DNA of 64,000 nt. Origin: Octopus vulgaris (taxonomy: Eukaryota). The position numbers and the translations under genes were made by a program. This document shows positions 1 through 64,000 of this stretch, in pieces. The number at the start of each line of letters is the position of its first letter. Positions within the stretch are counted from its first letter, which is position 1. The stretch is taken from NCBI GenBank assembly GCA_951406725.2, contig OX597817.1:66464001-66528000 (forward strand), read 5' to 3'. Below the pieces are notes generated by a model. The model was not told where the DNA came from. It saw nothing but the letters and a program-made list of their open reading frames with translations, and did not search any database.

Positions 1-516
1 TGCATCCTGTTGCCAATCCCTTACACAATGTGTTACAGATTGCAAAATCGATTGATTGAATGTTTATGTATGTGTATGTGTGTGTGTACATGTACTTGTG
101 TGTATTTCGATGTATGCATGCACAAGAATACAATTAGATCTGAGGAGTTGTAGCCCTTATTTGTTGTTACACTTATCACAGATCAATGAAGTGTGAGAGA
201 CAGGTAGAAAGAAAGTGAGAGAGAGGGGGGAGATAGGGAGAGGAAGTGGGAGGAGAGAGAGTGTGTGTGTATGTGCATACACACCAAATAAGAAAGAAAG
301 AGGGGAAGAGACATTAGAAGCAAAAAAATAATAAGAAAGAGAGCATGTGTATGAATGCATATGTGCATGCATCACACACAAACGCATCCACAGACACACT
401 ACATATAGGAAAGAGAATGAGTGAGAGAAAGTGAAAAAGGGGAAGAGAGAGAGATAGAAAATAAGTGAATGTGTGTATTTGTGTGGGTGCATATCTATTT
501 ATATATATAAATAGGT

Positions 517-561
<45 letters not shown>

Positions 562-1712
562 TGTGCAGCAAATATTTGCAACTCGGTGCAGTTTTAATAC
601 AATTCAATGACACAAAACAGGTGTGTGCATGCTGGTGATGGCACAACACCATAATATGTGCACATGTCAGTGTGTTGTTCATGCACACACAATATAATGC
701 AGCTGTACACAGTGCTACTGAGCAGGATCCTTAACACACCCACCAATATACTTATATACAACTGTGTGCGCATGTGTGAACGCTGATATGCACTGCTACA
801 CACAGTTCAATGTTTTCTATACAAATCAATAGGATCAACTCAGTGCACCAACGTCAGAAAATTTGCTTGTATGTATGTAAATATATATATGTGTGTTCAT
901 GTATGAATGCATGTAAATGTACACACAAATGCATGTGTGTGTATGTGTACATATTTATATACATATGTATATAAGTATGGAAGTATCTATGTGTGGATGC
1001 ACCCACATATATACAGATACACACACACAATTGTGCTTGTCAGAAATTAGGTGATCCTACATTGGCATCAACAGAATCATCAGGTGTGGCTGTGCTCACG
1101 TGAATTTTTATGTATTTTCATAAATTTCATAAAAACCTAGTTGTTCACAAAACCATCACAATGCTTTTTGAAAATGAAGCATATCATTTATAACTCCAGA
1201 AACTCTTCCACTTTCTCTCTCTAAATATCTTATTCTATCTTTTTCTCACCTTCACAACGCTTACCTTTTTTTCATTTTCACTATCACTCTCTAAATTATA
1301 TACTTTACCTACCTATTATTTATGAAGTGTATATAGGAAGGAGTTAACACATAGGAAGAGGCATTGAATTAGTTCTCGTGAAATTATGTGAGATGCTATT
1401 CATTATGAGATGCTATTTTTGTTTGTTTTATAATTGCTGTTGCTTTATACGAACCTCTATACAGGGAACCTCTATACAGCTGTTTAACCTGCTTGAAACA
1501 GCAGCCAAATATTGTTCATATCACACACTGCATCATGAACAAAAAATGGAAGAGCACTACTGAACAACAAAGTTCCCAATATAGGGTGAGAAGGGCATGG
1601 CTGGTATGATTTTAATAACAGACCTGCTCAATCATAGATGATCCTTTATAAAAAACAACAGTTAGGTTAGATGATGATCTTAACATTTACCATATAAAAA
1701 CTATCTTAATAT

Positions 1713-2110
1713 CGATTTCAAATTTTGGTACAAGGCCAGCAATTTCAGGGGAGCTGGGTAAGTCAATTACATTGACTTCAGTGTTCAACTGGTTTTTATT
1801 TTATTGACCCTGAAAGGATGAAAGGCAAAGGCGACCTTAGTGGAATTTGAATTCAGAACATAAAGGTAGACAAAATACTACTAAACATTTTGCTTGGTGT
1901 TCTAACTTTTCTGCCAGCTCACCACCTTAAACTGTCCTAATATTGAAAACACTTTATCTTTACGTTCTGAGTTCAAATTCCACTGAGGTCAACTTTGCCT
2001 TTCATCCTTTCGGGGTCGATAAATTAAGTACCAGCTGCGTACTGGGGTCAATCTAATCAACTGGACCCCTCCCCAAAAATGTCAGGCCTTGTGCCTAGAG
2101 TAGAAAAGAG
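1713..2110. mobile_element. Two adjacent SINEs of the same family in inverted orientation, each with its own TSD
   Basis: The minus copy is flanked by aaact(a/g)tc(t/c)taatat. The plus, 5'-truncated copy 1957-2110 is flanked by TATTGAAAACACTTTA (1941-1956 and 2111-2126). Confidence 0.8.
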
Positions 2111-2979
2111 TATTGAAAACACTTTAAAAACATGAAGGTAGTCCTACTTGCATTAAACTATTGAGAAGAACCATTTTTACATCCAGTTTATCATGCTAAT
2201 AAGGATTGGGTAAGACTTTTTAAGACATCTATGGCTGGATGCTTTTCTGATGCTAATTTTAATGCAGATATAATGTACCTATTCAAAGGCAATAGGAGAA
2301 AGATTTTACTAAAACCAATTACAAAACAGTGGACATTATTATTATTAATAATAATAATAATAATAATAATGTTTTCTTTATTTGCCACAGAGGTAACAGA
2401 TGATAGTCAAGGACAATGATAATAACAGTACATGTGGTAATATCAACATTGCTTTGTTTTAATAGCAACACCTGGCATCTTGAGTGCCTTTAGTCAGGTC
2501 TACACTGTTGCAAGCATTCAGAGCAAGCTGCCTTTCCTTCTCTGACTGTCATTTACAGAAGAAAAATGATGATGATATGATGATGATGATAATTGTTTCT
2601 AATTTTGGCACAAGACCAGCAATTTAGAGTGGAGAAGCAAGTCAACTCCAGTACTTGATTGATGTCTATTTTATTGACCCAAAAAGAATGAAAGGCAAAG
2701 TCAAATTTGAACTCAGAATGTAAAGAGCCAGAAGAAATGCCATTAATGATTCTACCAGCTTGCCATTTTGATAATAGTAATCTTTTATTTTTGAGTAATA
2801 ACAATAGTGTTCATTGATTTGGTTTCCACAACGAAAAGGTTGTTTGAAATAAGGAAATGGAAAATATATCAAAACATATATTATTGCAATGTCATTCAAG
2901 TGAGCGAGTGAGTGTGTGAGAAACATAGGAAGTGCTTTTTGTTTATAGATTTATTGGATAAAATACATTAAATGGAGCT

Positions 2980-3027
<48 letters not shown>

Positions 3028-6000
3028 GTGAGAGGCAACAAAGGCAGAGAGACTGAGAAAGAGACCTACTCTTAAGAAGTCAACATCTCTCAGGCGGAAT
3101 CGTTCAGTCAGTGCAGCACAATCAGCCAAGAAGTGGTACTATTGAAGCAAAGTGGTAAGGATCAAATGCACTTGGCATTTCAGTTTTAATCTCTCTGTAT
3201 TAGGCGTCTGCCAAAAAGTGTTGTAGTAACAACATACAAGCTTAAAGAACATATAAAGACAATGTCTCTATTTATATATTTTCACTTAGGTTTTACCTGG
3301 AGAGAAGATTGAGATGACCTACTGCCTTTCTTTAGCATAGAAGGAAGAGCAGGCAGTTTTCTTATATCTGTTTGGTGGACAAGATTGAAAGGATTGTGGA
3401 TAGAGTATTGGCCGAGTACCATTTAAAGAAGGTGAGGTTTGAGAGAAAAGTGTTGTCCTTGAATAAATTTTCTAACGGTGGGTGAGATTGGCAAGCATAG
3501 TTTGTGTGATTTAGTCCACTTTGAATATGTGCCTGCAGATCTGAGATATATGCCAGGGATTCCATGATTGACATTAATCACAGTTCTCTTTTTTGAGGTA
3601 GATACATTTCATATTCTATATATTTGTCTTTTTCTTCCCATTTATTGTTTCCTAGCACACTTGATATAAAATCCCCACTGTTTTATAATGTCATGTCTCT
3701 CTGTTCCACCTCAGCACCAGATGGTGGTGTTATACAGAACAACACATTAAGTCTACTACCCAAGAACTCAGGATACAAAAATCCAGAACAAATACCACTA
3801 AGATTTTTGCTTGGTGCTCAAAAAATTTCACCAATTCACCACTCCTAGACTGATGCTTTTGACCTTGTCAGGAATTGAACTTATATCACAGACAGCCAGA
3901 ACAAATATAGCAAAGTATTTTGTATTAAGTTTTAACAATTCACCACCCACTCATATACTTTGGACAGTGCAGCTGCTACACATACATAGAACATTGTAGA
4001 TCACATTTAAAAAAGGCCATCCAGCTGATTGTATTATAACCATTGATTTACAGATACAATATTTTCTGTCTCTGTCTCTATTATTCTAAAAAGACAGAAT
4101 AGTCACAGTTGGAAAGCCTTTACTCATAGATCTACTTATTGAGTTAACCTGAGGCTAAACAATATAGTTGTAAAGAACTGAATTAATCAGGCTGTCAGCT
4201 ACCCCTAGATCACTTGATATATTAGGTTAATGATGTCATTTTCAAAGAGCAATGGCCTTTACTACTTTTCTTATCAGACCATTGATTATACTGAATTGCA
4301 TACTTCCTTTGCTTAAATATAATATACATTATCATTTCCTGTGATAATATTTGGACCTAAAGATGCATAGCATTGACCAACATCTACCTCCATATTTAAT
4401 GCAGTTATCAGTAAACACTTTCTTTAAATCTCCATTTTGCAATTCAAACTAGTTACTCCCTGCAATTACAAGATTTTATTCTACAAAGGGAAACAAATAT
4501 TCTTGGCAAGAACACCTTCTCTCTTTATTATCAGTATTATCATCAATGATTAAAAAAGAAGCTACTTCCTTCCCAATTTACTATTCCCTACTTGTTTGTT
4601 AACCTCTTTTTGTTGTTATGGTGTGATTGTTGTTGTTGATGGCAGTGATGGTAAACTGCAGGTCAATCCTGACTGAGCTGATTAATGATCAAAGGCATTC
4701 CAGTCATAACCATTCTATCTGTTATCTCAGGTATTGCATTTCTTATGTCTTATGCATCTTCTCTCTTTTCAAGACTGTAAGGTCTGATCTGAGAGATTTT
4801 GCAGTTATTTCTAGCAGGCTGAACAGCCATGTAGCTATGCTTTTGCTAGCTGATTGTCATTATTGCTGGTGTTGCTGTAATCTAGTTCACTTTTAATATT
4901 TCTCTCCAGCTTCCCAATGATTTCTGTTGGAGTTTTAAATTTCTGTTTTAGGTGATTATCTGAAATATGATTATCTGCATCAATGCATCATGCAAGCATA
5001 AATTGTACTACATCAGGAAAAAAAAAAAATGAAAAGAAAAAGAGAAAAATATATTTTGCCTTCTTTTCTTTTGAATTCCCCTCCCACTCTTTATTTTTTA
5101 TTTATTTATTATTTTTTTTTCAATAATATGTCGATAGCACTTAGTGGTGTGGAGTCAGCAGCGCAATTCCACTTTTCAAATTTTCAATTGAGCCAGGAGC
5201 AAATAGATTATCACATTTATTTTGTGACTGATAATCTTTATTCTCTTTAAAATTATGAGAGTAGCAGCAAGAAAAAAAAAAAGAAAAGTTGTGGGGGTGG
5301 TGAGGAAGATGTAAACGACTAATTGGCAATTAATGACTTCTCATTGCATTATGTCAACTGCAAATCTATGGAAGACAAATTTAGAAAACAGTTGCACTGA
5401 AATTCCATTTAAATTGGAGGTTCAAAGACTTAATGAAAAACACACAAGATTTGAAGAAAATAAAACAGAGAAAATGAATTGAATAAAACTTGGTGGTAGT
5501 GATGGCAGTGTTTAACCCCAAGTCAGCACCAGTCCAACAGAATTATGATCAAAGATGTTCTAGCCATGTTCATTCAACTTTTATTCAAATATAGTGAATG
5601 TATCCAGGAAACCATGTAATGTGTCCTCTTTTTCTTTTGCAAACAGTAGAGTGTGATTTGAGAGTGATTTTTTTTAGCTATTACTAGTAGACTTATCAAC
5701 CACATAACAACTTCCTCATTAGATTGCTTTACTGATTATAGAGTTGGTTTTCCTTGCTGATTTCGAAATTTAGAATTAAACATTAGCTAAGATCAATTTG
5801 TTCTCATTACATCTAGTTTGCAAGACTTGTAAATATTGGTTTTATTTGTACATAAAATCCCACCCAAAAAACCCTTAATGACTAAAAATGCAATGTGACA
5901 TGTTAATATATATATATATATCATTTATGCTTTGATAATATAAAGAACACAAGGACCATAGCAACTGTTAAAAATATCAATAGCTTAACCCGTCTTCTAT

Positions 6001-7169
6001 TTAGATGTCTTTGAAATATTTTACAAAGTGGACAAAGGACAATACAAGTTGAATTCAGAAGAGTTAAAAAAAAAATCTAAATTTAAAATTTTTCAATTTC
6101 TAGGAGAGGGATGGAGGGACAGAGGGGGAGAAAGAAAGAAAGGGAGCAAGAGAGACAAAGATAGACAGATAGATACGGAAAATTTACAATTTCTTTAATA
6201 TTTTCCCAATTATTAAAAAAATAACAAGAACACCTTGCTTTGACCATTTGGAAGGTGGTGGATGTTGTTTGAATCATTCAACCTGTGCAATAATTTACAA
6301 AGAAAGAGCAAATGTGTTCAGTCTTTATACACGTCTCAGTGCCTTTACACACAAACTGAACAGAACTGAGATGTTCATAACTTAGTGGTTGATAAATAGA
6401 GGCCAATAAAATAAGTACTAGACCGAAATGAGTAGTGGGGTTGATATGATCTATTAATGCTTTGAAGGTGTGCTCCAGCATAGGCACAGTCCAATGACTG
6501 AAACAAGTAAAAGAATAACAGAAAATAATACACAACAGGTGTTGAATATAATTTTTAGCCATAATATAAACCCCCTACAGAGAAAAGTTACAAGCTACAG
6601 CATGAAAAAAAATGAAGTCAGAAACATAACAATGCCATAAATAGAAAATCTTATGACTGTGACAATAACATGGATAATGTATTACTTAGATTAATAGTTG
6701 CAGATAAGACCAAAAGTATTGACAAGCTATGTTCTGTTTTTAGTCATTAATCATGTTTAAAGTATTGAATAGGATAATTTAATCTAATCAGTACACATAG
6801 ATATCAACATATGGCAGCAATAGCCTAAATTGATTCTTATCAACATCCAATATGAAATTAACAACATGCACACACATTCATTTTGATTGTTAACTGATTC
6901 TGAAGTCAAATCCTACAAGGGCTGACTAACTTCTGTCATTCTGGGATTGATAAAATAATTAATTAGGGCAAGTATAACTGACTACAAGGCCAAAGATTGA
7001 AATGCTGTTATTTCAAACTAGTTGCATTGCTGGAATGGCAATATATAGAGTTGAATACCCAACATTATTCAGCTTTGTCCCTTGTCTTTTAGAGATCCAG
7101 AGTAACTGTCTCAGTTTCAATACACAAGCTAAGATAAAACTGAAATGTATATATATATATATATCTATA

Positions 7170-7535
7170 TGCTTCCCAACCACATGGTTCCTGGCTCAGT
7201 CCCACAGCACGACACCTTGGGCAAGTGTCTTCTACTATAGCCTCAGGCTAACCAAAAGTTTATGAGTGGATTTGGTAGATGGAAACTGAAAGAAGCCTGT
7301 TGTATACATATATGTATGTGTGTGTGTGTGTTTGTGTGTCTGTGTTTATCCCTCCACCATCGCTTGACAATTGATGTTGGTGTATTTATGTCTCCATAAC
7401 TTAGTGGTACAGCAAAAGAGACTGATAGAATAAGTACTAGGCTTACAAAGAATAAGTGCTGGGGTAGATTTGTTCAACTAGAGGTGGTGCTCCAGCATGG
7501 TTGCAGTCAAATGACTGAAATAAGTAAAAGAGTAT
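7170..7535 (+). mobile_element. SINE copy (AAAAGAGT-tail family)
   Basis: Homologous in reverse to 18329-18554, with additional 5' sequence (gcttcccaaccacatggttcc...accttgggcaagtgtcttctactatagc). Confidence 0.8.
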
Positions 7536-7556
7536 ATATATGTATACACACACACA

Positions 7557-7969
7557 CACGGTGGGTTAAAAGTCATGCACCAGGACATTTCAAATTTTAT
7601 TCATATTATGTTTTTATCATTATTATTTTCATTTCTTTCATTTGTTTCTATTTCTTGCTGAGGGTCTTCCTGACACTTAGGGCAGAGAAATGTACTGTAT
7701 ACATTGGTAGGCCATTAAAATAAACACACCAGATTGTTCATTTATGAAGTCATGTGATAGAGAAAAAGAGGAAGACAGAGAGAAAAAGATAAAAATAAAA
7801 ACGTAAACATATAAAATAAAGGTGGGTGGGAAAGGCATCATGTACAAGTATGTGCGTATTCATCATTATTTTATTTATCTTATTCAATTTTAGAAAAAAT
7901 TATAGCATGTCTTTCACAATTCCTGAACATACTGAACGTTATTTTGTGCATGACTTTCGGCCCACCCTT
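7557..7969. mobile_element. Tc1/mariner-type MITE remnant
   Basis: Inverted termini ACGGTGGGTTAAAAGTCATGCAC and GTGCATGACTTTCGGCCCACCCT. Confidence 0.6.
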
Positions 7970-8608
7970 TGCCTGTCTGGCTGTCTTCAAACAGCAGCAA
8001 ATGAAATGTATTTCACTACACCAGGGTCTTTGTTAGTTTTAGCAGGTCTTCAATTTCATGGTGTGGGTCTCTGTTAATAACACCTTCTTTTAGGGTGTAA
8101 GATCCTTCAAAATATGACATCCAATATGGCCTGGTGCTCAAAATAACAGCAGTAGTGGTGCTATCACTCTCATCATCATTTTCATCATCACTTATGTTCA
8201 TTTTTCTTGCTGTCATAAACACATTAGCCCCTCAAAGTCAGTACTTATTAAGGAGTTACTATTTTCGGAGATCAGTTGGAAGACCATGTCTCATTTTTAT
8301 GTTTCAATGTTTGGTTTCTGTAGTTTACAGAGTATAACTGAGTGCATTTTGTTACAGAACCAGCACAAGAAATGTTTTCCATGTAATGATAATACTAATT
8401 CTTCCTACAATAGGCATAAGGCCTGAAATTTGGGGGAATGGTGGTAGTTGATTACATTGGACCCCAGTGCTTAACTGGTGCTTATTCTATTGGCACTGAA
8501 AGAATTAAAGGTGAAGTTGGCCTTGCTGGAATTAGAAAGTAAAGCCAGAAGAGATGCTGCTAAGCATTTTGTCTGGTGTCTAAACAATTCTGCCAGCTTG
8601 CTGACATT

Positions 8609-8650
<42 letters not shown>

Positions 8651-8805
8651 TGTTTCTGTGTGAGCACACAAGTACTACCTTTAGGCACATGGTCAGTGGT
8701 TTTTGAGGGGAGGGGTACTGATACCAGTATTTGACTTGTACTTTTTCTGACACTGGAAAAATGGTTGACAAATTTTGCTTTGGTAGGATTTAAACTTGGA
8801 ACATA

Positions 8806-8917
<112 letters not shown>

Positions 8918-11087
8918 CAACAACAAAGGTATATACAAGTACACCATTTCACCATATTGAAAATAAAACAATCACCAATATTAAAAACACATTAATGGAC
9001 AGTTTATTAATAAAGCTAACATACCTTCTCAATTACATGCGAATGATAAACTCATTAAATGCATACCTGGGATGTTGTCAAGATTGCCACACATACATAC
9101 ACACATATTAAATATTTCAAGTATTGTTAGGCAGTGAATCAAAGTCAAAGCAAACAAAACTCTTGTTCATAATATTTACAGAGTCAATAATGGAAAAAGG
9201 TATGAAAAAAAAAGTCTATTGAACAATCTAGTTAACAAGCATAAGAAAAACAATGTTTGTATGAACAAAAGCTTTGGTCAGTTCGTGCAAAACCAACAAA
9301 TAAATAAAGATAATAAATAAAAATAATAAAACAGAAGTGGCTACTGGATTAACTATATTGCACCAATGCATTGTAAGAAATGAACCAACAACAACAAAAA
9401 ATAACCAAAGAGAAACTAAATCTGGGAAAATATAGAATTGTATGATTCATTTAACTATTTATAGACTTGGAAAATACAGCAGATAACTACTATATGGTTT
9501 CACCATCAAATAAATATATGTCATGGTGAATGGTTTGTAATTGCTGTGAGGTTATATTGGAGAGATTGAGTTTTATAAGTGCATAAATATGAGGTGTGTT
9601 GTAATAACACACACACACACACATTAACAAAAATGTTTTTTATAACACACACACTCACATTAACAAAAATGCTTCTTTTTATAACGCACACAAAATGCAA
9701 ACACATACGGATATACATACATACACATATGCACGCAAATGTTATATGTATATATGCACGCATACATCAAACTACACTGAAGAGATCTATACACACAAAC
9801 ATTTAGACATTAACATCACAGGAAGGCATATATACATACAAACAGAAATACCCACAATAACTTTATTATAACGTAACCTCTAAAACAAATACTTGAAAAA
9901 AATATTCTTTCATTAAATCCTCTTTTTTGTTTTTGCTTATTTGCAACTGCTATTTACTAGAAATAGCAGCCAAACCTTCGTTTAATGTTTAAAATGAATC
10001 TTCAGAGTTGTTAGAGTATCAACAAAATGATTTTATTCTGACACCTTATATTCCGAGTTCTAATATTGTTGAGGTGCTTTCCATAATTCCTGGATAAATA
10101 AATAATGTGATTTATAAATAATAGAGAGTGAACTGAGGGAAGCATTAGAATGTCAGAAGACATGGCTTGCTGTATTTGTTCTGGCTCTTGGCAGCCATCA
10201 AGATCTACTTGGGTGGCAGATTAAATCTCTTTACTCAATTTAACACCACCACTTGATCCTTGGGAGACTTTAGCAGAGTCTACTCTGTTGCAAGCGCTCA
10301 GGCTGAGTCTCTGGTTTGAAGATACTTTCCTCCCTCTTTCCCTTTCCTTCCTTCCCTCCCACCAGTCATGGAAGCATTGCAAAGGGTCACGGGCAATGTC
10401 TTCACCTCCTAACAAAAAGATAAAACAACAACAAACAAAAAAAAAAATACATAAAGACAGGCCAATCGGTCATGGTTGAAATTCTTTGATCAGGAAGTGT
10501 ATCTTGCTCTGAAAACAATACATCAACAATATGTATTTGTCAAACCCAAGCTAGAATGGAAAAAATGGATGTAATAATGAATGAACAAATAAATAAAATA
10601 AAGCAATAAATCTGTACTGCTAGTTATCACATCCTCTCTCCTTCCCTCCAACTCATATTTACCATCATCCACCCCACTGCCCTTGTTCACCATTCACTAC
10701 CTTCAATCCTCTCTATCACCAACTCAACTATATCTCACTCTCTCCACACACTTTTTCTGATCTTCTGCTCCAATCTCTCTTTTAATTACCTTTTTGTGCC
10801 TTGAGGGCACACTCTGACACTGCCATCTTTATCTCTGTTTCTAGCACCATCACAATTATTTCACCTACCCTTAAATAATTGTATAAGAACCATGTACCTC
10901 CTATACAATGAAAATCTTGTTCCTGTTCATTATTTCATACTTTAACCTCTCAACCTCCAGCATAAAGCTACTTTCCAAGTAAAAGGAAAGTAACAGAGAG
11001 GGAGTCTTTAATCTTACAAGTTACATGGTAATCTCACAAGCACTGATGCCATGAAAAAAAAAAAGGTATCCAGTACACAATATAGTG

Positions 11088-11364
11088 CAATGGTTGCAAC
11101 TGGGGTCTATTTAAGATTTTTGGGATTCCTAGCAAGCAAAATAGTAAACTGGGGATCCACAGTAGCATTTTAAGTATACATGCATTTCTTTCTTTAACAT
11201 TTTATATAGTTCAACATATGCAAGTCAATATGTGAATAACAAAATAGGAATTTTGAAAGAAGTATCTATAAAACTAGTTTTTAAGCATCAAATGGCTATG
11301 GGGTCCACCAGAATAAAATAGCAATCAAAGGAGTCTATAGATAAATAATGGTTGAGAACCACTT
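11088..11364. mobile_element. hAT (Charlie-like) MITE with 8-bp TSD, inserted into an RTE-type 3' repeat
   Basis: TIRs CAATGGTTGCAAC / GTTGAGAACCACTT; TSD ATATAGTG at 11080-11087 and 11365-11372. Related single ends at ~12976, ~32748 and ~45935. Confidence 0.8.
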
Positions 11365-11753
11365 ATATAGTGGTTGGCATTAAGGAAGGGCATTCAAAAC
11401 TGAGTGCCCTTCCTTAATGCCAAAGCACAAATTGGATCACAGTGCAATCCTCCAACTAATCAGATCCTGTTGAACTATACAACCCATACTAGCATGAAAA
11501 AACATTAACTGATGATGATCATGATGATGAATACAAAAGGAGTATCTCTTCTCATGCAGTAAAAGGGTTTATATGTCATCAACAGTACAGAATATTGAAA
11601 GTGGCATACTTTATGATATGAATTATAGGCAGTACTGGACAAAAAGTTAATACATATTTAGAGAAAAATGAAAGAAAATGAGTTATTCAATTGTTCCTGA
11701 ACTGGAAAGAAAGGATTGTGTTATTAATTGCAATTGAAAAGTTTTATCCTTAC

Positions 11754-11983
11754 TTGTGCTTTCTTTCTTTTCAGCTCATCTGGAAATTCATCATAGTAGC
11801 TTCGAACATTTTCTTCAAGGTCCAGCCCTTCATCTTGAGGCCATGAGCCACTAAGTCCTGTACTAGGAGCTAGAGGTGTGCTGTTTGAAAGAGGAGGGGA
11901 TGGGTCACTGCGGTCTGAATTATAACTAAATACACCGCTGCTAGTCAAACTACTTGATTGCTGGTTTTCAGGAAGACTCTGGC
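11754..11983 (-). CDS. ZNF395: Next coding exon of the ZNF395/ZNF704-like gene (Ser/Pro-rich region, acidic patch, basic NLS-like stretch preceding the C2H2 finger)
   Basis: Acceptor cttctgctctttatcag|, donor |GTAAGG. Length 230 nt; phase 1 joins the upstream exon in frame (A|GC=Ser). Encodes QSLPENQQSSSLTSSGVFSYNSDRSDPSPPLSNSTPLAPSTGLSGSWPQDEGLDLEENVRSYYDEFPDELKRKKAQ, which parallels the recalled ZNF704 segment ...TPSPP...DDGIDE...FDEPIPRKRK just before the zinc finger. I did not find the finger exon in 1-11753. Confidence 0.88.
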
Positions 11984-14143
11984 CTGATAAAGAGCAGAAG
12001 TGTAAAAAAAAAAAAAAACATGGAAAAAAATTAATTGTAATATTAAAGAGAAAAAAATAGTAAAGAGAAATTTAATCATTTTACAGGCTATATTAATTTT
12101 CTAAAATCAATGCCTGAGCAACTGCCTTTTTTTAATTTTTAATTCAGACTAAAGTATATGAACCATTATTGGTCAAACTGTAAGGGTGAGCAATTGCTTT
12201 TATTCCTATTTAACAGTTGAAAGTGAGCTAACATGCTAACATGGAAAACGGACGTTAAATGATGATGATGATGATGATCAGTAGCATGCCTTATAAGAAC
12301 CTAGCGTTGAAAAATGCAAAGAGCATGTCTACTAGATATTAGATATTCACAATATAATAATTAATAAACAATTTGAATGTATTTCAGATTTAAATAAATT
12401 CTAATGATTATAAGGGTGTCAATTTACTTCTGTCATGTCTGTGTATACACACACACACACAAATACATACATACACACATATTTATACATGCACACATGT
12501 ATATGTGTATGTATGTGTCTCAGAGGATCTTTGTCTTGCAAATTACTTGGTAACCCTGCCAGTGCTGGTGTCACATAAAAAGGTATCCAGTCAACACTGT
12601 AAAGTGGTTGGCATTTTGGAAGGTCATCCAGCTGTAAAAACCATGTTAAAACTGACATTGCCTGTGCTGGTGCTATATAAAAACACTTAGTCCACTCTAT
12701 GGGGTGGCTGGTGTTAGGATGGACATCCTACAGTTAAAACCATGCCTAAACAGACATTGAAATCTAGAGCAGTCTTCTGCTTAGCTAGCTCCTATCAAAC
12801 TGTCCAAGCCATGCCAGCATGGAAAGCGGAATGTTAAATGATGATGATGATGATGGTGGTGTGTGTGTGTATGTTTGTGAAGTTGGTGTGAATTAAGAAA
12901 GGTTGGCACTATTTCTAGCAGGTTGAGTGACCATGTATAAGTTCCTTCAATGGCTTGAATATCATTAGTCTAAGCCAGTGGTTTTCAACCTGGAGTCTAC
13001 AGACCCCACAACCAAAGTACTGGGGTCTGTGAGCTGAGTTCAAGATTTGCTGAATAAACAGATCTTTGAAAAGCCTGCCATTCAAGGAAAAATTCATATC
13101 AATAGACCTTGTGAATAAAAAGGATAACTTTTTTTTTTATTATTCCTTAAAACTAATAAATGACATTGCTGACCATCCCATATTTCAACATAGTGTCTAG
13201 GGTTACATTAAACTAATGTATCCTACTTTTTCTCTTTCAAGCAGAAGGTAGATTTGGCTGCTACTTCTGGCAAGTCAAACAATTGCAATGAGGATCCATT
13301 GATGGCATGTAATTTTTTTTAATGCAATGAAGTTGCCAAGAAATTATTTCTAAAGTTAACAAACCAAAATGTTGATATTCCTACTAGTAAACTGGCTATA
13401 AAGTATGTTATTAGCTTAACTGATTTTGTTAATTCTTTTTGAAATACAGCTTTCTTTAAAGGAACTGCTTTATTGGTTATAAGGACAAGTATAAACCAGA
13501 ATATAATTATTGATTCATGCTGGCATGGGAAAAACCATGGTTTTTCCCATGCTAGCATGGATCAAACAAGTTATGTAGCATTTATTCCTTGTGTCCCAAT
13601 TCAAATACATATTTAATGAGATTGTGTCTGGAGTGTTTTTATGATTATCTCTTTCCAATTATCAACCACTCTGATGAAAAGTTATACATATTGCTAATTT
13701 CTAATTTATAGTTCATCTAGATATTCTCATTTACTTTTGATGTACTATTTATGCAAAATGGTCAGTTAACCTCAAATATATAGCATGTTTCTTGTTCTCT
13801 GCTCCAAATTTTTGTGTGCACAACAGCAAACACCCAGAAATCAACACAAGTTAAAATTATATTTTTTAAAGTTATAATAAGTAAAAATTTTCAAGAATTA
13901 ATCAATATGAACAATGATTTCCCACTAGAAAAATAAACACTACAAAAGTAATAAAAACAAACCTAACAAAAAATAAAATAAAATGTCTTATAACTAGAAT
14001 TTCCTTTTCTCAAATCCAATACGTTACATTAGTCACGTTTTCAACTATTTAGCAAGCAGGAAGCATTTGTGGTTTTACAGATTCATCCTAAATCCCACTC
14101 TCTCTCTCTCTATCGTGTATATATATACACACAAGCATGTATA

Positions 14144-14813
14144 ACCATTCGGTCACATAGTGAAAGAAAAACACTCAGAATAGGAAAACCTGCTTACTCA
14201 CATTAAAAACATACTGGTCTAGAGGCCTTTGAGAGAAGTGACGTAAAGAGCAGTGTTGCATCATTGTTAAAAACAGAAATTCAGGACGGACTCAGAATGT
14301 GCATTTAGTAATGAAAGCACTTTCTATAATGAAGATGTGATTGATTTTAACTTTGTCTTAAGGTTTTCAATTTAGAATTATCAAAACTAAATAATTGCAA
14401 GAATTCTAATTATCATGCATTTATAGTTTTTCTTTTTTAATAGCAGGGATTTTGTCTGGCTTTACCTTTTAAAGGAGGAAGTTTTGAAAAAGAAAATTCT
14501 GTCTTAGATGTATTTTGTCTGAAGGGATTTTCTCCAAAGGGTTTTCTGTCACATAAAGGTTTGGCCAGAGTCACCTTAAACACAGGCCCTGAACAATTAC
14601 TTGTTCCTTTTCTGAATATTCTTTCACTTGACAGTGTTTATTCTTTAACAAAGACAGCTGTTATACAATGCACTGTTGATTTACTGTTATTAACAATGAT
14701 GCAACACAACACTTTATGTCACTTTTCTCAAAGGCCTGCTATGTTTTTAATGTGACAGAGCAAGTTTTCCTATTCTCTTTGAGTGTTTTCTTTTCATTAT
14801 GTGACTGAATGGT
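14144..14813. mobile_element. MITE with ~140-bp TIRs, flanked by TA/TATA
   Basis: The left arm ACCATTCGGTCACATAGTG...CACATTAAAAACATA...GGCCTTTGAGAGAAGTGACGTAAAG...TGTTGCATCATTGTTAA is the reverse complement of ~14685-14813. Short GGGATTTT(G/C)TC-like subrepeats lie inside. Confidence 0.8.
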
Positions 14814-15097
14814 TATATGTGCCTTTGCCTTTCAACTTTTCAGGATCAATAGAGTAAAGTACCCATCTCATATTGGGGGCTGATAGCATCAACTAACCTC
14901 TCTCCTCAAAATCGTTGTCATGTGCCTCAATTAAGAAATCTTTATTGAATGTACATTATTGCATTATTTTGCTTAAAGAATTATTTTTGAAAAGAGTTAA
15001 AAAACACTTGCAAACATTTTTTGTCAAAAATCTTCAAGCAAGAAGTTTTTATCCCATGGAATAGTGCATACACACATAACTACACACATACACATTT

Positions 15098-15411
15098 TCA
15101 TTCACTCTCCATTAAAAAGCCCATCCAAACGTGGCTGATGCCAGCGCTGCCTTGACTGGCTTCTGTGCCGTGGCACGTAAAAAGCACCAACTGATCGTGG
15201 ACGTTGCCAGCATTCCCTAGCACCTGTGCTGGTGGCACATAAAAAGCACCCACTACACTCACGGATGTGGTTGGTGTTAGGAAGGGCATCGAGCTGTAGA
15301 AACACTGCCAGATCAGATTGGAGCCTGGTGCAGCCTCCTGGCTTCCCAGAGCCTGGTCGAACTGTCCAACCCATGCTAGCATGGAAAACGGATGTTAAAC
15401 AATGATGATGA

Positions 15412-15413
<2 letters not shown>
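15098..15413 (+). mobile_element. RTE-type 3' UTR fragment or RTE-tailed SINE with (GAT)n tail
   Basis: Same sequence family as 43745-44050. Ends ccatgctagcatggaaaacggatgttaaacaatgatgatgatgat next to (TA)n. A short inverted copy lies at 15617-15663. Confidence 0.8.
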
Positions 15414-15448
<35 letters not shown>

Positions 15449-15577
15449 CATATGTAATATATATACCATATATATATATTATATATATATATATAAAATA
15501 TGTATATATATACCATATATATATGTATATATATATATATATATAAACATATGTAATATATATACCATATATATATG

Positions 15578-15619
<42 letters not shown>

Positions 15620-15660
15620 TCATCATCGTTTAACGTCCGCTTTCCATGCTAGCATGGGTT

Positions 15661-15699
<39 letters not shown>

Positions 15700-15702
<3 letters not shown>

Positions 15703-16085
15703 TGGATAAACTTAGATATGTTTCGGGCAAAAATTGGACCATGCTACATCTAAGTTAATAGCACCACTAGATAGGATCTGTTAAGTCATTTTTAAGTCAA
15801 GTTCTGCAGTGTCAATACCCAATGAAGTAGGGAGTTGTTGTTGACTAAGATGTATCCAGGTGTAGGTGGCTTACCTGGAATTCTTTGAAGAAGTTTGTCC
15901 AAGTATTGTTTGAAGGTGATGAAATCTTTTTCTTCTTTTGAGCAATGCAGGTGTTATATTATTCACCTTTTGCAAATCATGTAGTGCTCACAGCAATGTT
16001 GGAGATTGATTGTTTGTTTTTATGTATGCATTGCATGCATGTTTGCATGTACACATGGCCCAATGGGTTAAAAAAACCCTTGCTT
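15700..16085 (-). mobile_element. Older diverged copy of the same CR1/L2-group LINE 3' end
   Basis: Aligns by eye to 62700-63040 (gtttcgg...ttaatagcaccac...ggtgtagg) and encodes PGKPPTPGYILVNNNSLLHW. Confidence 0.8.
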
Positions 16086-17312
16086 AAAGATTTTTGACAA
16101 AAAAACATTTTAAAGGTTTTTGCATTTTTCAAAACAATTCTTTGAGCAAAATAGTGTAATAATGTGCATTTAGTAATAATTTATAATTTAAGCAGACGGC
16201 AACAATTTTGAGCTTCAGTAATAAGGTGGGTGCTTTATTTTACTGAATCTGAAAAGATGAAAGCTGAAGATGACCTTAGAGGACTTCAATGCTAGGTATG
16301 ACAGACAGGATGACAAACTGTAACAACGAAGACAAATGAAGTAATATATGTCAGTAGAGAAAAGAGCAAAAAGGAATAATTATGCAGATAAACCCTTAAA
16401 TGTGAAACAGAATAAATTGTTAGAAAGCTTGCTTGTCATATGTAGGTTTCCTTCAAACTTTGTTTACTCTGTAAAGGATTCAGTTTTAGTATTGATAAAC
16501 AACAACAAGAACTAAATTTACTGAAATCTATATTTTGATTAAAACATACAGAAACACAAACAAACAAAAGCACTCAACAGTATAATAACAAAACTACTTT
16601 TTAGAACACTGTTTTCTTTGTGAGGGTTCCAGTTGCATTGCTGAAACCAAGTTGAAACTTATCTTTAGACAAAATACTACCTAATTAACACTGTCATAAC
16701 ACTTGACTCTTTTAGAGTATTGACAAAAATCTGGGTTAGATGGTGATGTATCAGCATTGTAATAATATATCAAAGCTGCCATCAGCTAAATCAACTTTCA
16801 GAGAGTTTAATATATTAGATAACTGTAAGATAGACTTTCAGATACAAACCCTGCTATAACCATTATAACTTCAAAAATCAAATATTGGTTTCTGTAAACT
16901 GTATAAGAGGAAGAAAGCAATGTGCACGACTTTTGCAGGTCCTATCAGGCTGATGTGTTTGATGTCCAGCCTGAGCATCTGCAGGGAAAATGTGAGTGAG
17001 AAGGGAATTAGGGAATCTGGTCAGAATGTTTATGTTATGACATAAGCACCGGCTAATCAAGTGGCGGTGTTAACAGATTGCTATACTTTTCAGTTAACTA
17101 CTCAAACTAAAGGCATCCAAGTACAAGTATTATTAATTGCTATACATTTGAATGTTTAGCATTAAAACTAGCATGCCACTAGAAGAATTTGCACACCCAT
17201 CCTACCTGTATTAGTTTAGGATTTGGAGGGGAGCAGCTAATGTAAAAATACAAATATAAATATCAATGGTCATTCATGTAAAATATGAAATATATAATTA
17301 GATTAAACATAC

Positions 17313-17458
17313 TTCTTTCTCCAAACATAGCAGGGATTTTTGGAGAAGCTGGGCTACAGGACAAGCTTGTAAGGACCAAAGCTGCCATCCGTTCATCCAT
17401 CACTTCCATATCATCATCAGCAGGTTCTGTTTCTTCACCCATACTGCGTCTGTAGCGT
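17313..17458 (-). CDS. ZNF395: Internal coding exon of a ZNF395/ZNF704/SLC2A4RG-family (Glut4EF-like) zinc-finger transcription factor
   Basis: Encodes RYRRSMGEETEPADDDMEVMDERMAALVLTSLSCSPASPKIPAMFGER, which matches the family motif (human ZNF395 EMDEMMAAMVLTSLSCSP, from memory). Acceptor ttctgttttcag| (AG at 17460-17459), donor |GTATGT (17312-17307). Length 146 nt, phase 2 in and phase 1 out. The symbol denotes the family; the exact paralog cannot be assigned. Confidence 0.9.
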
Positions 17459-17691
17459 CTGAAAACAGAATGAATGTGATTCATGAATCTCAACATATGC
17501 AAAATTATAAGAATGATATATAATAATGACATTATAGGACAGGAGACAATGTAATCAAACTTACAATCAATTTAATGAAAACTGAGATATATTAATGTGA
17601 GCCATATCTGTTTCAAAATCAACAAGTGTATATGTATATGTGTGTGTGTGTGTGCACGCATAACAATTTGTTACTGCAAACTTCTCTCTCC

Positions 17692-17756
<65 letters not shown>

Positions 17757-18328
17757 ACCATGTATGTATATACTCACATGCATACATATATAAATTTGAT
17801 GGGCTTCTTTCAGTTTTGGTCAATCAAATTCATTCAAAAGGCTTTAATCAGCATGGAGGTATAGTAGACAAATTTCTAAAGGTAATAGTACCACACAATG
17901 ACTGGACCCCTAACAACATTGATGAGAAGCAAAGTTCTTAATCACGCAGTTGCATACATGTATCCTCCTCCTCATCATTTAACATTCATTTTCGATGCTA
18001 GTTGGCTGATTCAGCAGGAGATGGTGAACCAGAGGACTGCACCAAGTTCCAATGTCGGCTTTTGCATGGTTTCTACAGATGGATGTCATTGCTAATGCCA
18101 AGCACTTTACAGAGTGTACTGGGTGCTTTTTAGGTGGCACTGATACCAATTAGGTCATCAAATACCTCATACAGCAAGACCTCTTAACTGAGTAGGGAGT
18201 AGTTTGGAGGGAAGTGGCTATATGCCAAGTGATCAGAGGTCAAAGTATGTTAGAGGAATAAGAACAGGTGTCTTGTAGGAGGGTTACATGGTTACCCCAG
18301 TTGGAAAAGATTTTATGTATGTGTGTAT

Positions 18329-18498
18329 ACTCTTTTACTCTCTTTTACTTGTTTCAGTCATTTGACTGCGGCCATGCTGGAGCACCGCCTTTTAGTACTT
18401 ATTCTATCGGTCTCTTTTGCCGAACCGCTAAGTAACGGGGACATAAGCACACCAGCATCGGTTGTCAAGCAATGCTAGGGGGACAAACACAAACACAC

Positions 18499-18529
<31 letters not shown>

Positions 18530-18554
18530 CGACAGGCTTCTTTCAGTTTCCGTC
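18329..18554 (-). mobile_element. 5'-truncated SINE (AAAAGAGT-type tail) flanked by a 105-bp direct repeat
   Basis: Tail actcttttactctcttttacttgtttcagtcatttgactgcggccatgctggagcacc. Same family as ~7170-7535(+), ~6370-6515(+) and ~41185-41370(-). Confidence 0.85.
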
Positions 18555-21500
18555 GCCAAGTGATCAGAGGTCAAAGTATGTTAGAGGAATAAGAACAGGT
18601 GTCTTGTAGGAGGGTTACATGGTTACCCCAGTTGGAAAAGATTTTATGTATGTGTGTATGTATGTATATATACATACATATATATATAAAATCACATTTG
18701 AGAAATAGCAGCCAAATATTCCTCACTCCCAAAGAAGTAGATGTAGAAGAATAGAAAATTGAAATAAGGTTGTAATGCCAATCTCTTTCTCTTTCTTTGG
18801 AATGATGAAATAAATGGAAACAGAGAATGAAAGGCATACGTAAAGAGAGGGATGGTGGTGATGGCAGCAGTAAATTTGTATGACATCAAACTCTCTGTTT
18901 TATATTTTTTCTTTAGTCTCCCTTCACCATACTTCTCTTTCTCTCTTTGCATAGTGGGAAAGAGAAAGATAGAGAATGTGAGACACTTCAACAGAGTTGT
19001 AGATGGAAAGGGAAATAGTGTGATGAGGAGATTAGAGTTGATTAACTGAAAACACAAAGAATGTTATACATATCTCAACCAGCCTTACACATATGTTGAA
19101 CACATATATAATTGATATACATGAATAAACACATACATTCCTTATTACATGCATTATACACATACAATACAAAATATAAGTTTCTTAGATTTCTAACATT
19201 GAAGCAAGGCCACAAATTTTGAAGAGAAGTGTAGTTGTCGATTTAATAGAACCCATTATTTAACTGATGTTATTTTATCAAGTATGGAAGGATAAAATAA
19301 AAAGTCAGCAGAGGTAAGATAAATTTTGGAAACTCTAAAAATGATGTTCTAACATTTTAAATAAAAGATACATGGTAAACCTTACAATAGCATTACTACC
19401 ATATTCTATGTTAGCAAACTGACTCAGATTTACATTTGCATTATGTGAATCACTAAGAAAAAATCCATGAATGATGTTTTTGTCAACAAACTATACCACA
19501 ACTTACCCCCTCACCCTTCAATAGCTTCTGTTTTTTATTTTCCCTCTCTCTTTGATCTCTTTCTCTTGTCCTTTCTTTTCTTTCTCTATCTTGGTAGACA
19601 TGTGCAAGAAATAGACTTAGGTTGAGGGGAAAGGGTAATATAAAGCAAGCCTTTTCAGTGGAGCATAGACTACTGTGAGAGTGGTTTAACAGTAAGAGAG
19701 GAAATACAATTAAAAAATGAAATAGTGGCTATTAGACAGGCAGCTTTTTCTTGAATATGACCCAAAATGTCAATGTGTAGGTGTGCATTGTCTCAAATAT
19801 TTGATATTTTTTGCTGCAATTTGCAAAAAATAGAATCATTGGTACAGATTTTTTTGTAACAAGTCAATCACTGGGTGACTACACTTCAGACAAGAATGAC
19901 AGTGTTATCACTAGATGAAACACACACACGCATATTTAATAACAATGGGCCTCACACAATTTTCATTTTCCAGATTCTATTCAATCCAAGGCTATGATAA
20001 AAGACACGATACACAGTGGGATGGAACTGGAAACCATGTGTCTGAAAAGTGAATTCGTTAGCTACATAGCTAATTCTGTGACCATATGAACTTGTATTGA
20101 CTGTCACCAGTGCAGACCATTACAAGTTTCCCCCTTTTTTTTTTTGTAAAGCAGCTTTGGATATATGAAGAATCTGTGGACACCAAGAAAGGTTATGAAA
20201 GTTTGTGAAGACTTACAATTTATAGAGAACAGGAATGCTTTAATTCCGGTTTTTTTTTTTTTGCATTAAACAAGAAAAATGCAGTGCTATTTAAATTTGT
20301 GAAGTGTAGAGTTAGTATTTTGGGTACTGACTAGAATATCTAAGTTATCAGAACTATATTGCAGAATGTTTTTGTTGTTGTTTAGGCCCAAGTCAGCTCT
20401 GATTGAACAGATCTACACTCAAAAGTCTTCCAGCTATGATACCTTGTTTTTTTAATATCTCTAGGACTACCTTGTTTAATACTCTTTTGTTTTGTTTATT
20501 CTTTAAAGATGACAGGGTGTAATTTGAAGGAACTTCATTACTATTTCCAACAGGTGGAGCATTGTAGGCTTTCTTTGAGGACACTTTTTACTGAGGATAA
20601 TCTTGGTTGGTTGAATTTGTAAACAGAAAAAAGTTCTTATGAACAAAAGGCAACAGAGAATAAGAAAATGGAGAAGCGTCATCATTGAAAGAGTAAATAT
20701 ATATATATATATATATATAGGTTGAATAAAATGAGACAACAAAGCCAAGGCAGTGTGCTAGGTCATTTCATAAAGAGAAGGGTAATCTTACAGCTATTTC
20801 AGGGATATAAAAGATATCCCATTATCAGAGATGAAATGAGAGAGTTAAATAGAAGGAAATAGTGGAGTTCAATATAAGAAGTTATTTTGGAATATTTAGG
20901 ATATAAGAAGTACAAAGGGAAATATAGGAATAAAAATAAAGATATATGTTGGATGTTAAACTTGCTGTTCCATTATCCAAGGAATGTGTAAAAAGGTTTC
21001 TTGTCCATGGTATGTAAGTTCCGATAGGAGTTCATATTTTGTTATTACAAATGGATAGTGTATAGGTATTAATTCCATGTAGTTTTCATTCAAAGGGATG
21101 AGAGAGAGAGAGAAGGGGGGGGGGGTCAAGAGAGATAACAAGCCTTGAAGTAAATGAAAACTGACAGAGTGAAAGATCAGAGAGGGTTTCATCAACGCAT
21201 GCAATCTTCTACAGAGGGCAATTGCAATTCATAAATAACCTCTACTAACCAATCAATGGCTTTTCAGTAAAAAATTTTCAGAAACATTGAAACTACCAAA
21301 AATTCTTAGGTAGTAGCTGTATTCTTGTTCTTTTGTTCACCTCAAGGTCAGCTCTGAGTGGGAAGATTAAAGATGTAACATTCAGAAGAAATGAAATGGC
21401 CAAATAACTTTGACATTGGCCTATTACTTTTATTGTCGTGAGTTCAATTCCACTGCATTATTTTGCTGTGTATTTGGACAATACACTTAATTTATATGTG

Positions 21501-22217
21501 CCTAAGTTAATCTAGCTTTCAAGAAATGATACTCTCTATTTTGAGAGTTCTTCCTGAAACAGACCAGTATCAGCTCCATTGAAAGAATAACTGCATATCA
21601 ATTTAATGGTAATAACTCAAAGATAAAATTAGCCTTTAAAAGTCCTTTTTAAGTTAATGAAGCCTCTTTAAATCATGAATATATTCATATACATCATTTC
21701 ATATTAGGTCATTTGATATATCTATATCATAATGCACTATATCATAAATTATCCCAATTTCTTTAACTGCATTGGATAATACTCTATATTACTTTCTCCT
21801 TCAAAAGTATATTTCATTTTATCATACCATTTCTTACATTATAACATTGCAAAGCATAGCATATCTCACTATTCCATACAATTTTTATACATAACATTCC
21901 CTACCCGACAGTTTTATATACTACATAACATAGCATGTAACACAATAACATCCCACTGGAAATGTCATCACTGTATTTCATTTCATTACATTACATAACA
22001 CAAACACATCATACTTTATCATTCCTGACCATAGTATGTAATACTTTAGTTGGATCAAACTAGTCAAGTTCTGTTCAAGAGATGAGTAATGTTACAAAAA
22101 AAAAATGTCCTGTTGAGAGAATACCATTTGAGTTGATGTTTTTTTTTATATATCTGCTTTATTTTGATTAGAGAACAAAGCAATAACAACAAAGATAGAA
22201 AGAAAGAAAACGCATGA

Positions 22218-22250
<33 letters not shown>

Positions 22251-25200
22251 GAATAGCAGTTACACATAATTCTGATTGACAGTGCATTAGTAAATTACTG
22301 TAGAGATACTCAATGAGGATTAGAGATATTAAACTTGACCTATTAATCTAATCATCTGAGAATACTTTAATAGAATGTTTACATTTCATGTCCATCTATT
22401 TATATTTCAAATGTTGTTCATTTATAATCAACAGTGTGCACATGTTTTGCCAATGGAGGTTGAATGGTATTTTGAAGGGTGTAAAAAACATATCTAAGCC
22501 AATATCTTCTTTTATCTTAATATTTCCCACTATCATAAGTGTCAAGATCTAAGGCTGCAAGTTTTAAACCCAAGCACAACCAACATCACACAGATACAAT
22601 GGTCAAGATTTGAAAGCTTACCATGTTCGATACCAAGATCACAGATAATTAACTCTCAGCTTAATATCAACCAAACAAAATCGGGATGGTCACAGTTACA
22701 ATATTAACCAAATAATAAGCTTCTTTACAGTTTAACATAGCTATGAGTCATTCCCAAGTGCTTACTTGAATATACTGATGGCATTATAAATTCCATAGAT
22801 GAGTAAGACTTCTGAATGACAATAATATCAGACAGCAAAACTTCCAACAATATCATCAGAGAGAGCGCACAATGTTCTTAAGCATTGAGTACAAGAGAAA
22901 AGAGGAGTATAAAGCCTTCAAAATGAACACAAAAATACAGAGAAAGTACAAGAGACAAAACAGAGAAAAAGTTAAGTATTTTTCAATATAAAGTACAGTC
23001 ATCATCATCATTTTGATGATATTGGCATTGGTTGGATAACAGAAAATGAAATACTCTCAGTTATTATAAAATATACCAGAAATCAATGCTGTCTTCATTG
23101 TGGATAATGTAGTTTTACATACCCTATGTTTGATAAATAAATAGGAAGATCACATAGCTCAATAAAATAAGAAATTAACTATAGAAATACAAAGCTGAAG
23201 TACATTATCTTCCAGAATGTTATCATTGCCTGAATCTGTCTTTTTTTTTAACCTTGTTCTTTGATTTAATATACACTCATATAATTGGGTTCTCAACTGT
23301 TTGCTAGAACTATGACCTTTTTAGTCATGGGTCATAAAACAGAATATGGTGAATTAGCATCAGAATGAGCTTTATCTATTTTCCAAATAACAAATAAATA
23401 ATAATTAATCCAGATCTCATTAATCTCTGGATTAATGAAAGGAGAATGATAGGAATGTATGCCAAATGATGTCCTCATTTAACAACACAAACAATGATAA
23501 CAACAGCAGCAACTAAGCCAACCACTATACAGCTATCTGACCTGCTAGAAACAATAGTAAATCACCTTCAAGTTACACCATAGCATCTTAAAAAGAAATT
23601 CCAAGGTATACTTAAAAGTATGGGATGTCCCAAAATGTTTTTGATCAAAAGTTTGATCAATCAGGGTTGGCCTGGGACTAAACAACAAACAACAATAGCA
23701 TTGGCTGATACAAAAAGAACTAGTGAAATAAACTTTCTTTGAATTGCAAGCACAGTAGCTAAATTTCTCCTGGAACAATTTTCTAGTATCTAGGATCACA
23801 GTTTTCATATAATAAGGAAGTTCAAATAATAACAAGGTTCCACTGAAACCAGTCCTATACTTCATTGATAAATGTTCACTTAGCTAACTCTATGCTATAT
23901 TCATCATAGTCACAATTCCCTGGAGTACATCAGCATCACTCATTGTCATCATTGTCAAGATTGAAAGGTGAATTGGGACTGGACACCATTTTCTCATTAA
24001 TTCATTGTTGGTGCCAAATGGTTAAGTTGTTCAAAGAAGAACAGTAATCAAAGTAAAGAATATTTCAATAGTAAATGGTACAGAATCTTCACAGTCTGGA
24101 TCATCACCACTACCACAATCACTGTTGTAACTAGAACCCTTACCATCAGCATCTTCAATAAGCTTGGGATAAGAAAATAAACACCAGTAATACACTGAAG
24201 TAAATTCATTCAATGAACTCAACATCACGATTATGATAATTTTCCTTGTATCAAAAGAACAAAGATTCACCATTTTATTTATTCATCTCATCTAAATGAA
24301 TTATTTTACTGTTTGATGTTAGTATTGATGGGCAATTAAGTATATAGAATTCAGAAGATAGTGTAAAGTAATTATGACAGCCATGTTTTACAAATGTTAT
24401 TAGAGAGGTAAATGAAATAACTACTATCAAAGTGGGTCATGGATGTAGTTTATCTCGGGGTACAAGTCCCTTTTTCATATACAGAATGAAACTTCCATGT
24501 CTACTTTGGTTCTACAATCCATTATTGTTAATATTGTTTAGCTCCAGGTCAGACATGATTAAGCAGACCTATGATCAAAAGCATTGTATTCATGACCATG
24601 GAATTCTTCTTTTTAGACCAAGCTACATTCTTTTTTTAGACTGACTATATAATTGAATGTGTCCATCCATTTTTAAGGTGGCATAATGTTGTTTGAAGGA
24701 GATTTGGTTGCTATTAGTGGGAGTTTGAGTGACCACATAGCACCACACTCATTGGCTCATTCATTGATACATTTACCAAAATGTTAAATCCACAATACAA
24801 GAAATAATAATTAAAAAGTCTACTAAGCAATATTATGGTTGTTCTAACAGATTTACTAATGAGCAATAGTCTAAAATTAATTCTCTTCTCTAAGAAGTGA
24901 GAAACTGTTGCCATCAGTTGCAGCAGAGACAATGTTATCATGATTGTTGTCATCATTACCATCATTATCATAATTATTAACACAGCAAGCTGGTTGAATC
25001 ATTACCATGCTGGGCAAAATGCTTAGCAGCATTTCGTCTGTCTTTACATTTTGAGTTAAAATTTTGCTGAGATCAATTTTGCCTTTCATCCTTTCAGGGT
25101 TGATAAATTGAATACCAGATAAGCACTGGGGTCAATGTAATACTAGCCCCCTCCCCATAAATTTCAGGCCTTGTGCCTACAATAGAAAGGATTATTATTA

Positions 25201-25265
25201 CAATTATTTATTCAGGACTTTGTGCCCTTAGATTGTCCTACCGTCATAAGAATGTAAACTCTTTT

Positions 25266-25499
25266 CTGCCAGCTCACTGCTGGCAGAAACATTAGCATAC
25301 CGGGCAAAATGCTTAGTGGTATTTCGTCTGCTGTTATGTTCTGAGTTCAAATTCCACCTAGGTTGACTTTGCCTTTCATCCTTTCGGGGTCGATAAATTA
25401 AGTACCAGTTATGCACTGGGGTCGATGTAATTGACTCAATCCTTTTGTCTGTCCTTGTTTGTCCCCTCTATGTTTAGCTCCTTGTGGGCAAATAAAGAA
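25266..25499 (+). mobile_element. tRNA-derived SINE (MetaSINE-like central domain) with ~19-bp TSD
   Basis: A-box-like GCTGGCAGAA, B box GAGTTCAAATTCC, central GACTTTGCCTTTCATCCTTTCGGGGTCGATAAATTAAGTACCAG. TSD ATAAGAATGTAAACTCTTT on both sides. Other copies at 1715-1928(-), 1957-2110(+), ~2595-2770(-), ~8400-8605(-), ~24985-25200(+) and ~37175-37345(-). Confidence 0.85.
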
Positions 25500-25919
25500 A
25501 TAAGAATGTAAACTCTTTTGAGTCTGATGCTTTTTGGGGGTTTCCTAGCCGACCCAGAAGAGGCTACTTCACTATAATGGTCGTCTAGCTGGAGTTTGAA
25601 CTCAGAATGCACAGAAAGTATCCATCCAATGTCTTAACAATTCCACCAACCCACTATCCTGGACTGGTAATTTATTTATTGAACCTGAAAGGACAGAAGG
25701 CACAGTTGACCTCAACAGAATTTGAACTTACAAAGCAGAGAGCCAGGAGAAATAAACAAGTTATATTTCTTATTTTACAGTTGTTTTTGTTGTTATTTTG
25801 TAGTAGGGGAATAGTGGAATTAAATCTTATATTCATTAATTATTCCTTTATTCATTTGAAAACATAAGAGCTAATGAGAAATTGAAAAGTAAAAGTAAAA
25901 TTTATTTATGAAGTTGCAT

Positions 25920-26330
25920 TAAATGTTTCATGGTGTGCCAGTGATGTAAACTTAAATCCACAGATTTATGTTGTCTACTCAGACCAACTCATGCCAGCAT
26001 CAGCCCATGTCAAGTTTTCTCAACAAATCAACTGGTGCACCTACTTCATTAGCAGCAGCAGCAGCTTCCATAGAAACAACAGAATCAGTACTGGCTCTGT
26101 GTCAGCACATTCTATACCAATTAGACTTTAGTGCGCAGGTTATATAACAAGGCCTATTGGTTTGTTGGTTTCCTCAATGTAAAAGTATGCCACGATACCA
26201 ACAATCATAATCCCAGCAGACACAGCAACAAAAATAGGAGACAACAATGATATATCAACTAAGACATAATTTTTTGTATCAATCACTCATGCAGGATAGC
26301 AGCCAGCTCAATAGTTTTATCACTCAAATA
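25920..26330 (-). mobile_element. Possible Mutator-like (MULE) transposase remnant
   Basis: Weak manual motif matches across frameshifts: LVDISLLSPIFVAV, YNLRT/SLIGIECA (cf. YEINLR...IGIG), SMEAAAAANEV, NISVD..WH (cf. ISVDGSWQKRG). Confidence 0.35.
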
Positions 26331-27259
26331 AGTAGAGAACACCTGAACTCACAATACACTATTTCCTAAACACATCACTATTTGAAGCTGCAATTTTGAT
26401 TCAGTGCAGAATTCTTGAACAACTGTATCACTTTACTTTATAGTTAAAGTTATTCATTGAGAACACATGAGAAGCCAGGAGTATAAAATTATAGGAACAT
26501 TTTAGATGCATACTCCACTGCAACACATACTTACATACATCCTTATACACATAGACATGCATGCACACACATGATAGAATCCAAGGAAACTGGTAGTGGT
26601 TTGTATTAGAAAGACTTGTATTGTTTAAAAAAGTGACAGAATGAATTAATATTGCCGTGGGCAGTAGAGCTTCCAATATTTTGGAGAGAGTCATTCTTCA
26701 AGGTTGAAATGACAGAGGAAGAAAAGAAAGACAGAAAACTTTTACATTCTCTATGTATGAGGATGTAAAAACACTTATGTCTTTCCTGTTTTCTTTGTCA
26801 TTTCAATTCTGAAGAAGGATTCTGTATGAAATTACCGGAAATATCGGGAACTCCACTCCCCATTGCAAGATTACTTCACTGTTTCTGCTACTTTATATGT
26901 ATAAAATTTATGAAAGACTTGTGAAACACTATGTTCATTCATGTAGTGAGTAACATTTCCCTTTTTTGAGCACTTATTCTTGATATTGAAGCTGAACCTC
27001 AAATTATATGTAATATTGTATAATTGTGTTCAATCAAATTTGCTACAGCTAAATTAAATCGTCAACTGGTGAAGAATATATTTTCCCCCATTCTGTGACT
27101 GTAAAAGGATATACTATTTTAGCTGTTAGTCTCCATTTTCATTACTTGGTTTCTTTTATATTCCCTACAAACCAAACAACAGCTAAGTAGCCGGCTGGTA
27201 TATAATATGAACATATACTTACAGTGGATGACTTTTCTTAAAAGACATGGCTGCCATGT

Positions 27260-27263
<4 letters not shown>

Positions 27264-27302
<39 letters not shown>

Positions 27303-27591
27303 GTGTGTATACACACATACATATATGTACATACATATATATATATATATGTACATTATATATATATATATATGTACACACACACACACATACATATATA
27401 TATATACATACATGTACATATATATATACATACATATACACATATATATACATACATATACATATATATACATATACATACATATACACATACATATACA
27501 TACATATATATACATACATATACATATATATACATATATATATACATATACATACATATATATATACATACATACATACATATATACATAC

Positions 27592-27624
<33 letters not shown>

Positions 27625-27625
27625 T
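27264..27625. repeat. Compound (GT)n / (TA,CA)n microsatellite
   Basis: Directly visible. Confidence 0.97.
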
Positions 27626-30600
27626 CAAAATAAGCAACACGGATATCCAGAGGTAATGCAGTATGATCGTTTCATGCAACCCCATTTAATTAAACAATGC
27701 AATCATTACATCAATTTAAAATGCAGACAATCTTCAGCTGCACAAAGACATAGAATTTAATTAAATCAGAACAGATGCATACACTAGTATAATTATACCT
27801 AAAATCTCTAAGAAGTTAAGGAGATAGACAAAGAACTTGCTGTCTCACTCCAGTTTAGAAGTTACTGAATTTTCCAAGAAGATGTACATTGTTACAGACT
27901 CTGCCTGTCACTGATTTGTTTTTGTTTTTATGGGATCAGTTTTAATTTAAAAACTAGTTTCCCTACCCCTAACAGATACTGCCCTCTGTTCTCTCAGCCT
28001 TAGATATACAAGGGATTTGATAAACTAGTTATTCTCCAACCCATCCCAGCATGGAAAGCAGACGTTAAATGATGATGATTAAACATATATATATATACAC
28101 ATATGTTTGTACTTCTTAGAAATTTGGTAATTCAAATAATGCAGTGCAACTCAACAAATTAGAAAGAAGAATCAATATATCAATATGTATTTATTTATAG
28201 ATACATACAACATGATGAACTCAAAACAATGGACTGAGTATTTATGAGGTGAGATACAAACATATTTAGATAACAGGAATTCCAAAACAAAAAAATAAAG
28301 GTAACGTACTAACAACAATATTAGCCAATAAGATAATCTAGATACCAGAACTTGATAAAATACAACTATTGCTTTCTTAGTTTTAAGAATGTCAATTATA
28401 ATAGCAGAATATGCTAGCACTTTCTCTGATTGCCTGTATAAAGACAGATTTTTTTTTTTAAACTCATGTGTATAAATTCTATTTCGGTTTTTGACACCTC
28501 TTGAAAGCAAAGTCTTCATCAAGCTAACAAGAGAGTCTCAATGTAGTAGGTTAATCTTTTAGAAACAGCAACCAAATCTCTCTCAAACCAAACTCTACAA
28601 TTTTATAACTGGAAGAATACATTGGATGATGGAACTCCCCAACCAAAAACAAACTGGTATGATCAAGACTGAAATATTTTTGATTATAGGTCAGTTTAAT
28701 TAGGACTGATCTAGGGTTAAACATCTTAATTTTCTAGCAAAAAATAAATAAATAAAAAGAGGTCAATTGCCTCCATCAGTATATAAATTCAGAAAGTAGA
28801 ACAAAAGTAAATATTATTCTAAGATTCTAAGGTATTTAGCATAACATTCTAACTCAGTGCCCTAATCTAATTAATAATATGAATGATTTTTAACATAGAA
28901 ACAAAACACCACATTCTGAGGTAAGCCTACAGTTAATAAAAATAGACACACTGCTTGACTGATATTTATTTTATCAACCTTAAGAAAAACAAAATTGGCT
29001 ACAGTAGGATTTGAACTAAGATCATAACTAAATACTTTATGGCATTTTTTTCCACCACTCTACCAATTCTGCCATGCCTCCTTGTCCTACCCCAGCACTG
29101 CCACCATTTAATATTTGTTTTCTATGCTGGCAAAGGTTGGATGAGTCAGCAGGAGGTAGTGAACCAAAGGACTGTGCCAAGCTTCACAGTCAGCTTTGGC
29201 ATGGTTTCTATAGCTGGATGCCCTTCCTAATGCCAAAAACAATATTGATTTCTTACATAATCACTAGGTCATAAAAATTCGGAGAGAAGGAAAGTGGATT
29301 ATATCAATCCAAATAATAGATTGGTATTTTATTTGATCTGGAAAGCCAACTCCAGTGAAATTTTAACTCAGAATGTAAATCACTGTAACTAAATACTGCT
29401 AGTTATTTCATTCAGCTTGTTATATCATTGATGATAGTAAGATTTTGACAATGGCATCTGACATCAAGATATCTGCAATATCTACAAGTGAACCAAATTT
29501 CACTAAGTTAAAGGACATACTTGATACAATATATGATTTGGGGACAGTCACTAACTGTTATTAGAATATGAGCCAATTGAGAGATCCTTTATGCAGTCAC
29601 TTTACCTACTGGAAATAGCAGCCAATTTTCTCAAAATTTACTCTACCTTCTTAAAAAAAGGAAGATAACGAATAATGTAATGCAATGCTCATAAAAAAGT
29701 TATATATATAAAAAAAAAAGACTGGATAATCATGCTAAAGTATCTTTGATTATAGAACTACTTGATAAGGGCCAACTCAGGCTACATAGCAACAACTACT
29801 GGGTTGTTGTTGTTAGTTTATATGTAGTACAAAAATATTATGAGCGAACGTCTAGGCTTTTGACTAAAGGAGATGTGAGCAGAGCTGATCAAATAAAAAG
29901 AAGAGTCTTTGAAATGCAAACTAAGTAAAATACCAGGAAGACTAAATTGACACATTAAAACTGATATGATGGTACTTGAGATGAGAGCATGTGACAGGAA
30001 TATATTTCAGATTGCATCATACACCAAGTTGTCATTTTCTGAAGCTCTAAACGATAACCAAATAGAAAATTGGGGTTTCTTTAGTGTTTTATTAGGTTCA
30101 GTAACTGAACAGTGGCCATACTGGAGCATTATGTTTAATGATTTTGGTTGAATATATTATCCTCTTTAGTTTGTCTGGTATTAATTTTATTGAAGTAAGA
30201 CTAAAAGCACTAATTTTGCCAACATGTCAAAACACCCACTACAAACGTGAGAGAAAGAGAGAGAGAGAGAGAGAGTGCGTGTGTATGTACACAATGCACA
30301 CACATCTGATAGGCTTCTGCACAGTTTCTGCCAATATACTTGAAGTTATGGTAGAAGACTTGCTCAAGATGTCATACATAATGTTCTTGAACTAAGATTT
30401 GACAAATGAATGAATTTCATAGTATTGATTATTCCTGTGATCCCATTTAACTGAAGTCATATTTGAATCAAGCTTTCTTTTTTTCCCCCTTTTTTCATGC
30501 AAAAGGTATCAACAGTCTGAACCAAACCATAACCAAAATCTTTTGGATGTACTGTAGTCTTACATGAATCTAACCACAGTATTTATCCCTCAACTTTTCT

Positions 30601-31702
30601 CCACTTACTTATATTGTCTTTCTATGTTTTGATGAGAGGAATCTAATATGACTAAAACATGTCAAGGCCAAATTCATTCTCACAACTTAAATATTATTAC
30701 TTTAGATTTTTTTTTATCTCTTACTACATTAAGTATGGAAAGTAGTAAATTGGCAGCCATTAGTGCATCAAATAGACTGTCTCGAAGGTATTTGTTCTGG
30801 TTTGCTGTACCATAATTTCAAAATCCCATTGAAGTCAACATTGCCTGTATTCCTTTCAGGATTGATATATAAAATACTATGTAGAATGATAGAGTTAGTC
30901 CATGAATAAAATAGCTTTTATTCATAAATAAAGTAGCTTTTATTCATGGATGATATTTTAAAAGATAGGAACATATTTATGGACAGATAGTAATGATGCT
31001 TACATCAACCTTATCCAAATTTTATCTGAACCGTTTCCATGACATTCTGATCTCAAAGAACCCATTTCATACTTGAAGCAATGAGAAAGATCACTTTGTA
31101 ATCATTCAACCTTTTAGAAACAGTAGCTGCAACTCGCTCATATCAATACTACTGTTTTTAAAATGGAAGGACATATTTATATAAAACTGTCCAAGCCACA
31201 TTATGGACATACTATATGGAAAAAAAAGTTGGGGAAGGGGTTAGGGTTGGTTCAAACTGGAATGCATTAGTCTTCCTGGATCACTTCTAACCTGGTGCTA
31301 AACAACAGCTCCCACCACCCTGCTATGTCAGTCACAATTCCACTTAGCTTTATTGGAAGCAAACTGGAACAATACAATCCATTATATATATCTAACTGCA
31401 GAATTGTTAGATAAACAAATACACAAAAGAAATTCTTAAAAATATAAAAAATGATGACAAAAGCAGAAGAAACAACAATAATAAGAGAGTAAAGGTTAGT
31501 AGTTTATGACCTTGTATTTGGAGGGACAGAGGAGAGGAGAAGGTGTTGTTATCTCATCCTATTTGTACCCTCATGCCAATGGAGAGAAGTCACATTTCTA
31601 AAATAGGGTCACTTGGCAATCATGCATGCTGTTATATGTATATGAGCATGTGCACATGAGGTTAAATAATAGTTATGAGGGAAATTAATCTCTGTGTGTG
31701 TG

Positions 31703-31760
<58 letters not shown>

Positions 31761-32049
31761 TATATAGATTTATCATTGCTATTATGTTAAACTGCTATTT
31801 CTAGCAGCTTGAGTGATTCATGTGTTCACCACTCCTGATCTGATTGGTTGGGGGCTTTTCATCTTCACATCTAGTTCTATCTAAGTGCCATCAATGTTGC
31901 TAAAATTAATTTCATTGTCTTTTCATGAACATTATTCATGGGTAGAGGACCCAACAACATAACACCACCAACTTTGGGTACCTTTAGTTTTGTGGGTGAC
32001 CTAACATGCCCCCTGGTTTACTACCATCACCAGATGGAATTTTGGCCAC

Positions 32050-32580
32050 TTTAGCAGAGTTCACTCAGTTTCAAGCACTTAAATCAGATTCTCCGGTCAC
32101 TCCTTACATTTTTCTTGTAAATATTAACTTACAAATATTCATGCTGGCCATCAGCTGCATTACACCAATCTAGAAAGACCTGCAACAATCTCAAATACAT
32201 TACTCTCCTTCTTTCATGACTGACTTACAGAGTGAAATGGTTACAAGTGAGAATTAAATCTTGGTGGTAGACTTCAATCACAAGAAATGCACCCATATGT
32301 ACAAGTTACCATATTAATAAATGTAACAACATGAGCTTTGGAGTCTCTTTATATTATCCATATCACAATAAGAATTGAATTTTTATGCAACAGCTCAGAT
32401 ACTAATATGTGATTTAAAACTGATCAAGCATGTAGAGACTTTCTCCTTAGTAATATATTACAAATCTTTACAGAACTATCTCAACTAAGTGAAAAACTGC
32501 TACGCTATCAACAAAAGTAGTTTAAATAATGATATTAGATATCATAAGCACTGATTAAAGACCAAAAGAACAACATTCTC
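32050..32580 (+). mobile_element. Possible L1/Tx1-type APE endonuclease remnant
   Basis: Weak motifs INL..NIHA and ILVVDFN (cf. ILGGDFN). Highly decayed. Confidence 0.3.
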
Positions 32581-33425
32581 ACTGACAGAACTTGAAGCAA
32601 ATATCTAACGCTGGTAGTTAATCTAAAAAGTGGTTTAATCATTTAAATGTTTTTATTGGTAATGAACTGATCTCTAGCAAAGATATTTTATGTCATAGAG
32701 TTTAAGAACCTTCATTTTAAAATCAAAATTTTGTAATGCTTTAGTTCAGTGGTTCCCAATCTTTTCTGCACCATGGAATGGTTTCTGCAATACAATTTTT
32801 CCAAGGACCAAGATATCATGTGCATAACAAAACACAATAAAGTATTTAATATATTATTTCATTATTACGTATATAATATATTTCATATATAATGCAAAAC
32901 ACCTTGAAGACTGCAATAGTCATAAAATAAAAATAAAAGTTTAGAATTTTATACCATGCAGCCTTTATGATAGGCCAAAGGGAAATTTGGTCTGGTATTT
33001 GATTACTGGAGATTACATTGATGAAAACAGTATAGATGTAAATATTAATAAAAGAAAACATGCCTAGCCATGAGGAAATTGTACCTTGTTTGAAAACATG
33101 TGAGGGTTGGTGACTGGAAAGACATCTGGCCATAGAAAATCTGCTTCACATGCAATTATGGATAAAGGGAGATGATGATAACATGTATGTTTTGGGAGTA
33201 CCTGTGTATATTTGTTGTGATATATTCAAAAGAGGAAGAACTTGAATAAATGACTGAGTTTACTGTAATTAAAAGGTAAACTCCACTTTTTGTTAACTAG
33301 AGATAAAAAAAAAATGAGAATTACATTGAATACGGGGTTGATGTAGTTAACTGAAACCATCCGAGGTGGTATCCCAACATGTCTATAGTCTAATGACTGA
33401 AACTAATAAAAGAGAAGTAGTAGTA

Positions 33426-33460
<35 letters not shown>

Positions 33461-33973
33461 GAAATCGGTAAACCTGAACAAAAAATGGAACAGAAAGTGT
33501 AAGAAGGTGCCAAGTGTAACAGATATTTTGGCAAAAAATTTTCGTTTATCATCATATTGTGATAAAATAATGTCTAGCAAAATATAGAAACCCAGTTTTC
33601 AATTCAGTTTGTTACTATTTACCTTCACTTTATGGTTTCTAATAATAGCACATAATATCCTTGAGTAAAAAGCAAGGCCTTATAATTTACATCAAATTAT
33701 TGTTACACTAATTATTGTTGAATAACAGGTTTTTTGTTTCGTTAAAAGTGCAGCTGTTGCAGATTTTGACATGTATATGTGTGTAGATAACATGCATCTA
33801 CGTTATCAGTGGGAGTGACGGGGAGAGTATTAAGTAAAAGAAAGTGAAGACAGAAAGAAGGAAGATTCTATTAGTTTACAAACAAAGCTGTTGCTAGCTG
33901 GTTGTATTTTAAAACTAGGTGGAGTTTTACAAGCAATGCTATAGTCAATAATAAACAACCTAAAACAGATATA

Positions 33974-34008
<35 letters not shown>

Positions 34009-34024
34009 CATATATATATATATA

Positions 34025-34420
34025 CTACATATGTGGGAAATTCTGTCTGTGGGTGTGCTTGTGGAGTTGTTAGCTAACTCCTCTGACATTGTTTTATTGA
34101 TTTTGATGAAACTTGACAAGTGACTAGAACTCATGTCTGGAAACCTCATGGCATACTCATATTGTTGTAAAAAAATCGATAATAAGGCCCCTGGAAGGGA
34201 TCCTTATACATATCTAATATATTTTATTTTACAAACCAAGGGAAATAACCCATTTGCCCCTGGAAGGGATCATTATATATAGCCAAGGGAAATAACCCAT
34301 TTATTTTCCTAAATTATTTGGTAAAAATGAAATTGAGAATGCTTATTTCTTAGTATTTGAACTGTTAGAGTTATTTTTGCAATTTATCCAGTACAACCCT
34401 TAAACAAGTAAATAGTATTT
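34025..34420 (+). mobile_element. Possible non-autonomous Helitron-like repeat with an internal ~70-bp duplication
   Basis: Begins after (TA)n with tctgtctgt...ctaactcctc...ttgatgaaacttg. GCCCCTGGAAGGGATC and CCAAGGGAAATAACCCATTT each occur twice. Confidence 0.35.
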
Positions 34421-34482
34421 TCCTAAACAATAGATCACTTATTTACATTTGATGGATATTTGTCCTCATCTTGTTTGTTGTT

Positions 34483-34528
34483 AACACAACATTTCGGCTG
34501 ATACACCCTCCAGCCCTCATCAGGTGTC
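34483..34528 (-). ncRNA. Minimal type-I hammerhead ribozyme motif in the PLE 3' terminal region
   Basis: Minus strand reads GACAC-CUGAUGA-G-GGCUG(gaggguguau)CAGCC-GAAA-U-GUU-GUGUU. Stem I is GACAC/GUGUU, the CUGAUGA and GAAA core boxes are intact, stem II is 5 bp, and stem III is vestigial (AAUGUU, presumably from palindromic AACGUU). Minimal hammerheads are an established feature of PLE terminal repeats. Confidence 0.8.
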
Positions 34529-34586
34529 TTGGGGAAATTTCAAACCTGGGTTCTCATTCCTAAGGTATTTTTCGATGCTGTTATCG

Positions 34587-34653
34587 CTGCCTGGAATTGA
34601 ACTCGGAATCTTGGGGTTAGTAGCCCACGCTCTTAACCACTAAACCATAAGCC
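34587..34653 (-). promoter_or_regulatory. tRNA-like internal Pol III promoter (A box + B box) within the PLE 3' region
   Basis: Minus strand TGGTTTAGTGG (A box, 34647-34637), anticodon-like arm GGG-CTACTAA-CCC, then GAGTTCAATTCC (B box, 34604-34593). The acceptor stem does not pair, so this is not a functional tRNA. Confidence 0.7.
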
Positions 34654-37130
34654 TGAAGGCAATTATGAAGCGAGTTTTAGGGCTTATAAATCTAATATTT
34701 TCCTATCCTTCCTTAATATTGTTTCCCACATGCTATTCATATCTGCACTTGGTCTGCTTAGGAGGTTGTTTTGTCCTAGCATATGTGCTGCTTCTTTTGA
34801 TTTCTGTATTTTCCAGTGGTGTTCTCGGTCTATTATCTTAACTTCATCCCACAGGGAGGGGTAGTCTCCATTTTTCCATACATCATCAGCTATACCCAAT
34901 TTATCAATATCTCCACGTGTCACAGCTTTGCGATGTTCCTCTACCCTTATTTTGTGGGGTCAGCATATTTCACCTTTATATAACCTACCACAGCTGCATG
35001 GGATGGAGTACACACAGTTTTTGGTCATATTTTCTTCTATTGGTGGTTTTACTCAAAGGAGATATTTGCGAAGTGTTGTATTACTCTTGAATACTGTCCT
35101 GATGTCATATGGGATGCATATCATTTTGGAGAGGCCTTTCACGTAGGGTAGACAGACTGTGGACAGTTTATTGGTTTCATCCTCTCTTTTATTCATAATT
35201 GGAGTGGATAATATGTTTTGGGGGTAGATGTTGCTTAATAGATTGATCATTTCCTCATGGTAGGTATCATGATCACTACTTATATTCTTTGCTCGATGTT
35301 TTAGGCATTGAGCAATCCCTCTCTTTACACTATGGATGGTGGGAACTGAAGTTGAGGTATTGTCCAGTGAAGGTCAGCTTGCGGTATACGGATGTCCTTA
35401 ATCCATACTTGGTGCGTGTTATCAATACATCCAGGAATGCTAGCTGATTGTCTTTTTCTTTTCCATTGTGAACTGTATGGATGGAATTATTGAGTTCACA
35501 TGATCTAATAGCACTTGGACATCTCCCTGGTGAGGCCAAAGTATGAAGGTAACACCTTCATATCACAGCCATTTGGGTCGGTTTCAGTGGTGTTGATCCT
35601 AAAGCCAAATTCTCAAAGTATTCCATGCATATATTGGCTATTATCAGTGATAATGGTGAACCCATAGCTAAACCCTCTTCTTGTCAATATATATCAGTGT
35701 CCATACTGAAGTAGGTAGTTTCTACACAGAAGGTCAACATTTCCATCAAGTTTCTTCTGGGCATACTAGCGCGTTCTTTTAGATGGGTGTCTGTCACTAG
35801 TTTCTCTTGAATCACCAGTTGGGACTTTGGTGAACAGACTTATCACATCTAGACTCCCCATCTGGCTGGATTCAATGTGGGGGTATCCTTGATCAATCCT
35901 GTGAAGTGGGTGGAATTTTTCACGAACAATGTTGACTTTCCTGCTAATGGAGTGATTATATCCACAAGGAAGCGGCTCAGTGGATGACATGCTGAACTGC
36001 TAGGCTCACTATAGGTCTTAATGAAATACCATCATTGTGAATCTTAGGGAGACCATACATGTGTGGTAGTTTACTGTAGTGCTGAGTCAGTTGTCTGTAC
36101 TTTATTGGTGTAAAGTGATCCTTGTTCTTGATCAAGATCTGTGACAACTTCCTCTCTGTTTTCAGAGTTGGGTCTTTCTTTACTTAGCTGTAGCTACTAT
36201 CACTTATAAGACTTGCCAATTTTTCCGAGTAGTCAGACTTGTTCATCATCACTGTAGCATTTCCCTTGTCTGCTGGAAGTATCATGATGGAATTGTCACT
36301 CTGTAGTCTTTTCATAGCGAACTTTTCTTCCTGAGTGATGCTTGGTTTGGTAAGTTTCGCCTTTTCTAGTACCTGTCTAACTTTCCACCTTAGTTCATCT
36401 CCCTGAGCTTTTGGTATCTTTACAATATCTCTTCAATAGGGGCTATTATGTCAAAGTATGGAATGCACTTGATGGTTGTCGCAAAGTTGAGACCTTTGTT
36501 TAGTACTGCTTCTTCAGAGCTTTCTAGATATTGGCTACTTACATTAATTACTGCTTTAACAGGTGGGTGACAGACATCAGTCTTCATTCTCTGACCTTAT
36601 AAGATCCACTGATTTCAGTTAGTGACTTATTCATGAATATACCAGCACTAGCACCCCTGAGGGTAATATTCTCTGGGAATGCACAAAAGCCCTTTTCAGA
36701 GTTATTTGTTGTGGATTGTTATTATCTCATATCTGATTAGCCTGTTATTATGTAACATGCTTCAAGATTTTAGTATAGATACCTTATTAGTATTTCCTTC
36801 CAACTTCTATGTACTCTGGGAATGCATTAAAGCCATTTTTGGGGCTACTTTATTTGAATTCTTACTATCGGGTAAATAATTTCACGTTATTACATAACTG
36901 ACTTCACAATTTGAGTATTCATAACTTATTGTGAATTCTTAAAAACAAAATCCTGTGTAAGATAGTTTGGTATTCTCTGTAAATGCACAAAAACCGTTTT
37001 AAGGGCTACATACTTTGTATTGTTGTTATTGGATTAGTGAAACAATTATGAGAATGGAACCAAGATATAAGCCCTGCTTTCATGGGAATTACTGGGTATT
37101 TCAGCTAGTATATCTATATCTATCTATCTA

Positions 37131-37177
<47 letters not shown>

Positions 37178-38989
37178 GAGGTAGTCAATTACACCAACTC
37201 CAGTACTTGGCTGGTACTTTATTTTGTTGGTTTTGGAGCGATAAAAGGCAAAGCTCATCTTAGCAGGAATAGAAGTCAGAACATAAAGATCTGTGTAACT
37301 AATTACTACAAGGCATTTTGTCCTAGGCTCTAATGGTTCAGCCAATGCACTACTTCATAAATTATCAAGATGATTGTGATAGGAAACTGAAGAAGGGATA
37401 GAGGAAACAGTTGAAGTGAAATTGAAACTAAAATTAAAATTCAACTTCAACAAAATAAAAATTACTAAATATTTCATTAACTCTCAGTTCCTGTGATTAA
37501 GCATATGAAGTAAAACTATGTGCAATGACATAACCATCTTGTCTTATTTAGACAAAGACTATCCAAGAATATATTATCTAATGTACCCCTCTTTTTCTCA
37601 GATGGTGAAGTTAAATTTGAGAGAGATTTGGCTTCTATTTCCAGCAGCTTGAGTGATCACAAAAAGTTGATTCAACTGATCCCATGTATGTATTTTTATA
37701 AGTTAAAAGAATCAATAACTTTTATTGTAGATTTTGGTCTGAGAATAAGAGTCAATGCCCATAGCCTTCTTTAGCCCAACTAAAAAGGGAGCTAGGAATA
37801 AGTGAGACTTGTGCAATTACAAGAACAAGCAAAATGGGGAAGGTACTGAATCACCAGATGATGGGTTCAAATTTACACTTCATTCCTCACTGCCTGAATC
37901 ACCAAGAATTCCTTAATCAAGGTGGCATGGTGTAATTTGAAAGAAAATAGACGATCATTTCTAGCAGGTTTTATTGAATAGGAGAAATGGATGAGGCCAA
38001 TGAAACAAATAATCGTTGTATATATGCAACATATATAGTTTGTTTAAACTAGCAAAGAGAGAAGAGGAGAGCAAGTCTGTTCATATCACACACACACATA
38101 AAAAAAAAAACATAGTTGGTATACTTTACAATTAAAAACAAATTTATATGGATACAAGTTTTTTAGGTCAACAGTTTTTTAGGTCACATACTCAAGGAAA
38201 AACAACCAACAGCTTTTACTAGTGACAGCTTTATATAGGACAAAGTGCTTACAGCATTTAATTATAGGCTTTTACATTCAAGTTCAAATCCTGTCTAGAT
38301 CAATTTAGCCTTCTGTGCTTCTAGGATCAATAAAATGAAGTATCAATCAAGTTCTGGAGCAGATTCTTATAATGCATCCTAAATATCAGTGATATTACAA
38401 TGGAAGACAAGATAATTATTGTTTCTTGGCATTTACAGTTGTGCACGTATACAGCTGGTTCTCCATTTATTTCATTGATGTAAATTTAATCATTTTATCA
38501 ACTGAATTACTTGTTCATTGAATGAATGCACAAGTAACAGAGTATTTTACAGATGTACTTAGCAGTGATATAATTCCATGCAGAATCAGCATGATACAAG
38601 AATTTGATGGACTTCTATACTGTTTCTGCATACTCAATTTCATTCACGAAGTAGGAAATTGACCTGAATCCATAGAAAATTACATTGTCCAAATATGCCA
38701 CGAAGTGAATTGAACATGAGATAACATGGTTGTGAAGCAACCCTCTTAACTATTCAGCCATTCTGCACTTATGCATGAATATAAACACACTTGTAACTTA
38801 ACAATAGCTAAATCTCAACTGTGCTTAAAATTAGCAAGGTTGCTTTCTATCGCTTTTCACCCAGGTTAGTGTTTTCAGGTCTATGTGCAGTAGAAAGAAT
38901 TAAATAATTCCATAAGTAATGTATATAATAATGCATAAGGCTTATGCTTGTGATTAACACTTCCAGAAATGGTACTGTCCACTATAAGG

Positions 38990-40870
38990 ACTCTATTTGA
39001 TTGCTGGTATGCCTTTGTTAATTCTTGTAGACCCACGTAGGTTATGCCATATGTAGTCCAGGTGATTCCTGGTCAGGTGTGCTGTTTTGCGACACCTCGT
39101 TAACATTTTAGCCACTTTGAATGGTTGATTCATTCAGTAAACTCAACTCATGGTCAAGCCTCCGAACTGAATCAATATTATATAAAGAATTTTGTGAACC
39201 TCCTCAAAGTAAGAGCTTGAATTGCATTTGTAATTATAAAATTGACATATCGTTTGCAACGGTCATTTCAACATATTCTGTTGTTACTGACATGTTGGTG
39301 AATCTGTTGGAGTGTGAATGCCTTCTAAATTGGAGGTGTTATTCTTAGGACATTAATCTACATCCTTGGGGATGTACAGTAGTTGATGCTCACTGAATAT
39401 ATTGAATGAAATTTTTTTATATATCCCATACTGCTAGTTTGACAAAATTGTTATTCGAAAGTGTTTTAGATGCACAGGAAACAATGCTCCTAACGTCCTG
39501 TTGTATCAATACAACAGCCAGTCCAACAGAACAGACATCAACATTGATAAAACAACTCCCACTTTGTTATCAAAGTGCAATAGTATTGTACTTGATGTCA
39601 TACATTATTTTCATTATTGAAATTGTTTATCTTGTTTACCATCCTTTAAATTTCATTTATTTATTGTTGTCGGGTTCCGCATTCTGTTTTAGTGACATGA
39701 AACAACTAAAAAAGCTTGGTAATCCCCAAGACGTTTAGTGAGCCACTACAATACTAACCATATCCTGTGTTGGTTTAAACACTTTGATTTGAAAGAAGGA
39801 ACTTAAAATATTCTCACACAAAAAATACATTTCTTGTGATTTAATGTGAAACCATTCAATTGTTAAACTTGTTGTAGACTAGTATATAATCTGTAGTATT
39901 ATGTTAGTAGTCTCAGATTAAAAAAAAGAAAAACTGCTAATGATAACTGGAAATTTTCAAATACTGTGGACATTCCCAGAACCAAACACTTGCACAGTGA
40001 TAATCTGCTGGAAATGTTCTAATGATGCAATGATGAATCTAATTCTATTTGGTGATATATTAAAATCTATTCATATTTTCTAGTACCTCTTCAACAATAG
40101 GTATTACAGGTTGTTTCTTTGGCTGATTTAGTAATTTCTTTTCAAATATAAGTAGAACGTTTGACTCTTTCCCAACCACAGCAGCAGAAGAGATGTGAGA
40201 TTTGAAACCATACACATAATAGAACTTTTTATTTATTTATTTCATAATTCGAGATTGCCAAATAAAATTGATATTATCTTCATCATAAGTAATAGGTATG
40301 TGTTGTTTTATGCACCTTGCTTGCTGTTTAACTGTATCACATATCTCCACCAATGCAAATGAACTTCTTTTAAAAGTGATGTTCAATAACAGTAACAATT
40401 TCATTCTCATTGAATGATTTGTCTCAATGAATTGGTATACTACTACAACCATCAGTACCATGATTATCAAAATCACATGCCTTTGCATTATTTTGTTTTA
40501 TGTCGGGTAATATATTTGGGCAAGGAATCTGTCTTGGGGTGAAACAGACCAAACCTTGCTCCTCTTGTAAGTCAAATTTTGTGGGATAGAATTGGACCAG
40601 GAGGGATATTCCTTTCTAATATACTATAGAATCATCCCTTTTCTGCTGTTATCTATCACAGTAATCTCAAAATAATATTTCTAGTGTATTGAGCCAATTA
40701 ATTATTCCAAGAATGTGTACCTTTATAACTGGTAATATTTTTGAGTGTTGAATGTGCTGGCATATTACTCATTGCTAAAATACACCCAGTGATGTGCTTA
40801 TTCTAAGTCTAATAATGTCGTCCCACTGTATATTGTTTATTCAGAACAAAGTAATAGTTGCAGCAGGCCC
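38990..40870 (-). mobile_element. Highly decayed Ty3/Gypsy LTR-retrotransposon pol fragment (protease remnant, RT, RNase H)
   Basis: Manual minus-strand translation gives, in order: TVKQQARCIKQHIP, PVIPIVEE, HQIELDSSLHH, TDYILVY (decayed DDIL), GFTLNHKKCIF, TSSTILLHFDNK, INVDVCSVGLAVVLIQQD..IVSCASKTLSN (RNase H DAS..GLGAVL.Q...AYASRTL). Many stops and frameshifts; no LTRs recognised. Confidence 0.75.
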
Positions 40871-43744
40871 TAACCTTCAGCACTTTTCTTCAACAGAGGA
40901 ACTGAGCTCCCTTTGTCAAACTGATATCCATATAGCACTAATCATATCACCATCTGATATAGTAAACAAGTAAATCATGTGAAGTATGCAACAGCACAAT
41001 ATGGATGTTATTCCTTTGTTCATTTTACACTTCTGTCACTAATCTTTACCTATTTTTCAAGAAAAGACTTTCATATTTTACATGTTTCCAAAAGTTCAAA
41101 GCGAACAGATGATATGCAAACAGGAAAAGTAACAGCAACACTATACCCACTCCGAGCTCTCGACATTTGTAGAGTGCAAATGTAAACACATACTCATACA
41201 ACAGGTTTCTTTCTGTCCACCGAAGTTCACCCACAAGGCTTTGGTTGGACTGAGGTTTTAGTAGAAAACACTTACCCAAGGTGTCACGCAGATACCTTGG
41301 GTAAGTGTTGGTAAGCACGTAGTTAGTTGGTAAGTGAACTCCTTGACCACACAGTCAAGCCCTCACCTATAATAGTTTTAATAATGCATAGGATGGTTAC
41401 ATATGGAATACCTTTGATGATAGGTTTTGCTAAATCAAAGTTGACCTTGGGTTAAATGACAAGCTGATTTGCTTTCTTCTCGTTTTTAATAAGTTTTCGA
41501 AAGGAAGAGAAAAGTAGAGGAGAGAGTAAAGTAGGCAGATTTGAAGAGAAGGCCAAATTAAGATTAACAGATTGCCCTTACGCAATTCAACAATGGTTCC
41601 CTCTTGACCCTTTCATTGTCAAACTGACATTAGGATGAAAAAGTGCCAAATGTGAAATAATAGATTAAATATTCAGTTTTCTCCCATCCCATCCCTATAC
41701 CATCTCACAGCTATATTAAATATAATGTGTTTCTTTAATATAAGTAAATTATTTATAACTAGGACAAAAACAAAAAAGTGCAATTTTTCACCCTTTTTTT
41801 ATTCACTAAGTAAAAATCCTAAACTTTTTTAACATCTGCACCACAGGAACTCGAGTACAGAAAATAAAAAAAACAGTGATGTCCTTTTTTAGGTGCTCTC
41901 AACTTGTGTTTATATATATATATTGTTTAATGGTTAACCCAGACCTGTTGGAGAGATATATGAATGATACAGTCATGACTATCCTGTCTTTTTAGGGATA
42001 TGGCTACATATTTCTAATGTATCTTCTCCTTATTCAAGACAGTAGGATTTAATTTAAGGAGATTTTGTTGCTATTTCTACCAGGTCAAGCAATCATGTGG
42101 TGGCTCCCTTATAGTGCTTGAAGTTGCCACAGTGGTTTACTATACTCATCACCTCCATTGAGGGAATCTCAATTGAAAATAACAGCTAAATCTCTCCCAA
42201 ATCACACCCTACCATTTAAAAAAAACACACTGGAACATCCCTGATCAAAGATTTTCTCAATTAGGACTGACTTGAATCTCAATGACAAGTAAAGCAAGCA
42301 GTGTTTAATGTCTTGCTTAACCAGTAGTAACACAATGAAATGCATTTAATAGGAAGTAAACTAATGCTTCAGAGGCCGGATAGTTTGATATGGCAATCCT
42401 TTCTACTAAAACCACCCACCCACACACAAAAAAAGATTTTATGTAAACTGGAAACAGTTATCTCTTCCAGGTGACGTCAGTTAATAAACCAATCATACGC
42501 TATTTTTATAGATAAGTCAGTGAAGCATAAATTAATAAGCTGTTTTCAGTAATTAGAGATGAGCTAGGAAGGTCCTTTTCTAAATAATTTAAAAGAGAAA
42601 TGAAATATCTGACAGAAGAAGGGAGAAGGAGGCATAAAACAAAGGGAGAGAGACAAAGAGAGAAGTGACAGGATAGAGAGTAAAATCATGAGAGATAAAG
42701 AAGAACTAAGAAACTGAGAAATGAGATATAAATGAGTGATAAAATTGGTGATATATGGCAAGCTTTAAGCAAAATGAATTGGAAAAAAAAAATGAGTGAG
42801 TATGTGAGCAAGCCAAAGGAAAGAGAATAGAGGAGAAGAGAGAGGGAGAAAACTGACAGTAAAAGAAAGTGGCAGAGCTGCACAAATAGATTAGGAAAAC
42901 AGGCCAGGTATTATATTCATTATTGATTTAATTTCTGTTTACAAATGATATATTATTGGGATTTCAGTGTAAATGTGCAAAAAGAAAAAAAAATCAATTA
43001 CTATTTTTTTTTTCTAAAGAAACAATGTTTGAGCACTAAAACTGTTTCCATAGATCCAGGGAGTATCATTGAATATCAAAGATTGAGTTTCTATAGCTAA
43101 TGAAACAACATTTTACTTGTTATTTATACATTTTAAGAAACACTAACAAGTATAAAGAAGAGGAAAGTTACATTTGAGGATTCTTTCCTCTTTTACATAA
43201 AGAGAAGAACTATTTGAATGATGAAATAGAGAATTTTACTTTATAACACACATGATCAGAATTCCCATGAATTTTTGCATTATACTACTACAGCTACCAA
43301 TATCTGGAAGAAATTGTATTGCTTATGTGGCTATCTAAATAAACATTGTATTTCATCTGATTGAGTTCATTTTTCATATAATCTGTAGCTCATTCAGCAT
43401 ATATCAAAATATAAATAGTTCAAAAGTATAAATTAGTTTGCAGGAAAGAAGAGGAACAAGCTGATTTCTCAAATAATATCATTTGTTGGAGATGGCAAGC
43501 CAATTTATTATACTTTTGAATTGTTATATTCTCTAAATTTTTTGGCTAGTGACAAAGCATGAGTTCTCAGCATCTGGGAACAAAGGCAATTATTTGCAAG
43601 CCTACCTTAACAGGCATAATAATCAAAAGGAAATTTTGCATCCTTTCACACTTGCACTCAGAAGGTGACTGCACTCTTGATCTCCCATGCATACTATGCC
43701 TCTCTTGCTAGCACAGATCACTCCTAGTTTCCTTGGGTCCAACC

Positions 43745-44375
43745 ATCAACATCGTTTAACATCCGTTTTCTGTGCTAGCACAGATTGGCAGTTTGACCAG
43801 GGTTTGGAAAGCCAGGAGGCTGCACCAGGCTCCAGTCTGATCTGGCAGTGTTTCTACAGCTGGATGCCCTTCCTAATGCCAACCACTCCATAAGTGTAGT
43901 GGGTGCTTTTTACGTGCCACAGGCACAGGTACCAGGTACCACGATCGGTTGGTGCTTTTTACGTGCCACCGGCACAGAAGCCAGTCAAGGCGGTGCTGGC
44001 ATCGGCCATGTTCGGATGGTGCTTTTTACGTGCCACTGGCACAGGTATCGCAACTACAATTTCCATTTGATATTTATTTTGATGTTGATGTACTTGACTC
44101 AATAGGTCTCCTCAAGCACAGCAGGTCATCCTACGATCCAAGGTAAGCACAGCAGGTCGTTCTGCAATCCAAGATACTTTGGATGGGCAGGGGCCATGTG
44201 AAACTGGTGCAGGAAACGGCCATGAACTCATGTTATTTGTCGGGTCTTTGCAGTCGCAGCATATCTCCAGAAATCTCAGTCTTTCGTCATTGCCTCTGTG
44301 GGGCCCAGCGTTCGAAGGTCATGCTTGACTACCTCATCCCATGTCTTCCTGGGTCTACCTCTTCCCCGGATACCT
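43745..44375 (-). mobile_element. RTE LINE 3' end (ORF C-terminus plus 3' UTR ending in a GAT-type tail)
   Basis: Minus-strand GRGRPRKTWDEVVKHDLRTLGPTEAMTKD*DFWRYAATAKTRQIT*, followed by the UTR shared with copies at 15098-15413, 55423-55620, 56498-56945 and 12540-12855. Confidence 0.85.
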
Positions 44376-44805
44376 TTACTTTATATTTAAATAGCTTACC
44401 AAAGAAGCAAGTATTATGTAAAATACAACATAAATGTCACTTGGTAAATCCATGATTAAAAAAACAAAAACCACAGACTTTTTAGTTTCAATGACGTTTT
44501 TTTTACCTTTTTCATATAGCAGAGCAGAAAGCCAAACAATCAAGCAAACAGAGTAAGACAGAAGAAATTAACTTTTGTAGGTTGGATTTGTTGAATGGCA
44601 TGAAATAAAGATAGCAGTGTACAAAAATTGAAATTGCATTTTTACAATGAAACAAATACCACTAAACAGTAAGCCTTTCTCTGTATGTAAATAAATATTA
44701 TTAAACATAAAATTCATGTTTTACATTGTTTAAAGACTCCTTAAAACAACATTATGGCTTTTTATCATAAAATATTTGTAAACTCTAATATTATATTTCT
44801 TTATA

Positions 44806-45457
44806 TGAGGTTCATTCCTGGAGTTTTGAGACACTTTTAGGAGGTTATAACTGCCCTAGATTATTGTAAGTTTAGCATATAATTACTATACATTTAATAA
44901 GCTGACCTGCTAACTTTTGTTATTCTAGATTGAAGTAAATAGTTGTAACAGTACTTTGAATACACCACTTAAACACTGCTTGCCATAGCTGACTAGTTTG
45001 CAGAATGCAGTCAGTATGTGAAGACAATTTAGAAGCTTGCAATGCAATAAAGTTTTATGTTAAACTGGGAAAGCTTAAGAAATGCTCCAGACTGCTTATG
45101 GGTTAACTTTTTTACTGGCATAAGAGATTCAAGAATGGGAGAGAGATGGTGAGAGATGAAGAGAAGTGTGGGAGAGAGAAGGATCTCAATATTGGTGCTG
45201 ATTGAGAAAATTCAGTTTTCTGAATGAAAACTGTTGTGTGCCAATGAAGAAAGTAAGCATACAGTTTGGAATTGGCATGGCATCTATACACCTTCACTTT
45301 GGAGGACTTTCATGGGGACCTTCCTGAAATGGCTAGAATACTACAAGTGCATTGAAATCAGAGGATTATACTTGAAAGGAGATTAGTGCTTTGTACTTTT
45401 TTGAAATTAATAAATGTCTCTCCTGAAAAAGTCTGAAAACTTCTGGAATACACCTTG
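44806..45457 (+). mobile_element. Internally deleted mariner (Tc1/mariner) element
   Basis: TA-flanked imperfect TIRs (TA|TGAGGTTCATTCCTGGAGTTTTGAGAC ... GTCTGAAAACTTCTGGAATACACCTTG|TA). Transposase N-terminal remnant NAIKFYVKLGK near 45040 and C-terminal remnant TFLKWLEYYKCIEIRG..EGD* near 45320-45385. Confidence 0.8.
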
Positions 45458-46489
45458 TACAAAGGAATACAGATATACTGAAATTGCATTTTTATATTTA
45501 AAGAGGAACCAACGAACATCAAAATTATCCCATTCCAAAAGTTTAAACTACCTTTGTTCAATTATTATATAGATTGTTAGGCCACTAAAGTTGGTATAGA
45601 AAAATACTTCTTTAGTAAAAAGTTTCATGGAGTGAAAGTGAGAATAACATTATACTGGACAAGGGATATTAGAGGAATATTAAAACTGTACAGTAGAAAC
45701 ATGCTATCCATAGATCACAACTTACTAAAAAATGAGCCAACAATGGAGCTTCTGTTTCAATTATTATTAAACTGGGCAGTTATACCTCTTTCAAGGAAGC
45801 AGTAAATGTCAAGGGGGCTCCAGGGTGTGAAATTAGCTTCTGTATTATAAAAATCATTTATAGATTTTTTTTCAAAACACGGGAAGGGTAATTAGTAAAA
45901 TGACATTTATTGAAAGAGGTGTTTAGCTACAAAAGGTTGAGAACCACAAGTCTACAAGATGGCTTGAACAGCCAAAAATAGCAGCCAAATTTCTTTGAAA
46001 TCACACCCTTTTATCTTAAATAAGGGGACATACCACTAAAAAGATGAAAAGATCAGATCTGAAATGCTTTTGGCATAGGCCTGCATGATCAGAGATTTGA
46101 GTTGCACAACAACAGTAAATTATCAATCAAACAATTTATACTTTTAATAATTTCAATTTTAACTTCAAATTTTAATTTCATCATGACCAATTTTATCTTT
46201 GGTCCTTAAATCATCAACAAAAGAAGCTTCAGTCAAATAGAAATATAAAAATAAAGAAATCCTATTGGATTCTGACAGACACATTTAACTACATGTAAGG
46301 CAAAAAGAATAGAAACAACACTTGTGTTAGTGAAAGCATAAAGGACAGCATAACCTAATCTGATGAGTTGAGAGAATCTACTGTCAGTAGATGTTTTATT
46401 TATAAAGTTACAAACAAGAAATTATAGTATTTTTTCCTCTCCTATATATGTTTATAGTAATAGCACCTTTCTAGAAGTTAATTGTGCCA

Positions 46490-46710
46490 ATGATAAGCCT
46501 CAGGTAAGCTTTAACTGAGCACTTATGATCAAAGCCATTCTAGTTGTGACCATTCCCTTTTTTAAGACATAGTTTATTTCAGATTAAATTATCCAATTTG
46601 TCCTTCCCTTTTTCTTTTTTAAAAGGACAGTTGGGTGTAATTTGAGAAACATTTGGTAGCTATTTCTAGCAAGTTGACTGACAGTGTAGAAGCATTCTCA
46701 TTGGTTCATT
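46490..46710 (-). mobile_element. Representative of an old, abundant ~200-bp interspersed repeat family (probably a SINE)
   Basis: The motif chain aaatagcagccaaatctc..aaatcacaccct...ttgatcataggtctgctt..tcagggctgacctggggctaaacaac recurs, diverged, at ~1490, 4650, 5510, 20370, 23560, 24530, 28540, 29600, 31090, 37520, 41930, 42170 and 45970. Confidence 0.65.
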
Positions 46711-47429
46711 GCAAGATGAGATAAAGATAACAGGAGTTCACTAAGAACTACCATTACTCTTTAAATATTATTTTACATTCACATTTTCATGATCAGGTTG
46801 ATCAAGATCTAATGACAGTGAGTACTTATTGGATCAAGATATGAAGATGGGAACTCTTCGTAAAATACTTGTATCATCAGGGTTTTCTTATGCATGAAAT
46901 CTCAAAATTTTAGGAGAAAAGGATGTTTGAACATTTGTACCTTTATCAAAGGCATGAGTAAGATGTAAATTAGGAATTAAAATTAGGTCACAAACAAAGT
47001 TTAACAAGAAACACACCTGGATCAATGATGCCTGCATATAATAGTAACAGCTATTCAAATAAAGATATGTTGTTCTCTAAAAGACTTAGTCCATCATGAA
47101 ATTCAAAATTTTAATAAACTCCATAAACATGAACTTGCCTCAACAAAGATTGTACACATTGAAAGGAATAAAATAAAAGAATATATTTAGAAATGATGTC
47201 ATTACATTTCCTGTTACAGTTGGCAATAAATTAGGTTTATTGTTATTGAATTTCTAAAACTGATTCTAGTGGTGAATGCCAACATTTTAAATTAAAACCC
47301 TTGTACCATAGTATTTTTAGTCATTTACTGATATTCCTAGTCTTACTTCAGATTAAGCTTTATTAATCAATATTAAATAAATGCTGGAGAAATATTTTGA
47401 TAAGAGTAAACCACTATTGCTGACATTCG

Positions 47430-47940
47430 TTGACTAGGAAAAGGCATTTGACAAGGTATCACAAATTCAGTAATTTGGTGGTCACTAAGAAAACTAGGAG
47501 TAGATGAATGGCTTGTGATGCTGTACATGCTATGTACAAAGATGCAGTAAGGGAAGTGAGAGCCAACAATTTCAGTGATGAATTTATCATAAGGGTAGTT
47601 CAGTCTTCTACAATTCAATAGCCCTACAAGCCATCACAGAGGAGTTTAAGATTGGCTGTCTATGGGAACTCCTATATGCTCTATATTAGAGAAGACAATT
47701 CCAGACATGGAAGTTAAACCTAGAAGTGAGATCCCTCAAGATAAATTGAGTAAAGACTAAGGTTTTAGCAAGCAAGAGAGAAGAGAGGACCTTGGTATCT
47801 TCATGGAGATGGTTTTGTTCAATATACAGATAAGGAATAGGTATAAACTCCATACACTGTAAAAAATGGGTGCAAAAGAGGTATAGTGGAATTACAGGAT
47901 TGCTATCAGAGATGTGCAAGAGCAGTATGCACATTAGTAA
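47430..47940 (+). mobile_element. RTE-clade LINE RT fragment (part upstream of the nested insertion)
   Basis: Decayed translation AVHAMYKDAV...ALQAITEEFKIGCLWELLYA...WKLNLE..LKIN.SKTKVL...GIGINSIHCKKWVQKRYSGITG, typical of RTE/BovB-like ORFs. Confidence 0.8.
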
Positions 47941-47957
47941 CCAAAAAAAAAAAAAAG

Positions 47958-48845
47958 ATTACAGGTTCATCCTGAGTCATGGGCTCATAAAGCCAGTTTT
48001 CCAAATTCTGTGATGCATATATTGCCTCCTTGGATGGGATGATGGTCCATTACAAGATTACTCATTATCACCAGCTGAATAGATTGGAGCAATATGAAAT
48101 GAAGTGTTTGGTTAGTTTTACATCTTGACCCGGAAATGAGAATCCAAAAAAATATTGGAATGAGTGTAAAACAATGTGGAGGAAACGAATATGGAAAAAA
48201 AATGTGTGCAAAGCAACAGGAAGGTGGGGAGAGGACTTCAGAAAATACACAAGATCCAAGCTTTTCCCTCATAACTTTTAGGAAAATAGGGTTTTTCAAT
48301 GACATTTTATAGAAATACTTTTCAAACAGCATACATTAGGATTATAAAAAAATTTGTGCGGAAAATCAAGTTTTTCCCCACATAACTTTTAGGAAAATGT
48401 GGTTCTTTTCAATGAAATTTTATATAAATACCTTTGAAATGGCATACATTATGACTATAAAGTAATTTGTGGGGAAAATCTTGAGGTGGAGAGAGGACTT
48501 TTGGAAAATTCACAGGATCTGAATTTTTCCTTGTTATATTTCGAAATCCCATTCAACTTTTTACAGATACCCTAGTGTAGTACTATTACACTACGTAGTA
48601 TTTATTTCTACCCACTTTCAATAATTTTTATCCTTTTTTAACCCGTAATTGTTATTCTCATTCACTCATTACATTCTCTCTCTCTCTCTCTCTATCTATC
48701 TCTATATATATATTATATATACATATATTAAATACATACATATATGTATATATATACATATATATATAGACACACATATACATACACACACATATACATA
48801 CACACACATATACATACACACACATATACATACACACACATATAC

Positions 48846-48901
<56 letters not shown>

Positions 48902-49485
48902 TTATGAGGGAAAAACTTGGATCTTGTGAATTTTCTGAAGTCCTCTCCCCACCATTTGGAAAATATTTTCCCTACTAATTACTTTATAATCGTAATGTAT
49001 GCCATATCAAAGGTATTTCTATAAAATTTCATTGAAAAACCCCCATTTTCCCAAAAGTTATGAGGGAAAAACTCGGATTTTGTGAATTTTTCAAAATCCT
49101 CTCTCTACCCCCTTGGAAAAGATTTTCTCCACAAATTTCTTTATAATCTTAATTTATGCCATTTGACTGGTATTTCTATAATATTTCATTGAAAAATCTC
49201 TATTTTCCTAAAAGTTATGAGGGAAAAACTCGGATCTTGTGAATTTTCCAAAGTCCTCTCCCCACCATCCCAGTGCTTTGTGCACATTTTCTTTTTTTTT
49301 CATATTCGTTTCCTACACATTGTTTTACACCCATTCCAGTATTTTTGGAGGATTTTCATTTCCAAGTCAAGATGCAAACATTAACCAAGTGTTTTGCTCA
49401 AGAACACAACACATCACCCAGTCCAAGAAAATATAATCTTATGATCATGAATGCAACATTCTAACCACTAAGTCATACACCTGCA
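47958..49485 (-). mobile_element. tRNA-derived SINE split by the foldback element
   Basis: Removing 48110-49394 rejoins ...ggagcaatatgaaatgaagtgttt|tgctcaagaacacaac...ctaaccactaagtca, with a tRNA-like head (TGACTTAGTGGTTAG on minus) at the right end. Confidence 0.7.
48110..49386. mobile_element. Non-autonomous foldback-type DNA transposon (long TIRs with ~157-bp subrepeats, 8-bp TSD)
   Basis: Termini GGTTAGTTTTACATCTTGAC and GTCAAGATGCAAACATTAACC. Inverted arms run several hundred bp. TSD AAGTGTTT at 48102-48109 and 49387-49394. Right-arm subrepeats start at 48901, 49057 and 49214. The centre holds CT/TA/CA microsatellite. Confidence 0.85.
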
Positions 49486-49489
49486 TGTA

Positions 49490-49700
49490 CATCAGAAATA
49501 GATTCTCTTAAATGTTCAAATGGCTCACTAGAAGTTACTGATAACTTTTGTTACCTGGGAGATATAATTAGCAATGGAGATGGTTGCTCTGAAAGTATAG
49601 AAGGCAGGGTAAGAACAGGTTGAAAAAGTTCAGGCAGCTTTTCACACCACTGGCAAAAATTACTTTTTTTTTAGAGTGAAGGGCAGATTGTATGATACAA
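49490..49700 (+). mobile_element. RTE-clade LINE RT fragment (continuation after the nested insertion)
   Basis: EIDSLKCSNGSLEVTDNFCYLGDIISNGDGCSESIEGRVRTG*KKFR, collinear with 47430-47940. Confidence 0.85.
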
Positions 49701-52700
49701 GCTGAAGTGAAAGCAGGAGCATTTTAAGCATAAGGTAGCAAAATGCCCTGACATTTTACTTGACTGATTTTTAAAGCAGACATGATTGATGTATTTGAAG
49801 AACCATGACATTTACAATAGACAATTTCAATCATTTTTATGATGATTCTAAAAGTTATAAAAAAATTTATTTAGTTTGAAGCTATATATATGTATATATA
49901 TATATATATTTATAAATAAAATTAAAAAATACACATTGTGTACAGGACATCACCAATCACCAACGAGTGAAAAATACGTAAACACATAACAGAGAGTTAA
50001 GTACAGGACAAAATACCAAAAACCTACACAATAAGTATAGGATATCACCAATGAGTGAAAAATACATAAACACACGAGAGAAAAGTACAGGACAAAATAC
50101 CAAAAGAAGATAACTCCTCATCAGTTGTTGGACTGTTTATTACTCCTATTTCATGCTTTTAACAACAATATAAGGAAATTTCATAAGAAATTTTTAAAAT
50201 ATAAAAAGTAATATACACACACACACTAATCAAATTCTTTTTTATAGCTTTTAGAATTACTGTCAGGTCATTTGTGAGGCTTCTCATGAATGCTACTGGT
50301 AATATGGAATCCAGTACAACCTGCTGTGTGGTCAGGTCATCAGCAACTAAACTATCACTCATACTACACTGGCCTACTGAGAAGGGTTGCTAGAAACCCA
50401 GCAAGAATAAAAACAAGACATGTCAAAAGGACATATGAGTTATCTAATAATAGCACAGGCATTCAGAAGTTCCAAGCTGCCTGGTGCCTGGCATGCTGGA
50501 AGACCAGCACTCCTCAGCTTTTGTTAAAGTATGTCTCTAGAAGAAAGTCACTCAGATATAGAGCCAGATATGCAGGAAATGGCACTGAACATTTTAGGGA
50601 GCTTTTGCTTGTGCTTGAGATCATGGCAATTCGACATTCTTGAGCCAGTAACACATATTGGCACAGGCTTGTTTCTGGATCAAGTCAATAGGATGGAGAG
50701 GATCGGTGAAGCGCTATACAAGCTTTGTTGGACCTAAAATTTCAGGCTGCACGATTGCCAACAAGGTGACTTTCTAATACCTAGTCAAGTAGAAGGTGCC
50801 ATGGTGAACATGGACCCAATCTGCTGCAATAATTTCATGGATGGGCATTGTTGACATTTTGAATGGGCAATGTTCACTGATGGCCTTCTTCAGTCACAAG
50901 TGGACATCTGCCATCACACACACATGAAAAGAGGCTACTTTGATAAGAACATAAAGATTACTTATGAGAGGTGAAAGTTACTAACATTATCCTATTTTGG
51001 ATCTGATATCTAAGTTAATATCTAAATACTATAACTCTCAACAGATTTACATTACATTCTTGACAGCATTTCAGATAATAGATAGAAAGAGCTGCTTGTA
51101 AAACAAGACCTTTATAGTTATTACTTTACAGCAATTTAAGACTCCATGCAGCTGCTCAAGCTGATGGTTTACACAGCAAAAGGGTTTTGGGAAATAATTG
51201 GAAATGAGAATTGATAACAACAATGAAGTTTTCTCAAAACCATATAGTTGAGTTGAGTTATATTAACAAAAAAAGAAAAACATATCAAAACAGTCATGAA
51301 AATCAGGATCAATAAACATGATGTGTAGCTTAAATAACTGCCTTCACAATACTACAGTATTTTTTATGCAATACATTAATTTTCTGATGATTATTTGTAA
51401 CTTAAATAGAATAATGACATTTTAACACTGTCAGCTAATAGCTTATTTCAATATTTAACAAAATATAGTACTTAGAAATTGATGAACAAATCCCACTCAT
51501 TTAAAGGTAACAAAAATTTCAATATCATAAAAATGGTTTTGTCATATCAATGAAAGCCATCATCCACAAATACCATATATCTTAATCTTTATAAATGTGT
51601 AAAGGTAATAAATCACTATTTTTCAAACAATGAAAACTGAAATATGCTGCTTTTTACCTTGCATGATATCTTTCAGAAAGAAACAAGACTGTAATTTATT
51701 ATGGGACATATGAAAGCAAAATGTTAAACTGCTATCACATTATGGAAGAAAAACACAAAATGAAAATAATTACAATACAAATAATGGATAATTAAATATC
51801 ATTAAGGCATTTAACATTATATTAGTATTTGAATGAGGCCTTACTTATGTGACACCTAATAATTTGTCTTTAATATAAATAGTATGAACAGAGTCAGTAG
51901 CTACTTCCTTGATCAGAGCTACCTATCACTTGAAGACTAAGCACATTGACTTTTGAAAAAGGGGAAATTAATAATTTTCACAATAGTATTTGTAGTGCAA
52001 GTAAAGTGGAAGATATATAGAATTGGTTTTCTGGGTGTTTTCCTCTACCCAATAGTCTAACTATAATCCTTATATAGTTAGATTATAGTTAGACATTATG
52101 CATAATTGTCAACTATTATGGATTAAAGATGCTTAAAAAGCAAGATTCAATTTACTTAGTTTTCACCTTAAATACAACAGATTTCACCTTATCTTGTATA
52201 AGATAAAGCATTGACTTGACTATTTAGATAAGCTGAATGTACATAAATGTATGTAGGCTCAAGAGTCATTAAGTTACTTATAAATTACAGAATTCAAGAA
52301 CTGTCGCTGTTTTGTCAAACTTATAAAGATAACATCATGATTATTATTATTCTTTTTTTATAGCTGGAAAAACAGGAGTTCAGTTCTGAGTAAAATAGTT
52401 ACAGTGAATATTAGTAATTTCCAGAATTCATTAGAACAGAATAATTAGAATGGAGCTAAGAGTTTTAACACAAAACATATCAGGAAATAATAGCTGGATT
52501 TCTGTTAATGACAGACCAAAAAATTAATAGAGAATGCCTGGAAGTTACATTATACAGGATGTAGGAAAACTAAGAAAATGCAACATTCAATAAACAAAAT
52601 AGGAAAACTTGAGGAATGTACAAAGAAAAATAATAACTTCTCTTTTTTCCCTTCTAGGCTATTTTTTGCAAGTAGGATCATTCAGTCAACTTTTGAATTA

Positions 52701-53629
52701 ATAGTGATTGAATTTGACCTTAGACCCATTAGAAACAAACTAACAAGTGTAAGTCAATGATCAATAAGAAAGAATTATAGTTGGAAAGAAAAGAATTGCA
52801 CTGGGTACTTAAGCAAGAAAACAGAACTGTGCATTCAACAGCAGGCACTCACATCTTTTTAAAGTTTAGAGATTCAGTGACAGGAAACATCTTCCCCAAA
52901 TCATGTGGAACATCCTTGATAGGATTACTCACATGGTGTTCACAATTACCAGTTCTGCCTCTAAGAAAAACTATATATACTGCAACAATGTACAGTATCT
53001 AGAAACAGGAAAACTGGCCTTATAGTTGTCATCAAATATATGCCCTGTCAATGAACTGTTAATGAATTTAAAACCAAAGGCCAAACCTTACATGTCACTG
53101 ACAATCTGACACCACTAAGCTGCTCCGCTAGCCACATGGAAGCATATATAAAGTTATCTCCTATTGCTATCTATCAAACTATTCATGTGAAATGAGTAAT
53201 GGAGCCCCCCCCCCCATTTTCTCATCTAGAAACCACTTGCATTTCTCCTAATTCTGACACCATACATCTGAAAATGTAAATGTACATCTGTGCCTATGAA
53301 ACTATGAGTTGGGTAGAATGGAGTCACTAGCAGCTGTAAGTATGGCACTGATAGCTGTAGGTAAGACAGAAAATTATTGCTTATTCAAGTCTATATCTAC
53401 ACATGTTACAAGGAATCGTGAAAATAGTTTGAAAAAAATTAAAAGAAATATGTTTTTGAAAATATTTTTTAATAATTCTTATGAATGTGTGGAAATAAAT
53501 AGGGTTTCAATAAGCTGAGTACAAAACCTAAAATAGCTCCTATGACATGGTCACCCAGATTGCTTTATAAATATACACACATATTGATAATATAGATTTG
53601 ATTGGTACTTCAAGTTTTGCCTTTTACAA

Positions 53630-53633
<4 letters not shown>

Positions 53634-53706
<73 letters not shown>
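53634..53706. repeat. (TA)n microsatellite
   Basis: Directly visible. Confidence 0.97.
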
Positions 53707-53710
<4 letters not shown>

Positions 53711-53951
53711 ATACACACACACACCATCATGTAGCAGTATGTGTGTGCCCAAAAAGATGCATATTTGCTAATATTAACATGCCTAACAATCTTCAAACAA
53801 ATTCTTGAGACACCTTCATTTTTCACATAACTAAAAATGTTAGTGCAACAGTTGGATTTCTTCTTCATATTCAAAATATTCTCCTCACCCAATAAACAAC
53901 TCCCTTGCTCTCTCCTTCTTCACCTCCCCTCCGCCCCCATTCCGCATTACA

Positions 53952-54018
53952 TTCACGGAAGCATTGAAAATTTAGTTACCATCTTCACGGAAGCATTGAA
54001 AATTTAGTTACCATCTTC
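53952..54018. repeat. Perfect 32-bp tandem duplication
   Basis: TTCACGGAAGCATTGAAAATTTAGTTACCATC occurs twice. Confidence 0.95.
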
Positions 54019-54438
54019 CAATCCACTTATACATTATACTTTTCCAATGTCTCTTTCTCTAACATTACAATGGCTTTTCTCCTTTGATCTTTCTAGCTCT
54101 AGATATACCATGCTGTAATTAGACATTGCCTATATCATTCTCCTATACTTCTCCAACATGCCTCAGACCCAACATGAAAAATACTAATATAAAACAGTAT
54201 CATGATCACTTACCCTTCAGAATTGCCTGAATCTGAAGTTTTTATGTTTAGATTTTACCTCCATATGTTGCCACTACACAATAACCTCATCTAAATGTAT
54301 TGGAACTCCCAATCTAGGAGGCCTAAGAAGGCTATGAATGCTGTTCCCTCCACATTAGACATACATACATTAAATTGAGATAGTAATAAGAAACAGTAAG
54401 GGAGAAAGAAAAGAGGATGTTCTGACAAAATTTCTTAC

Positions 54439-54488
54439 CTGAATGTTCCTAAATGTGTATGTGCGTATTTTTGTTCACACACACACAT
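54439..54488 (-). CDS. Second candidate alternative first exon (MCVCEQKYAHTHLGTF-R)
   Basis: Strong donor CAG|GTAAGA (GT at 54438-54437), ATG at 54488, open frame, phase 2 compatible with 17458. It partly overlaps a GT microsatellite, so it may be chance. Confidence 0.22.

Positions 54489-64000: not shown

Follow-up and report, generated by a model that had tools for sequence, protein, structure and literature searches.

The anole element PAc (PMC11167929) resembles the family described here in several respects: as far as its published account was available, both encode a reverse transcriptase (RT) followed by a C-terminal GIY-YIG domain in one open reading frame (ORF), both have a terminal repeat (pseudo-LTR) that includes the ORF start and is overlapped by a hammerhead, and both show two 3′ ends about 33 nt apart together with inverted 5′ arms. 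The same source (PMC11167929) also reports internal starts of reverse transcription, a tail, and ribozyme cleavage that is dispensable; its available text mentions no tRNA-derived part, whereas in the present family a tRNA-Arg-derived head marks the 5′ ends and solo copies outnumber ORF-linked ones. The minimal hammerheads of metazoan PLEs (PMC4209133) have the same short stem I, long stem II, and palindromic helix III as the hammerhead of this family, the same extra base between positions 9 and 10.1, and the same G10.1-C11.1 pair, and in both cases the motifs are mostly single and dispersed; unlike the situation here, no tRNA head is described with them in the text available. For PLEs more broadly, a promoter has been reported in the pseudo-LTR, accompanied by an intron (PMC8557442, in the available part), and a location ahead of the ORF start is also reported in the portion of PMC6765202 at hand.

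The combination of a tRNA head with a hammerhead is, as such, already known. The accessible parts of two papers on the Schistosoma repeats Sm-alpha and Sj-alpha (PMC6765202, PMC2770079) describe, as in our family, a high-copy repeat in which a hammerhead comes after a Pol III-type promoter, but those repeats are noncoding and tandem, and cleavage releases their unit, whereas the ribozyme here lies in coding sequence and sets no ends, and the tRNA head and hammerhead belong to the repeat of an autonomous element. The TRIMp3 elements Cassandra, Helenus, and Ajax (PMC10886601, in extract) likewise carry a Pol III promoter, derived from a small RNA, in a terminal repeat, with the boxes kept and the structure lost, but they are noncoding, nonautonomous LTR elements of 0.3 to 1.3 kb, as against a 2.8-kb coding non-LTR element here. 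Animal non-LTR retrozymes, according to the available part of PMC7229834, share with our family a type I hammerhead, a short repeat, and a supposed dependence on PLE proteins; they form hammerhead-to-hammerhead (HHR-to-HHR) circles from tandem arrays, whereas such arrays were not seen in 100 loci of our family. Neither “pol iii” nor “polymerase iii” occurs in the text of PMC7229834. Nonautonomous elements of Chlamys, e.g., MRC1 (PMC8557442), and our solo copies are both PLE derivatives that lack the ORF, have pseudo-LTRs, and resemble autonomous families at the 3′ end, but the Chlamys elements belong to another PLE clade, and the text available mentions no tRNA head in them. According to the accessible parts of PMC10886601 and PMC3531059, Pol III promoters are limited to short noncoding passengers, and autonomous LTR and non-LTR elements are transcribed by Pol II; the argument of PMC10886601 is that Pol II is obligatory for autonomous elements.

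The octopus SINEs OK, OR1, and OR2, of which OR1 and OR2 derive from tRNA-Arg, are compared here by description only; they possibly share their tRNA source with the solo unit and may even be identical with it. Ohshima and Okada reportedly described these three in 1994 as tRNA derived. OR2 is listed as a CORE SINE in the part of PMC4758252 available. In the literature searched (whose scope left out Repbase Reports, most subscription journals, and supplements), we found no PLE described as having a tRNA-derived pseudo-LTR, and the accessible portions of the octopus repeat annotation and of the squid genome paper describe no such arrangement. We report a real, high-copy variant of a known element, in which the presence of a tRNA-derived pseudo-LTR on a PLE is apparently undescribed in that literature.

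Results

The element lies on the minus strand of a 64,000-nt stretch of Octopus vulgaris DNA (here, the window), and the source genome was searched over 2.8 Gb in 227 contigs. We identify it as a decayed copy of a Penelope/Poseidon-type retrotransposon, coding and about 2.8 kb in length, from an abundant family; its assignment to that clade is based on domain order and pairwise similarity. The ORF (34684..36598, minus strand), recognized from its translation, sister copies, and relatives, is broken by many stops and frameshifts in the translation, ends with the stop codon TAA at 34686-34684, and is truncated at its 5′ end, where sister copies reach beyond 36598. Open blocks of the sister copies cover a single ORF with an RT and then a C-terminal GIY-YIG-type endonuclease. 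A profile search matched RVT_1 in sister copies, and relatives carry the Pfam domains PF00078, PF26215, and PF28514, with PF01541 in two rows. Pfam assigned no family to four fragments from the window; the endonuclease assignment follows from motifs and from the relatives. Two regions of an 836-aa Anolis carolinensis protein, labeled “uncharacterized” at its source, align at 29% identity, and we infer that this protein is PAc-like; a further relative (P0010) is 54% identical, and its N terminus is homologous to the proposed ORF start. In the nearest PLE families, of which P0001 and P0010 are examples, protein identity is 53 to 65%.

An earlier note on this DNA had suggested that the tRNA-like and hammerhead segment next to the stop codon could be a self-contained cassette. 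Its A box, B box, second B-box-like motif, hammerhead, and stop are all found on the minus strand at the positions that it gave, but the segment is the pseudo-LTR of the Penelope element, not a cassette. This pseudo-LTR runs from the tRNA-Arg-derived head through an (AAT)n spacer to the first ~40 codons of the ORF. Past the stop, a short spacer (34662..34683, minus strand), present in ORF-linked copies, leads to the head (34585..34654, minus strand), which contains the A box TGGTTTAGTGG (34637..34647, minus strand) and the B box GAGTTCAATTCC (34593..34604, minus strand), the latter with a CpG-type change in the window copy and with TTCGA in the majority. The copy alignment delimits the next stretch (34558..34584, minus strand), which comprises an (AAT/AAC)n spacer, highly variable in length among copies and almost deleted in this one, and the short leader preceding the start codon. 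The head has a fixed place some 100 nt before this ATG (34557-34555), from which the window sequence translates as MRTQV*NFPKTPDEGW. The remainder of the pseudo-LTR (34439..34557, minus strand) is, judging by its frame continuity with the RT, a repeat of the ORF's first ~40 codons, and the window copy has its 3′ end (34439..34445, minus strand) at ORF nt +119, in the shorter of two 3′ end classes. Repeat sequence stands at both ends of the ORF in L256, L252, and L238, forming a direct repeat that includes the ORF start. In copies that are longer at their 5′ ends, the hammerhead and tail continue into the RT in one frame (309 codons in L228); since this frame is open without any intron, the possibility of one following the tail was set aside.

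Because of this continuity in one frame and of the N terminus of P0010, the second “B box” GGTTTGAAATT (34536..34546, minus strand) is placed in codons 4 to 8 of the ORF start and the hammerhead in codons 10 to 25. The motif is there as a sequence, as the earlier note had it, but it spans codons, makes up one arm of a weak hairpin, and lacks the final C of a B box in its majority form; we rejected it as a promoter element, since it is coding sequence. With both this motif and the hammerhead inside the ORF's first codons, the notion of a self-contained unit of Pol III transcription and self-cleavage had to be abandoned.

The window head is identical to the tRNA-Arg(ACG) gene L257 of the source genome at 47 of 74 positions, and its alignment score of 42.5 compares with a mean of 26.0 (sd, 2.3) and a maximum of 34.5 in 1,000 shuffles. 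All 76 heads tested against 43 tRNA sequences with 12 isotype labels scored best against a tRNA-Arg (46 ACG, 27 CCG, and 3 TCG). ARAGORN called no tRNA in the window head, the Rfam tRNA model gave it 16.3 bits (E = 1.8), and Rfam found no match in the window copy at gathering score. The folding z-score of the head was −0.06 relative to shuffles, with no cloverleaf fold, and single-strand folds of the head and hammerhead were no better than those of shuffles. As strings of letters, the head and hammerhead motifs of the window exceed chance. By column counts, the A and B boxes are the majority letters across aligned copies, and the acceptor and T stems are unpaired in the one copy laid out; with its boxes kept and its stems broken, the head would fit better with a promoter than with a structured RNA.

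The minimal type I hammerhead (34483..34528, minus strand) has a 5-bp stem I, an extra base before a 6-bp stem II, and a palindromic helix III, with the predicted cut between 34488 and 34487. In the majority letters, it has the CUGANGA and GAAA core, stems I and II, and palindromic helix III of the minimal PLE hammerheads. Across 87 aligned copies, in which losses are mostly CpG-type, the most frequent letters are those of its core and of both stems, and the possibility, raised beforehand, that a consensus would lack the core did not materialize; the strict core pattern is intact in 37 of 100 sampled loci. The palindrome AACGUU, which the earlier note had expected, is the majority form (C in 64 and G in 53 of 84). 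The window core carries AAUGUU, with helix III in the wobble form AUGU where the majority has ACGU, and a computed dimer duplex of +0.8 kcal/mol, versus −3.5 kcal/mol for the majority, bears out the suspicion that this copy is probably impaired. Hammerhead models found no match in the window copy at E ≤ 5, and the folding z-score of its hammerhead was −1.2. One free core position, which is also a third codon position, is T or A in the source genome and C in two other labeled organisms.

As one of the outcomes envisaged in the earlier note, the tRNA-like module proves to be a constant component of the terminal repeat. A gapped pattern in which the spacer is joined straight to the leader recovered 0 headless junctions, versus 274 for the same pattern with a head-sized gap; the converse case, in which the tRNA-like segment would be missing from other PLE copies, was thus not encountered (0 headless junctions versus 274 with the head). 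An independent SINE insertion with its own target site duplication (TSD) in the window copy is rejected on the same counts and on the lack of a shared alternative tail among tail-less heads. The first 30 of 896 matches to a spacer 20-mer all run on into the head or its remnant, and in four runs, labeled organisms C to F, contigs span the junction between stop and head.

Exact 20-mers occur 896 times just before the head, 5,148 times in the head, and 7,056 times in the hammerhead, a step that falls across 55 nt. Units without the ORF, for which the earlier note had suggested looking, do exist: the head and hammerhead are present in thousands of exact 20-mer matches. Copy ends were read from the first 100 of the 5,148 head matches, all on contig C1, a sample that includes two arm pairs from one insertion each and two duplicated-locus pairs. 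Solo copies outnumber ORF-linked copies by about 4 to 1 (81 versus 19). The 5′ ends of 56 heads lie at −7 to +3 of tRNA position 1 (34652..34661 in the window, minus strand), a zone that would mark the 5′ end of the RNA; 45 of these copies were recognized in the raw alignment, and 11 more were reassigned by motif where the aligner had run into the inverted arm. Among the other heads, 25 have their 5′ ends inside the head and 19 extend upstream. Expressed per nucleotide, 12.8% of 5′ ends fall in the zone, versus 1.1% inside the head and 0.4% upstream, and 38 of the 45 clustered ends of the raw alignment are at −1 to −7. The zone is overlapped by a short palindrome, which adds to the 5′-end peak: 14 of the 56 head-start copies are symmetric at it and 17 more have a snap-back sign (31 of 56), and the other 25 have neither. 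The apparent clustering of 5′ ends at ORF +109 is in part an artifact of a 9-nt repeat.

Most heads (88 of 100) run on into the hammerhead part, and the 12 tail-less ones have no alternative tail in common, save one duplicated pair. The 3′ ends are bimodal, at ORF nt 118 to 130 and 148 to 163, i.e., 50 to 90 nt past the predicted cut. An inverted arm is present in 68 of the 100 loci, and of the 45 two-armed insertions in which each 3′ end could be assigned to a class, 41 combine a short end with a long one; the inverted arms are 5′ truncated, with an optional tail of 30 to 40 bp, as in Penelope/Poseidon elements. Among the 11 solos with a single arm, 4 have a TSD of 10 to 12 bp surrounding the whole unit, whereas 12% of mismatched pairs reach 7 bp. 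Solo copies bear the insertion marks of Penelope elements (inverted arms, two 3′ ends, and TSDs), as these are given in the available parts of PMC8557442 and PMC11167929. Copy ends ignore the ribozyme cut. The few ends near +72, considered as candidates for ends at the cut, sit on a palindrome. Tandem hammerhead units, which had also been envisaged, did not turn up as HHR-to-HHR arrays in the 100 loci, in which a few solos stand in direct tandem.

When 55 solo copies were compared with 40 ORF-linked copies, leaving out duplicates (one solo locus and four ORF-linked loci), no common variant was significantly more frequent in one group than in the other (lowest p, 0.078), and the two groups diverge to a similar extent from the column majority (5.2% for solo and 6.1% for ORF-linked copies; p = 0.22). 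The simplest reading of these variants is that both kinds of copy would stem from one source pool. The solos agree with the definition of a SINE (PMC3531059) in being short, noncoding copies whose head comes from a Pol III RNA; they have no 3′-terminal simple-repeat tail, the (AAT)n run being internal, and no lineage of their own appears among the 55 solo and 40 ORF-linked copies, numbers at which a small solo-only subfamily could be missed. Ending 50 to 90 nt past the cut and having no private variants, the solos are at odds with the self-contained SINE- or retrozyme-like module that had been suggested for this locus.

Entry into the ORF was examined with a 20-mer located ~180 nt into it, for which 90 of 117 exact matches were inspected. 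Most of the nine matches that were extended proved to be solo repeats with long 3′ ends, and their reading as full-length elements was rejected. Five insertions (L322, L323, L325, L333/L334, and L335) start at the head and continue ~200 to 460 nt into the ORF; L353 is ambiguous, two others start inside the head, and three extend upstream into the preceding 3′ end. As these three ORF-contiguous 5′ repeats extend above the head, read-through from upstream also occurs. L252, which came from a separate search, starts 2 nt before the head and continues through the whole ORF as far as a second head; its spacer contains an inverted simple repeat.

The sense strand of the window copy (2,160 nt) contains no run of four or more T's, the Pol III terminator; it contains 25 such runs of A, 7 of C, and 1 of G. 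The column majority (2,724 positions) also has no TTTT run, where 3.1 would be expected from synonymous shuffles (P = 0.02), 4.3 from resampling of third positions (P = 0.007), and 4.7 from base shuffles (P = 0.005), P values that apply to one ancestral sequence and to a test run after the absence was noticed. The ancestral sequence is also without runs of four or more G's (P = 0.04 to 0.3), and the ORF protein is poor in Phe (17 residues, or 2.1%; 2 of 120 relatives are as low). In decayed copies, 40 TTTT runs occur over 112,371 bases. Another PLE family, which is younger and in which a motif scan found no head after the ORF, has 10 TTTT runs in an 819-codon frame of similar T content (22.8%), although this control is a more distant PLE family and not a headless Poseidon relative. 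Twelve frames of other retroelements, judged as such by eye, contain 21 TTTT runs in 10,338 bases, and three of these frames (~0.75 to 0.95 kb) contain none; nine further frames were excluded from the comparison as non-retroelement or family B.

In three RNA-seq runs of one study, the unit is covered about equally in both orientations, with no pile-up of RNA starts or ends on it. Such symmetric coverage is compatible with an unstranded library or with embedded copies being transcribed passively, and it is silent on the promoter. No circular joint (a back-joint from the cut to the head) was found among 15 of 63 RNA joints listed from three ordinary RNA-seq runs, a library type ill-suited to circles, and among the indexed runs, no RNA run is listed as containing the element.

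Discussion

Since most short copies begin at the tRNA piece, the head is probably the element's working promoter, read by Pol III. More tentatively, and with somewhat less than even confidence, we propose that the whole 2.8-kb coding RNA is made by Pol III from a captured tRNA-Arg promoter, with all TTTT runs purged from the ORF, and that the same promoter, together with internal starts of reverse transcription, sheds thousands of SINE-like solos. An ancestor would have captured a tRNA-Arg copy into its repeat, after which transcription would begin between −7 and +3 of the tRNA and proceed into the ORF; a sense strand without TTTT would let Pol III read the full 2.8 kb, which is the least certain step. 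Reverse transcription would have two alternative internal start sites, ~120 and ~155 nt along the ORF start, as has been reported for the anole element. A start in the repeat nearest the RNA 5′ end would yield solos of 250 to 350 nt that stop at the RNA start, and a start in the downstream repeat would yield ORF-bearing copies. The two target strands, priming at the two sites, would give back-to-back arms with one short and one long end, and with uncut RNA as the template, the ribozyme would not set the copy ends.

The solos might instead be a self-propagating SINE that, having an internal promoter and internal starts of reverse transcription, is transcribed anew by Pol III and mobilized in trans, with the autonomous element transcribed by Pol II. 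We consider this unlikely, although it is compatible with the Pol III reading given above. The excess of solos over ORF-linked heads (81 versus 19), their shortness, their tRNA head, and some of their TSDs are what it would lead one to expect, but it is hard to reconcile with the absence of any diagnostic variant, the like divergence of the two kinds of copy (5.2% versus 6.1%), the head-starting copies that continue into ORF sequence, and the ORF-internal fragments at solo junctions (L050/L051 and L335). Slightly less probable again is a reading in which the head is merely carried along, as a passenger, or belongs to a Pol II promoter, the 5′ ends piling up there owing to a Pol II start at the same place or to joining or fold-back at the palindrome. 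A Pol II start could coincide with the head, PLE promoters being known in the pseudo-LTR with an intron (PMC8557442, in the part available). The 14 symmetric and 17 snap-back copies point the same way, as does the gathering of ends at the 9-nt repeat at ORF +109 and at a GTTAAC palindrome, and the three RNA-seq runs give a head promoter no support. Against this, the 25 copies without a palindrome sign still have their 5′ ends within 10 nt, versus 19 heads that are passed through, and TTTT depletion is not predicted. Type 2 Pol III promoters start transcription near tRNA position 1, and the zone of 5′ ends coincides with that start site, which speaks for Pol III and not for a passenger.

Two further explanations would place RNA processing at the origin of the ends, and we regard both as highly improbable. 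If the head were a tRNA mimic, a cut by RNase P would make the RNA 5′ end at +1, and 5′ ends do cluster near tRNA position 1; most of the clustered ends lie 2 to 7 nt upstream of +1, however, the acceptor and T stems are unpaired, and there is no cloverleaf fold. The unit could also be a retrozyme, tandem copies of which would be cut from hammerhead to hammerhead, circularized, and reverse-transcribed as circles. An intact majority hammerhead, the few solos in direct tandem, and a headless tail-to-leader joint in contigs of two other labeled organisms would agree with this, but the 3′ ends lie past the cut and the 5′ ends at the head, with no circular permutation, the ends near the cut are explained by a palindrome, and the RNA joints listed (15 of 63) include no cut-to-head back-joint.

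If a Penelope RNA does start at the tRNA head, without Pol III terminators in its path, it would be an exception to the rule that autonomous elements use Pol II. A coding RNA made by Pol III would also raise the question of its translation, a point against the proposal, as an uncapped Pol III RNA needs another route. The solo repeats would map the 5′ end of the RNA and, on the full-length Pol III reading, would show how a Penelope-dependent SINE can arise straight from a pseudo-LTR. The family lends large-number genomic support to internal initiation of reverse transcription at two sites, one per target strand. In repeat libraries, its copies can easily be mistaken for an ordinary SINE.

Two-armed insertions

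Forty-one of the 45 two-armed insertions among loci L009-L206, each made up of two inverted halves (arms), have a short 3' end (ORF nt 118-130) on one arm and a long 3' end (ORF nt 148-163) on the other, as expected if two reverse transcriptase molecules start at two sites of one RNA. ORF-internal pieces, which derive from 250-360 nt into the ORF, are found at the junctions of solo arms (the L050/L051 junction and the upstream arm of L335), and their position there suggests that the template RNA of these ORF-less copies contained ORF sequence.

Tandem units and related families

In contigs from organisms D and F (runs X17 and X19), the end of the tail is joined back to the leader (L002:1770 to 1648), forming a tandem hammerhead unit of ~125 nt that lacks the tRNA-Arg-derived head. 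Organisms D and F additionally display further common variants, which suggests that they harbor a different subfamily of the element. In the source genome, some tRNA-Arg genes are arrayed in tandem with a period of ~207 nt (G000:C2:211887730-211907120, locus L394).

Among related proteins, the close relatives P0001 and P0010 share a low Phe content (2.2%), and P0010 carries the hammerhead-like peptide in its N-terminal part. Loci L263-L292 (e.g., L282) constitute a second, much younger PLE family, which we take to be Neptune-like on the basis of its motifs: frames are open over >800 codons, and copies are 93-95% identical to each other. A motif scan of this family detected no tRNA head after the ORF, and a pattern search found no canonical hammerhead 3' of the ORF in most of its loci.

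Genomic surroundings of the window copy

The flanks of the window copy (36599-36612 versus 34426-34438, minus strand) loosely resemble each other and may represent a decayed target-site duplication. The element lies upstream of, and on the same (minus) strand as, two reading frames with the appearance of host-gene exons (11724-12071 and 17263-17571), one of which contains a motif that we presume to be that of ZNF395/ZNF704-type proteins. Dispersed repeat families D16, D17, and D19 (e.g., 29169-29236, 1795-1865, and 43792-43910) are likely to be common SINEs. Near 61800-62700, the window contains long (TA)n tracts as well as 17-19 nt tandem tracts.
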